Origin: an uncultured Rhodospirillales bacterium
Lineage (GTDB): Bacteria; Pseudomonadota; Alphaproteobacteria; UBA7985
Reading direction: 5' to 3'
Assembly (NCBI GenBank): GCA_963978305.1
Contig: CAXBRM010000001.1
Span: 1-49,830 of the forward strand
DNA length: 49,830 nt
Below the pieces are notes generated by a model. It saw only the letters and a list, made by a program, of their open reading frames with translations. It made no database searches and was not told the DNA's origin. This document shows positions 1-49,830 of this stretch, one piece after another. Positions within the stretch are counted from its first letter, which is position 1, and every line of letters starts with the position of its first letter. Position numbers and translations under genes: made by a program.

Positions 1-637
1 ATACAACCTGTTCCGCAATTGACGTTACATGATCACCCATTCGCTCGATATTTTTTGCGATAAAGTGAAGGTGCATGCAGGCCGTAATGTTTCTAGGATC
101 CTCCATCATATAAGTCAAAAATTCTCGAAAAAGGCCACTATATAACTCATCAACCTCTGTATCTCTAGCAATAACGTCTAAAGCTAAATCTGCATCTCTA
201 TTAATATACGCATCCAAAGCATCCTTTAACATCAGTTGGACATCTTTGGAGAGTCTTCGCAGCGCAGCTTGAGAGTTTTCAATATCCTTTAAATGCAAGA
301 GTACATGCGTCCGTTTAGCCGTGTTCTTGGCATGATCGCCAATTCGCTCAAGATTGTTTGAAACTTTAAGTATTGAAAGCAAAACTCTAAGATCCGTTGC
401 AACGGGTGACTCTTGAGCTATAAAACGAGAAATCCCGTCGTTGATAAGCTCTTCCAAATTATCAATTTGCCTATCGCGCTCTCGAACTTTTTCAGCAAGT
501 TCTACGTCGCGTTCTTCTAACGCTTTTGCTGCACTGATAATATTAGCCTCTACCAGTCCACCCATTTTCAGCATATTAGCTTGAATGCCTTCAAGCGCTT
601 TATCAAATGCCGATCTTATATGTTGGCCATTTTGCAT
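1..637 (-). CDS. phoU: Phosphate regulon modulator PhoU. The gene's 3' end runs off the left edge; about 212 N-terminal aa are present.
   Basis: It is absent from the ORF track because it is open at the window edge. The reverse-strand ATG at 637-635 gives MQNGQHIRSAFDKALEGIQANMLKMGGLVEANIISAAKALEERDVELAEKVRERDRQIDNLEELIND...NLERIGDHAKN...NIERMGDHVTSIAEQV. That shows two PhoU repeats with the ERxGD motif. The gene starts 9 nt downstream of the pstB stop. Confidence 0.85.
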   Translation of the reverse strand, partial: MQNGQHIRSAFDKALEGIQANMLKMGGLVEANIISAAKALEERDVELAEKVRERDRQIDNLEELINDGISRFIAQESPVATDLRVLLSILKVSNNLERIGDHAKNTAKRTHVLLHLKDIENSQAALRRLSKDVQLMLKDALDAYINRDADLALDVIARDTEVDELYSGLFREFLTYMMEDPRNITACMHLHFIAKNIERMGDHVTSIAEQVV

Positions 638-646
638 TGATAACTC

Positions 647-1411
647 CTATCCAATCCGACCGGTTATGTAGCTTTCTGTGCGCGGATCCTCTGGGTTTGT
701 AAAAATTTTATCAGTTTGCCCAAATTCCACTAAACTTCCCAAATGAAAAAAAGCAGTGCGTTGACTTACTCTGGCTGCTTGCTGCATCGAATGCGTCACA
801 ATCACGACACAAAAGTTTTGTCGAAGTTCATCTATTAACTCTTCTACCTGAGCCGTGGCAATGGGATCCAATGCGGAACAAGGTTCATCCATTAGAAGAA
901 CGTCTGGCGAAGTGGCAATTGCGCGGGCAATACAAATTCTTTGCTGCTGACCACCAGACAAGCCTGTACCGGGCGCATCTAAGCGGTCTTTTACCTCATC
1001 CCAAATTGCTGCACGTCGCAAAGATTGCTCAACAATCTCATCTAGTTCAGATTTATTTGCAGCCAATCCATGAATGCGAGGACCATATGCGATATTATCA
1101 TAGACTGATTTTGTAAAAGGGTTAGGCTTTTGAAAGACCATCCCAACTTTAGCTCTGAGCTGAACTGGGTCCACTTTGTCATCGTAAATATCTTCATTTT
1201 CTAAAAGAATCTGACCAGATACTTTACAAATATCAATTGTATCATTCATCCGATTCAAACACCGAAGGAATGTTGATTTACCACAGCCAGAGGGGCCAAT
1301 AAAAGCGATTACCTCTTTCTCAAAGATGTCAAGATTTACGCCTCGGAGCGCATCATTTTCGCCATAGAAAACACCGACATCTTTCGCTGTCATTTTCGCT
1401 GCAGTGGTCAT
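647..1411 (-). CDS. pstB: Phosphate ABC transporter ATP-binding protein PstB
   Basis: 254 aa. Walker [10 protein letters not shown], signature LSGGQQQR and Walker [12 protein letters not shown] are present. The PstB-typical FQKPNPF and C-terminal YITGRIG are also present. It follows pstA. Confidence 0.95.
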
Positions 1412-1424
1412 GGTTAAAAATCCT

Positions 1425-2834
1425 TTACTTGTTGCGCTCTGCGCGCCAGCGAATATAGGTTGCGATTGCGTTCAGGCTTAGGATCAAGACCAAAAGCACA
1501 ATGATCGCAGCATTGGCTTTGAATTTGAATAGCCGCTCAGCGTGTTCAGCCCAAAAAAAGATTTGTGCTGGCATGGCAGTGCCGGTTTGGAACAAACATC
1601 CTAACCCATCGGTATAATCACCAAGGGCAAATGTCTTCATACCAATCGGCAGCAGGGGGGCTGTTTCGCCAGCAGCCTGAGCGATACCGATGATGACGCC
1701 CGATACGATGCCTGGCAAAGCAGCTGGCAGCACATGCTGGAATACGGCTTGCATTCGGCTTGCTCCGAGACCGATGGCTGCCTCTTTATAGCTAGACGGC
1801 ACCGCCAAAATCGCCGCTCGGCTCGAGATAATGACGGTCGGCAGAGTCATAAAGGATAGCACCAACCCACCAATAATTGGCCAACCAGTGGCAAAGGGGA
1901 ACAGCAGATTAATCAAGACCCCTAAGCCAAGAACGCCGAAAATAATCGACGGGACTGCCGCCAGGTTGTTGATATTAATTTCAATAAGGTCTGTGAAGCG
2001 ATTTTTGGGGGCAAATTCTTCCAGATAAATGGCGGCGGCGACCCCGAGAGGCACCGCAACAGCAATCACGACAAGCAGCATCAGAATGGTGCCTTGAATG
2101 CCGCGGCCCAAACCAGCCATTTCTGGGTTGCTGGAATCAGGTGAGGTTAGAATGCCTGGCGCGCCCTTGGCGACTTCGATCGATTGTTTGCCAACGAATG
2201 GTAGCCAAATCTCGAGGTTGAGTCTCGGAAAACCAAGATACAAACGGTTTTTCAATGCGCCTACTTCGGCCAAATGCTTCATAGCGGCGACGTTGGTTTC
2301 GTCAAATTCGCCCTGCGCCAGAATCGCTTCCTCGGGGAACAAGCCCTTTTGATGAACATCAACGAGGTCGTCCATCAGCGCCCACATCGTCACCGTGTCA
2401 CCAGGTTGATGCTCGCCCGCGCGCAACCCGTCACGGATTTGATAGGCAGCCGCATCGGAAAATAGGTGGCTGACGGCTTCCAAGGTTTTCTCTGGCATCT
2501 CGTCAAAGTAAACGGACGATGCTTGCGCTAAATAAGTCCGATAGATGCTATCTTTGGCAAGGCGAGAACGGTAACGGCTATCGCGTTCGCCTTCTCTTTG
2601 CCGTAGGGGTTCGGGATCAATATAGACCGTCAATTCCATCATGTGCTGGGTGAAGCCGTATCGGCCCTTGTCGATGATGCCCCACATCAGCCAGACCAAA
2701 ACACCCGCGGCGAGCATTAGAGACCCAAGTCCAATCGAGCGAAAGACCACCTCAGTGCTTTGGCGGCTCGCACGGCGGGATGCTGCGGCCTTGCTCACGT
2801 GCGGGCTGATAGCATTTGATGTATCTGAAGACAT
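1425..2834 (-). CDS. pstA: Phosphate ABC transporter permease PstA, long form with a ~210-aa insert between TM1 and the permease core
   Basis: The C-terminal core carries the BPD-transporter EAA-like motif ([15 protein letters not shown]) and PstA-like TM segments. I place the start at the internal ATG 2834 ([10 protein letters not shown]...). That ATG has GGAG 9 nt upstream and lies after the pstC stop at 2851. The track ORF start at 2909 would overlap pstC. Confidence 0.9.
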
Positions 2835-2850
2835 ATTGAGCACTCCGCCT

Positions 2851-5286
2851 TTAGCTATATTTGAGCCGGTATCGGCGCACGATGACAATCGCAACCATAT
2901 TAAGAACAAGCGTCGCTAGGAACAGCACTAGACCCAAACCAAACGCCGAGAGTGCTTCCGGTGTGTCTAGTGATAAGTCGCCCGTCAAAAACTCAACAAT
3001 TTGTACTGTGACAGTCGTCATGGGTTCCAATGGGTTGGCCGACAATTTAGCCGCGCGTCCCGCGGCCAAAACCACGATCATGGTTTCGCCAATCGCACGA
3101 CTGGTCGCCAGCAGGATACCCCCCATGATGCCTGGTAGAGCAGCGGGTAATAAAACTTTCAAAATGGTCTCGGACTTGTTGGCACCCAGGGCGAGGGAAC
3201 CATCACGTAGAGGGCGTGGCACTGATTTCAGGGCATCATCGCTCAGCGAGCTGATGAAGGGGATCAGCATGATACCCATGACGGAGCCCGCAACCAGGGC
3301 AGAGCGCCCAGCCATACTGTATCCGGTGATTGGCTCGCCAACTGTTTCCCAGATATCGCGGAACACAGGGCCGACGATCAGCAACGCAAAAACACCATAG
3401 ACGATCGTTGGCACACCAGCCAAAATTTCCAGAATAGGTTTGAAAATATTTCTAGTGGTCGCGCTGGCATACTCACTCATGTAAATGGCGGAAAATAATC
3501 CGATGGGGACGGCAAACAGCAAGGCGACCAGTGATACCATCATTGTGCCGTAAAAAACAGGCAGCGCGCCCAGCGAGCTTTTTCGCTCTGCGCCCTGTCC
3601 ATCGTTAATGCCGCCTTTGTTCCAAACCAGTTCGTTCAGAAATTCCTGGGCGGGTACTTGGAAAAAAAATAATTCGGCGGAGCCGAGCAAGGCTAGAACC
3701 AAGCCGACGGTCACCAAAATTGCGATGGCCGAAGCGGTGATCAGCAAAATGGTTGCACTGCCTTCATGGACCGAGCGCGCTTTTGTTTTCGGTCGGATGA
3801 AAACAACAGAAAGCAGCGCGCCCAAGACAACGGATCCCAAAACCCCAAAATAGATAAAGCGGCTAATCAAATTGCTTTGCAACATCCACTCTTTTGCCGC
3901 GTCTAAGTGTGCTGGCTTTGCTCGCACATCTTTCATAATTTCTGGCGTGATTTCGACGCCTTTACGGAGTTCGGCAATTAGGCGATCAACTTTACCACCA
4001 TTGGTGTCAATCAAGCCCTTTGGTGGCCGCCCAAACTCGGTGGCGACAAAGTTTTGCACCCAAGTCATCATCTCGGCCAGACTAACGATCGTCACAAGGA
4101 CAAAAACACTGGAGCCAACAAGCAGGATCAAAGATGGTGCCTTGTTTAAGGCAAAGCGTTCGCCCGATTGGTAAAGTACGACCAGTGATCCGGCCAGCAC
4201 GAGTAACGAGAAGATCCAGCCGCCAGCGCCCCATTGTGTGATGTGATGTAGAAAGACGATCCCGCTTATGCCACCACCAGCTAGCAACAGTTTACCGAAA
4301 AGGGCGCCAATCGGCCCGCGCTTCATCGATAAAATCCCACTCACCGCGAAACCAACAGTGGCGGCAATCGCCAGCCAATCGGGGAACGGGTTTTTCCCTC
4401 GTTCATCCGAGATAAGCGCCGCCTCAATACCGCTTGTTATTGCTTCGTTATTTACACTCCAGTTGCGCCAAATGCTAATGGCCCAAGACAGCAAGATAGC
4501 GATAAGTGACACGACGATCAGTGCGCGAATGATGCCTCCGCCAGCGCGTCCAGCAGCGATCCAGAAAAACACAAGCATTGCCAACAAAACAGCGAGACCA
4601 GAGCCGATCCAAACAAACCCAGTCAAAAACAGGGCCAGGGTTGTTGCCAGCAGACCCCCGAGGGCAGCTGTCTTGCTTTGCGGGCTGTGATATTGCTCCG
4701 GTGTCAATCGCCACAGGGCGACCGCCGCCATTAGCAGTGCAAGCCAAAACCAGCGTCTGGCAATGAATTTTTTGTCGAAAGCAAGGGTAAACCCTTCTTC
4801 GAATTGTTGAAGATCAGGCGCAATGTCTGTACCGAGAAAATAATGCGAGAAAAGCCCATTTGTCGCGCGACGCATGCCTTCATAATCAATGTTCAGTCCT
4901 TCGTAGGCCGTGACGACCAGACTGACAACTTCCATGTTGAGCGTTGTTCGCTGAGCATCCATCCAGGCGCTGCCGAATATCTGCCATAGCACGACAAAAA
5001 TGATTGGGGGGATAAACCAGCAAAAAACATGGAGAAAACCATAAAACCGCGGCAGATCGGGCAAACCAAAAAGATTGACACTTGTCGCTCGTGCTGCGGC
5101 CAAATCTTCAACCGATGACTTCACTCGGTTTGCACCGACAAAGAAAATCAAAAATGACAGCGCCGCCGCCATCGGTAGGGCCAGGATCCATGCGCCAAAG
5201 AACATGTTGAGGATCAGGAATAACGCAATCAGGCTTACTAATGGCACTGTTACGCCAATGCGCATCATGCCGCTTCCACTATTCAT
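2851..5286 (-). CDS. pstC: Phosphate ABC transporter permease PstC, giant form of 811 aa. The canonical core is the C-terminal ~250 aa.
   Basis: The C-terminal region GALPVFYGTMMVSLVALLFAVPIGLFSAIYMSEYA...[28 protein letters not shown]... matches the PstC permease core. It is preceded by ~550 aa with many hydrophobic segments. It lies between pstS and pstA. Confidence 0.9.
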   Translation of the reverse strand: MNSGSGMMRIGVTVPLVSLIALFLILNMFFGAWILALPMAAALSFLIFFVGANRVKSSVEDLAAARATSVNLFGLPDLPRFYGFLHVFCWFIPPIIFVVLWQIFGSAWMDAQRTTLNMEVVSLVVTAYEGLNIDYEGMRRATNGLFSHYFLGTDIAPDLQQFEEGFTLAFDKKFIARRWFWLALLMAAVALWRLTPEQYHSPQSKTAALGGLLATTLALFLTGFVWIGSGLAVLLAMLVFFWIAAGRAGGGIIRALIVVSLIAILLSWAISIWRNWSVNNEAITSGIEAALISDERGKNPFPDWLAIAATVGFAVSGILSMKRGPIGALFGKLLLAGGGISGIVFLHHITQWGAGGWIFSLLVLAGSLVVLYQSGERFALNKAPSLILLVGSSVFVLVTIVSLAEMMTWVQNFVATEFGRPPKGLIDTNGGKVDRLIAELRKGVEITPEIMKDVRAKPAHLDAAKEWMLQSNLISRFIYFGVLGSVVLGALLSVVFIRPKTKARSVHEGSATILLITASAIAILVTVGLVLALLGSAELFFFQVPAQEFLNELVWNKGGINDGQGAERKSSLGALPVFYGTMMVSLVALLFAVPIGLFSAIYMSEYASATTRNIFKPILEILAGVPTIVYGVFALLIVGPVFRDIWETVGEPITGYSMAGRSALVAGSVMGIMLIPFISSLSDDALKSVPRPLRDGSLALGANKSETILKVLLPAALPGIMGGILLATSRAIGETMIVVLAAGRAAKLSANPLEPMTTVTVQIVEFLTGDLSLDTPEALSAFGLGLVLFLATLVLNMVAIVIVRRYRLKYS

Positions 5287-5473
5287 GTCCGTTACTCCGT
5301 TCGACTCTCAGCCGATTTTTCCATCTGGTCATTTAATCAGCGTGATCAGCCGCAATAAGGTGGATGCTTAGTTCACCAAAACGACAATTTTCTTACCAAA
5401 ACCGAAACCATTGTGACAACCAGGCTTTGCTAAGAAAAACGACCTTGTGATTAATATTTCTTAAGCTAACACG

Positions 5474-5507
5474 ACTAAAAAGAAAGGCCCACAAAGTGAG
5501 CCTTTCT
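5474..5507 (-). terminator. Candidate intrinsic (attenuating) terminator between pstS and pstC
   Basis: On the minus strand the sequence is AGAAAGGC (5507-5500), an 11-nt loop, GCCTTTCT (5488-5481), then TTTT. It begins 27 nt after the pstS stop. Confidence 0.5.
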
Positions 5508-5533
5508 AAATTCATGTGGATGCTGAAAGCAAC

Positions 5534-6505
5534 CTAAAGCGCGTCAGCAGCAGCCTGCAAAGCAGCACGGTCAGCTTCTGAACCTGGGATCAGGCCAAGA
5601 CCTTCAAGTGCACCGCCTGGCTGAGCCATGTCGATGAACAGCTGGATATACTCTTCCATGCCATCAACAACGCCCAAGTGGTTGTGCTTGACGTAGAAGT
5701 ATAGTGAACGCGACACTGGGTAATTCTGTGCAGCAATCTCTTCGAAAGTCGGAGCAACACCGCCAACGGTAGCGCCTTTGATGCGGTCAGCGTTGTTGGC
5801 TAGGAAGCTGTAACCGAAGATACCGAACGCGTCTGGGTTTGCAGCCAATTCGTCAACGATCGCTGAGTCGTTTTCACCAGCTTCGATGTAGTGACCGTCT
5901 TGACGAACTTCGATGTCACAAACATCGTCATACTTCTCTTCAAGAACAATCTCTTCGAATGCAGCGCGGGTACCAGAAGAAGATGGTGGACCCAAAACTT
6001 CAATTTCGATTGCTGGCAAAGACGGATCAATGTCTGACCACTTGGTGTAAGGGTTAGCATAACAGCCTGGGTTGATATTGGTATTTGGGGCTGTTGTGTA
6101 AACAGTTGCGTTTAGAGCGTCTGCCAACTGGTCCAAGGTAACAGATAGCTCAACGCCTTCGTTGGCGTTTGCTAAAACGATACCGTCGTAACCAATCATG
6201 AATTCAGAGAATTCAACGCCGGTTTCGTCGCAAAGCGGCTTTTTGCCGAGCTGACGAGAAGAAGCGTTTGAGATGTCTGGGTGATCCAAGCCAACGCCTT
6301 TACAGAACAGCTTGAAGCCGCCGCCTGAACCGTCAGAAGACAAAACTGGTGCTTCATAGTCAGTGGTGGCAGCGAATTCTTCGATAACTTTGGTGGCGAA
6401 TGGGAAGACGGTTGAAGAACCGACAACGCGGATTGCGGTGCGCTGTGCGTCCGCAGCGGTAGCAGCAGCAGCGACAACTGCGGCAGCGATTAGAAGCTTT
6501 TTCAT
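5534..6505 (-). CDS. pstS: Phosphate ABC transporter substrate-binding protein PstS
   Basis: 323 aa with signal peptide MKKLLIAAAVVAAAATAADA, followed by IRVVGSSTVFPFA, typical of PstS-family type 2 periplasmic binding proteins. It is the first transporter gene of the pst cluster. Confidence 0.9.
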   Translation of the reverse strand: MKKLLIAAAVVAAAATAADAQRTAIRVVGSSTVFPFATKVIEEFAATTDYEAPVLSSDGSGGGFKLFCKGVGLDHPDISNASSRQLGKKPLCDETGVEFSEFMIGYDGIVLANANEGVELSVTLDQLADALNATVYTTAPNTNINPGCYANPYTKWSDIDPSLPAIEIEVLGPPSSSGTRAAFEEIVLEEKYDDVCDIEVRQDGHYIEAGENDSAIVDELAANPDAFGIFGYSFLANNADRIKGATVGGVAPTFEEIAAQNYPVSRSLYFYVKHNHLGVVDGMEEYIQLFIDMAQPGGALEGLGLIPGSEADRAALQAAADAL

Positions 6506-6730
6506 GAGATCCGTTCCTTTGCTTGGGTCCCGTTGATAGTAAGCCAGTTTGGCGAACCAACGCCGGCAGATCGCTGGCTAGTGCCTCAATATGACAATCA
6601 TGTTACGTATGTGGTCAAATCGTGTTCATGTCCGGTTCTTGAAAGCTCGCGTTGAAACATTGCTGCAGGATCAAGTCAGCAGTGCTTAACAATCTTCGTT
6701 CTGGTACGGGATCGGCACAACGATCATGGC

Positions 6731-7789
6731 TCAGTGTCCAAAAATCGGAATAGACACCTTAAAGGTGCTACCTTTGCCTACTGTGCTTTTGATTTCCATC
6801 GCAGCATCGTGCCGATTGAGAATATGCTTGACAATTGCCAACCCCAGCCCTGTGCCGCCTAGCTGCCGCGACCGCGCCTTGTCGATCCGATAAAACCGCT
6901 CTGTCAATCGGCCTAAATGTTCTGCCGCGATGCCGTCACCCTGGTCTTTGACACTGATCGTGACCGACTGGGTGCTGATTTGTTGTTTAATCCGTATCTT
7001 TATTGTGGAATCGAACGCGCTGTATTTAATCGCGTTGTCGGTTAAGTTCCAAATGACTTGCGTTAATTCGTCTTGGTCGCCGGCAACCACCGTGTCGCCG
7101 TTGATTTCGATTTCAATGACCTGGCCATTGGCGTCGGCTTTGAGCTCCAAAGATTCTTGAACGGTGCGAGCGATCGCTGCAACATCGACTGGCGCATTTG
7201 GTTTTTGGGTCGCGTTCATTTCAATGCGAGAGAGAGACAAAAGGTCTTCGACCAACCGGCTCATTCGATTGGCCTCACCCTGCATGATTCGCAAAAAACG
7301 ATCTCGGGCCTCGCTGTCGTTGGCCGCCGGACCTTGGAGCGTTTCAATGAAACCGACCAAGCTCGAGAGGGGAGTCCGCAATTCATGGCTAGCATTCGCG
7401 ACAAAGTCGACACGCATCCGGTCGGCCTGGCGTTGGCTGGTTACGTCTTGCAGCGTCACGACCAGCCATCCGCCCTGTGGTGTTTTAATGGTTAACGGAA
7501 CAATGCTCGCGATTAGGTCGCGCGGCACGCCGCGCGACCAGCGGAACTCCAGACGCATACTTTGCTTATCGTCTAAGGCTGCTTCAATGGCCTCGCCCAA
7601 GATTGCACTTGGAAAAAGTTCACCCACATGACGCTCGACAGGATCATTGCCGACTAAGTCGTTTGCTTCCAGATTTGCCCAGACAATTTTGCCACGCCGG
7701 TTTAACTGGAGCAGCGCATAGGGGAGCTGGTCAAGGATGTTTAGGTGGAGTTCAAGCTCCGCGAGCAGACGTTTTGGTTTTACAGCCAT
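6731..7789 (-). CDS. phoR: Phosphate regulon sensor histidine kinase PhoR (PAS-HisKA-HATPase, no TM segment visible)
   Basis: H-box FVANASHELRTPL and G-box GGTGLGLAIVKHI are present. An N-terminal PAS-like region (LDQLPYALLQLNRRGKIVWANLEANDL) is present. It lies immediately upstream of pstS on the same strand. Confidence 0.85.
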   Translation of the reverse strand: MAVKPKRLLAELELHLNILDQLPYALLQLNRRGKIVWANLEANDLVGNDPVERHVGELFPSAILGEAIEAALDDKQSMRLEFRWSRGVPRDLIASIVPLTIKTPQGGWLVVTLQDVTSQRQADRMRVDFVANASHELRTPLSSLVGFIETLQGPAANDSEARDRFLRIMQGEANRMSRLVEDLLSLSRIEMNATQKPNAPVDVAAIARTVQESLELKADANGQVIEIEINGDTVVAGDQDELTQVIWNLTDNAIKYSAFDSTIKIRIKQQISTQSVTISVKDQGDGIAAEHLGRLTERFYRIDKARSRQLGGTGLGLAIVKHILNRHDAAMEIKSTVGKGSTFKVSIPIFGH

Positions 7790-8000
7790 AGGTTCTGATA
7801 GGATGACGTTTCAGGAGTAAATTGTTTTTGCGTTTGCATCGTTGGTAATTATGACGCTAATGTTTCTTGCTGGTTCGGAATTGGTGCGGCTATCAATGGG
7901 AGCGACTTTTTTTTCACCTCAATAAATGAGTTTCTAATTTCGCGACTGGTTTCGCCAGCTTAAACGTTTACAATTTTATTAAAAATAAAAAGGTTTCGCA

Positions 8001-9749
8001 ATGGCTAAAAGAGAAACTGGAATAGATGGGCTTCCGTGGCTGAAGGATTACCCAAACCAAGTCAATTGGGATGCACCGTTGCATGAGGGTACTGTTCCGC
8101 AGTTTTGGCACCAGTCGGTCACCCAATTCGCTGACAACGAGTTTTGCGACTTTCTCAACAAAAGATATAGCTACGGGCAAATGGGCGCGTTGGTGCGTAA
8201 AGCGGCAAAAGGCTTGCAAGCTCAGGGCGTCACCAAGGGCACTCGTGTTGGCTTGTTTTTGCCCAATTGCCCCTATTATCCGATTTTCTATTATGCCATT
8301 TTGAGCATCGGTGGCACCGTGGTGAACTTCAATCCGACCTATCCTGACAATATTGTCAGGCAGTTGGTCGAGTTAGCCGAGGTTGAAGTGATGGTGACGC
8401 TTGACCTTCAGGCGATCTTTTCCCTCGTGGCGCCGTGTGTGGGGACAACGACAGTTAAGACGTTGGTCGTCTGCCCTTTTGCGGACGTCTTGCCATGGCC
8501 AAACAATTGGCTATTCCCTCTGGTTGCCGATAAACGCGGGCTGACTGTCGCTCAGCCCGAATATTCAAACGCAGTTTTGCGATACCGCGATTTTATCAAC
8601 AATCTCGGCGACCCGTCGCCCGTTGCGATTGAACCAGATGACATTGCTGCGCTCCAGTTTACAGGTGGGACTACCGGTTTACCGAAGGCAGCAACGCTCA
8701 CCCACAACAATCTCTATGTAAACATTCAACAGGCCGGCAATTGGTTTTCGCAGCTTGGCGATGGCGCAGACTCTGTTTTGGCCGTCATACCGTTTTTCCA
8801 CGTTTTCGCGATGACTGTCTGCTTGAACTTCGTAGCAGCCCGTGGTGGTCGGATCATCATGCAGCCGCGCTACGAAACCGACAAGTGCTTGCAGGCATTT
8901 CATCACAAAAAACCAACATTCTTTGCTGCCGTACCCGCAATATACACGGCTATCTGCAATCATCCCGATGTTGTTGCGGGCAAAATTGATTTTAGCAGTC
9001 TAAAATACAGCATTTCTGGTGGAGCTGCACTGCCGAAGGCGATCAAGCACAAATACGAAGAACTAACGGGTTGTTCACTAACCGAGGGCTATGGTCTGTC
9101 AGAGACCTCGCCACTTGCCTGTGTTCAACCCATTTCGGGGGACGGTAAGGAACGCCGTGAGCGTGAAGCGACAATCGGACTGCCCGTTCAAGGTACGCGT
9201 GTCGATATTGTCAGCTTAGACGACGGCGAAACCGTTCTCGGTTTGGGAGAAGACAACCGCGGGGAAGTCTGCATTTCAGGTCCCCAAGTCATGAAAGGAT
9301 ATTGGCGGAACCCTGAAGAAACGGATGCTTGTTTTGATAGCCAGGGACGTTTCCACACGGGCGACATCGGCTTTATGGATGAGGAAGGCTATACCTTTAT
9401 CGTCGATCGCAAGAAAGACATGATTTTGACCGCGAATGGGTTGAACGTCTATCCGCGCGATGTGGAAGAAATAATCTATGGTCATCCAGCAATCGTTGAA
9501 GCAGCCATTTGTGGTGTTCCCGACGAAAAACGTGGTGAGCGCATTCTTGCCAGCATTGTGCTGAAAGATGGAGAGACGTTGGACCATGAGGGTTTGCGGG
9601 CCTTTCTCAACGATAAAATACCTCAGTATGCACTTCCGGAAATCACCGAAGTGCTGGACGAACTGCCCAAATCTCAGATTGGCAAGATCCTCAAAAAAGA
9701 CATTCGCGCCAATTTTGTTGCAAACCATAATCTGACACAGGGCGGTTGA
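8001..9749 (+). CDS. fadD: Long-chain fatty acid-CoA ligase (AMP-forming acyl-CoA synthetase)
   Basis: 582 aa with AMP-binding signature LQFTGGTTGLPKAATLTHNNL, GYGLSETSP, and the FHTGDIG...DRKKDMI motif. It heads a beta-oxidation cluster. Confidence 0.85.
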   Translation: MAKRETGIDGLPWLKDYPNQVNWDAPLHEGTVPQFWHQSVTQFADNEFCDFLNKRYSYGQMGALVRKAAKGLQAQGVTKGTRVGLFLPNCPYYPIFYYAILSIGGTVVNFNPTYPDNIVRQLVELAEVEVMVTLDLQAIFSLVAPCVGTTTVKTLVVCPFADVLPWPNNWLFPLVADKRGLTVAQPEYSNAVLRYRDFINNLGDPSPVAIEPDDIAALQFTGGTTGLPKAATLTHNNLYVNIQQAGNWFSQLGDGADSVLAVIPFFHVFAMTVCLNFVAARGGRIIMQPRYETDKCLQAFHHKKPTFFAAVPAIYTAICNHPDVVAGKIDFSSLKYSISGGAALPKAIKHKYEELTGCSLTEGYGLSETSPLACVQPISGDGKERREREATIGLPVQGTRVDIVSLDDGETVLGLGEDNRGEVCISGPQVMKGYWRNPEETDACFDSQGRFHTGDIGFMDEEGYTFIVDRKKDMILTANGLNVYPRDVEEIIYGHPAIVEAAICGVPDEKRGERILASIVLKDGETLDHEGLRAFLNDKIPQYALPEITEVLDELPKSQIGKILKKDIRANFVANHNLTQGG

Positions 9750-9924
9750 TACTTGAGTGAATGGCTTGGTTGACGAAATTCGCTTGAATTTTCGACACAT
9801 TCTCTTACCTTATGGAAAAATCACGGTTTTACCATGGGGCGTTGTGAACCGTCGGCGCCATGTCTGAAGTTGAAAAGATGCGTAGTGGGCTTGTGCTCAA
9901 GCGCTAGCATGAGGGAGCATGTGC

Positions 9925-11064
9925 ATGTCATCAGTTGTTATTGCGGGGTACGCCCGTTCGCCATTTCATTTCGCCCATAAGGGGGCGCTAACAAAAGTGC
10001 GACCTGACGATTTGGCAGCGATTGTCGTCAAAGGTTTGATCGAACAGCTGGGCATCGATCCGACCACAATCGAAGACTTGATTTTAGGCAATGCCATGCC
10101 GGAGGGCGAGCAGGGCTTGAACATGGCACGGATGGTTGGCCTATTGGCGGGGTTGCCGCAGAGTGTCGGCGGCGTGACGGTCAACCGCTTTTGCGGTTCC
10201 AGCATGCAAGCAATTCACGATGCCGCCGGGCAATTGAGCTTGAGCGCAGGCGGCGCCTATATCGCAGCTGGTGTCGAAAGCATGACGCGTGTGCCGATGA
10301 GTGGCTTTAATCCCATGCCCAATCCGACACTCTATGCCCAGAATAATGGCGCTTACATGGGGATGGGGGAAACCGCAGAAAACGTGGCCAATCAATACCA
10401 ATTGACACGCGAAGACCAGGAGCAGTTGGCTGTCGAAAGCCACGCCAAAGCAAAAGCTGCACAAGATGCTGGTAAGCTGGCAGAGGAGCTCGTAGCGATC
10501 CAAACCCCCGATGGTTCGACAATTGATGTTGATGGTTGCATCCGTCCAGAAACAAGCCCTGATGGTTTGGCGGGCTTGAAGCCAGCTTTTGCCGTGGACG
10601 GCAGTGTGACGGCGGGCACGTCCAGCCCTCTGACAGATGGTGCAGCCGCGGTGTTGGTTTGCACCGAGGAATATGCCGCTAAAAATGACCTTGCCCCGTT
10701 CGCGCGGATCAAAGCTGTCGCGGTTCATGGTTGCGATCCCAAGACCATGGGGCTGGGTCCCATTGGCGCCACGCGCAAAGCGCTGAAACGCGCTGGCATC
10801 AGCATTGATGATGTTGACGTGATCGAAATTAATGAAGCGTTCAGTAGTCAAGCGCTCGCTTGTATGAGCGACTTGAGCATTGATCGAACCAAAGTCAATC
10901 TCGATGGTGGTGCTTTGGCGCTTGGCCATCCGCTCGGGGCGACAGGCGCGCGGATTACTGGCAAGGCCGCGTCGCTGCTAAAGCGCGAGGGCGGCAAGTA
11001 TGCGCTTGCTACGCAGTGTATCGGTGGTGGTCAAGGGATCGCGACTGTTCTCGAAGCAATCTAA
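9925..11064 (+). CDS. fadA: Acetyl-CoA C-acyltransferase / 3-ketoacyl-CoA thiolase
   Basis: Thiolase motifs are present: VNRFCGSSMQAI (active-site Cys), NEAFSSQ, GGALALGHPLGATGAR, CIGGGQGIA. I prefer the ATG at 9925, 7 nt after GAGGGAG, over 9919. Confidence 0.9.
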   Translation: MSSVVIAGYARSPFHFAHKGALTKVRPDDLAAIVVKGLIEQLGIDPTTIEDLILGNAMPEGEQGLNMARMVGLLAGLPQSVGGVTVNRFCGSSMQAIHDAAGQLSLSAGGAYIAAGVESMTRVPMSGFNPMPNPTLYAQNNGAYMGMGETAENVANQYQLTREDQEQLAVESHAKAKAAQDAGKLAEELVAIQTPDGSTIDVDGCIRPETSPDGLAGLKPAFAVDGSVTAGTSSPLTDGAAAVLVCTEEYAAKNDLAPFARIKAVAVHGCDPKTMGLGPIGATRKALKRAGISIDDVDVIEINEAFSSQALACMSDLSIDRTKVNLDGGALALGHPLGATGARITGKAASLLKREGGKYALATQCIGGGQGIATVLEAI

Positions 11065-11094
11065 TCGTTGGCATTCAGAGACTTGGGGATGACT

Positions 11095-13428
11095 ATGGAA
11101 ATCAAAAAAGTTGCTGTAATCGGATCTGGCGTCATGGGCATGGGCATCGCTGCGCAGGTCGCCAATGCGGGTCTGCCCGTCGTGCTGCTGGACATCGTGC
11201 CTGACGATGGTCCGCGCAGCGCTTTGGCGCAGGGCGCGATCAGCAAAGCGCTCAAGGCGAGGCCGGCGCCTTTCATGCACAAGCGGGTCGCGAGAAAGGT
11301 GACGCCGGGCAATCTTGAAGATGATCTGGAGAAATTGGCCGATTGCGACCTGATTATTGAGGTCATTATCGAGCGTCTCGAGTTAAAGCATGCTCTATAC
11401 CGCAAGGTCGAGGCTGTGGCGCGTCCAGATGCGATTATCACATCGAACACGTCAACGATCCAGCGGGCGCGCCTGATTGAGGGCATGCCAGCGGAACGCG
11501 CCAAGCGGTTTGCAATCACGCACTTTTTTAATCCACCGAGGTACATGAGGCTCCTGGAGCTGGTCGCCGGTGACAATGTTGATGCTGACGTTATCGATAC
11601 GCTGACCACTTTCTGTGACGTCAATCTGGGGAAAGGCGTGGTGCGGTGCAAGGACACGCCGGGCTTTATTGCTAATAGATTGGGCACCATGTGGATCAGC
11701 AGCGCAACCAATGCTGCCAAAAACCATGGCTTTCGTGTTGATGAGGCCGACGTGCTGGTTGGCAAAGCGTTTGGTATCCCGTCAACCGGTGTGTTCGCGT
11801 TGATGGACCTGGTCGGACTGGATTTGATGCCGCTCGTCGGGCGCTCTCTATATGATAATCTACCGGACGGTGACGCCTTTAGGAAGGTTTTCCACGAGGA
11901 TCCCATGGTGCTGCAAATGGTCGAAAAGGGCTATACGGGCCGCAAGGGATTGGGCGGCTTTTACCGCATGAACAAGGAAGGCGGCCGGAAAGTCAAAGAA
12001 GCACTGAACTTGGAAACGGGCGAATATTATGTCGCCAGTAAACCCAAGTTCGACAGTGTTGAGGCCGCGCGTAAAGGCGGCCCGCGTGCGACGCTTGAGT
12101 TTGGCGACAAAACGTCGGCGATGAGTTGGGAGTGGCTTCGTCAAACGCTGAGCTACTGCGCGGAGCTGGCCTTTGATATTTGTGATGGGATCCAAGCCAC
12201 CGACGACGGCATGAAATTGGGCTATGGCTGGAAATGGGGACCATTCGAATTAATGGACCGGATTGGCCCGAAATGGATCGCCGACAAACTTGAGGCTGAA
12301 GGTTATGCCGTGCCCGCTTTGCTACGAGCTGTGGGCGACGGTACGTTCTATAAAGTCGAGAACGGTGAGTTAATGGTCATGGACCAGGCTGGTGCCTATG
12401 TGCCGGTAAAGCGCGCCGATGGTGTTTTGTTGCTTTCCGATATCAAGTTGACCAGCGAGCCGTTGTTTAGGGGCCGCTCAGCAAGCGTTTGGGACATCGG
12501 TGATGGTGTCTTAAATGTTGAATTCCACAGCAAAATGAATGCCTTTGAAGAGGGCCATTTCAAAGCGTTAAACATGGCGATGGATACGATTGAGCGCGAT
12601 GAGAAGTACGTGGCGCTGACAATCTATAATGAAGATCCGCGCGCTTTTTCAGCTGGCGCAAATTTAGGCGAGGCCCTGTTTGCGGCGAACACAGCGATGT
12701 GGCCTGTCGTTCAAATGAGCATCATGAATGGGCAAAAAGCTTTAAAACGCTTACGCTTTACAAATTTTCCAGTGGTGGCAGCGCCCGCAGGGTTGGCGCT
12801 CGGCGGCGGCTGCGAGGTGTGCTTGGCGGCCAATGCGATCCAGGGGCATGCTGAACTTTATATCGGCCTGGTCGAAGCTGGCGTCGGTCTGGTCCCAGGA
12901 TGGGGTGGCTGCAAAGAATTGATCCGGCGCCACACCAGCAACCCGCGCGGACCGAAAGGGCCAATGCCAGGGCCGATGAAGGCCTTTGAACTGATTGCTA
13001 CCGCGGCAGTGTCGACCAGTGCAATGGAAGCCCGTGACAATCTGGTGTTTACTCAAGAGGACGGGATCACCATGAACCGAGATCGGTTGCTGGCTGACGC
13101 GAAGGCGCGGGCGCTGGCGATGGTTGACAGCGGATTTACCTCGCCCGAACCAGTTGAGTTTCGTTTGCCCGGACCATCCGGTGCGACGGCATTTCATATG
13201 GGCCTTGATGATTACAAAGCCAAAGGCATCGCCAGCGATTACGACATGGTCGTGGGTGCCGAGTTGGCGATCATCCTGTCGGGTGGAGCGAGCGATCCGA
13301 CAGAGACACTCGGTGAGGATGATATCCTCAAAATGGAGCAAGAGAGCTTTATGAAGTTGTTGAAAAACCAGAAAACCTTAGCGCGCATTGAGCATATGCT
13401 GAATACCGGGAAACCGCTGCGGAATTGA
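11095..13428 (+). CDS. fadB: Bifunctional 3-hydroxyacyl-CoA dehydrogenase (N-terminal) / enoyl-CoA hydratase (C-terminal), FadB'-type domain order
   Basis: The N-terminal Rossmann motif is VAVIGSGVMGMGIAAQVANAG. The C-terminal crotonase-fold region is PVVAAPAGLALGGGCEVCL...GLVEAGVGLVPGWGG. The track ORF starts at TTG 11068. ATG 11095 (MEIKKVAVIG), with GGGGA 5 nt upstream, is more plausible. Confidence 0.9.
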   Translation: MEIKKVAVIGSGVMGMGIAAQVANAGLPVVLLDIVPDDGPRSALAQGAISKALKARPAPFMHKRVARKVTPGNLEDDLEKLADCDLIIEVIIERLELKHALYRKVEAVARPDAIITSNTSTIQRARLIEGMPAERAKRFAITHFFNPPRYMRLLELVAGDNVDADVIDTLTTFCDVNLGKGVVRCKDTPGFIANRLGTMWISSATNAAKNHGFRVDEADVLVGKAFGIPSTGVFALMDLVGLDLMPLVGRSLYDNLPDGDAFRKVFHEDPMVLQMVEKGYTGRKGLGGFYRMNKEGGRKVKEALNLETGEYYVASKPKFDSVEAARKGGPRATLEFGDKTSAMSWEWLRQTLSYCAELAFDICDGIQATDDGMKLGYGWKWGPFELMDRIGPKWIADKLEAEGYAVPALLRAVGDGTFYKVENGELMVMDQAGAYVPVKRADGVLLLSDIKLTSEPLFRGRSASVWDIGDGVLNVEFHSKMNAFEEGHFKALNMAMDTIERDEKYVALTIYNEDPRAFSAGANLGEALFAANTAMWPVVQMSIMNGQKALKRLRFTNFPVVAAPAGLALGGGCEVCLAANAIQGHAELYIGLVEAGVGLVPGWGGCKELIRRHTSNPRGPKGPMPGPMKAFELIATAAVSTSAMEARDNLVFTQEDGITMNRDRLLADAKARALAMVDSGFTSPEPVEFRLPGPSGATAFHMGLDDYKAKGIASDYDMVVGAELAIILSGGASDPTETLGEDDILKMEQESFMKLLKNQKTLARIEHMLNTGKPLRN

Positions 13429-13530
13429 TGGTAAAATTGTTAATGCCGTTGAGATGAAATGATGGCGGGTGGTGTGGTTTTTTGTTTGGTCACGCTGCAT
13501 GCATAATAGGTTGACGAAAGAGGGAAAAAC

Positions 13531-15345
13531 ATGGCCGTTTATGACATTTATGAAGCGCCGAACCGCGATTACAAATTCGTGATGCAAGAGCTGTTTGATG
13601 TGGGTGAGCTATCCCGGGACATTCCAGAATACGCGGACGCAACCCCTGACATTTTTGAAGCCATGATTGAAGAGGGCGGAAAATTTTTAAAAGAAAATTT
13701 CCTACCACTCAATGAATCTGGTGACCGTCAAGGGTGCCGTTACGAAAACGGGGTGGTGCGGACGCCTGATGGATTCAAAGAGGCCTACCAGGGTTTCTGT
13801 GACATGGGTTTTACCGGCATGAGCCAATCGCCCCAATGGGGCGGTCAGGGTCTGCCACACAGTCTGCAATTTGCCATTGAAGAAATGGTTGCCAGCACAA
13901 ACGCCAGCATGGGCCCTTATGCCGGTCTGACTGTCGGGGCCTTTAATGCCATCAACGCCAGTGCGAGTGACGAGCTCAAGAAAATCTACCTGCCGAAAAT
14001 GTGCAACGGGCAGTGGGCTGGTGCCATGTGTCTGACCGAACCCCAATGCGGGACCGATCTGGGTCTGATCAAAACCAAGGCTGAGCCGCTTGATGACGGC
14101 AGCTACGCGATCACTGGGACGAAAATATACATCACCGGCGGAGAGCAAGATCTGACCGAGAACATCGTTCACTTGGTGCTGGCAAAAATTCCTGGCAGCC
14201 CCGATGGTGTTAAGGGTATCAGCTTATTCCTGGTGCCCAAGTTCTTGCCTGATCAGAACGGCGAGGTCGGTCAGCGCAATGACGTACGCTGCGGGTCGAT
14301 TGAGAAAAAAATGGGTCAGCATGGGTCTGCGACTTGTGTGATCAACTATGACGGTGCCAAGGGCTGGTTGGTCGGCCTTGAGAACAAAGGTATGCGCAGT
14401 ATGTTCGTGATGATGAACGCGGCGCGCATGGGGGTCGGGGTCCAGGGCCTCGGCTTCCTGGAAACCAGTTACCAATCCGCTTTTGCTTATGCCAAAGATC
14501 GTTTGCAAGGCCGGAGCTTGTCTGGACCCAAATCACCCGACCAGCCGGCTGATAGTATTTTGGTCCACCCGGATGTTCGCCGGATGTTGCTGCGCATCAA
14601 AGCCAACACGGAAGGGGGGCGAGCTCTTTGTACCTGGTTGTCATTGTCGCTGGATAAAAGCCTCAAGCATCCCGACCCGCAGGTACGCCAAGACAATGAC
14701 GATTTGGTCCAGTTGATGACGCCCATTTTGAAGGCTTATTTGACAGACAGTGCTTCAGAAGCCGCCAACTTGGGCGTGCAGACGATGGGCGGCCATGGAT
14801 ACATCAAGGAGTGGGGCATGGAACAGTTGGTTCGAGATAGCCGTATTGCCCAGCTCTATGAGGGGACAAACGGTATCCAAGCCTTGGATTTAACAGGGCG
14901 GAAAATGGGCGCGCACTTTGGCCGCTATCTCCGAAGTTTCTTCCATCCTGTTTCGTCCTTCCTCGATGATCACAAAACAAGTGCCGCCCTGGCCGAATTT
15001 ATCGGACCGTTGCAAAAAGTGTTCGGCACCTTGCAGCAAACCACAGCTTTCGTGGCTCAAAAGGGCTTGAAAGATCCAGAGGAAATCGGTGCTGCGTCGA
15101 GCGATTACTTGAAATTATTCGCGCTCACCGCATTGGCCTATCTGTGGGCAAAATCGGCGAAAGTGGCCCTCGAAAAACTCGAAGATCAATCAACAACTGA
15201 AAAGGGCTATTACCAAGCCAAATTGCTTACTGCGCGGTTTTTCTACCAGCGGATGCTACCGGAAGCAACGGCAGCCGCCAAAGTAGTCCAGGCGGGAAAA
15301 GATAGCTTGATGGATATGCCAGAAGAATTGTTCTTGGCGGCCTAA
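13531..15345 (+). CDS. Acyl-CoA dehydrogenase, long (~600 aa) type with extra C-terminal domain
   Basis: 604 aa with ACAD-like blocks GAMCLTEPQCGTDLG, ITGTKIYITGGE, QTMGGHGYIKEWGMEQLVRDSRIAQLYEGTNGIQ. It is the last gene of the beta-oxidation cluster. Confidence 0.9.
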   Translation: MAVYDIYEAPNRDYKFVMQELFDVGELSRDIPEYADATPDIFEAMIEEGGKFLKENFLPLNESGDRQGCRYENGVVRTPDGFKEAYQGFCDMGFTGMSQSPQWGGQGLPHSLQFAIEEMVASTNASMGPYAGLTVGAFNAINASASDELKKIYLPKMCNGQWAGAMCLTEPQCGTDLGLIKTKAEPLDDGSYAITGTKIYITGGEQDLTENIVHLVLAKIPGSPDGVKGISLFLVPKFLPDQNGEVGQRNDVRCGSIEKKMGQHGSATCVINYDGAKGWLVGLENKGMRSMFVMMNAARMGVGVQGLGFLETSYQSAFAYAKDRLQGRSLSGPKSPDQPADSILVHPDVRRMLLRIKANTEGGRALCTWLSLSLDKSLKHPDPQVRQDNDDLVQLMTPILKAYLTDSASEAANLGVQTMGGHGYIKEWGMEQLVRDSRIAQLYEGTNGIQALDLTGRKMGAHFGRYLRSFFHPVSSFLDDHKTSAALAEFIGPLQKVFGTLQQTTAFVAQKGLKDPEEIGAASSDYLKLFALTALAYLWAKSAKVALEKLEDQSTTEKGYYQAKLLTARFFYQRMLPEATAAAKVVQAGKDSLMDMPEELFLAA

Positions 15346-15404
15346 TCAGGGCTGACAGCTGAAAGCGACGCAATCGGCTTGAATGAATAGTCGGAACTGA
15401 AAAT

Positions 15405-15439
15405 AAAGCCTGGCGAATGCCAGGCTTTACGCTTTTTTT
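15405..15439. terminator. Bidirectional intrinsic terminator between the convergent acyl-CoA dehydrogenase and DAHP synthase genes
   Basis: A perfect 10-bp stem AAAGCCTGGC (15405-15414) / GCCAGGCTTT (15419-15428) has a GAAT loop. T7 lies downstream on the plus strand and ATTTT lies downstream on the minus strand. Confidence 0.7.
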
Positions 15440-15455
15440 GGTCTGCTTAAATTGA

Positions 15456-16844
15456 TCAGGCAGCCATTTGGACCAGCGGGTTGTTGCGGCGGCGTTTGCT
15501 AAGCAACTCAGAGATCAAGAATGCAATCTCCAAACTCTGCGTCGCGTTGAGCCGCGGGTCGACATAGGTGTGGTACCGCTCGCCGAGGTTCTTTGGCTCA
15601 ACGGGCTGCAGACCGCCCAGACACTCTGTCACGTCTTTGCCGGTTAGTTCCAAGTGAACTCCACCAGGCACGGTACCTTCCGCATCATGGACCTCAAAGA
15701 AACCCTCGATCTCGCCCATGATGTTTTTGAAATGACGGGTTTTGTAGCCTTCGACGGTTTCTGTGTTGCCATGCATTGGGTCGCACGACCAGACCACGTT
15801 ACGGCCTTCGGCTTTCACCTTGCGGACAAGGTGCGGCAGCAAATCACGCACTTTTTGTGCACTGACGCGGGCAATTAAAACAACCCGACCCGCCTCGTTA
15901 TGTGGATTCACAATATCAAGAAGCTCGATCAGATTATCAGGCTTCATCGTTGGGCCGCACTTAATGCCGAGTGGGTTTTCGACACCGCGCAGGAATTCAA
16001 CATGGGCATGATCTGCTTGGCGGGTACGGTCCCCGATCCAAAGCATATGGCCTGACAGGCCATAGTGACCGCCATCCAGGCTGTCTTCACGACACAGCGC
16101 CTCCTCATAATGCAGCAACAGACTTTCATGACTGGTAAAAAAATCGACTTCCTGAAACTGCTCGTACGAACTGGGATTGATACCAATCGCTTCCATGAAA
16201 GCAATGGCGCGCTCAACATCTTCGGCCAGCGTAGCATATTGCTCTTGTTGATGTTGTCGGGTGAAATCCAAATTCCAACGGTGAATTTGTGCCAAGTTCG
16301 CGAAACCGCCACTCGCCAGGCCACGGACAAAATTCAAAGAGCTCGCGCTTTGATGGTAAGCGCTTAACATCCTTGATGGGTCTGGCACGCGTGCCGCTTC
16401 GGTAAACTCGCGTTGGTTGACGATGTCGCCGCGGTAACTTGGCAGGCTTATCCCCTCTTTTGTTTCTGTGTCCGATGATCTTGGCTTGGCAAATTGCCCA
16501 GCCATTCGGCCCACTTTGATGATCGGGACCTGGGCACCAAAAGTCATACTGACTGCCATTTGTAAAATCAGCTTAAACGTGTCCCGGATGTGATTGGTGT
16601 TAAACTCGGCAAAGGCTTCAGCACAATCGCCGCCCTGTAGCAAAAACGCTTCACCGGTCACAGCCTTTGCCAGCTCACCCCTGAGTTTCCGTACTTCCCC
16701 TGCCGTTACGAGAGGCGGCAAACTGCGCAACTGCTTTTCGGTGGACGATAGCTGTGTCGCGTCGGGATAAGTCGGCACTTGTAAGATGGGCTTATTGCGC
16801 CAGCTGGTCGGGGTCCATTGTGCTGCCATGGGGTTTGACTCCAT
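15456..16844 (-). CDS. Class II 3-deoxy-7-phosphoheptulonate (DAHP) synthase
   Basis: 462 aa. The N-terminus WTPTSWRNKPILQVPTYPD and internal blocks LLQGGDCAE, RMAGQFAKPRS, WSCDPMHGNT are characteristic of plant-like class II DAHP synthases. The start could instead be the ATG 15 nt downstream. Confidence 0.9.
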   Translation of the reverse strand: MESNPMAAQWTPTSWRNKPILQVPTYPDATQLSSTEKQLRSLPPLVTAGEVRKLRGELAKAVTGEAFLLQGGDCAEAFAEFNTNHIRDTFKLILQMAVSMTFGAQVPIIKVGRMAGQFAKPRSSDTETKEGISLPSYRGDIVNQREFTEAARVPDPSRMLSAYHQSASSLNFVRGLASGGFANLAQIHRWNLDFTRQHQQEQYATLAEDVERAIAFMEAIGINPSSYEQFQEVDFFTSHESLLLHYEEALCREDSLDGGHYGLSGHMLWIGDRTRQADHAHVEFLRGVENPLGIKCGPTMKPDNLIELLDIVNPHNEAGRVVLIARVSAQKVRDLLPHLVRKVKAEGRNVVWSCDPMHGNTETVEGYKTRHFKNIMGEIEGFFEVHDAEGTVPGGVHLELTGKDVTECLGGLQPVEPKNLGERYHTYVDPRLNATQSLEIAFLISELLSKRRRNNPLVQMAA

Positions 16845-16985
16845 ATTAACGTACGATTATTTGCCCGTTTACTCTAACGGGTCGTGCCCACAGTGCAAGC
16901 CACATGCAATCGCTTAACGCTTGCGAAATTATGACGAGACGGCTTTGCTATGATCAAATAGAGACACAGAGTGGGTTTCAACACG

Positions 16986-18305
16986 ATGCGAGTACGTTTT
17001 GCCCCGAGCCCGACGGGTCGAATTCACTTAGGCAATACGCGGACAGCCGTAATCAATTGGTTGCTGGCAAAGCGCCATGGTGGCGAGTTTATGCTACGGA
17101 TCGATGACACGGATCTGGAACGCTCAACCGATGCCTATCGTCTGGGCATTGAAGCCGATCTCAAGTGGCTGGGGTTAGACTGGGACCTTTATGCCAAGCA
17201 GTCGGAGCGTTTTGCACACTATGACGCGGCTCGTGATCGCCTGATTGATGCTGGCCGATTGTATCCGTGTTACGAAGAAGCGGGTGAATTGGATTTGATG
17301 CGCAAAACGGCCAGCCTGCAAAGCAAGCCGTTCATCTATAATCGTGAAATTTACCCCGCCAACCATCACCCCGAAAAAATTGCGGCGATGCGCAGTGAGG
17401 GTCGCCAGCCCCACTGGCGCTTTGCGCTCCAGCCTGGCGAGATCGCCTGGAATGATTTGGTAAGGGGTCCGGTTCTTTTCGATGCTGAAAACCTGAGTGA
17501 TCCAGTCCTGATCAGAGCCGATGGAAGTTATTTGTACACTTTGTGTAGTGTGTTGGACGATATTGACTTCGCTTGTACTCACATCGTTCGCGGCGAGGAC
17601 CACGTCACAAACACCGCGACCCAGGTACAAATTTTTGACGCTTTGGGTGGTGTGGCCCCCCAGTTTGCCCATTTGCCATTGGTGACGGGAGCCCAGGGTG
17701 AAAAACTCAGCAAGAGTGATGGCGCGTTGGCGATCGCTGATCTTCGCGACGAGGCTGTGCTGGAAGCGATTACCATCACCAGCTTTTTGGGCCGGCTAGG
17801 CACGCCGGATGGGCCACAGCCCTATCAGCAGCTAAGCTCACTGGCAGCCGCTTTCGATATGGCTAAATTTGGCAAAAGCAGCCCCAAGATGGATATCACA
17901 GAGTTGTACCAGCTAAACGCCAAAACTGTCCGTGGCATGCCCTTTGCTGCCGTTCAAGACCGCATTGATATTAGCGAAGAGCAATGGTGCGCCATTCGAG
18001 CGAACCTGGAGAAGGTTAGCGATGCCGACGCTTGGCTCAGGGTCATTAACGGTCCGGTCCAGCCTGTTATTCAAGATCCAGATTTTGCGGTGCAGGCGGC
18101 GGCCTTGCTGCCAGCAGGTCCACTGGGCCCGAACAGTTGGCGAGAATGGACAACAATTGTCAAAGATAAGACTGGCCGAAAGGGCAAAGATCTTTTTCAA
18201 CCACTACGGTTGGCGTTGACAGGCATGGAACGGGGTCCCGAAATGGCAGCGTTGTTGCCGTTGCTAGGACGTGAGACAATATTGAAACGATTGGGAGCGG
18301 CTTGA
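16986..18305 (+). CDS. gltX: Glutamate-tRNA ligase
   Basis: MRVRFAPSPTGRIHLGNTRTA (HIGH-type motif) and KLSKSDG (KMSKS motif) are present; ~440 aa. The track ORF begins at GTG 16971; either start is possible. Confidence 0.9.
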   Translation: MRVRFAPSPTGRIHLGNTRTAVINWLLAKRHGGEFMLRIDDTDLERSTDAYRLGIEADLKWLGLDWDLYAKQSERFAHYDAARDRLIDAGRLYPCYEEAGELDLMRKTASLQSKPFIYNREIYPANHHPEKIAAMRSEGRQPHWRFALQPGEIAWNDLVRGPVLFDAENLSDPVLIRADGSYLYTLCSVLDDIDFACTHIVRGEDHVTNTATQVQIFDALGGVAPQFAHLPLVTGAQGEKLSKSDGALAIADLRDEAVLEAITITSFLGRLGTPDGPQPYQQLSSLAAAFDMAKFGKSSPKMDITELYQLNAKTVRGMPFAAVQDRIDISEEQWCAIRANLEKVSDADAWLRVINGPVQPVIQDPDFAVQAAALLPAGPLGPNSWREWTTIVKDKTGRKGKDLFQPLRLALTGMERGPEMAALLPLLGRETILKRLGAA

Positions 18306-19678
18306 TGGTTGAGCTGAAGCTTTACAACACACGGACAAAATCCGTTGAAGCTTTTGTCCCTTTTGATCGGCATAATGTTCGGGTCTATTTGTGCGGCCCC
18401 ACGGTTTATGATTTTGCTCACGTTGGCAATGCTCGATCGTTTGTTATGGGCGACAATCTGAATCGTTTGTTGCGGTTGCTCTATGGCGCCTCGCACGTGA
18501 CTTTTGTCCGCAACATTACTGACGTCGACGATAAAATCATCAAACGAGCCATTGAGACGGGGCTCACAATTCGTGAGATCACCGACGAAACCAATGCCGA
18601 ATTTCAGTTGGATATGCAGCGCTTGGGTGTCATTGATCCTGATCACCAGCCCAGAGCGACCGATTACATACCGCAAATGAGCGATATGATCCAAACCCTG
18701 ATCAGCAAAGGCCATGCCTACCAAGCTCCCAGTGGCGACGTTCTGTTCCATGTGCCAAGCATGCCTGCCTACGGCACGCTCAGTGGTCGCCATCAAGCCG
18801 ATTTAGAAGCCGGTGCACGGGTTGAGGTCAGCGAGCAAAAGCGTGACCCGTCTGATTTTCTGTTATGGAAAGCCGCGAAACCTGAAGAGCCAGCGAATGC
18901 CAACTTTGATAGCATCTTCGGAAAAGGTCGGCCAGGATGGCACATTGAGTGCTCGGCGATGGCAAAGGAGCTCTTGGGCGATACTTTCGACATCCATGCC
19001 GGCGGCATCGACCTGATTTTCCCTCATCACGAAAATGAAATTGCGCAATCCTGCTGTGCCAACGACTGTGAGCTCATGGCCCGCTATTGGCTCCATGGCG
19101 GCTTTTTGAATGTGAATGGCACCAAAATGAGCAAGTCGCTCGGCAATTTCTTCACCGTCCGCCAGCTTATGGATGAGGGTGTTGTGCCTGAAGCGATCCG
19201 CTATCAGCTGATGCAAGCACAATATAGCCAGCCCCACGACATCAGCCGGGACAAGTTGGATTTGGCGAAGGCTAAATTAGACGACTGGTATCGTGTTTTG
19301 GTGAATGCGAACCTGGTGGACGCTCAGAACCAGGAGCCTGCCTTGGAAGACGTCGACCCTCAAGCTTTGGCCACGTTGGCACATGACCTCAATACGCCCG
19401 GGTTTTTTGCACGCCTCGATCAACTCAAAGATCGCCCCGAGCTGTTCCGGGCAACAGCGAACTTGGTTGGTCTGTTGACACAAGAACCCGCAGAATGGTT
19501 CAAGGGCGATACCAGCTCACAAGAAACCCTCGAGATTGAAACTCTTGTGCAAGAGCGTATCGACGCGAAGAAGGCCAAGAATTTTGCCCGAGCAGATGAA
19601 ATTCGCGATCTCTTGACTGGTCGCGGCATACTGCTTGAGGACAAACCTGGTGGTTTAACCGAATGGCGAAAGGTGTAA
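18305..19678 (+). CDS. cysS: Cysteine-tRNA ligase
   Basis: LYNTRTK...VYLCGPTVYDFAHVGNARS (HIGH), GWHIECSAM and KMSKSLGN are present. ATG 18305 overlaps the gltX TGA (18303-18305) by 1 nt. The track start 18302 is a TTG one codon earlier. Confidence 0.95.
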   Translation: MVELKLYNTRTKSVEAFVPFDRHNVRVYLCGPTVYDFAHVGNARSFVMGDNLNRLLRLLYGASHVTFVRNITDVDDKIIKRAIETGLTIREITDETNAEFQLDMQRLGVIDPDHQPRATDYIPQMSDMIQTLISKGHAYQAPSGDVLFHVPSMPAYGTLSGRHQADLEAGARVEVSEQKRDPSDFLLWKAAKPEEPANANFDSIFGKGRPGWHIECSAMAKELLGDTFDIHAGGIDLIFPHHENEIAQSCCANDCELMARYWLHGGFLNVNGTKMSKSLGNFFTVRQLMDEGVVPEAIRYQLMQAQYSQPHDISRDKLDLAKAKLDDWYRVLVNANLVDAQNQEPALEDVDPQALATLAHDLNTPGFFARLDQLKDRPELFRATANLVGLLTQEPAEWFKGDTSSQETLEIETLVQERIDAKKAKNFARADEIRDLLTGRGILLEDKPGGLTEWRKV

Positions 19679-19798
19679 GCCTGGTCACGGCGACATGTCA
19701 TTGAAAGCCAATCGAGTCGTGTATCGGCGAAATACGTTGCTTTTTCCCCCCTTTCGGCAGACCAATCATGAGAGCCACAGGCGAAGACAACAGAAATA

Positions 19799-21388
19799 AT
19801 GGCGATGAACGAGCGAATTTATCTTTTTGACACAACATTGCGTGACGGTGCGCAAACCCAAGGTGTCGACTTCAGCGTCACCGATAAATGCCGCGTGATT
19901 GAGATGCTTGATGGGTTGGGGCTCGATTATATTGAAGCCGGTTGGCCTGGCGCAAACCCAGTCGATGATCAGGTTTTTGCGGATCCACCCTCTTTAACGC
20001 AAAGTCGTCTTGTGGCATTTGGCATGACCAAGCGCGCGGGCCGAAGTGCCGATAATGATCCCGTCATCGCACCATTGATCGCGGCTAAATCGCCGAATTT
20101 GTGTTTGGTCGGGAAAAGCTGGGATTTCCATGTCACCGATGCGCTTGGTGTCAGCCTCGAAGACAATCTGGAGATGATCGGCGATACGGTCGCTTATGCG
20201 GCGGCACGAAAAGCAGAAGTCATGTACGACGCTGAGCACTTTTTTGACGGCTACAAAGCCAATCCCGACTATGCGTTAGGCTGTTTGAAAGCCGCCTATG
20301 ACAACGGAGCCCGATGGGTTGTTTTGTGTGATACCAATGGTGGTACACTGCCGCATGAAGTCCAAAGAATTGTTGAGAAAGTCCTTGAGCAAATCCCCGG
20401 CGATCGCTTGGGGGTTCACTTCCACAACGACACCGACAACGCTGTTGCCAATAGCTTAACGGCCATTCGGGCTGGCGCACGACAGATCCAGGGGACCATT
20501 AATGGGCTGGGGGAGCGATGCGGCAACGCCTCATTGACGTCACTGATTCCAACTTTGGTTCTGAAAACGGATTTCGAGTGCGGCATCCAAGCCGAAAAGC
20601 TTGTTCAGCTTACAGCGCTGAGTGATGAATTGGATCGGATGCTCGGCCTGTCCGGCAATCGTCATCGACCCTATACCGGTGCCAATGCTTTTGCTCACAA
20701 GGGCGGGTTGCACGCTAGCGCGATTATCAAGGATCCGACAACCTATGAGCACGTTGCTCCTGAGGTTATTGGCAACAAACGGAAAGTCCCGATTAGTAGC
20801 CAATCGGGGCGCGCAAATATCAATTTTGTTCTGGCGCAAATCGGTTTTGGTCGAGAGCTAAGCAACGATGAATGTTCCCGGGTTTTGCAGGCGCTGAAAG
20901 AGAACGAAGAAAGTGCGCGTTTGAGCTATGACGGTGCTGACGCTAGTTTTGAGTTGTTTGTTCACCGGACCATCGGCGGTTTGCCAACTTTCTTTGAAAT
21001 CGACCGATTTCGCGTCATTGATGAGCGCCGTCACAACAGTCAGGGACAGGTTGTTACCGAAGCAATTGGGATGGTGCAGCTTATGATCGAAGGACGAAGT
21101 GTGATGGAAGCCAGCGGTGGCAGTGGTCCCGTTGATGCGCTAAACAAAGCGCTTGGTAAGGCTCTTGCCGCGACCTTCCCACAGCTCGCCGACATGAGCT
21201 TAAGCGATTATTCAGTCCGCATTATCGACAGTGACAAAGCAACAGAAGCCACGACCCGCGTACTGATTGAAAGCCGTGACGCCCAGGGCCGTGTCTGGAC
21301 TTGTGTTGGTGTCAGCGAAAACGTGATTGATGCCAGCTTTCAGGCGCTTCAGGACGCTATCGTTTGGAAGCTGATGAAGGAAGCGTAA
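19799..21388 (+). CDS. cimA: Citramalate synthase (LeuA/CimA family, short allosteric-domain type)
   Basis: 529 aa with LFDTTLRDGAQTQGVDFS, HFHNDTDNAVANSL, and a C-terminal LeuA-dimer-like domain. The length and N-terminus fit CimA rather than a 2-isopropylmalate synthase. Confidence 0.8.
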   Translation: MAMNERIYLFDTTLRDGAQTQGVDFSVTDKCRVIEMLDGLGLDYIEAGWPGANPVDDQVFADPPSLTQSRLVAFGMTKRAGRSADNDPVIAPLIAAKSPNLCLVGKSWDFHVTDALGVSLEDNLEMIGDTVAYAAARKAEVMYDAEHFFDGYKANPDYALGCLKAAYDNGARWVVLCDTNGGTLPHEVQRIVEKVLEQIPGDRLGVHFHNDTDNAVANSLTAIRAGARQIQGTINGLGERCGNASLTSLIPTLVLKTDFECGIQAEKLVQLTALSDELDRMLGLSGNRHRPYTGANAFAHKGGLHASAIIKDPTTYEHVAPEVIGNKRKVPISSQSGRANINFVLAQIGFGRELSNDECSRVLQALKENEESARLSYDGADASFELFVHRTIGGLPTFFEIDRFRVIDERRHNSQGQVVTEAIGMVQLMIEGRSVMEASGGSGPVDALNKALGKALAATFPQLADMSLSDYSVRIIDSDKATEATTRVLIESRDAQGRVWTCVGVSENVIDASFQALQDAIVWKLMKEA

Positions 21389-21393
21389 GAGTT

Positions 21394-22494
21394 ATGAAAA
21401 TCACCGAAATACGCATTTATGCGGTTGATCTTCCCATGAAAGAGGGAAGCTACTCTTGGTCAACCCAAAGTTTTGGTCGATTTGATAGTACAGTTGTTGA
21501 GCTTGTTACAGATGAAGGCCTAAAAGGATATGGCGAGGTTTGTCCTCTTGGACCCGCTTATCTGCCAGCCTATTCGGAGGGCGTGAGGGTCGGCGTTATG
21601 CAGCTCGCAAATGTCCTGCTAGGTCAAAATCCGACCCAGGTGGGAGCGATCAATGATTTGATGGATCAAAATCTCAAAGGTCATCCCTATGTTAAGTCGG
21701 CCATTGACATCGCATGTTGGGATTTATTGGGAAAGTTTAGTGGTCAGCCCTTATACACATTATTAGGTGGTTTGCGCCAAGACGCGGTTCGCTTGTTCAA
21801 GGTGGTGAGCCGAGCGCAGCCAGATGCTATGGTCGAGCGCTTGCAAAGCTATCAAGCACAAGGTTTTCATCAATTCCAAATGAAAGTTGGTGAGGATGCC
21901 GATGTTGATATTGAGCGTATTCGAAGCGTTGTAGCGGCTTTGCAGCCTGGCAACAAAATTGCCGCTGATGCTAACTGTGGCTGGAAACAACATGAAGCAG
22001 TTCGAGTTGCGCAAGCCATCCGCGATGTCTCGATTTATCTCGAACAACCTTGTGAGACCTATGAAGCATGCCGCAACGTACGCGAGCACACTAACCATCC
22101 AATGATTTTGGACGAGTGCATGATGACTCTGAATGATATTTTGAGGGGATATCAAGATCGGGCGATGGATGCCGTCAATTTAAAGATCAGTCGATTTGGT
22201 GGCATTACCAAAACGAAGGTTGTCCGCGACGTCTGTGCAGAGCTTGGCATCGTCATGACCATTGAAGATACATGGGGTGGTGAGTTTACCGACGCGGCTA
22301 TCGCCCATTTGGCACACTCAATCCCAAGATCCCTGCATTTTCAATCTTCTGCATTCAGCGAATATGCCACGGTGAAAATTGCCAGCGGTGGTCCGGAAAT
22401 CAAAGGTGGTTGGATGACAGCAAGTGATCGCCCGGGGCTGGGGGTTGAGCCTATTTGGGACGTCCTTGGCACGCCACTTGCTCAGTACAGATAA
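21394..22494 (+). CDS. Enolase-superfamily enzyme (mandelate racemase / muconate lactonizing enzyme family), substrate unknown
   Basis: Starts MKITEIRIYAVDLPM. Candidate metal ligands are ADAN, LEQP and LDEC. Candidate bases are QMKVG and NLKISRFGG. ATG 21394 lies 5 nt after the cimA stop. Confidence 0.85.
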   Translation: MKITEIRIYAVDLPMKEGSYSWSTQSFGRFDSTVVELVTDEGLKGYGEVCPLGPAYLPAYSEGVRVGVMQLANVLLGQNPTQVGAINDLMDQNLKGHPYVKSAIDIACWDLLGKFSGQPLYTLLGGLRQDAVRLFKVVSRAQPDAMVERLQSYQAQGFHQFQMKVGEDADVDIERIRSVVAALQPGNKIAADANCGWKQHEAVRVAQAIRDVSIYLEQPCETYEACRNVREHTNHPMILDECMMTLNDILRGYQDRAMDAVNLKISRFGGITKTKVVRDVCAELGIVMTIEDTWGGEFTDAAIAHLAHSIPRSLHFQSSAFSEYATVKIASGGPEIKGGWMTASDRPGLGVEPIWDVLGTPLAQYR

Positions 22495-23549
22495 TGACAG
22501 CACCAGTCATCATTCTTGATCGTCCGCAAATGGGCGAAAATATTGGTGCGTGCGCGCGGGCGATGATGAATTGTGGCTTACGGGATCTGCGGCTTGTACG
22601 TCCCCGAGACGGCTGGCCCAATCCCGCAGCGACGACGATGGCTGCTCACGCTGCTAGCATCATTGAGGGCGCGCAAATTTTTGACTCGGTTGCTGAGGCT
22701 GCTGCTGATCTAACCCACATGTATGCTACGACGGCACGCGAACGCGATCAAGTCAAGCGCGTCCTGACTGCAAGGGCCTTTGGTGTTGAAGCTGTCGAGA
22801 AAGCTCGCCATGGTGCAAAGGTTGGCGTTTTATTCGGTAAAGAGTCGACGGGTCTTGAAAATGACGACGTCGCGCGTGCCAGCGCGGTGATTACGGTCCC
22901 CCTCAATCCACAAAACACCTCCCTGAATTTGGGGCAAGCGTGCTTATTGATTGGTTATGAGTGGTTCCAAGCAGCATCAGCCGCACAGAGCGTTCGCGTC
23001 CAAACGGGCGATAGTGTTTTGGCAAGCAATGTTGAGGTTGACAATTTTTTGGATCGCCTGGTTGCCAAATTAGACGACAGCGGGTTTTTGGGGCTGCCTC
23101 ACAAACGTCCCAAAATGCGCCGCAATCTCCGTAACGTTTTTCAGCGTGCCGAATTGACCAGTCAAGAGGTGCAAACACTGTTTGGTGTGGTGGAAAGTTT
23201 ATACAGAATGACGCCACTGACTGAGAGCGAGTTCGGCTATGCTGTGATCTTTGAGACACGGCAATCAGAGGATTTGGAAGGCTATGCCGCAATGGCTGCG
23301 GCGATGATTGCGACGGCGTCGCGACAGCCTGGTTTTCAAAGGATAGTCTCTGCCCATTCGCCTGGCGACGTTGGGATCACGGTAAGCTATTGGGATAGTC
23401 TTGAGGCAATCCACGCCTGGGGTCAGCACCATGCCCACAAAGTGGCGCAACAACGTGGCAATGACCAGTGGTATCAGCAATGGGTTATATCGACAGTACG
23501 TGTGATGAGTATGCGCCAAAAGGAAAGCGACCTTGGTGAAAAACAATAG
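22494..23549 (+). CDS. TrmJ/TrmH-group SPOUT tRNA/rRNA 2'-O-methyltransferase fused to a C-terminal ABM (antibiotic biosynthesis monooxygenase-like) domain
   Basis: The N-terminal ~165 aa are SPOUT (IILDRPQMGENIGACARAMMNCG, VLFGKESTGLEN, ITVPLNPQNTSLNLGQA). A TrmJ-type C-terminal helix region follows (RRNLRNVFQRAELTSQEVQTLFGV). Then comes a ~100-aa ABM-like block (YAVIFETRQ...EGYAAMAAAMIATASRQPGFQRIVS...GITVSYWDSLEAIHAWGQHHAHKVAQQRG). All lie in one frame without a stop. ATG 22494 overlaps the upstream TAA by 1 nt. Confidence 0.8.
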   Translation: MTAPVIILDRPQMGENIGACARAMMNCGLRDLRLVRPRDGWPNPAATTMAAHAASIIEGAQIFDSVAEAAADLTHMYATTARERDQVKRVLTARAFGVEAVEKARHGAKVGVLFGKESTGLENDDVARASAVITVPLNPQNTSLNLGQACLLIGYEWFQAASAAQSVRVQTGDSVLASNVEVDNFLDRLVAKLDDSGFLGLPHKRPKMRRNLRNVFQRAELTSQEVQTLFGVVESLYRMTPLTESEFGYAVIFETRQSEDLEGYAAMAAAMIATASRQPGFQRIVSAHSPGDVGITVSYWDSLEAIHAWGQHHAHKVAQQRGNDQWYQQWVISTVRVMSMRQKESDLGEKQ

Positions 23550-23695
23550 CAGCCATAACATTATGGTGAGGCTTGGTTTTTGACTTGTGCATGTTTAGGC
23601 AGTATTGACATCATTATTCCTGGGAAAGTAGGGCGACCAGTGTCCTCGTCGGTTAACTTCGGACTACCGGGACAACAAAGAAATAAAAATGGATT

Positions 23696-24319
23696 ATGGC
23701 TATGGGCAAGCGTATCAGCGCTAAGCACAAGATCGACCGTCGTTTAGGTGTAAACCTTTGGGGTCGGTCGAAATCACCCTTTAACACCCGTCAAACCATC
23801 CCCGGTCAACACGGCCCCACGGCTCGCAAAAAAGAAACCGACTTTGGTATCCAGTTGAAAGCGAAGCAAAAGCTGAAGGGATACTATGGCTCGATTGGTG
23901 AGAAGAAATTCCGCAAATATTATCAACAAGCTGTCCGCCTGCGCGGTGATACCGGTGAAAATTTTATTGGCCTTTTGGAGCGTCGTCTAGACGCTGTTGT
24001 ATATCGGGCAAAATTTGTGCCGACCGTTTTTGCAGCGCGTCAGTTTGTCAACCATGGCCACGTGTTGGTTAACGGCCAGCGCGTGACCATCCCGAGCTAT
24101 CAGGTGCAAGAAGGCGACGTTGTCGAAGTCCGGGAACGCAGTCGCGAAATTGCCATGGTACTTGAAGCACTGGCGTTGCCAGAACGCGACGTGCCGGATT
24201 ACATTGATGTCGATGTCAAGAAGATGACGGCAACCTACGTCCGCATCCCCCAGCTCGACGATGTGCCCTATCCGGTGACGATGGAACCTAACCTCGTGAT
24301 CGAATTTTACTCTCGTTAA
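23696..24319 (+). CDS. rpsD: 30S ribosomal protein S4
   Basis: [26 protein letters not shown]...GQHG and a C-terminal S4 RNA-binding domain ([33 protein letters not shown]) are present. The start may be 23702. Confidence 0.95.
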
Positions 24320-24347
24320 TTTTAAGCGAGACGTCCAACCAAGCAAA

Positions 24348-24380
24348 AAGCCCGACAGAGTTCTGCCGGGCTTTTGTTTT
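24348..24380. terminator. Bidirectional intrinsic terminator between convergent rpsD and pyc
   Basis: The stem is AAGCCCGACAG (24348-24358) / CTGCCGGGCTT (24363-24373) with one mismatch and an AGTT loop. TTGTTTT follows on the plus strand and CTTTTTG follows on the minus strand. Confidence 0.75.
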
Positions 24381-24413
24381 GGATGAGTCTAAAGGCGATC
24401 TTGAGGTAGCAGG

Positions 24414-27400
24414 CTAAGCTTTAAAACTGATCATCAGGTCTTTGCTGTCGAGCTGGTCCCCGGCCGCACAGTGCACGGCTTCAATGACGCCTTCTCGGCT
24501 GGCAAAAACGTTGGTCTCCATTTTCATTGCCTCCAGGCTTAGAAGCAAATCACCCTTTACCACCCTATCGCCTGGTTTAACGGCGATGGCGACGACGGCT
24601 CCCGGCATCGGCGCACCAACCTGGTCCGCATTGGTTGCTTTCTCGCGAACAGAGATATCTTTGCCAGCTGCTTGGTCGATGATCACCACATTGCGCGGCT
24701 GCCCGTTGAGTTCAAAGAAGACGGTCACCTGACCCTTGGCGTCTGGGTCGCTTTTGGCGAGGTATCTTATGTACAGTTTTTTGCCCGGATCGAGCTCAAG
24801 GGTGAATTCTTCACCTTCTTCGGGGCCATAGAAAAATATTGGTGTTGGCAGAATGCTGGTGTCGCCGAAATCTCGCCGGTGACTGGCATAGTCCATAAAC
24901 ACTTTCGGATACAGCATGTAAGCGGCCAGGTCTTGATCAAGCCTTGCGTTGCGGGCGTCGCGCTTTGGCGCTGTTGGATCATCCAGGCCGAAAGTTTCGA
25001 TCAATAGGTTGCGCTGTTTGTGAACATCAATCGGCGCTAACAAGGCGCCTGGCCGTTGGTCAAGAGGTGCGTCACCTTTCAAAACCCTGGCCTGTAAAGT
25101 CTCGGGAAAGCCACCAGTCGGTATGCCGAGCTCACCTCGGAAAAAACTGATGACGCTTTCCGGGAAATCAATTGCGAAATCGGGGTCCAGCACCTGATCG
25201 ACGCTCAAGCCGCGGCTAACCATGAAGATCGCCATATCGCCAACAACTTTGCTCGACGGTGTGACTTTGACGATGTCACCAAACATTTGATTGACGTCGG
25301 CATAGCAATCAACCACCTGGGGCCACTTGCTTTCTAGTCCCGTTGCGCGAGCCTGTTGACGTAAATTCGTGTATTGACCGCCAGGCATTTCGTGATGAAA
25401 TACGTCAGCTGTGCCGCTGCGCATCTCCGTTTCGAACGCTGCGTAATGTTTTCTGGCACCATCCCAATAATGAGCGATTGCGTCGAGCGACTGTCGATCA
25501 AGGCCCGTGTCGCGATCCGTACCAGCGAGCGCGACGGCTACGGTGCCAAGGTTTGGCTGGCTGGTCAGCCCACTCATCGGACCCATGGCCGTATCGGCAA
25601 TATCAACCCCGGCGTCACTGGCAGCTAAAATACTGGCGAGTGCTCCGCCGCTCGTATCGTGGGTATGGAAATGGATCGGCAAGCTGGTCTCTTGCTTCAA
25701 TGTTTCGACAAGCTTTTTTGCGGCTGGCGGTCGGCATATCCCCGCCATATCTTTGATGCAGAGCATATGAGCCCCCGCTGCCTCAAGCTCTTTCGCCATC
25801 TCAACGTAATACTTGAGGCTGTATTTTGCCCGATCGGGGTCGAAAATATCGCCTGTGTAGCAAATTGTTGCTTCACAAATACCACCCTCTTCAATGACAG
25901 CATCCATGGCGACACGCATGTTTTCTACCCAGTTGAGACTGTCAAAAACGCGGAATAGATCGACACCGCCGCCCTCAGCACAGGTGATCGCCTGGCGGAC
26001 AAAGTACTTGACGACATTGTCGGGATAATTGGTGTAGCCGACTGCGTTTGAACCGCGCAGCAGCATTTGAAACAGCATGTTCGGGGCGGCCGCGCGCATT
26101 TTTCGCAAGCGTGCCCATGGGTCTTCCTTTAAGAAGCGATACGCGACGTCAAAAGTTGCGCCACCCCAGGTTTCGAGACTGAAAAGATTACTGAGCGCGG
26201 CTTGGTAGTGGGGGAGGGGCGCGATCAAGTCAAAGGTCCGCATGCGTGTCGCGAGGAGGCTTTGGTGGGCATCGCGGAAGGTTGTGTCGGTGAGCAACAG
26301 GCTCGGGTTTGATGTGATCCAATCAACCAGGGCTGCTGTCCCGTTGGTTTTCCAAATTTGCCGGGGGGTTGGCCCCGTCTCCCGTTGTTCAACGACCGGC
26401 AACGCCACGAGCTTGGATCGCTCAACGCTACGCCGCCCTTTTACTTCCGGATTTTCATTAACCAGCACTTCACCCATGAAACGCAGCAATTTGCTGGCGC
26501 GATCGCGCCGCAGTGGGAAGTCAAACAGCGTGGGTGTTGTGTCAATAAACCTTGTCGTGATGTCGTCGCTGGTGAATTTCGGATGGCCGAGGACTTTCAA
26601 CAAGAACGGTAAATTGGTTTTGACACCGCGAATACGGAATTCTTCCAGGGCACGGCTTAGGCGGGTGATGGCTTCGTCTCGCGTCGGCGCCCAAGCGGTA
26701 ACTTTTTCGAGTAAGCTATCAAAGTGGGGTGTTACAAGGGCACCGCTGAACGCCGTGCCGCCATCCAGTCGAACGCCAAAACCCGTTGCTCCGCGATAAG
26801 CGAGGATCCGGCCATAGTCTGGCATGAAGTTGTTTTCTGGGTCTTCCGTGGTTACACGGCTTTGGATTGCATAGCCTCGGCACTCAATCGCTGATTGTTC
26901 GGGGATGCCGCAACCACCTTCGCCGCTAACCCCGATTTTGCCACCCGCAGCGATGCGGATTTGTGCCTTGACGATGTCGAGGCCGGTGATTTGCTCTGTT
27001 ACGGTATGTTCAACCTGCACCCGCGGGTTCACTTCAATGAAGTAAAACGCCTCGGTTTGCGTATCATATAGAAACTCGACGGTGCCGGCGTTGCTGTAAC
27101 CAGCTTGTCGTGCCAAACGGACCGCCGCATCGGTCATGGCATCGCGGACGCTTTGGCTCAAATTAATCGCTGGCGCGGTTTCGATGACTTTTTGATTGCG
27201 TCGCTGGACGGTGCAATCGCGCTCAAACAAATGGACCACATTGCCAGTACTGTCACCGATCACTTGTACTTCGACATGTCTTGCTTTTTCGACCAGCTTT
27301 TCGAGGTAGACGTCACCACGGCCAAAGGCGGCGAGCGCTTCTGAGTGGGCAGTGTTTACCTCAGCGATCAGTTGATCGAGATCATGGACCCGCCGCATGC

Positions 27401-27917
27401 CGCGGCCACCGCCGCCCCAACTGGCCTTCACCATCACCGGCAAACCGATATTCTTTGCCAGCGATACAATTTGATCATCATCACCAATCGGCAATTCTGC
27501 CGTTGCGGGCACAGTTGGGACATCGGCTTGCTCGGCTAGTCTTCTGGCCGATACTTTGTCGCCCAGGCCGTTGAGAACCTCGACACTGGGACCAACAAAT
27601 TTAATGCCGTTCTCAGCGCAGGCCTGAGCCAGCTGCGGGTTTTCCGACAAAAAACCGTAGCCAGGATGAATCGCGTCGGCGCCAGTCGCCAGCGCGACGT
27701 CAATGATATCTTGGATGCTTAAATAAGCGGCCACGGGGTCAAGACCACGGCCAATTTCGTAGCTTTCATCAGCTTTAAATCGATGGAGGGCAAAGCGATC
27801 TTCGTGACTGTAGATAGCGACAGTCGATATGCCCAGTTCAGTACAAGCGCGCATGATCCGAATGGCAATTTCGCTGCGGTTGGCAACCAATAACTTTTTG
27901 ACGCTTGAATTTGACAT
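24414..27917 (-). CDS. pyc: Pyruvate carboxylase (single-chain, biotin-dependent)
   Basis: 1167 aa. It contains an N-terminal biotin carboxylase domain (KLLVANRSEIAIRIMRA, ATP-grasp), a central carboxyltransferase TIM barrel (LLLTDTTFRDAHQSL, HFHTHDTSG) and a C-terminal biotinyl domain with EAMKMET. Confidence 0.95.
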   Translation of the reverse strand: MSNSSVKKLLVANRSEIAIRIMRACTELGISTVAIYSHEDRFALHRFKADESYEIGRGLDPVAAYLSIQDIIDVALATGADAIHPGYGFLSENPQLAQACAENGIKFVGPSVEVLNGLGDKVSARRLAEQADVPTVPATAELPIGDDDQIVSLAKNIGLPVMVKASWGGGGRGMRRVHDLDQLIAEVNTAHSEALAAFGRGDVYLEKLVEKARHVEVQVIGDSTGNVVHLFERDCTVQRRNQKVIETAPAINLSQSVRDAMTDAAVRLARQAGYSNAGTVEFLYDTQTEAFYFIEVNPRVQVEHTVTEQITGLDIVKAQIRIAAGGKIGVSGEGGCGIPEQSAIECRGYAIQSRVTTEDPENNFMPDYGRILAYRGATGFGVRLDGGTAFSGALVTPHFDSLLEKVTAWAPTRDEAITRLSRALEEFRIRGVKTNLPFLLKVLGHPKFTSDDITTRFIDTTPTLFDFPLRRDRASKLLRFMGEVLVNENPEVKGRRSVERSKLVALPVVEQRETGPTPRQIWKTNGTAALVDWITSNPSLLLTDTTFRDAHQSLLATRMRTFDLIAPLPHYQAALSNLFSLETWGGATFDVAYRFLKEDPWARLRKMRAAAPNMLFQMLLRGSNAVGYTNYPDNVVKYFVRQAITCAEGGGVDLFRVFDSLNWVENMRVAMDAVIEEGGICEATICYTGDIFDPDRAKYSLKYYVEMAKELEAAGAHMLCIKDMAGICRPPAAKKLVETLKQETSLPIHFHTHDTSGGALASILAASDAGVDIADTAMGPMSGLTSQPNLGTVAVALAGTDRDTGLDRQSLDAIAHYWDGARKHYAAFETEMRSGTADVFHHEMPGGQYTNLRQQARATGLESKWPQVVDCYADVNQMFGDIVKVTPSSKVVGDMAIFMVSRGLSVDQVLDPDFAIDFPESVISFFRGELGIPTGGFPETLQARVLKGDAPLDQRPGALLAPIDVHKQRNLLIETFGLDDPTAPKRDARNARLDQDLAAYMLYPKVFMDYASHRRDFGDTSILPTPIFFYGPEEGEEFTLELDPGKKLYIRYLAKSDPDAKGQVTVFFELNGQPRNVVIIDQAAGKDISVREKATNADQVGAPMPGAVVAIAVKPGDRVVKGDLLLSLEAMKMETNVFASREGVIEAVHCAAGDQLDSKDLMISFKA

Positions 27918-28149
27918 ACTTTTTCCCTTGGGCCACTCTTCTCACGCTAACAGTGGACAGCACCACTGCGACGCAGCGCTTTAACAAACGACAACCACTT
28001 TCGTGTCGCTTTCGACTGCGCCTCGGAGCACTTAACCAACTTCTATGTATGTTTCACACACCTTCAGGGTCCCGAGAACCGTCTCCACAGCAGAGCTGAT
28101 CTGAGAGCTTATGCTGGTTTTGAGTGGCCGGCTTTATCGGCGGTTGGGA

Positions 28150-29019
28150 TCAGCTAAACAGGGTCTCGTTGATGTAAAGGCAGGCTTTATCGCTTGCAAA
28201 GGTCATGAAGGTTGGCCCTTGCCCGACAACATGGTCACGTTCGACTTTGACTTTCGCGTCGAAGCCCCCGAACTTACCCAACACCAGCTTGTAGTTTCCA
28301 TAGTCATCAACTCGGTTAATCTCCAGCGGCAATGCGTTCTGCCCTGCTGGCGGTTCGTTGGTCAGGCTCATGTTCTCGGCGCGGATTCCCAATTTAAGAT
28401 TATCTGTATTGATACCTGACAGGGATGGCGTGACGGCAAGTTTGTGGCCGTTGACCTCGATTTTATGCTCATCAACGACTGAGGCGTCGAAAAGGTTCAT
28501 GGCCGGCGCACCAATAAAGTAGCCCACAAAGGTAGTGTTGGGTCGGTCGAACAGTTCGCCTGGCGTGCCCATTTGCACGATTTTTCCTGCGTCCATCACC
28601 ATAATTTTTTCGGCGAAGGTCATGGCTTCGTTCTGGTCATGGGTCACGTAGATCAGGGTGGTACGGTATTTCTCGTTGATTTCTTTGAGCTTACGCCGCA
28701 GGCGGAATTTGAGGTCTGGATCGATCACGGTCAGCGGCTCGTCCATTAGCACGGCTGCAACATCATCTCGAACCAGGCCGCGGCCCAGAGAAATCAGCTG
28801 CTTCTGATCCGCGGTGAGTCGATTGGCTGGTTTGTCCAGCAGTTCGGTCAGACTGAGCGTGTCCGCGACCTCTTCCACCTTGGTCTTGATTGCATCCTTT
28901 GGTGTGTTGCGGCAGACGAGTGGAAAGGCGAGGTTATCCCAGACCCGCATGGTATTGTAGATAACGGGGAACTGGAAAACCTGTGCAATGTTTCGCTCGG
29001 CAGTCGCAAGGTCGGTCAC
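28150..29019 (-). pseudogene. 5'-truncated ABC transporter ATPase (MalK/UgpC/glycerol-type with C-terminal TOBE-like domain) lacking the Walker A region
   Basis: The protein begins in the middle of the NBD (..FDGRDVTDLATAERNIAQVFQFPVIYNTMRV..). It has an LSGGQ-equivalent (LTADQKQLISLGRG), Walker B (VLMDEPLTVID) and an H-loop (YVTHDQ), but no GxxGxGK(S/T). The frame is open only up to a TAA at 29091-29089. sfsA starts at 29153 on the other strand, which leaves no room for the missing ~50 codons. No permease or binding-protein genes are nearby. Confidence 0.7.
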
Positions 29020-29152
29020 ATCACGACCATCAAATTGTATCTGCTCGTACTGGGCTGTGATTTGGCCATACTTGAAATATCTTCTCCATTAGTGGCGCAT
29101 TTCGAATCGAGGTTCGCCGCTTCATGAAATTTAGAGGAAAAGCATCAGTTTC

Positions 29153-29872
29153 GTGAAATTTTCCACACCTCTTCAGCCCGCGCGCTTTGTGCAGCGCTAC
29201 AAACGGTTTTTCAGCGACCATGTCCTGGAGGCAAACGGGCAAACTGAAACGGCAAGCTGCCCCAATACTGGTCGGATGACGGGCCTTCTGAACCCTGGTG
29301 CCCGTAGCTGGATCGCACCCGTCAACAGCAAAAGCCGAAAACTTAAGTGGGATTGGCACCTGATCGAGGCGCCCGATGCCAGTGGCGCCAACCGTCTGGT
29401 TGGGATGAATACGGGGTGGCCCAACAAACTGGTGCGCGAGGGCATCGAGAGGGGAGTGATTGAGGAGCTTCAGGGCTACGAGACCATCAAAGCTGAGCAA
29501 AAGTATGGCACCCAAAATAGCCGGATCGACTTATTGTTGTCGACGCCAGCTCGGCCTGATTGCTACGTCGAGGTTAAAAATTGTCATATGCGACGCTTGG
29601 GTGATTTGGCCGAGTTTCCCGACGCCGTTAGTGCTCGCGCCGCCAAGCATATGGAGGAACTGGCTCTGATGGTTCAGAACGGTAAGCGTGCGGTGGTTGT
29701 TTTTTGCGTCCAGCGCATGGACTGCCAGCGTTTTGACATCGCCCGCGACGTTGATCCTACCTACGAGCGCGCTTTCCAAGCCGCTCGACAAGTCGGCGTG
29801 GAAGTCTTGGCTTACGCCTGCAATCTCTCCCCCCAGGAAATCATCGTGAGCCATCCCATTGAAGTTCTTTAA
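29153..29872 (+). CDS. sfsA: Sugar fermentation stimulation protein SfsA (DNA/RNA nuclease-like fold)
   Basis: 239 aa with a GTG start. The N-terminus ...ARFVQRYKRFFSDHVL...CPNTGRM and the block DCYVEVKNC are typical of SfsA. Confidence 0.9.
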   Translation: MKFSTPLQPARFVQRYKRFFSDHVLEANGQTETASCPNTGRMTGLLNPGARSWIAPVNSKSRKLKWDWHLIEAPDASGANRLVGMNTGWPNKLVREGIERGVIEELQGYETIKAEQKYGTQNSRIDLLLSTPARPDCYVEVKNCHMRRLGDLAEFPDAVSARAAKHMEELALMVQNGKRAVVVFCVQRMDCQRFDIARDVDPTYERAFQAARQVGVEVLAYACNLSPQEIIVSHPIEVL

Positions 29873-29903
29873 TCTGACGCCGCGATAGGGTATCGACGGC
29901 ACC

Positions 29904-30755
29904 ATGAACAGAAAACTATACAAAACAAAGTTCGATAGCCGGGCAATTGTTCTCCATACGCCTGATGATTTTGATGGTATGCGGCAGGCTGGGCAGTTGT
30001 CAGCAGCATGCTTGGACATGATCACCGACTATGTCGATATTGGCGTGAGCACTGAGCGTCTGGACGATTTAATTGCGCAATATTTTGGCGATCACGGCGC
30101 CGTTAGCGCGACCTTGGGGTACCGCGGATATCCAAAACACAGTTGCATCAGCTTGAATGAAGTGGTCTGCCACGGCATCCCAAGCCCAACAACGATTTTG
30201 AAAGAACGCGATGTTTTAAACATTGATGTTACGTGTGTGTTGGACGGATGGTTTGGCGATACCAGCCGCATGTATATCGCGGGTCAACGCAGCGGTGGCA
30301 AAACCAGCGGAACCCGCAAAAAGCTGATCGACGTTACCTATGATTGCTTGATGACGGCCATCGATCTTATCAAACCGGGCGCGCACTTGGGGGATCTCGG
30401 TGCGGCAATTGTCAAGAAGGCCCGTGCCAACCGCTTTAGCGTTGTCGAAGATTTTGTTGGCCACGGTGTTGGGCGCGAATTTCATATGGCCCCCAATGTG
30501 ATGCACTACGGGCGTCAAGGCGATGGGGTCGAGCTGAAAGAAGGCATGATTTTTACTGTGGAGCCGATGATAAACGTGGGCGTCAAAGAAAGCGAGATCG
30601 ATTCGACTGATGGTTGGACCGCGCGAACCATTGACCGAAAAACCAGTGCGCAATTTGAGCACACGGTCGGTGTCACAGCACAAGGCGTTGAGATCTTTAC
30701 ACTTTCTCCGAAGGGTTATACCAAACCCCCTTATGAGGACCAACAGCCAACCTAA
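29904..30755 (+). CDS. map: Type I methionine aminopeptidase
   Basis: Contains YRGYPKHSCISLNEVVCHGIP, NIDVTCVLDGWFGDTSRMY, FVGHGVGREFH, FTVEPM and QFEHTV, which cover the metal-ligand motifs. Confidence 0.95.
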   Translation: MNRKLYKTKFDSRAIVLHTPDDFDGMRQAGQLSAACLDMITDYVDIGVSTERLDDLIAQYFGDHGAVSATLGYRGYPKHSCISLNEVVCHGIPSPTTILKERDVLNIDVTCVLDGWFGDTSRMYIAGQRSGGKTSGTRKKLIDVTYDCLMTAIDLIKPGAHLGDLGAAIVKKARANRFSVVEDFVGHGVGREFHMAPNVMHYGRQGDGVELKEGMIFTVEPMINVGVKESEIDSTDGWTARTIDRKTSAQFEHTVGVTAQGVEIFTLSPKGYTKPPYEDQQPT

Positions 30756-31440
30756 CGATAGCCGACATGGCCACCGGCAGAGACTGCGCGATCGCTTACT
30801 GCAAGCAAACGGTGCCGTGGCTGACTATGAATTGCTCGAAATGCTGTTGTTTGCGGCAAGTCCCAGGGGAGATACCAAGCCACTGGCCAAGACGCTGTTG
30901 AAGAAATTTGGGAGTTTTGCCGCTGTACTGAACGCTGAGCAAAGCGACCTTCTCGCGCTAGAAGGTGTCAGTCGTGCGACAGTAGCAAGCCTTAAAGTGG
31001 TGCTTGAAAGTGCGAAGCGTCTGACACGCGAAGAAGCGCTGAGTGCGCCACTGCTCAACAGCACCGAAAAGCTCGTCGATTTTTGTCGCGTGCATCTTGC
31101 TCATAAAAAAGTCGAAGAGTTTCACTTGCTGTTCTTGGATACCAAGAACCGATTGATTCATCATGAAGTGCAGCAGCGGGGCACCGTCGACCAAACCGCA
31201 GTCTATGTCCGAGAAGTTTTGGCGAGCGCCTTACGGTTTGCCGCCAGTGGCCTGATCCTGGTACACAATCATCCCAGCGGTGATCCGAAGCCAAGCCGCG
31301 CGGATATCAGTTTAACTCGGGAGATTGTCACGGCTTGTGCGCCATTGAAAATCTCCGTGCATGATCATTTGATTGTTGGTCGCAGCGGACACATCAGTCT
31401 GCGCAGCCAGGGATTGATGGATGGTGGTGTCGAACTGTGA
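30733..31440 (+). CDS. radC: RadC-family JAB/MPN domain protein
   Basis: The N-terminus is MRTNSQPNDSRHGHRQRLRDRLL. The JAMM motif is LVHNHPSGDPKPSRADI. I chose internal ATG 30733, which overlaps the map 3' end by 23 nt. The track ORF start 30610 lies deep inside map. Confidence 0.85.
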   Translation: MRTNSQPNDSRHGHRQRLRDRLLQANGAVADYELLEMLLFAASPRGDTKPLAKTLLKKFGSFAAVLNAEQSDLLALEGVSRATVASLKVVLESAKRLTREEALSAPLLNSTEKLVDFCRVHLAHKKVEEFHLLFLDTKNRLIHHEVQQRGTVDQTAVYVREVLASALRFAASGLILVHNHPSGDPKPSRADISLTREIVTACAPLKISVHDHLIVGRSGHISLRSQGLMDGGVEL

Positions 31441-31582
31441 TTTGAGCCGGGCGATGGCCGCTTCTTTTTTTGACTTTGTCGCATTGGAGTACAAGACGCG
31501 TCGCTATGGATCATTGCACGTCGTGTATCTTGTGCTTACAGCTAGAGGCGAATAACATAAGTCGGTCTGCGGAGACACACCA

Positions 31583-32842
31583 ATGGGCATGCAATACAAT
31601 ATCTGGAGCTTGTTGAGCCAGGGGCTAAAAGGCCATACTGGCTGGGGTCCAGCCTGGCGAGACCCAGAGCCAAAAGCCGAGTACGACGCGATCATTGTCG
31701 GTGGCGGCGGGCATGGTTTGTCGACCGCTTATTATCTCGCCAAAGAACACGGTATGACCAATATTGCTGTCCTGGAAAAAGGCTATTTAGGCGGCGGTAA
31801 TGTTGGCCGTAATACGACCATCGTGCGATCCAATTATCTTCTGACTGGCAATGAACTTTTCTATGAGCACAGCCTCAAATTATGGGAAAATCTGGCGCAG
31901 GATTTGAATTACAATGTGATGTTCTCGCCCCGTGCGATCTACAACATCGCCCATAGTGAGGGTGCCCGTGATGCCTACTTGCGGCGCGGCAACGCTTGTA
32001 TTGCTCACGGCGCTGATAGTGAATGGGTTGATCGCGAGCAAATGAAAAAGCTGTTCCCAATGATTGATTATCAGCAGGAGCGGTTTCCGATTTATGGCGC
32101 GTTGAAGCAGGCAAGAGCGGGCTCGGCCCGCCACGATGCGGTTGCTTGGGGTTATGCCCGTGGCGCGGATCGCCGCGGTGTCGATTTGCTGCAAAATTGC
32201 GAGGTCACCGGCATAGATATTGTTGATGGCAAAGCCGTCGGTGTCCAAACCACGCGTGGGCCAATCCGTGCGAAAAAAATTGGCGTGGCTGTCGCTGGCA
32301 ACACAACGCGGTTAATGGAGATGGCTGGGATCCGGGTGCCGATTGAAAGCACCGTATTGCAAGCCTTCGTCAGCGAGGGGTTGAAACCGTTTCTCGACAG
32401 CGTTCTCACTTTTGGCGGCTATGGACACTTTTACATCAGCCAGTCTGACAAAGGCGGTATGGTCTTTGGTGGCGCGATTGACTACTACAACACTTATGCT
32501 CAGCGAGGGAATTTGCCGATCGTTCAGCATATTATGGAAGAAGTCATCACCTTGATACCGGGATTGAGCCGGGTTCGCACCCTACGGCACTGGGGCGGGA
32601 TCATGGATATGAGCCCGGACGGCAGCCCGATCATCGATCGAACACCCGTTGATGGTCTCTATTTGAACGCTGGCTGGTGTTATGGCGGGTTCAAGGCCAC
32701 CCCGGCAAGTGGCTGGGCATTTGCCCACTTGATGGCAACGGACCAGATGCATCTTATCAACGAACAGATGACACTCAAACGCTTTGAGACCGGTCATATG
32801 CTTGATGAGACTGGCCACGGTGCTCAGCACAATCTTCACTAA
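31583..32842 (+). CDS. soxB: Heterotetrameric sarcosine oxidase, beta subunit
   Basis: Contains WGPAWRDPEPKAEYDAIIVGGGGHGLSTAYYLAKEHG, the FAD dinucleotide fold. It is followed by the delta, alpha and gamma subunit genes. Confidence 0.95.
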   Translation: MGMQYNIWSLLSQGLKGHTGWGPAWRDPEPKAEYDAIIVGGGGHGLSTAYYLAKEHGMTNIAVLEKGYLGGGNVGRNTTIVRSNYLLTGNELFYEHSLKLWENLAQDLNYNVMFSPRAIYNIAHSEGARDAYLRRGNACIAHGADSEWVDREQMKKLFPMIDYQQERFPIYGALKQARAGSARHDAVAWGYARGADRRGVDLLQNCEVTGIDIVDGKAVGVQTTRGPIRAKKIGVAVAGNTTRLMEMAGIRVPIESTVLQAFVSEGLKPFLDSVLTFGGYGHFYISQSDKGGMVFGGAIDYYNTYAQRGNLPIVQHIMEEVITLIPGLSRVRTLRHWGGIMDMSPDGSPIIDRTPVDGLYLNAGWCYGGFKATPASGWAFAHLMATDQMHLINEQMTLKRFETGHMLDETGHGAQHNLH

Positions 32843-32862
32843 GGGCAGAAAGGAACGCCACC

Positions 32863-33165
32863 ATGTTGATCAATTGCCCATATTGCGGCCCCCGGCCCGA
32901 CAGCGAATTTAAGGTTAAAGGCAGCGCGGATATCTCAAGGCCTGCGCTTAACCCAGAGGCAACGTTCGATAACGCTATGTTGGAATATATCTACATGCGC
33001 AACAACCCGCGCGGTCGTCACTATGAGTTTTGGCACCATGAGGCTGGTTGCCGTCGCTGGTTGGTTGTTGAGCGCGATACCGAAAAGAGCCATGAAATCT
33101 ACAGCGTCAGGGATGCCAGCGTCGCACGCCCAGATGGCGAATTTGCAGGTGAGAACACGGCATGA
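32863..33165 (+). CDS. soxD: Sarcosine oxidase, delta subunit
   Basis: 100 aa. MLINCPYCGPRPDSEF...HHEAGCRRW is the Cys3His zinc motif typical of SoxD. It overlaps the soxA start by 4 nt. Confidence 0.9.
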   Translation: MLINCPYCGPRPDSEFKVKGSADISRPALNPEATFDNAMLEYIYMRNNPRGRHYEFWHHEAGCRRWLVVERDTEKSHEIYSVRDASVARPDGEFAGENTA

Positions 33166-36100
33166 CTGTCAATATCGACAACCCCTTTCGCACCGTCAAA
33201 GGCGGACTGATTGACCGCGAAAATCCGTTTGACTTCAGTTTCGACGGCGTGCTGATGCAAGGCTATCGCGGCGACACGCTGGCGAGTGCGCTGCTGGCCA
33301 ATGGCATCCATTTGACGGCTCGTTCATTCAAATATCACCGTCCCCGTGGAATCATGACCGCTGGCAGTGAAGAGCCTAACGCACTGGTGACCATACGCAG
33401 TGGTGGACGGCGCGAGCCAAACACGCGGGCAACCATGCAAGAGTTGTACGACGGACTTGAGGCTGTCAGCCAAAATCGCTGGCCGTCTCTGGGGTTTGAT
33501 GTCCTCGGCATCAACGACTGGGTTAGTCGTTTCCTGCCTGCCGGCTTTTATTACAAGACGTTCATGGGGCCACATAAAAGCTGGTGGTACAACCTTTACG
33601 AGCCGTTTATTCGGCGTGCTGCTGGATTGGGCAAAGCCGGTTATCAGCGTGACCCCGATCACTACGGCAAAATGCATGGCCATTGCGATGTGCTGGTGGT
33701 GGGGGCTGGTCCTACTGGTCTGACCGCCGCTCGGGCTTTGGCCGAGGCAGGAAAAAAAGTGATCTTGGCCGATGAAAATCCCCAGTTGGGCGGGCAGTGC
33801 CTTTGGAACGGTGACCAGGTCGACGATCAACCGGCGAGCGAATGGGCTGCTCGGGTCACCGCAGCACTCAAAGCCATGCCAAACGTCCGTGTCCTGTCCC
33901 GCACCACGGTTTTCGGCGCTTATGATAGCTTGACCTTTGGCGCGGTTGAGCGCGTGTGTGATCACATGGCCGAACCTGTTGAGGATCTGCCGCAGCAGCG
34001 GTTTTGGTTTATAACGGCGCGATCTGTCGTCTATGCAACCGGTTCTATTGAGCGGCCCTTGGTGATGGATGGCAATGACCGGCCTGGTGTGATGATGGCG
34101 GCCGCAGCGCACAAGTACCTCAATCAATTTGCGGTCGTGCCGGGGAAGAGAGTGGCGATTGCCACAAATAACGATAGTGCTTATGCAGCGGCAGCAGACT
34201 TGGCTACCAACAGCGTCGATGTTGCGGCTGTTATCGATGTCCGTAAGGCGGCAGGCACCGAGCTTGCCTCGCAATTTGATACCAAGTTTGGCGCTTGTGT
34301 TCATGAGGTCAGGGGTGGCACCAAAATCAAAAGCGCTGCCATCGCCTCACTTAGCGGCGACGCGCTGGGCAAAACCTTAGAGACTTTGGCGATTGATGCC
34401 TTGTTGATGAGTGGTGGTTGGACGCCGAATGTCCACTTGATGTGCCACAAAGGCGGCAAACCCGTCTGGAATGAGGCGCTGGCGGCCATGGTGCCCGGAG
34501 AATTACCAGCAAACGAATATGCCGCCGGGTCGGTCACCGGCGCTGGCACCACGGCAACGTGCATCGACCAGGGCTTAGACGTCGTTGGCAAAATATTAGG
34601 AGAGTCGCTGAGCATTAGTGAGCGGGCGTACAGCCGCGTCGAATGGAATGTCGAAGCGTTTTGGAAAACACCGGGAAGCAAGCGTGGATTTGTTGAATTT
34701 CAAAACGATGCGACTGCCAAGGACATCGATTTAGCGGTGCAAGAGGGGTACAAAAGTGTCGAGCACATGAAGCGCTACACGACCCTGGGTATGGCTACCG
34801 ACCAAGGCAAAATGGCAAACATCAATGGGCTCGCCCTGTTGTCGAAAGCGCGTCAACAAGCCATCCCTGAAGTTGGTACAACCACTTACCGTCCGCCGTT
34901 CACGCCGTTCGGGATCGGTGCTGTGGCTGGTCATCGTATCGGCAAGCGTTTTGTCCCGACGCGTTATACGAGCACCCATCGCTGGGCGGAAAATAAAGCT
35001 GGTGCTGTGATGACGGACGCTGGTCTGTGGAAACGCGCCCAGTGGTTCCATCAGGAGGGCGACAAAAGCTGGATCGAAAGCTGTAATCGCGAAGTGCTCA
35101 ACACCCGCAACAAAGTGGGGCTGAATGACGTGTCAACGCTTGGCAAGATCGACATTCAGGGGCCAGATGCTGGTGAATTTCTTAATCGGCTGTACACCAA
35201 CGGCTTTGCGAAATTGCCGGTTGGCAAAGCGCGCTATGGCATGATGTTACGCGAAGATGGCAGCGTCATGGATGACGGCACCACCAGTCGGCTCAGTGAA
35301 AACCACTACTATATGACGACAACCACTGCCGCTGCTGGGGCAGTGATCAGCCATATGGAATACTATCATCAGGCGATCTGGCCGAGCTTGAAAGTTCAAT
35401 TCACCAGCGTGACCGATCAATGGAGCGCTTTTGCTGTCGCTGGTCCCAGGTCGCGAGATGTTCTGCGTAAAGTCGTTGAAGATTTAGACTTAAGCCATGA
35501 AGCATTTCCGTTCATGGCGGTAGCCGATTGTACGGTTCTTGGTGGAAAAACCGCTCGTTTGTTCCGAATTTCATTTAGTGGCGAGCTTGCCTATGAAATT
35601 GCCGTTGACGCCCGCTACGGCCAGCAACTTTGGGATGCGCTGATGGCGGCGGGTGAAGAGTTTGGCATCGCGCCATATGGCTTAGAGGCACTCAACGTGA
35701 TGCGGATTGAAAAGGGCCATGTCACTCATGCCGAACTCGATGGCCGCGTCAGTATCGCTGATACCGGTCTGGGCAAAATGGCATCGACGAAAAAGGATTT
35801 CATCGGTCGGGTCGCGACGACCCGTCCCGCTTATGGCGAAAAAGGGCGGGAACAATTGGTTGGGTTGAGGCCCGTTGGCGCACCGACTTATGGCCTCACC
35901 AGCGAGGGACAGCCAGATGGACCCATCATGCGTGCGGGCACGATTGTGTACGGCAAGGATGGCGCGCTGGATTGGCAAAACATGCAAGGTTGGGTCAGTT
36001 CGGTATGTTACTCGCCGATGTTGCAGGGCATGATTGGTCTGGCATTTGTCACTGACGGACACAGCCGCCTTGGCGAGACGGTGCGCTTGCATAGTCATCT

Positions 36101-36191
36101 GCATGAGCAGCGCGGCGAGTCACACGCAGTCGAAGTAGAGTTGGTCAGTGGCCACTTCTTCGATCCTGAAAACGAGCGTTTGCTACAGTAG
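33162..36191 (+). CDS. soxA: Sarcosine oxidase, alpha subunit
   Basis: 1009 aa with an N-terminal 2Fe-2S-like/NAD(FAD) fold (DVLVVGAGPTGLTAARALAEAG) and a C-terminal GcvT-like folate-binding aminomethyltransferase domain. Confidence 0.95.
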   Translation: MTVNIDNPFRTVKGGLIDRENPFDFSFDGVLMQGYRGDTLASALLANGIHLTARSFKYHRPRGIMTAGSEEPNALVTIRSGGRREPNTRATMQELYDGLEAVSQNRWPSLGFDVLGINDWVSRFLPAGFYYKTFMGPHKSWWYNLYEPFIRRAAGLGKAGYQRDPDHYGKMHGHCDVLVVGAGPTGLTAARALAEAGKKVILADENPQLGGQCLWNGDQVDDQPASEWAARVTAALKAMPNVRVLSRTTVFGAYDSLTFGAVERVCDHMAEPVEDLPQQRFWFITARSVVYATGSIERPLVMDGNDRPGVMMAAAAHKYLNQFAVVPGKRVAIATNNDSAYAAAADLATNSVDVAAVIDVRKAAGTELASQFDTKFGACVHEVRGGTKIKSAAIASLSGDALGKTLETLAIDALLMSGGWTPNVHLMCHKGGKPVWNEALAAMVPGELPANEYAAGSVTGAGTTATCIDQGLDVVGKILGESLSISERAYSRVEWNVEAFWKTPGSKRGFVEFQNDATAKDIDLAVQEGYKSVEHMKRYTTLGMATDQGKMANINGLALLSKARQQAIPEVGTTTYRPPFTPFGIGAVAGHRIGKRFVPTRYTSTHRWAENKAGAVMTDAGLWKRAQWFHQEGDKSWIESCNREVLNTRNKVGLNDVSTLGKIDIQGPDAGEFLNRLYTNGFAKLPVGKARYGMMLREDGSVMDDGTTSRLSENHYYMTTTTAAAGAVISHMEYYHQAIWPSLKVQFTSVTDQWSAFAVAGPRSRDVLRKVVEDLDLSHEAFPFMAVADCTVLGGKTARLFRISFSGELAYEIAVDARYGQQLWDALMAAGEEFGIAPYGLEALNVMRIEKGHVTHAELDGRVSIADTGLGKMASTKKDFIGRVATTRPAYGEKGREQLVGLRPVGAPTYGLTSEGQPDGPIMRAGTIVYGKDGALDWQNMQGWVSSVCYSPMLQGMIGLAFVTDGHSRLGETVRLHSHLHEQRGESHAVEVELVSGHFFDPENERLLQ

Positions 36192-36202
36192 GAGAAACCA
36201 CA

Positions 36203-36817
36203 ATGGTCGAGATAGAGTCTGCTGTTCCTTTCAAACAAATCGAGCGCTACGGCGCCCCCTATGGCAAGCCTGGGGTTATGTTGCGTGAGGTCCAGAATCA
36301 GTCGATTGTTCAGATTGCCGCGTTTCCTGGTGCCGAAAAAGATCTGTTCAAGGCGTTGGGCTCAGAACTCGGCATCGTCGTCGACGGCACGGCTGGACGC
36401 GTTGGGGTCAATGATGATGGCTCAATTCGAGCGGTTTGGATCAGTTTGAACAGCTATTTGGTTGTTGCCTCTTCGATGCCCGATCGGGTGCTGCATTCAC
36501 GGCTGGCAAAAGCATGCGGCTCATGCGCATTGGTGACCGATCAAAGCGCGGGTCGTGTCTGCTTTGAGCTAACTGGGGCGTCTGTCATTGACTTGCTGAT
36601 GATGGAAAGCGCGACAAATTTTGAGCGTGACGCGTTTGGTCCGGGGGAAAGCCGAGCGGCGTCCTGGGCCGGGATTGCGTGCATTGTTTTGTTTGCCGAC
36701 GGCTCTGACCCCGATAGGCCTGTGTATCAGCTGTTTCCACACCGGAGCTTTGCTCAATCTTTGTGGGAAGAGTTGTGCGACGCCGGCCGGGAGTATGCGG
36801 TTGAGGTGATCGGGTAA
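36203..36817 (+). CDS. soxG: Sarcosine oxidase, gamma subunit
   Basis: 204 aa. The call rests mostly on position directly after soxA, on size and on weak GcvT-like character. Confidence 0.8.
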   Translation: MVEIESAVPFKQIERYGAPYGKPGVMLREVQNQSIVQIAAFPGAEKDLFKALGSELGIVVDGTAGRVGVNDDGSIRAVWISLNSYLVVASSMPDRVLHSRLAKACGSCALVTDQSAGRVCFELTGASVIDLLMMESATNFERDAFGPGESRAASWAGIACIVLFADGSDPDRPVYQLFPHRSFAQSLWEELCDAGREYAVEVIG

Positions 36818-36922
36818 TGTGCGAATGCACATTGTGTTCTACCCTCGTAGCAGGCATTGATGGTCATCCGATTCTGACAACTCTGTCTGCACACAGCGGT
36901 TCACCGAAGGTACGATTAAACC

Positions 36923-38242
36923 ATGATTCCCCGCTATACCCGCCCCGAAATGGCCGCTATCTGGTCGCCGGAAAATAAATTTCGTCTTTGGTATCTCATT
37001 GAGGCCCATGCTGTTGAAGTGATGGGCGAGCACGGCTTGGTCCCCGCAGATGTCGCCGACGCAGTCTGGCGCGTGCGGCAGAGGTTCGAAGACCGCGATA
37101 TCGATGTCGCACGGATTGATGCCGTCGAGGCCGAAACCAAGCACGATGTCATCGCTTTTCTGACCTACCTAGCCGAGCTGGTCGGGCCACAGGCGCGGTT
37201 TGTCCATCAGGGCATGACCAGCAGCGACGTGCTGGACACCGCCTTTGCCTTACAGTTGGTTGAGGCCGCGGATCTTCTCCTCACTGGCATGGATCGGTTG
37301 CTGGTAGCTTTAAAAACCAGAGCGCTAGAGCACAAAACGACCCTGACCGTGGGTCGCAGCCACGGCATCCATGCTGAGCCCACCACCTTTGGTCTCAAAT
37401 TGCTCCGCCATTATGCCGCCTTAAAACGCGGACGTACGCGGTTGATCGCGGCCCGCGAGGAAGTTGCCACCTGTCAAATCAGTGGTCCCGTTGGCACGTT
37501 TAGCAGTCTGCCGATGGCCATTGAGGAACAGGTCGCCGCGCGTTTGGGTTTGACCGCCGAGCCGATCAGTACCCAGGTGATCCCCCGTGATCGCCATGCG
37601 GCCTTTTTCGCGGCGCTCGCGATCATCGCCAGTAGCATTGAAGACTTGGCAACCGAGGTTCGCCATCTACAGCGCACCGAAGTCCGTGAGGCCGAGGAAT
37701 ATTTCAGCCAAGGACAGAAGGGCAGCAGCGCGATGCCGCACAAACGCAACCCGGTACTGACCGAGAACCTGACCGGGCTGGCGCGCTTGGTGCGCAGTTC
37801 TGTGTTACCAGCGCTCGAAAATGTGACGCTCTGGCACGAACGGGATATTTCGCACAGCAGTGTTGAGCGTGGCATCGGTCCTGATGCCACGGTGACGCTC
37901 GATTTTGCCCTGCACCGTGCGGCCGGCATGATCGAAAAACTGGTCGTCTACCCTGAACGCATGCAGGCGAATCTGGATAGCCTGGGGGGGCTCGTCCATA
38001 GCCAGGCCGTGTTGCTAAAGCTCACCCAGGCTGGCGTCAGTCGTGAAGATAGCTATCGCCTGGTGCAACGCAACGCGATGGCAACCTGGCACGCCTATCA
38101 AAGCGATGGCCAGAGTTTTGCAGATCGCTTGAAACAAGATGCTGAGGTCATGGCGTCGCTGAGTGTGGCAGACGTTGACGCTTGTTTTGATCTCAGCCGT
38201 CATTTGAGCAGCGTCGACGCCATTTTTGAGCGGACACTGTAG
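36923..38242 (+). CDS. purB: Adenylosuccinate lyase
   Basis: Contains MIPRYTRPEMAAIWSPENKF, HQGMTSSDV, and the fumarate-lyase signature GSSAMPHKRNP. Confidence 0.95.
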   Translation: MIPRYTRPEMAAIWSPENKFRLWYLIEAHAVEVMGEHGLVPADVADAVWRVRQRFEDRDIDVARIDAVEAETKHDVIAFLTYLAELVGPQARFVHQGMTSSDVLDTAFALQLVEAADLLLTGMDRLLVALKTRALEHKTTLTVGRSHGIHAEPTTFGLKLLRHYAALKRGRTRLIAAREEVATCQISGPVGTFSSLPMAIEEQVAARLGLTAEPISTQVIPRDRHAAFFAALAIIASSIEDLATEVRHLQRTEVREAEEYFSQGQKGSSAMPHKRNPVLTENLTGLARLVRSSVLPALENVTLWHERDISHSSVERGIGPDATVTLDFALHRAAGMIEKLVVYPERMQANLDSLGGLVHSQAVLLKLTQAGVSREDSYRLVQRNAMATWHAYQSDGQSFADRLKQDAEVMASLSVADVDACFDLSRHLSSVDAIFERTL

Positions 38243-38250
38243 GAGTACGC

Positions 38251-39045
38251 TTAGGTCGTGCCAACCGAGACGGCCAAGTGCTGAGCGTTGAGGCGCTCTT
38301 TGAGTGCTTTGACTTTGTTCGCGCTGACGGGAAGGCTGGAGCCGTCGGTTAAAATGACCCTGTAGGCACGTCCCTCGCGTGAAAGTTTATCGATCGCGCC
38401 GAGCGCGACCCAGTGAGAGCGATGAATTTGGTAGCCGTCAACCGGGTGCATCTCGTCAACGGCATCGCGCAAGCGAAGCAAACAAAGCTCCGTTCCGGCC
38501 TCTGAGCGTACCGCAACGTAGTGATCTTGCGCTGACAAAGACAAGATATGCGAGGAGTGGTCGATTTGTTTCAACCGACGATAGAGCGCAGGCTGCGGAT
38601 CTGGCTGAGCGTTTGCCGCCACGGGACGTGGCTGGAGTTTTGATAGCAAAAAATATAGGGCGACGAACACACCGCTTGACGATGGCCCAATGTAGAAAAA
38701 GATCCAAAAAATTGTTTCCAAGTCTTCAATTGGCTGACCCAACGCGAGACAAATAAGCATGGTGACAAAGCCTGCCAAAGCACCGAAACCGACTGATAGT
38801 GCAATGATTGCCATCAAGTTGGACGTTTTTTGAACTTCAATGAACGCAAAAAAGAATGTGGCAACCACACCCAAGATCAGGATTTTGAGTGACCAGTAGA
38901 CCAATCGCACAGGCTCATCCATGAACAGAAATGTTCCAAAAGGTCCACTAAAAAAAGCCAATAGCGCCAGGATAGCCATGGCAAACCAAACGAGCGGATT
39001 GCTCAAGTATCGGCCTGAAATTCTGAACAGCTTCGCAACCAGCAT
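38251..39045 (-). CDS. Membrane-anchored LytTR-domain DNA-binding protein (4 predicted TM helices plus a C-terminal LytTR domain)
   Basis: The N-terminal ~135 aa contain four hydrophobic stretches: PLVWFAMAILALLAFF, LKILILGVVATFFFAFI, LMAIIALSVGFGALAGFVTMLICLAL and IFWIFFYIGPSSSGVFVALYFLL. The C-terminus ILSLSAQDHYVAVRSEAGTELCLLRLRDAVDEM...GYQIHRSHWVALGAIDKL...YRVILTDGSSLPVSANKVKALKE is a LytTR fold pattern. No receiver domain is present. Confidence 0.8.
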   Translation of the reverse strand: MLVAKLFRISGRYLSNPLVWFAMAILALLAFFSGPFGTFLFMDEPVRLVYWSLKILILGVVATFFFAFIEVQKTSNLMAIIALSVGFGALAGFVTMLICLALGQPIEDLETIFWIFFYIGPSSSGVFVALYFLLSKLQPRPVAANAQPDPQPALYRRLKQIDHSSHILSLSAQDHYVAVRSEAGTELCLLRLRDAVDEMHPVDGYQIHRSHWVALGAIDKLSREGRAYRVILTDGSSLPVSANKVKALKERLNAQHLAVSVGTT

Positions 39046-39187
39046 TTAAGTACCATTTCACGTATCGCGAGCCAGCTCGCTAACGCCCTCCGCGAATTAT
39101 TGTGTAACGTTTACGCATTTCACCTCGCCATTGCTGAGAAAAATAATTTATCATTTGTTTATCGTAAATTATAAACAACGGGTAGAT

Positions 39188-39304
39188 ATGAGGAATTCTG
39201 CAACAATTTCAACCTTGGTCATACATGTAATTTGTGCACTTTGGGTAATGCTGGCAACCTGGGGTTGGCGTTCGTGGCCTTTGAGGCGCCTGCATTTGAG
39301 GTGA
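39188..39304 (+). pseudogene. Decayed 5' fragment of a third DUF2141 paralogue (signal-peptide coding region only)
   Basis: ATGAGGAATTCTGCAACAATTTCAACCTTGGTC matches the first 33 nt of the 39751 gene (ATGAAAAATCTAGCAACAATTTCAACTTTGGTG) at about 26/33 positions. The frame stops after 38 codons. The same 3' repeat element that follows the intact gene lies about 100 nt downstream. Confidence 0.45.
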
Positions 39305-39405
39305 AAGATAGCGGGAATTTCAAGCTTTGTTGGAAACGTATGAAAATAAATAACTTTTGGGATCTAAGCTCGTTGATGCCGCTTTTCTGCGAAATATCCT
39401 GATAA

Positions 39406-39535
39406 GACAACCCAACCCAACGTTCTCCCCCGGAAGAAGCAGTTGCCCGTCCTGTCGGGTGGCTGCTTTTTCTTTGTACGATTGATAGCGCGATCGTCCC
39501 TGTCCTGGCGAGACTGAGCGCTGATGGGAACAAAC
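39406..39535 (+). repeat. Copy A of a ~130-170 bp local repeat (GACAACCCAAC...hairpin...GATTGATAGCG...TCGTCC..)
   Basis: It aligns by eye with 40274-40440, including identical GAAGAAGCAGTTGCCCGTC, with indels of 5, 1 and ~30 nt. Confidence 0.6.
39438..39475 (+). terminator. Intrinsic terminator-like hairpin inside repeat copy A
   Basis: The 12-bp stem is AGCAGUUGCCCG (39438-39449) / CGGGUGGCUGCU (39456-39467). It contains three G-U pairs that only pair on the plus-strand RNA. The loop is 6 nt and TTTTTCTTT follows. Confidence 0.6.
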
Positions 39536-39649
39536 GCCATAAGTTAGCTTGCAAATCGAAGGATCAGGTTTCCCAAGTATTGGTCGTGAATTCTCAAGAG
39601 GGCACGCCAGTTGGTGCTCCGCGTATCGTGAACGTGCTCTGGGCGTTCT

Positions 39650-39680
39650 TGGCGAATTTTAAGGACGCCCTGGCGAATTT
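39650..39680 (+). promoter_or_regulatory. Candidate LytTR-type operator: a perfect direct repeat TGGCGAATTT x2 with an 11-bp spacer (21-bp phasing)
   Basis: TGGCGAATTT occurs at 39650-39659 and again at 39671-39680. The repeat ends 71 nt upstream of the DUF2141 ATG. A TAnnnT hexamer (TAAGGT, 39709-39714) lies downstream and no good -35 is visible. It is ~600 bp from the divergent LytTR gene. Confidence 0.45.
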
Positions 39681-39750
39681 CACATCACATTTTTACAAAA
39701 ACGCAATTTAAGGTTTAGTTGTTTGAACTTTAGCAAAAAAAGGAGTGAAA

Positions 39751-40227
39751 ATGAAAAATCTAGCAACAATTTCAACTTTGGTGCTGATGGCTTTTGTGGC
39801 GCCTTTGGGGGCGTTCGCCCAGTCGTCAATAACAGTGACGACGGAAGTTGACACGCAACTCGGCAATATAGCTTTTTACTTGTTTGATGATGCGGGTTGG
39901 ACCCTTGAAGACGACCAAGAGATTCCTTACCAAGTTCTTTACAGAAATCTTCAGGTGCATGCGAGGCTCACCGAAAGCTCTGCAAACCTGAAATCATATA
40001 GTGTAACCTTTGAAGATGTGCCAGCGGGACGCTACGGAGTTTTCGTCAACCACGACCTAAATGGTAATTATGATATAGACTTTAAGCCAGACTGGACGCC
40101 TATTGAACCGCTGGGTTTTTCGAACAATCCACTCCCAGAACAGGTCAACTGGGATTTTGACCAGATTTCATTTGATGTGGCTGATGGCGAAAATGTTGAA
40201 ATTCGTGTCGACTTAAACACGCTATAG
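39751..40227 (+). CDS. Secreted DUF2141-family protein (paralogue 1)
   Basis: The signal peptide is MKNLATISTLVLMAFVAPLGAFAQ. DUF2141-like blocks are VPAGRYGVFVNHDLNGNYDID and EPLGFSNNP. ATG 39751 lies 5 nt after AGGAG. The track start GTG 39745 overlaps the RBS. Confidence 0.8.
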   Translation: MKNLATISTLVLMAFVAPLGAFAQSSITVTTEVDTQLGNIAFYLFDDAGWTLEDDQEIPYQVLYRNLQVHARLTESSANLKSYSVTFEDVPAGRYGVFVNHDLNGNYDIDFKPDWTPIEPLGFSNNPLPEQVNWDFDQISFDVADGENVEIRVDLNTL

Positions 40228-40273
40228 ATCCCCATAATCTGGTTTTGTTTTTCGCTTGAGGTCCTTCCTCACA

Positions 40274-40440
40274 GACAACCCAACGTTTTTCCCTAGAAGA
40301 AGCAGTTGCCCGTCTCCCGTTGGGCAGCTGCTCTTTCGACACGTGAATGATAGAGTCCTTGAGATTAGATCATGGCCTGGGTCGGCCCTTCGTCCGTCTT
40401 TGCTGGCATCTCTGAGAGCCATTGAACTCCGTCAAACATC
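40274..40440 (+). repeat. Copy B of the local repeat, 47 nt downstream of the DUF2141 paralogue 1 stop
   Basis: See copy A. It contains the equivalent hairpin, 40301-40311 / 40322-40332. Confidence 0.6.
40301..40337 (+). terminator. Hairpin of repeat copy B (weak or leaky terminator)
   Basis: The 11-bp stem is AGCAGUUGCCC / GGGCAGCUGCU with one G-U pair. It is followed only by CTTTC, so termination is probably inefficient. Confidence 0.4.
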
Positions 40441-40514
40441 CGCCAAAGTTCCAGCTATAGATAAAATTTGAGCCGAAATGGCAGGAGAAACTTTTTAATT
40501 GCGATAGAGGAAAA

Positions 40515-40964
40515 ATGATGAAAATTCTCGCGACTTTAGTGACCATTGCGCTTATCGGCTTTCAGGCTGCCGCCGCGCAATCGATCACCGTGACCACGAA
40601 CGTGGACCGTCTGGACGGCATGGTTACTGTAAAACTTTATAACAGTGCGGATGGTTGGGCCAAAGATGAGCCCATCAAGGTAGCTGTGGAAATCTTACCA
40701 GCCCAAGCGGCTGCGGGGGTACGGTCAAGCAGCCGTCGTGTTGTGTTTATTGATCTGCCGCCAGGGCAATATGCCGTTGGTATCCACCATGATCTCAACT
40801 ACGATCTGCGACTGAACACCGATTTTTTTGGCAAGCCTGTTGAACCGTTTGGCATCTCCAACAGCCCCAACTTGCAGCGGGGTAAGAAGCCGACGTTTAA
40901 CGAAGCGTCATTCACCTTGGCGAATCAGAACTTGCAGCTCTTGGTGCCGTTCTATGGTCAATAG
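40515..40964 (+). CDS. Secreted DUF2141-family protein (paralogue 2)
   Basis: The signal peptide is MMKILATLVTIALIGFQAAAAQ. It shares AQSITVTT.VD, LPPGQYAVGIHHDLN and EPFGISNSP with paralogue 1, at roughly 30% identity by eye. The start may be the second ATG at 40518. Confidence 0.8.
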   Translation: MMKILATLVTIALIGFQAAAAQSITVTTNVDRLDGMVTVKLYNSADGWAKDEPIKVAVEILPAQAAAGVRSSSRRVVFIDLPPGQYAVGIHHDLNYDLRLNTDFFGKPVEPFGISNSPNLQRGKKPTFNEASFTLANQNLQLLVPFYGQ

Positions 40965-41091
40965 AGCAACAGGTTACTAACGCTATTATGCTTGGGTGAT
41001 TGCGAGGCACTTGTCTGTGTGCCGTTGGTCTACTATCCAAGGTGAACCAAGCCAACTTGAGCGTTCTGCGCTCGCTGACACCCTTGAGCCG

Positions 41092-41847
41092 ATGTGCACT
41101 TACGCCTTTTCCTTTGATCCTGGCCACGATTGGCCGTTTGTTATCGCGGGCAATCGCGATGAACGGCAAGACCGGGCCTGGGCGGCGCCGGCTGCCCACT
41201 GGCCCGACCGCGAAGGCGTGGTCGGCGGCCTGGATCAGCTTGGCGGTGGAACGTGGGCTGGCATCAACCAACATGGCGTTGTCGCCTGCCTATTAAATCG
41301 CTGGGACACCCTTGGCCCAGCCGCGGGCAAGCGCTCGCGCGGCGAAATTGTCCTCGATGCCTTGGATTTTGCCGATGCCTGCGATGCCGCCGAAGCCTTG
41401 GCGGACCTCTCGCCTGACGCCTATCTGGGCTTCAATTTAATTCTGGCGGATAACCGTGATTGTTTTTGGCTTCATCTGCGCGCGGGCAGCGCTGTCCAAG
41501 TCAAGGCTGTCCGCCGCGGGATCCATCTGATTACCCATGGCGACCTGAATGAAATGGCAACACGGCGGATCGCCCGCTATCTGCCACAATTTCAAGCCTT
41601 GGGGCCGCCGGAGATGCCTGACACAATCGATTCCTGGAGTCACTGGCGAATGCTATTGACGGATCGCTCGCTTGATCCATCAGATGATCCGAAAAGCGGC
41701 TTGCTGGTCGAGATGCCCGAAATGAATTTTGGCACCAGTAGCCAAAGTTTTTTTGCCTTGCGGTCTATTGAGACTGTGGCGCGTGCTGGTGAGGTTGGCG
41801 TCTATTTTTTCGCTTCGCCACATAAACCATTAACGCGTGTGCTTTAG
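41092..41847 (+). CDS. NRDE-family (TANGO2-like, DUF833) protein
   Basis: It starts MCTYAFSF... and contains the eponymous AGNRDE motif, followed by GGTWAGIN. I chose internal ATG 41092 so that Cys is residue 2, as is typical of the family. The track ORF start is 40996. Confidence 0.8.
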   Translation: MCTYAFSFDPGHDWPFVIAGNRDERQDRAWAAPAAHWPDREGVVGGLDQLGGGTWAGINQHGVVACLLNRWDTLGPAAGKRSRGEIVLDALDFADACDAAEALADLSPDAYLGFNLILADNRDCFWLHLRAGSAVQVKAVRRGIHLITHGDLNEMATRRIARYLPQFQALGPPEMPDTIDSWSHWRMLLTDRSLDPSDDPKSGLLVEMPEMNFGTSSQSFFALRSIETVARAGEVGVYFFASPHKPLTRVL

Positions 41848-42095
41848 TCATCCCAACGGTCAAATTCGTCGGGCTTAAACACCTTATGATCGTGATGGCG
41901 CGCGCTGTAGAACATCAAACCAAAAAATAATCCTGCGAGGATGACAACGATGATGATCGCCCCAACAAGCATCCAATATGGCCACAGCCCATAACCGGTC
42001 ATTGGCGGTAGGCTGTCGAGCATGGTCAGCAAAAAGCTACCGCCCAACACGACAGCAACCAGAACGATCAGGCTAAAGATGACAATCGGCTTCAT
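41844..42095 (-). CDS. Small hypothetical membrane protein (2 TM helices)
   Basis: 83 aa with two hydrophobic spans (IVIFSLIVLVAVVLGGSFLL and WMLVGAIIIVVILAGLFFGLMF) and a charged C-terminal tail. No homologue was recognised. Its stop overlaps the NRDE stop by 4 nt in convergent orientation. Confidence 0.5.
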   Translation of the reverse strand: MKPIVIFSLIVLVAVVLGGSFLLTMLDSLPPMTGYGLWPYWMLVGAIIIVVILAGLFFGLMFYSARHHDHKVFKPDEFDRWDD

Positions 42096-42195
42096 GCCGC
42101 AGGCATAGCTTTAGCTGTACTTATGCGGCAAGTAGATTGCAGACAAGGCACCAATGACCTAAGCCGATAACAATTCCATTGTTGATCAGGCCCTG

Positions 42196-43029
42196 ATGAA
42201 ACACCGTAAGCAACTGTTTAAAACACCCTCAAAAGTCATGTATGAAGGTCCAGAGCCTGACAGTGTCATTCAGCACTTTCGCGACCTGCAGGATGGTGAT
42301 CACGCTGGCGACGGTCGTGGGGTGTTAAACAACCGGATTAGCGAGTATTTTTATCAACAACTCGATGATGCTGGTATCCCGACCCATTTTGTCCGGCGGC
42401 TCAACATGCGGGAACAACAATTACGGCGCGTTGAGCCTCTGCCAGTCGCCGTGATGATCCGCAGTGTTGTGGATGGCAATCTGGCAGCGCGACTGGGATT
42501 GGCGCGGGGCACCCGCCTGCAACGGCCGATCGTTGAATTCATGTATAACGACTACCGCCTTGCGGATCCGATCGTCAGTGAAGAACATATCGCGACCTTT
42601 GGTTGGCTTGGTCCCCAGGATTTGGATGAAATGTTGGCGGTGGCAACGCGTGCTCACGATATGATAATCGGCATGCTCATGGCGTGTGGCTATCGTTTGA
42701 TTGACTTGCGCCTGGAATTTGGCCGCTATTGTGAACCGCAACCGCCTCAACCCAACAATCCGGATGAAATTCGCGAAGAGGTGCGCATTGTGCTCTGTAG
42801 TGATCTATCGCCTGACACGATGAGACTTCACGACCGTGAGGAATCCCAACCGTTGGCAGAAACGGGATATGAGGTCTGGCGAGAGATAGCTGTAGAAAGT
42901 AAAGGCGGCATCGCTGTGGACGGCGCAACACGCTATCGTTCAACAGCGCATCAGGAGATCGCCGCGAGGTTGGGTTTATTGCCGCAGGCGAGCCCAATTG
43001 ACATGCAAGGACCGTCAACCTTGCAGTAG
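42196..43029 (+). CDS. SAICAR synthetase (PurC)-like protein, divergent
   Basis: It clearly resembles PurC in MYEGPEPDSVIQHF, GVLNNRISEYF, GIPTHFVRRLNMREQ, SEEHIATFGW, IDLRLEFG, LSPDTMRL and IAARLG. The GKAK and DKDRFR blocks are not recognisable, and there are two insertions. Confidence 0.75.
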   Translation: MKHRKQLFKTPSKVMYEGPEPDSVIQHFRDLQDGDHAGDGRGVLNNRISEYFYQQLDDAGIPTHFVRRLNMREQQLRRVEPLPVAVMIRSVVDGNLAARLGLARGTRLQRPIVEFMYNDYRLADPIVSEEHIATFGWLGPQDLDEMLAVATRAHDMIIGMLMACGYRLIDLRLEFGRYCEPQPPQPNNPDEIREEVRIVLCSDLSPDTMRLHDREESQPLAETGYEVWREIAVESKGGIAVDGATRYRSTAHQEIAARLGLLPQASPIDMQGPSTLQ

Positions 43030-43084
43030 CCATCATTCCGAACTACATCTTGGTTGAAACAACCAATGATCCCTGGAGCCCTCT

Positions 43085-43327
43085 ATGGCCATGACGGCTG
43101 GTGAAATTGAAGCCCTAATTAAAGCTGCTTTACCGGATGCGCAGGTGCGGATCGAGGATTTGCGGGGTGACGGCGATCACTATGCTGCGCTGATCGTGTC
43201 TAAAGCGTTTGAAGGTTTAACCCGCGTCCAGCAGCATCGACTGGTCAATGAAGCGCTGGAAGGTCGTATGGGCACGCAGCTTCACGCCTTAAGCATCCAG
43301 ACGAAAACACCCGACGTTGAACCCTAA
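43085..43327 (+). CDS. BolA-family protein
   Basis: 80 aa with GDGDHYAALIVSKAFEGLTRVQQHRLVNEAL..., the BolA fold pattern. It lies upstream of a monothiol glutaredoxin. Confidence 0.9.
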   Translation: MAMTAGEIEALIKAALPDAQVRIEDLRGDGDHYAALIVSKAFEGLTRVQQHRLVNEALEGRMGTQLHALSIQTKTPDVEP

Positions 43328-43357
43328 GTATTTCATTAACTTGACTGGAAAATTATC

Positions 43358-43696
43358 ATGACGAACCCCGTTTTCTCTCGCATCGATTCCGATGTTCGCA
43401 ACAACGATGTCATGCTTTATATGAAGGGGACGCCTGTGTTCCCGCAGTGTGGATTTTCAGCGACTGTCGCATCGATCATGAATGCGATTGGTGTCGAGTA
43501 TCACAGTGTCGATGTTCTCCAAGATCCAGAAGTGCGTGAGGGTATCAAACAATACAGCGATTGGCCAACGATCCCACAACTTTACGTAAAAGGTGAGTTT
43601 GTCGGGGGCTGTGACATCGTCCGAGAAATGTTTGAATCAGGCGAATTGCTTGAGTTGCTGAATACGCGGGGAATCGCGGTTCAACCGCAAGCCTAG
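43358..43696 (+). CDS. grxD: Monothiol glutaredoxin (Grx4 family)
   Basis: Contains the active site [17 protein letters not shown], plus [19 protein letters not shown]. Confidence 0.95.
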
Positions 43697-43741
43697 GTGC
43701 TTTGGCCACTCAAACAGCTACTTTAGAAGGACAGTTTCGGC

Positions 43742-44497
43742 ATGCGCTTCCATTTTTTGTCCAGTAAGGCAGAAGCAGCTCAGGAAGCGATGCAGATGTT
43801 GGCTGAGCGCTATGGCCAGCACCCATTGAGCGAAAGCGACGTCGTTGTCAGCATCGGCGGTGACGGTCAGTTGCTGGATTGTCTGGGCGACGTCGGCGGC
43901 AAAAAGCCGGTTTTCGGCCTGAATAGGGGCACGATTGGCTTCTTGTTGAACGAGTACCGAACCCATGGCCTTGTTGAACGCGTCCGCTCAGCAAGAAAGG
44001 TTGTTATCCATCCGTTGGCCATGAAAGCGGAGTGTCTGGACGGCTCGGTTCATAATGCCCTCGCATTTAACGAAGTGGCTTTGTTTAGAGAAACCAGCCA
44101 AGCGGCGCATCTGGAGATTGATGTCGATCAAGTCCGCCGGATGGACCGTTTGATTTGTGATGGCGTTTTGCTGTCGACGCCTGCAGGATCGACGGCTTAT
44201 AATTTGTCGGCGCACGGACCAATCATTCCTTTGCGTTCCCGGCTAATGGGATTGACGCCGATTTCCGCGTTTCGTCCGCGGCGATGGCGGGGCGCCCTTT
44301 TGCCAGACGGCGCCCAAGTCCGCTTTCATGTTTTGGACCCCGAAAAACGCCGCGTTGCTGCGACCGCGGACTCATCAGAATTCAGGGACTGCTTTAGCGT
44401 GACGGTTGCGATGGATTTTTCCAGGTCCTACCATCTGTTGTTTGACGCCGATCAAGCGTTAGAGGAGCGGATTTTGCAAGAGCAATTCGCCGGGTGA
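43742..44497 (+). CDS. nadK: NAD kinase
   Basis: Contains the VVVSIGGDGQLL (GGDG) motif, NRGTIGFL, DGVLLSTPAGSTAYNLSAHGPI. Confidence 0.9.
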   Translation: MRFHFLSSKAEAAQEAMQMLAERYGQHPLSESDVVVSIGGDGQLLDCLGDVGGKKPVFGLNRGTIGFLLNEYRTHGLVERVRSARKVVIHPLAMKAECLDGSVHNALAFNEVALFRETSQAAHLEIDVDQVRRMDRLICDGVLLSTPAGSTAYNLSAHGPIIPLRSRLMGLTPISAFRPRRWRGALLPDGAQVRFHVLDPEKRRVAATADSSEFRDCFSVTVAMDFSRSYHLLFDADQALEERILQEQFAG

Positions 44498-44596
44498 TTG
44501 TCGACCCATTTCACGGTTTTATGTTGTGATTTCAGTATCCATATCGGATTGTTGTGTGTATGCACGTCCGGCAAAGCCTCGTGGAAGGGTAGGGAT

Positions 44597-44971
44597 ATGG
44601 TCGATCCAGATGTCAAGGAGTTGTTTGCTGCGGCTGAAGAAGGCGAAGAGCAGTGGTTGTTGCCAATTGAAACGAAGCTCGGCTTGTTTGACTTACCGTT
44701 GATCCGCCGGCAGGTTGTGCAAGAAATCAAGGATCAAACGGAAATTAAAGCCAGTCAGCGCAAGGCGATTCTTCGCGCGACACAAAAGGCTTTGGTCCGC
44801 AGCAACAAGCTTGGGCTCAACAAGTTGAGCGATCAGGATGTTGAACAGTATAAGTGGAACCTGTTCATCATTCGTGTTGATGAAGCGATTGACGGCCGCC
44901 ATGCCGATATCCGCGCCAACTGGGATTTGTCGGAAACGATCGCTGACGAAGGCCACTTTAGGCCTTCCTAA
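44597..44971 (+). CDS. Hypothetical protein (~124 aa, acidic N-terminus, no TM segment or signal peptide)
   Basis: The ORF runs on the same strand between nadK and the methyltransferase. ATG 44597 is preceded by AGGGA. The stop lies 3 nt before the next start. No family was recognised. Confidence 0.5.
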   Translation: MVDPDVKELFAAAEEGEEQWLLPIETKLGLFDLPLIRRQVVQEIKDQTEIKASQRKAILRATQKALVRSNKLGLNKLSDQDVEQYKWNLFIIRVDEAIDGRHADIRANWDLSETIADEGHFRPS

Positions 44972-44974
44972 GCA

Positions 44975-45736
44975 ATGAGCTCTGTAAATTCGATTGAAAC
45001 CACAGAGGATTTGTTTCTGACAGATAAATTGCTTATCCGTCAGCCGAAAAAAGGGTTCAGGGCTGGAACCGACAGCCTGCTGTTAAGTGCGGCCATCCCG
45101 GCACGCGCGGGAGATAGCACGATTGAATTGGGCGCTGGCGTCGGTGTGGTTTCGCTGGCTTTGGCAGCGCGAGTGCCGAATCTTGACTTAACCCTCGTAG
45201 AAATTGATGCTGCCGCTGTGTCCCTGGGTCGGCATAACATCCAAACCAATCAGGGCCGCGGTGGTGTTACGCCTAAGGCAGCACGGGTCGTTCATCGTGA
45301 TGCAATGCGCTCCGATCTTTTCAAAATTGGCACTTTGTTTGATCATTCGTTTTGTAATCCGCCTTTTTTTGATGTGGCGGCAAGCCGAGCCAGCGATCAT
45401 CCTCGTGCCAATAGTGCGCGCCGATCTTCGATACCAATCGCCAGCTGGGTAATGGCTATGGTGCGTTGGACCAAATCAAACGGCTCAATGACCATGATTT
45501 GTCGTGCCAGATCGACCATTGAGGTTTTGTCGGCGCTTCAGCGCCCGGCTGGCGCTATTGAACTGATCCCGATTTTGCCTCAAGCAGACCAACCGGCCAT
45601 CAATGTTATTATTCGCGCAAGAAAGGACCGGCGAGCCGCCTTTAAAGTGCTTCCCCCCTTGATTGTTCGGGATCAAAACCACAAAATTTCTCCGAAAATC
45701 GAGCGAATACAACGTTTCGGAAACGATCAGTTGTGA
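44975..45736 (+). CDS. SAM-dependent N6-adenine-type methyltransferase (TrmN6/YfiC-like, COG4123-like)
   Basis: The SAM motif is IELGAGVGVVSLALAAR and the catalytic tetrapeptide is CNPPFF. The N-terminal IRQPKKGFRAGTDSLLLSA is typical of this family. Confidence 0.8.
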   Translation: MSSVNSIETTEDLFLTDKLLIRQPKKGFRAGTDSLLLSAAIPARAGDSTIELGAGVGVVSLALAARVPNLDLTLVEIDAAAVSLGRHNIQTNQGRGGVTPKAARVVHRDAMRSDLFKIGTLFDHSFCNPPFFDVAASRASDHPRANSARRSSIPIASWVMAMVRWTKSNGSMTMICRARSTIEVLSALQRPAGAIELIPILPQADQPAINVIIRARKDRRAAFKVLPPLIVRDQNHKISPKIERIQRFGNDQL

Positions 45737-45811
45737 TATAGGACGCATAACTGTCGGTTCCGCAGCTTGAGAACGCGCATCATTGAAATTTTCAATCCCA
45801 TAAAGGCAAAA

Positions 45812-46912
45812 ATGTTCTTCGCTTCCCCTCTCTGGTCTTTCGTCTGTCGTCGCGATGCATTTCGACGCTCTGTTTTGATGGTTGCTGGTGCTGCCCTGGT
45901 CGCTACTTTGGCTCCAACGGCGTATTCGCAAGCGACTGATTCGGTGTTTTCGACTGAAAATCTGGCAGCAGAAGTTACCGAAGCCCTGTCCCAAAAGCCT
46001 ATCACGATTGCTTCAGGACCAGCAGGCAGCATGAGCTATTTGACAGCCGGCATGCTGTGCGAAGTCATGATCCGTGCGCTGTTTACCGATGCGCCGCGGT
46101 GCTATGTCGAACCAACGACCGGGAGTGCGATGAACTTGGCGCTCCTGTTTTCTTCTGAGGCAGATTTTGCCCTTATTCAGAGTGATCGTGAGCATTTTGC
46201 GTTCAGTCGGATTGGGCCGTACGAGGGCGTTGAGGTCGCTGATGGGCTTCGTCGCGTCGCTGCCATCGCTGGTTTGCCCATACAAGCGGTCGTTAAGGCC
46301 CAGACGGGGATTGAGGAAATCGCTGCTTTAAAGGACCTGCGTATTGGTTTGGGCGAAGAGGGGTCAACCCAACGCCTGATTGGCCGTGTGGTACTGTCAA
46401 CCGGCGGTGTTCAGGAGCGCGAGTTGGGGTTTATCAGTGCGCAACGGCCTGATGAACAGTTAAGTGAGTTTTGCAGCAATGAACTCGATGCAATCATTTT
46501 GGCGACCACAGCGCCATCGCCTCTGGTTACAGAAGCTTTAGAGCGCTGCAATGGCAAGCTTTTGCCGTTGGACTCAGATGCATTCTCTGCGTTGACCGAT
46601 GAAAACAATTATTTGGTGCCGTTAGAATTGCCCGCCTTGACATACCCCAACCAGCCCGAAAGCGTTTCGAGTTTTGGTTATGTCGTGAGTCTTGTTGCTA
46701 TGGACGGTCGCCGCGACGCGTTAATTAGCACGCTGGCGGCCGAGTTGCCGTTGGTCTATGGCAGTTTATCAAGCCGTTTCGACGGTTTTGGTTTGGTGCC
46801 TGAGGACAAGCTGTTCGATTTGGGTAAAACAGCGACCTTGCATAGTGGTGTTCAAGCCTACTTAGGCCAATTTGGCGACACCCCAAATAGTGATGAAGCT
46901 GACGACTTATAG
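45812..46912 (+). CDS. TAXI-family TRAP-type solute-binding protein (orphan)
   Basis: Contains ITIASGPAGSMSYLTAGMLCEVM...EPTTGSAMNLALLFSSEADFALIQSD, like TAXI receptors. The N-terminus carries RRDAFRRSVLMVAGAALVATLAPTAYSQA, a Tat-like signal. The track start 45767 is a TTG; ATG 45812 has AAAGG upstream. Confidence 0.7.
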   Translation: MFFASPLWSFVCRRDAFRRSVLMVAGAALVATLAPTAYSQATDSVFSTENLAAEVTEALSQKPITIASGPAGSMSYLTAGMLCEVMIRALFTDAPRCYVEPTTGSAMNLALLFSSEADFALIQSDREHFAFSRIGPYEGVEVADGLRRVAAIAGLPIQAVVKAQTGIEEIAALKDLRIGLGEEGSTQRLIGRVVLSTGGVQERELGFISAQRPDEQLSEFCSNELDAIILATTAPSPLVTEALERCNGKLLPLDSDAFSALTDENNYLVPLELPALTYPNQPESVSSFGYVVSLVAMDGRRDALISTLAAELPLVYGSLSSRFDGFGLVPEDKLFDLGKTATLHSGVQAYLGQFGDTPNSDEADDL

Positions 46913-46988
46913 TTCATTGTGGTCGAAATGACCGTAGGCTTAGCGTTTCTCTGTTCTTGAATAACGGGCGTCAATCCGCGATGGTCTT

Positions 46989-48407
46989 TTATGAAAAGAC
47001 TTTGCCAGGGTTCAGAATACCCAGTGGGTCGAGTGCGCCTTTCAGCGTCTTCATGACACTGAGCGTGTCAGCATCGAGCCTTAAGGGAAGCTCTTCTCGC
47101 TTCTGACTGCCAATGCCATGTTCCGCGCTGAAACTGCCACCTAAATCGTGAACGAGATCGTGGATCGCCCGATTGAACAATATTGTATATTCGAAAAAAC
47201 GTTCACTAGACCAGCCAGCCGGTGCGGTAATGTTGAAGTGTAAATTGCCATCTCCGGCATGGCCAAATGGCGCAGGCTGGCAGCCTGGTAGTACTTCGGT
47301 TGCTTTTAGCATTCCCTGTTCAAACAAGTCGGGGATTGCGCTTAAAGGCACGCTTACGTCGTGTTTGATGCTTGGACCTGCGTGCTTCTGGCAAAGCACA
47401 ACCTCTTCGCGAATAAGCCAAAGCGCGTCACGCTCTGCCTCGCTTTGTGCAATCACAACATCGCGAACGCTTGCCATATCTTCGCTGAGACGCACAAGGC
47501 TCGCGTAGATTGTCTCTGTTTGCTGATCGACGGCGCCAAACAAACTGATCTCGCCGATAATTGTAAACGCAGGGCAGGCGAAGGGCAAACGGGCAATTGT
47601 GCTGTGATGCTCGACGGCCTTTAGCGCTGGCTGACTGATTATTTCAAAACTTGTGACTTGGTCTCCAACTGTTGAGCGCAGGACATGTAAAACCGTCATG
47701 GCGTCTTTGGGGTTGTCGATGGCGATCGCAAAAGTGACGTGGCCGTGCGGTTTTGGATAAAGTTGAAGCGCTGCGCCGGTAATAATGCCAAGTGTGCCCT
47801 CGCTGCCGATGAATAACTGGCGGATATCCATCCCACGGTTGTCTTTGCGCAGACCCGACAAATTTGATACCACTCTCCCGTCGGCCAAGACAGCTTCGAT
47901 CCCCAAACATTGAGACCGAATGTTGCCATACCGCAAGACATTGATACCGCCAGCATTGGTCGACAGATTGCCGCCAATCTGACAACTCCCTTTGGCACCC
48001 AAGGAGAGCGGAAACAAAAAACCGGCGTCATCGGCAGTCTCTTTGATCGATTGTAAAATACAGCCGGCATCGACACAGACTGTCGCGTTCGTCGGGTCGA
48101 TAAAGCGAATCTTGTTCATGTGTTTAAGGTTGAGGACAACTTCATCGCCAACAAGCGGGATTGACCCCAGCACGAGTCCAGTATTGCCCCCCTGTGGCGT
48201 TATGCTGACGCGGTGCTTCGTTGCGAGCCGGAGCGCGGCCTGGACCATGGTCGTCGTGCGTGGCAGCAAGACAGCCGGGGTTTCAGTCCGTTTCAGTCCG
48301 CGCCAGTCAGCACAGTAAGGTGCTGTGTCAACAGGGTTCGTCAGAATGTCTGTCGGATCAAATCCAGCGGCGTTCAGATCTGAGAGGTAAGCGGCAATTT
48401 TTGACAT
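46989..48407 (-). CDS. FAD-linked oxidase (GlcD / D-2-hydroxyacid dehydrogenase family)
   Basis: 472 aa with an FAD_binding_4-type N-terminus (VLLPRTTTMVQAALRLATKHRVSITPQGGNTGLVLGS) and a C-terminal FAD-oxidase domain ending GSFSAEHGIG...LDPLGILNPGK. Confidence 0.85.
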   Translation of the reverse strand: MSKIAAYLSDLNAAGFDPTDILTNPVDTAPYCADWRGLKRTETPAVLLPRTTTMVQAALRLATKHRVSITPQGGNTGLVLGSIPLVGDEVVLNLKHMNKIRFIDPTNATVCVDAGCILQSIKETADDAGFLFPLSLGAKGSCQIGGNLSTNAGGINVLRYGNIRSQCLGIEAVLADGRVVSNLSGLRKDNRGMDIRQLFIGSEGTLGIITGAALQLYPKPHGHVTFAIAIDNPKDAMTVLHVLRSTVGDQVTSFEIISQPALKAVEHHSTIARLPFACPAFTIIGEISLFGAVDQQTETIYASLVRLSEDMASVRDVVIAQSEAERDALWLIREEVVLCQKHAGPSIKHDVSVPLSAIPDLFEQGMLKATEVLPGCQPAPFGHAGDGNLHFNITAPAGWSSERFFEYTILFNRAIHDLVHDLGGSFSAEHGIGSQKREELPLRLDADTLSVMKTLKGALDPLGILNPGKVFS

Positions 48408-49363
48408 CAGCGATTGGCAGAAGCTCGTGCAAGGCGATCATTGATAGCACGCCCTAATCCATGACTCGGGATCGGCGCAACACAGATTTTCTTGACACCG
48501 GGGCGCGTGTCAAGCTCAGCCAGCATCGCGAATAAATTGGCCGCTGCTTCGACGAGGTCGCCCGAGGCACTGAGGTTTAGGTCACCCTGAGAATTGTGAA
48601 AACCAAGCCAGGCGACCTCAGCATCGGTTTTTGCTGTCCAAGAAACGTCGGTTTCAATCTGAGCGTTCGGCGCATAGTGGCTTGCCAGCTGGCCGGGCGC
48701 CTTGATGCGTTCAGGCGTCAGGCTGTCGCTTAAAAATCCCAGTATTTCTGCCAATGTCTCTTTGGCCAAACCGCCATGCCTGAGAATACAAGGCGGTTCA
48801 ATACTGCAATCAAGAATCGTGCTTTCGACGCCGACAGGGCAAGGGCCGCCATCCAGCACGATATCGATGTGCGCGCCGAGGCTGCTCATAACATGCCCTG
48901 CTGTCGTTGGGCTGAGCTTGCCAGAAGGGTTCGCTGACGGTGCTACCAAACCACCAGGGAAGGCAGCCAAAAGTTTGTCAACGGGTGTAATTAACCTTGG
49001 CACACGGACCGCTAAAGTGCTTGCGCCGTCTCGTGCCAATGACGATACCGAGCAATCTCGCTTAATGGGCGCAACGATTGTGAGCGGGCCTGGCCAGAAT
49101 TTCTGCGCTGCCAGCATTGCCTTTGGTGACAAATCGACTTGGGCCACGACATCGCTTAAGGAGGCAAAGTGCGCGATCAGTGGGTTAAAGTGTGGCCGCC
49201 CTTTGACAGCAAATATTTTTGCCACTGCGGTATCATTCATCGCATCAGCAGCAAGACCGTATACCGTCTCTGTTGGCAACGCGACCAGCCCACCTGCGTT
49301 CAAACATTCTTGCGCGCGGATGATGTCATCGTGTGGTATCAGGGGTGTGGTTTGGCGGCTCAA
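48407..49363 (-). CDS. tsaC: L-threonylcarbamoyladenylate synthase (Sua5/TsaC, YrdC plus Sua5 domains)
   Basis: Contains VALPTETVYGLAADA, FAVKGRPHFNPLIAH, APSANPSG, and a ~100-aa C-terminal Sua5 domain. Its TGA overlaps the downstream ATG by 1 nt. Confidence 0.9.
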   Translation of the reverse strand: MSRQTTPLIPHDDIIRAQECLNAGGLVALPTETVYGLAADAMNDTAVAKIFAVKGRPHFNPLIAHFASLSDVVAQVDLSPKAMLAAQKFWPGPLTIVAPIKRDCSVSSLARDGASTLAVRVPRLITPVDKLLAAFPGGLVAPSANPSGKLSPTTAGHVMSSLGAHIDIVLDGGPCPVGVESTILDCSIEPPCILRHGGLAKETLAEILGFLSDSLTPERIKAPGQLASHYAPNAQIETDVSWTAKTDAEVAWLGFHNSQGDLNLSASGDLVEAAANLFAMLAELDTRPGVKKICVAPIPSHGLGRAINDRLARASANR

Positions 49364-49380
49364 TTGTGCTTTCAGGGCGG

Positions 49381-49830
49381 TTATGACTGGCTGATGCGCT
49401 GTAAATGGAAATTCACTTCCCGTCCTTTAATCCACCATGTCATTTGGATTGGCAAGAAAAGACCGGTTTGGTTATGCGGTGCCAACCAGGCATCAATTTG
49501 GGAAATGCCCAATACTCTGTCGTTCAGGCTTTCCGCCCTACCGCGGCAGTGCAGGGTCGAACCCCCAAAACGTTGTCGATTGTTCCGTTGAACAGTTGCA
49601 TTCCCTAATGTTGTCAACGTCAAGCTTGCCAGATCCTTACCATCGTAAAACACTCTCAAGCCGTCACAGCGACCAGTTTGTGTGGCGTTCCACAGCATTT
49701 GACCAAGTGCAGCCATGATGTCGGCTGAGCCTTGAGCTTCCGGTGGTATCTCAAACTGCTGCGTCTGGCTTCCGCCGGCTTGGGCCGTTACACGACCGTT
49801 GCTGATTGTTCTTGAACGATCCTGGACTTT
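49381..49830 (-). CDS. Hypothetical protein, C-terminal part (the open frame continues past the right edge)
   Basis: The frame is open from the window edge to the stop at 49381. The translation is ...ISNGRVTAQAGGSQTQQFEIPPEAQGSADIMAALGQML...AWLAPHNQTGLFLPIQMTWWIKGREVNFHLQRISQS. It looks beta-rich and I recognise no family. It is on the same strand, 17 nt upstream of tsaC. Confidence 0.35.
   Translation of the reverse strand, partial: KVQDRSRTISNGRVTAQAGGSQTQQFEIPPEAQGSADIMAALGQMLWNATQTGRCDGLRVFYDGKDLASLTLTTLGNATVQRNNRQRFGGSTLHCRGRAESLNDRVLGISQIDAWLAPHNQTGLFLPIQMTWWIKGREVNFHLQRISQS

Follow-up and report, generated by a model that had tools for sequence, protein, structure and literature searches.

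The exact 10-bp direct repeat upstream of a DUF2141 gene in the window (the whole 49.8-kb stretch of DNA analysed, 49,830 nucleotides) probably represents the two promoter-proximal half-sites of a conserved operator, predicted to be that of the neighbouring one-component LytTR protein with four transmembrane (TM) helices. The pair belongs to an array of three boxes that probably also autoregulates the LytTR gene. The initial annotation had proposed the repeat as an operator for this divergently encoded protein, and our computational tests, i.e., conservation, matrix scores, tracking of the LytTR gene, and protein architecture, favour such a predicted binding site. The motif, its spacing, and its association with a LytTR gene are conserved in related loci. 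The two genes concerned are as follows; the LytTR gene is adjacent and divergent to the DUF2141 side and has purB on its other flank.

38251-39045, minus strand: membrane-anchored LytTR gene, 264 aa (Pfam LytTR, 2.3e-14)
39751-40227, plus strand: intact DUF2141 gene with a signal peptide (Pfam DUF2141, 2.6e-14)

The Repeat Pair and Its Chance Level

The decamer TGGCGAATTT was located on the plus strand at 39650-39659 and again at 39671-39680, with a start-to-start distance of 21 bp, as the initial annotation had reported. The ATG of the DUF2141 gene (39751) lies 70 nt beyond the end of the second copy. The positions given earlier for GGGCGT (39641-46), ACGCCC (39665-70), and TAAGGT (39709-14) were also correct. 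As an inverted repeat, GGGCGT/ACGCCC is not conserved: the nearest relative (locus L002) lacks this 6-bp element in its orthologous region, and it is best taken as chance.

By itself, the decamer pair is only marginally surprising, because 0.16 exact pairs are expected at 20–22 bp and one was found in the window. Exact 10-mer or 11-mer repeats 10–40 bp apart occur at five places in the window, and overlapping 10-mer pairs at these distances number 7 vs. 2.3 expected. A third exact copy of the decamer, at 33135 in the last part of the ORF that precedes soxA, has no partner. When one mismatch was allowed, the decamer was not enriched in the window (12 copies vs. 7.2 expected), and single-site matches of equal quality elsewhere in the window occurred at the chance level. 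The repeats at five places, the 0.16 pairs expected at 20–22 bp, and the restriction of perfect identity between the two copies to the window lineage would fit a match by chance or a recent, functionless duplication of 21 bp by slippage. The pair gains its significance from the comparative data.

Tandem Copies of the Cassette

The decamers sit in copy B of an approximately 562-bp tandem duplication, in which each cassette holds the 5′ end of the LytTR gene, an intergenic stretch, a DUF2141 gene, and a terminator. The features of the two copies are listed below.

39056-39070, plus strand: copy-A Box 1, TTTCACGTATCGCGA, nearly palindromic and 11 nt ahead of the start codon of the LytTR gene
39089-39098, plus strand: degenerate site 1 of copy A, TCCGCGAATT (paralogous alignment and matrix)
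39110-39119, plus strand: degenerate site 2 of copy A, TTTACGCATT; TTACGCATTT at 39111-20 (paralogous alignment and matrix)
39188-39304, plus strand: decayed DUF2141 paralogue of copy A, with the signal-peptide region alone recognisable
39432-39473, plus strand: intrinsic terminator of cassette A, with a stem of 18 bp and then a U tract
39551-39600, plus strand: LytTR 5′-end remnant in copy B (relative to 38981-39030, 70% identity and an offset of 570 bp)
39617-39631, plus strand: copy-B Box 1 in decayed form, CTCCGCGTATCGTGA, 31 bp ahead of site 1 (paralogous and family alignments)
39649-39659, plus strand: site 1 of copy B, TTGGCGAATTT, which fits TTSRCGMATT and holds the first decamer
39670-39680, plus strand: copy-B site 2, CTGGCGAATTT, which holds the second decamer and follows site 1 at 21 bp
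40296-40337, plus strand: intrinsic terminator of cassette B (fold analysis; repeat family D4)

Copies A and B align nearly without gaps, and the two sites are 21 bp apart in each. The offsets between the copies on either side of the sites are 561 and 563 bp; copy B is not 21 bp longer than copy A, which argues against slippage. The degenerate copy that the initial annotation placed at 39083-98 exists, but its register was wrong: in the paralogous alignment, it pairs with site 1 (39643-59) and not with site 2. The degenerate site 2 of copy A, 21 bp after its site 1, was absent from that annotation.

The exact identity of the two decamers in the window is derived and lineage-specific, and the ancestral state of the two sites is GCGAATTT + ACGCATTT. 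In relatives, site 2 reads TCACGCATTT, and the three letters that differ correspond to the ambiguous S, R, and M of the consensus. We also considered a micro-conversion between the sites, as suggested by the occurrence of ACGCCCT before both copy-A site 1 and copy-B site 2, and rejected it; this cross-register match is better explained by an extended left flank, RSCGYYY, which is specific to the window clade and precedes both sites.

Box 1 is a near-palindrome of the form TTTCACG-N3-CGTGAAA, the top strand of which holds a third co-oriented copy of the motif. The copy-A box is the only exact Box 1 match in the window. In copy B, the right arm (CGTGA) is retained and the left arm is gone.

The LytTR 5′-end remnant reached copy B via the tandem duplication, in which the entire module of predicted operator, DUF2141 gene, and terminator was copied in this genome. 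The degenerate sites of copy A adjoin a decayed DUF2141 gene; the consensus sites of copy B adjoin the intact one. Contig L007, which is 99% identical, shares the decay of the copy-A DUF2141 gene; the L002 counterpart of this gene is intact and encodes 147 aa. The terminator at 39432-39473 has a fold energy of -28.4 kcal/mol (z = -3.8), is repeated after the next cassette, and is conserved in L002. Because this strong terminator lies upstream, the intact DUF2141 gene needs its own promoter within 39474-39750. This gene (39751-40227) is likely the regulated target of copy B.

Conservation Among LytTR–DUF2141 Loci

When the GTDB representatives were scanned with the LytTR protein, no relative above 38% identity was obtained, and a scan of JGI metagenomes added one informative locus (L088); the useful close relatives were obtained by exact-protein look-ups. 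In the 17 LytTR–DUF2141 intergenic regions compared (LytTR identity, 35–99%; the loci are phylogenetically non-independent), both sites fit TTSRCGMATT. The CG-to-CG spacing was 21 bp in 14 of the 17 regions and 20 bp in three, and a third box, Box 1, lay 31 bp beyond the site pair, toward the LytTR gene, in all 17. The alignment was anchored on Box 1 alone, and both sites aligned gaplessly in 17 of 17 regions. Across the 34 sites, a single TG was the only departure from CG, and the A located three bases past the G never varied.

The initial annotation had suggested asking whether the decamers and their spacing are conserved more than the flanks. They are conserved above the flanks in L002, whose LytTR protein is 64% identical, and in 13 relatives at 35–38% LytTR identity, all 13 of which retain the divergent DUF2141 gene. 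L002 carries TCGCGAATTT-N11-TCACGCATTT and TGGCGAATTT-N11-TCACGCATTT before its first two DUF2141 genes. The orthologous B regions of the window and L002 are 50% identical overall, and the longest conserved block between them, GGCGTTnTTGGCGAATTT, corresponds to site 1.

We also scored the window with an independent matrix built from 26 distant-clade sites only. Sites 1 and 2 of copy B scored 14.6 and 12.6 bits, respectively, and the pair 39649/39670 ranked first of all pairs in 49.8 kb, with 27.2 bits. The second-best pair was that of copy A (39089/39110, 22.1 bits), and the third scored 17.1 bits. Simulation of 200 windows gave a mean best-pair score of 16.9 bits and a maximum of 23.6; the copy-B pair, which had no part in building the matrix, exceeds all of them. 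The same spacing is found in the paralogous copy A, in both L002 regions, and in the 13 distant relatives, which indicates that the two-site layout long predates the window genome. A chance match or a recent slippage event is in effect refuted by these comparative data, and we consider it highly improbable.

The Array at LytTR Genes of the Wider Family

A pair scoring at least 14 bits was found within 200 nt upstream of the LytTR gene in 39% of 142 further loci vs. 0.1% of 852 control windows (p = 6e-57, the loci being phylogenetically non-independent). The same-strand spacings in approximately 130 further loci were nearly all 20–21, 31–32, or 51–52 bp. The neighbours of array-bearing loci vary (DUF2306, TPR, SBP_bac_5, GST, and LepA), so that the LytTR gene is the only constant. 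The divergent gene in related loci is DUF2141/RPE65 or DUF2306. In the wider family, site 1 holds the GTG start codon, a Shine–Dalgarno (SD)-like GGAG is located between sites 2 and 1, and Box 1 falls within codons ∼9–13 of the LytTR gene. Owing to this overlap with start codon, SD, and codons, some of the conservation seen across the family, and some of the constancy of the 31-bp spacing, could come from a coding or translation constraint instead of an operator.

The boxes might then be a relic of the LytTR 5′ leader and start (5′ UTR, ancestral GTG, and first codons) that was carried along by the segmental duplication, is maintained by a translation or RNA constraint, and has no role in the transcription of DUF2141. 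Site 1 of the wider family reads cTTC-GTG-AAy, in which GTG is the in-frame start codon; an SD-like GGAG/GGGGA lies 7–9 nt upstream of the GTG, Box 1 encodes (A/T)-x-R-E, and copy B carries the LytTR 5′-end remnant, all of which would fit such an origin. The left arm of Box 1 is moreover complementary to the CGYGAA core of the three boxes, and alternative RNA pairings are conceivable. We nevertheless judge this origin unlikely as the explanation of the boxes. The three boxes are non-coding both in the window clade and in the 13 relatives linked to DUF2141, yet they are the best-conserved blocks there, and the GTG is missing in 4 of 13 distant-clade copies of site 1, whereas the CG core is invariant. 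Copy B, which has no LytTR gene, keeps consensus sites in two lineages (LytTR 64% identical), although its Box 1 and flanks have decayed. Where Box 1 is coding, its central triplet is free (CTT, AAG, ATG, and CAG), its arms are fixed, and the Arg codon is CGT or CGC only. The two- and three-turn phasing of the direct repeats has a rationale in DNA binding and none in RNA, and an Rfam search of 38800-41100 (E ≤ 1) found no RNA family.

An RNA hairpin as the primary reading of Box 1 was considered separately and rejected by eye: its variants mix compensatory, wobble, and mismatch pairs, and wobble pairing would be confined to the strand that is probably not transcribed.

Promoter Context

The following promoter-like elements lie around the sites.

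39692-39719, plus strand: candidate DUF2141 promoter read by eye, TTTACA (39692-97), 16 nt, TTTAGT (39714-19)
39656-39683, minus strand: promoter-like match overlapping both decamers, GTGAAA, 16 nt, TAAAAT (consensus scan)
39123-39096, minus strand: copy-A equivalent of this match, GTGAAA-N16-AATAAT (consensus scan)

The initial annotation had noted only a poor −35 element for DUF2141, but a better −35-like hexamer, TTTACA at 39692-97, can be read by eye; the consensus promoter scan lists no plus-strand promoter upstream of DUF2141. The candidate −35 hexamers lie 12–16 nt after site 2 and are weak hexamer matches; in the distant clade, a conserved TTG hexamer is found at 12–16 nt after site 2. 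The minus-strand promoter-like match is a candidate promoter of the LytTR gene, or a relic of one.

The boxes might also be functional and yet be read by something other than the LytTR protein, either as leftward −35/−10 elements or as the site of another transcription factor. The minus-strand matches do overlap sites in both copies (39683-39656 and 39123-39096), and 49.8 kb of the genome is visible, so that other regulators may be encoded elsewhere. Such a reader seems improbable to us, because the invariant CG, the flanking TT, and the A are not features of sigma-70 hexamers, and because near-identical repeats cannot be both −35 and −10. The promoter-like reading also fails in the distant clade, in which site 1 is flanked by, e.g., TGTTAT, TTTGAT, or GTTTTT. 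The array, moreover, tracks the LytTR gene despite unrelated neighbours, and the motif resembles experimentally defined LytTR operators (PMC11347149, PMC4847170). Readings of the decamer itself as a sigma-54, ECF, or sigma-70 hexamer were examined by eye and none fitted; the scan gave minus-strand matches only.

Architecture of the LytTR Protein and Comparison With Known Systems

In the LytTR protein, the prediction places an N-terminal helix and four TM helices ahead of a disordered linker rich in Pro and Gln, which leads into the C-terminal LytTR fold. In the AlphaFold2 model (pLDDT 87.5), helices span residues 17–41, 44–72, 77–101, and 109–137, residues 141–148 are disordered, and a beta fold occupies residues 167–254. 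Searches of PDB sequences and NCBIfam with this protein gave nothing useful, and the fold comparison was informative instead: Foldseek matched the model to 3D6W, ComE (4CBV), and AgrA (4XQJ and 3BS1), and the modelled LytTR fold matches the DNA-bound AgrA structure.

Operators of the AgrA/ComE/PlnC type are pairs of ∼9-bp direct repeats with ∼12-bp spacers, located upstream of the −35 element. As in these systems, the regulator's own locus is among the putative targets, and the target-normalised TM-scores were 0.65–0.68 for AgrA and ∼0.30 for full-length ComE. In contrast, the domain sequence identity of AgrA and ComE to the window LytTR is only 14–20%, the AgrA/ComE/PlnC systems are phosphorylation-dependent and use other repeat sequences, and the window locus has no kinase or peptide genes. 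The layout is that of a LytTR-type direct-repeat operator, i.e., two to three co-oriented repeats of 8–11 bp, a spacer of 10–13 bp (11 in the window), and an adjacent LytTR gene.

LytTR sites are described as 9–11-nt repeats with 11–13-nt spacers, and YpdB binds GGCATTTCAT-N11-GGCATTTCAT (PMC4847170). In the yhjX promoter of Escherichia coli, the YpdB site likewise consists of two 10-bp direct repeats with an 11-bp spacer and a 21-bp periodicity (PMC4847170), and its T-rich core, CATTTCA, resembles ancestral site 2 and its flank, ACGCATTTCAC, in the window family. However, YpdB (BtsS/YpdAB-type) is a soluble phosphorylated response regulator, whereas the window protein lacks a receiver domain and sits in the membrane via four TM helices, and the window motif is centred on an invariant CG and is accompanied by a third box 31 bp away.

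RcoM1 of Paraburkholderia xenovorans binds three TTCNNGCA repeats, and the membrane-bound CoxC of Afipia carboxidovorans binds three TTNNNGCN repeats, at two-turn intervals (PMC11347149). Both are one-component regulators with a C-terminal LytTR domain, and CoxC is also alphaproteobacterial. Their operators have three 8-bp direct repeats at intervals of approximately two turns (PMC11347149), and the window array also has three co-oriented copies. Of the sequences covered by the window consensus TTSRCGMA, the C/C variants alone (the TTCACGCA form) fit TTCNNGCA; the window decamers read TTGGCGAA. The differences are that these proteins have haem-PAS or seven-TM MHYT sensors and the window protein a four-helix bundle; that their repeats are evenly spaced and the window array is spaced at 31 + 20/21 bp; that Box 1 of the window also has an inverted motif copy; and that their targets are cox genes and that of the window DUF2141 (with RPE65 in relatives). 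The CoxC operator overlaps the −35 element and represses, whereas the window sites appear to lie upstream of a candidate −35.

HigX (CCNA_03131) of Caulobacter crescentus shares with the window protein four TM helices, a low-complexity linker, a LytTR fold, and an alphaproteobacterial origin, and its study showed that four-TM LytTR proteins work as transcription factors while residing in the membrane (PMC13384398). Its ChIP-seq motif is an unspaced 8-bp inverted repeat, ATGTTASC/GSTACCAT (PMC13384398), unlike the TTSRCGMATT of the window family, and no match to this motif with up to three mismatches was found in the window. HigX is co-conserved with a COG4188 hydrolase gene, whereas the window LytTR gene is flanked by purB and DUF2141 (as judged from a comparison of gene neighbourhoods), and no Caulobacterales were present among the best 80 LytTR relatives. 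In the literature that we found, HigX (2026) is the only experimentally studied regulator of this four-TM LytTR architecture, and its motif is a different one (PMC13384398).

Proposed Mechanism and Implications

Direct repeats 21 bp apart are separated by two helical turns, which places both half-sites on one face of the DNA, and the 31-bp spacing of Box 1 corresponds to three turns. If the predicted operator is real, the cytoplasmic LytTR domains of the membrane-anchored protein would occupy these phased sites. Occupancy upstream of a weak −35 would most likely activate DUF2141, and the same occupancy would cover the 5′ region of the regulator gene, probably resulting in autoregulation. The signal sensed by the four-helix membrane domain is presumably lipophilic or carried in the membrane. 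In this scheme, we infer both the identity of the binding protein and the choice between activation and repression.

A broader proposal is that the array is the family-wide operator of hundreds of alphaproteobacterial four-TM LytTR regulators, with three sites on one DNA face that overlap the 5′ UTR, GTG, and codons ∼9–13, that became portable after a start shift, and that serve a lipophile-sensing regulon. This proposal is plausible, but we consider it somewhat less likely than not. If true, the family-wide operator would be TTSRCGMA at 31 + 20/21 bp, in three sites, and in most family members one set of bases would act at once as operator, translation start, and coding sequence. In the clade linked to DUF2141, a downstream shift of the start codon would have freed the array as a portable module that was duplicated with the DUF2141 cassettes. 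A regulon of DUF2141 and an RPE65-type carotenoid oxygenase or a CrtI-like oxidase would make the regulator a membrane sensor of carotenoid-derived or other lipophilic compounds.

The type of switch is familiar, and the regulator family, although widespread in Alphaproteobacteria, is barely studied; the control site appears, from the aligned loci, to be conserved across many marine bacteria. Its defined half-sites, spacing, and natural variants (the strong copy B and the decayed copy A) provide a testable operator substrate. The locus is also a worked example for scanning, in that a marginal 10-bp repeat can be validated via paralogues and orthologues. We know of no function for the DUF2141 family, and a dedicated LytTR regulator would offer a functional handle on it. 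In relatives, DUF2141 also occurs beside genes of carotenoid-cleavage-type oxygenases, which fits the reported co-location of DUF2141 with crtG in Sphingomonadales (PMC5989583).

The repeat and the duplicated cassette

On the + strand, the decamer TGGCGAATTT occurs at 39650–39659 and again at 39671–39680, with a start-to-start distance of 21 bp, and the ATG of the DUF2141 gene (39751) lies 70 nt past the end of the second copy. The initial annotation had proposed this pair as an operator for the divergently encoded membrane LytTR protein; the pair, its 21-bp spacing, and the other strings it cited were all found where it had placed them. Exact 10-mers or 11-mers recur at 10–40 bp in five places in the window. 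Overlapping 10-mer pairs at these distances numbered 7 (2.3 expected), and there was one exact 10-mer pair at 20–22 bp (0.16 expected). One-mismatch copies of the decamer were not enriched in the window (12 vs. 7.2 expected), and a third exact copy lies without a partner at 33135, toward the end of the ORF that precedes soxA. Taken alone, the decamer repeat is weak evidence. The other four exact short-range direct repeats in the window are TCATTTTCGC (1353/1390, 37 bp), ATCGTTTGTT (18436/18462, 26 bp), and the 11-mers CTTGTTGAACG (43942/43970, 28 bp) and GTTTCAGTCCG (48280/48290, in tandem at 10 bp).

Repeat finding and pairwise alignment placed the pair in a tandem segmental duplication, in which copy A (38981–~39550) and copy B (39551–~40340) are offset by 561–570 bp (~562 bp). 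The order within a cassette is the LytTR 5′ end, the intergenic region, a DUF2141 gene, and an intrinsic terminator; the duplication is modular, composed of operator-gene-terminator cassettes.

Features of the two cassettes
LytTR 5′ end: intact only in copy A
39551–39600: remnant of the LytTR 5′ end in copy B, 70% identical to copy A
DUF2141 gene of copy A: decayed to a 38-codon ORF, ~300 bp lost
39751 (ATG): DUF2141 gene of copy B, intact
39432–39473: strong intrinsic terminator of copy A
40296–40337: strong intrinsic terminator of copy B

Because a terminator precedes copy B, transcription of the DUF2141 gene at 39751 must start from a separate promoter within 39474–39750. In the paralogous alignment, the decamers correspond to two degenerate sites in copy A, CCGCGAATTA (site 1, 39090–39099) and TTACGCATTT (site 2, 39111–39120), each matching the decamer at 7 of 10 positions and again spaced by 21 bp. 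The degenerate copy at 39083–39098 that the initial annotation likened to site 2 therefore aligns with site 1 of copy B, and the second degenerate site had been overlooked. A recent slippage insertion as the source of the repeat was ruled out, since copy B shows no 21-bp gain in length over copy A. Separately, the DUF2141 terminators (39406–39473 and 40270–40337; 3075–3160, minus strand, in L002, a contig of the 64%-identity relative) have an 18-bp GC-rich stem, and the block ahead of them, GACAACCCRAYGTYYTCCC..GAAGAAGCAG, is kept between the paralogues and in that relative; conservation there exceeds the need of a terminator alone.

Conservation of the sites among relatives

Copy A, with its decayed gene, is the same in a 99%-identical contig (L007). 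In the next relative (TARA Oceans contigs L001–L006), the LytTR protein is 64% identical, and the synteny is that of the window: purB, LytTR, divergent DUF2141 genes, DUF3955, DUF2141, TANGO2-like, and purC. The number of DUF2141 cassettes differs among these contigs, L006 being without the 169-aa gene of L002–L005. One regulatory region of this relative carries TCGCGAATTT-N11-TCACGCATTT and the other TGGCGAATTT-N11-TCACGCATTT. These sites indicate that the two-site layout and its 21-bp spacing are older than the split of the two lineages, that the ancestral pair was imperfect (GCGAATTT and ACGCATTT), and that the perfect identity in copy B of the window is derived. The orthologous B regions are 50% identical overall, and their longest conserved block, GGCGTTnTTGGCGAATTT, is site 1.

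No LytTR protein of >38% identity was found in the GTDB representative set. At 35–38% identity, the divergent DUF2141 gene was kept in all 13 relatives (L008–L010, L012–L015, L088, and L168–L172), where the next gene usually encodes an RPE65-type carotenoid oxygenase and, in one case, a CrtI-like FAD oxidase. A same-orientation RPE65-family gene lies 3′ of DUF2141 in L008, L013, and L169–L171, and similar 502-aa ORFs occur in L009, L010, L012, L014, and L015; in L172, the CrtI-like FAD/amine-oxidase gene takes its place. The clade of the window has no RPE65-family gene, and DUF2141 has multiplied instead.

We aligned 17 intergenic regions using a single anchor, Box 1, a near-palindrome on the LytTR-gene side (TTTCACGCTTCGTGA in the distant clade; TTTCACGTATCGCGA at 39056–39070 in the window). 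With this anchor alone, two more blocks aligned without gaps in the 17 regions, and re-registering the resulting 34 sites on their CG cores gave the consensus 5′-TTSRCGMATT-3′, in which the CG is invariant except for one TG, and the A three bases 3′ of the G is invariant. The spacing between sites 1 and 2 is 21 bp in 14 of the 17 regions and 20 bp in the other 3, and that between Box 1 and site 1 is 30–31 bp. The exact string TTGGCGAATTTT is present in L012, and site 2 of the window differs from the ancestral TCACGCATTT at three positions, exactly the degenerate S, R, and M. The orthologue comparison suggested by the initial annotation thus found the decamers and their spacing conserved in both the 64%-identity relative and the 13 relatives at 35–38%. 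In L014 (2662–2965; labelled a Gammaproteobacteria MAG), ~190 nt of extra GC-rich sequence separates the LytTR start from Box 1, and the three boxes retain their mutual spacing. In L015 (2785–2932; a Rhizobiaceae MAG), a variant motif, ACGCAATA, is present in three copies spaced by 21 and 35 bp, two in the places of sites 1 and 2 and one additional, which suggests that the motif co-varies with the regulator.

A weight matrix was built from 26 distant-clade sites only, leaving out the window and its close relative. Among all 20–22-bp pairs on both strands of the window, the 39649/39670 pair ranked first (27.2 bits) and the copy-A pair 39089/39110 second (22.1 bits), followed by a pair at 17.1 bits. 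The top pair of each of 200 Markov-simulated windows scored 16.9 bits on average (SD 2.1) and at most 23.6. We consider the decamer pair very probably a conserved functional cis-element. A weak two-site match of 16.7 bits at 40897–40926 (+ strand; TTAACGAAGC and TTGGCGAATC at 20-bp spacing) falls in the 3′-terminal part of the last DUF2141 gene, shortly upstream of the TANGO2-like gene (40996); its score is within the chance range of the simulated windows.

Association of the array with the LytTR gene

In 142 further loci of the family, none used in matrix training, a pair of ≥14 bits in fixed orientation ≤200 nt upstream of the LytTR gene was detected in 39%, compared with 0.1% of 852 control windows taken from these loci (Mann–Whitney p = 6e-57). 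The spacings of co-oriented pairs in 130 non-redundant loci fell almost entirely into three clusters (20–21 bp in 39, 31–32 bp in 52, and 51–52 bp in 39); the family array consists of three sites at intervals of three and two helical turns. The upstream neighbours in these loci included DUF2306 membrane proteins, TPR, SBP_bac_5, GST, LepA, and proteins with no Pfam hit, and the LytTR gene was the sole constant. The array tracks the LytTR gene and not DUF2141, which is the strongest indirect evidence on the binder.

Some of the family-wide conservation, as well as the fixed 31-bp distance, could stem from coding or translation, because in the wider family (~45 loci among L011–L166) the array is superimposed on the beginning of the LytTR gene. 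There, the in-frame GTG of site 1 (cTTC-GTG-AAy) is the LytTR start codon, the stretch from site 2 to site 1 holds an SD-like GGAG/GGGGA, and Box 1 coincides with codons ~9–13, which encode (A/T)-x-R-E. We argue that this is not the whole explanation. In Box 1, the palindrome arms are fixed but the triplet at the centre is free to vary (CTT, AAG, ATG, CAG), Arg is encoded solely by CGT or CGC, the TTC 5′ of the start codon is conserved, and the non-coding site 2 is still held at 20–21 bp. Moreover, none of the three boxes is coding in the window or in the DUF2141-linked clade, yet they are the best-conserved blocks; GTG is absent from 4 of 13 distant-clade copies of site 1, whereas the CG never changes; and copy B of the window and its L002 orthologue keep consensus sites with no LytTR gene to serve. 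In the wider family, the same bases may be under operator and coding constraints together.

The LytTR protein and known LytTR systems

The product of the divergent gene (38251–39045, minus strand) is 264 aa long, and Pfam places a LytTR domain at residues 165–252. Its AlphaFold2 model (15 homologues, pLDDT 87.5) begins with a short helix at the N-terminus and four long hydrophobic helices; a disordered Pro/Gln-rich linker (141–148) then leads to a beta-rich C-terminal domain that Foldseek matched to the solved LytTR domains 3D6W, ComE (4CBV), and DNA-bound AgrA (4XQJ/3BS1), with target-normalised TM-scores of 0.65–0.68 for 3D6W and AgrA and ~0.30 for full-length ComE. Four transmembrane helices together with a basic N-terminus would place the LytTR domain on the cytoplasmic side.

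LytTR regulators bind two, sometimes three, 8–11-bp repeats with 11–13 bp between them, and the YpdB site, GGCATTTCAT-N11-GGCATTTCAT (PMC4847170), has the same 10 + 11 geometry as the window pair. RcoM1 binds three TTCNNGCA repeats (PMC11347149); many copies of the present consensus read TTCACGCA, which fits this motif, and the window decamers are a TTGGCGAA variant. The membrane-bound alphaproteobacterial CoxC, a repressor relieved by CO, uses three TTNNNGCN repeats at two-turn intervals over the −35 (PMC11347149). Caulobacter HigX, a membrane-associated LytTR transcription factor, shares the protein architecture, but its ChIP-seq motif is an unspaced inverted repeat (PMC13384398) that was absent from the window, and its conserved neighbour gene differs. 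The element has the sequence-level features of the class and appears to work like a LytTR operator; it should not be classed as a HigX-type site. In kind it would be ordinary, a phased direct-repeat LytTR operator; its regulator family is nearly uncharacterised, and the comparative evidence here is unusually clean.

Predicted regulation

With its first rank in the matrix test and an array that tracks the LytTR gene, the operator reading of the initial annotation is supported, with corrections, and the adjacent LytTR protein probably reads the decamer pair. In the model that the evidence favours most, the cytoplasmic LytTR domains of the membrane-anchored protein would sit on sites 1 and 2 and also on Box 1 wherever that box is intact. 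A consensus scan found no canonical + strand promoter near copy B; the best candidate by eye is TTTACA (39692–39697)-N16-TTTAGT (39714–39719). In the distant clade, site 2 is followed after 12–16 nt by a conserved TTG hexamer and this, 17 nt later, by a conserved CA-containing hexamer; with such a geometry, the sites would be centred at about −57 and −78, on the upstream side of a weak −35. Such placement is the usual layout for LytTR activators, and we lean slightly toward activation of DUF2141 rather than repression. As for the signal, the link to RPE65/CrtI-like genes and the reported location of DUF2141 next to crtG in Sphingomonadales (PMC5989583) lead us to speculate on a lipophilic, possibly carotenoid-derived cue.

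In both copies, the sites overlap minus-strand promoter-like matches in the consensus scan; this overlap, together with the position of the array in the regulator's 5′ region in the wider family, makes autoregulation of the LytTR gene likely. On the minus strand (39003–39056), reading by hand showed that the ATG in Box 1 (GAAATGG) starts an upstream ORF of 17 codons, which runs across the LytTR start codon in another frame, and L002 has a shorter equivalent.
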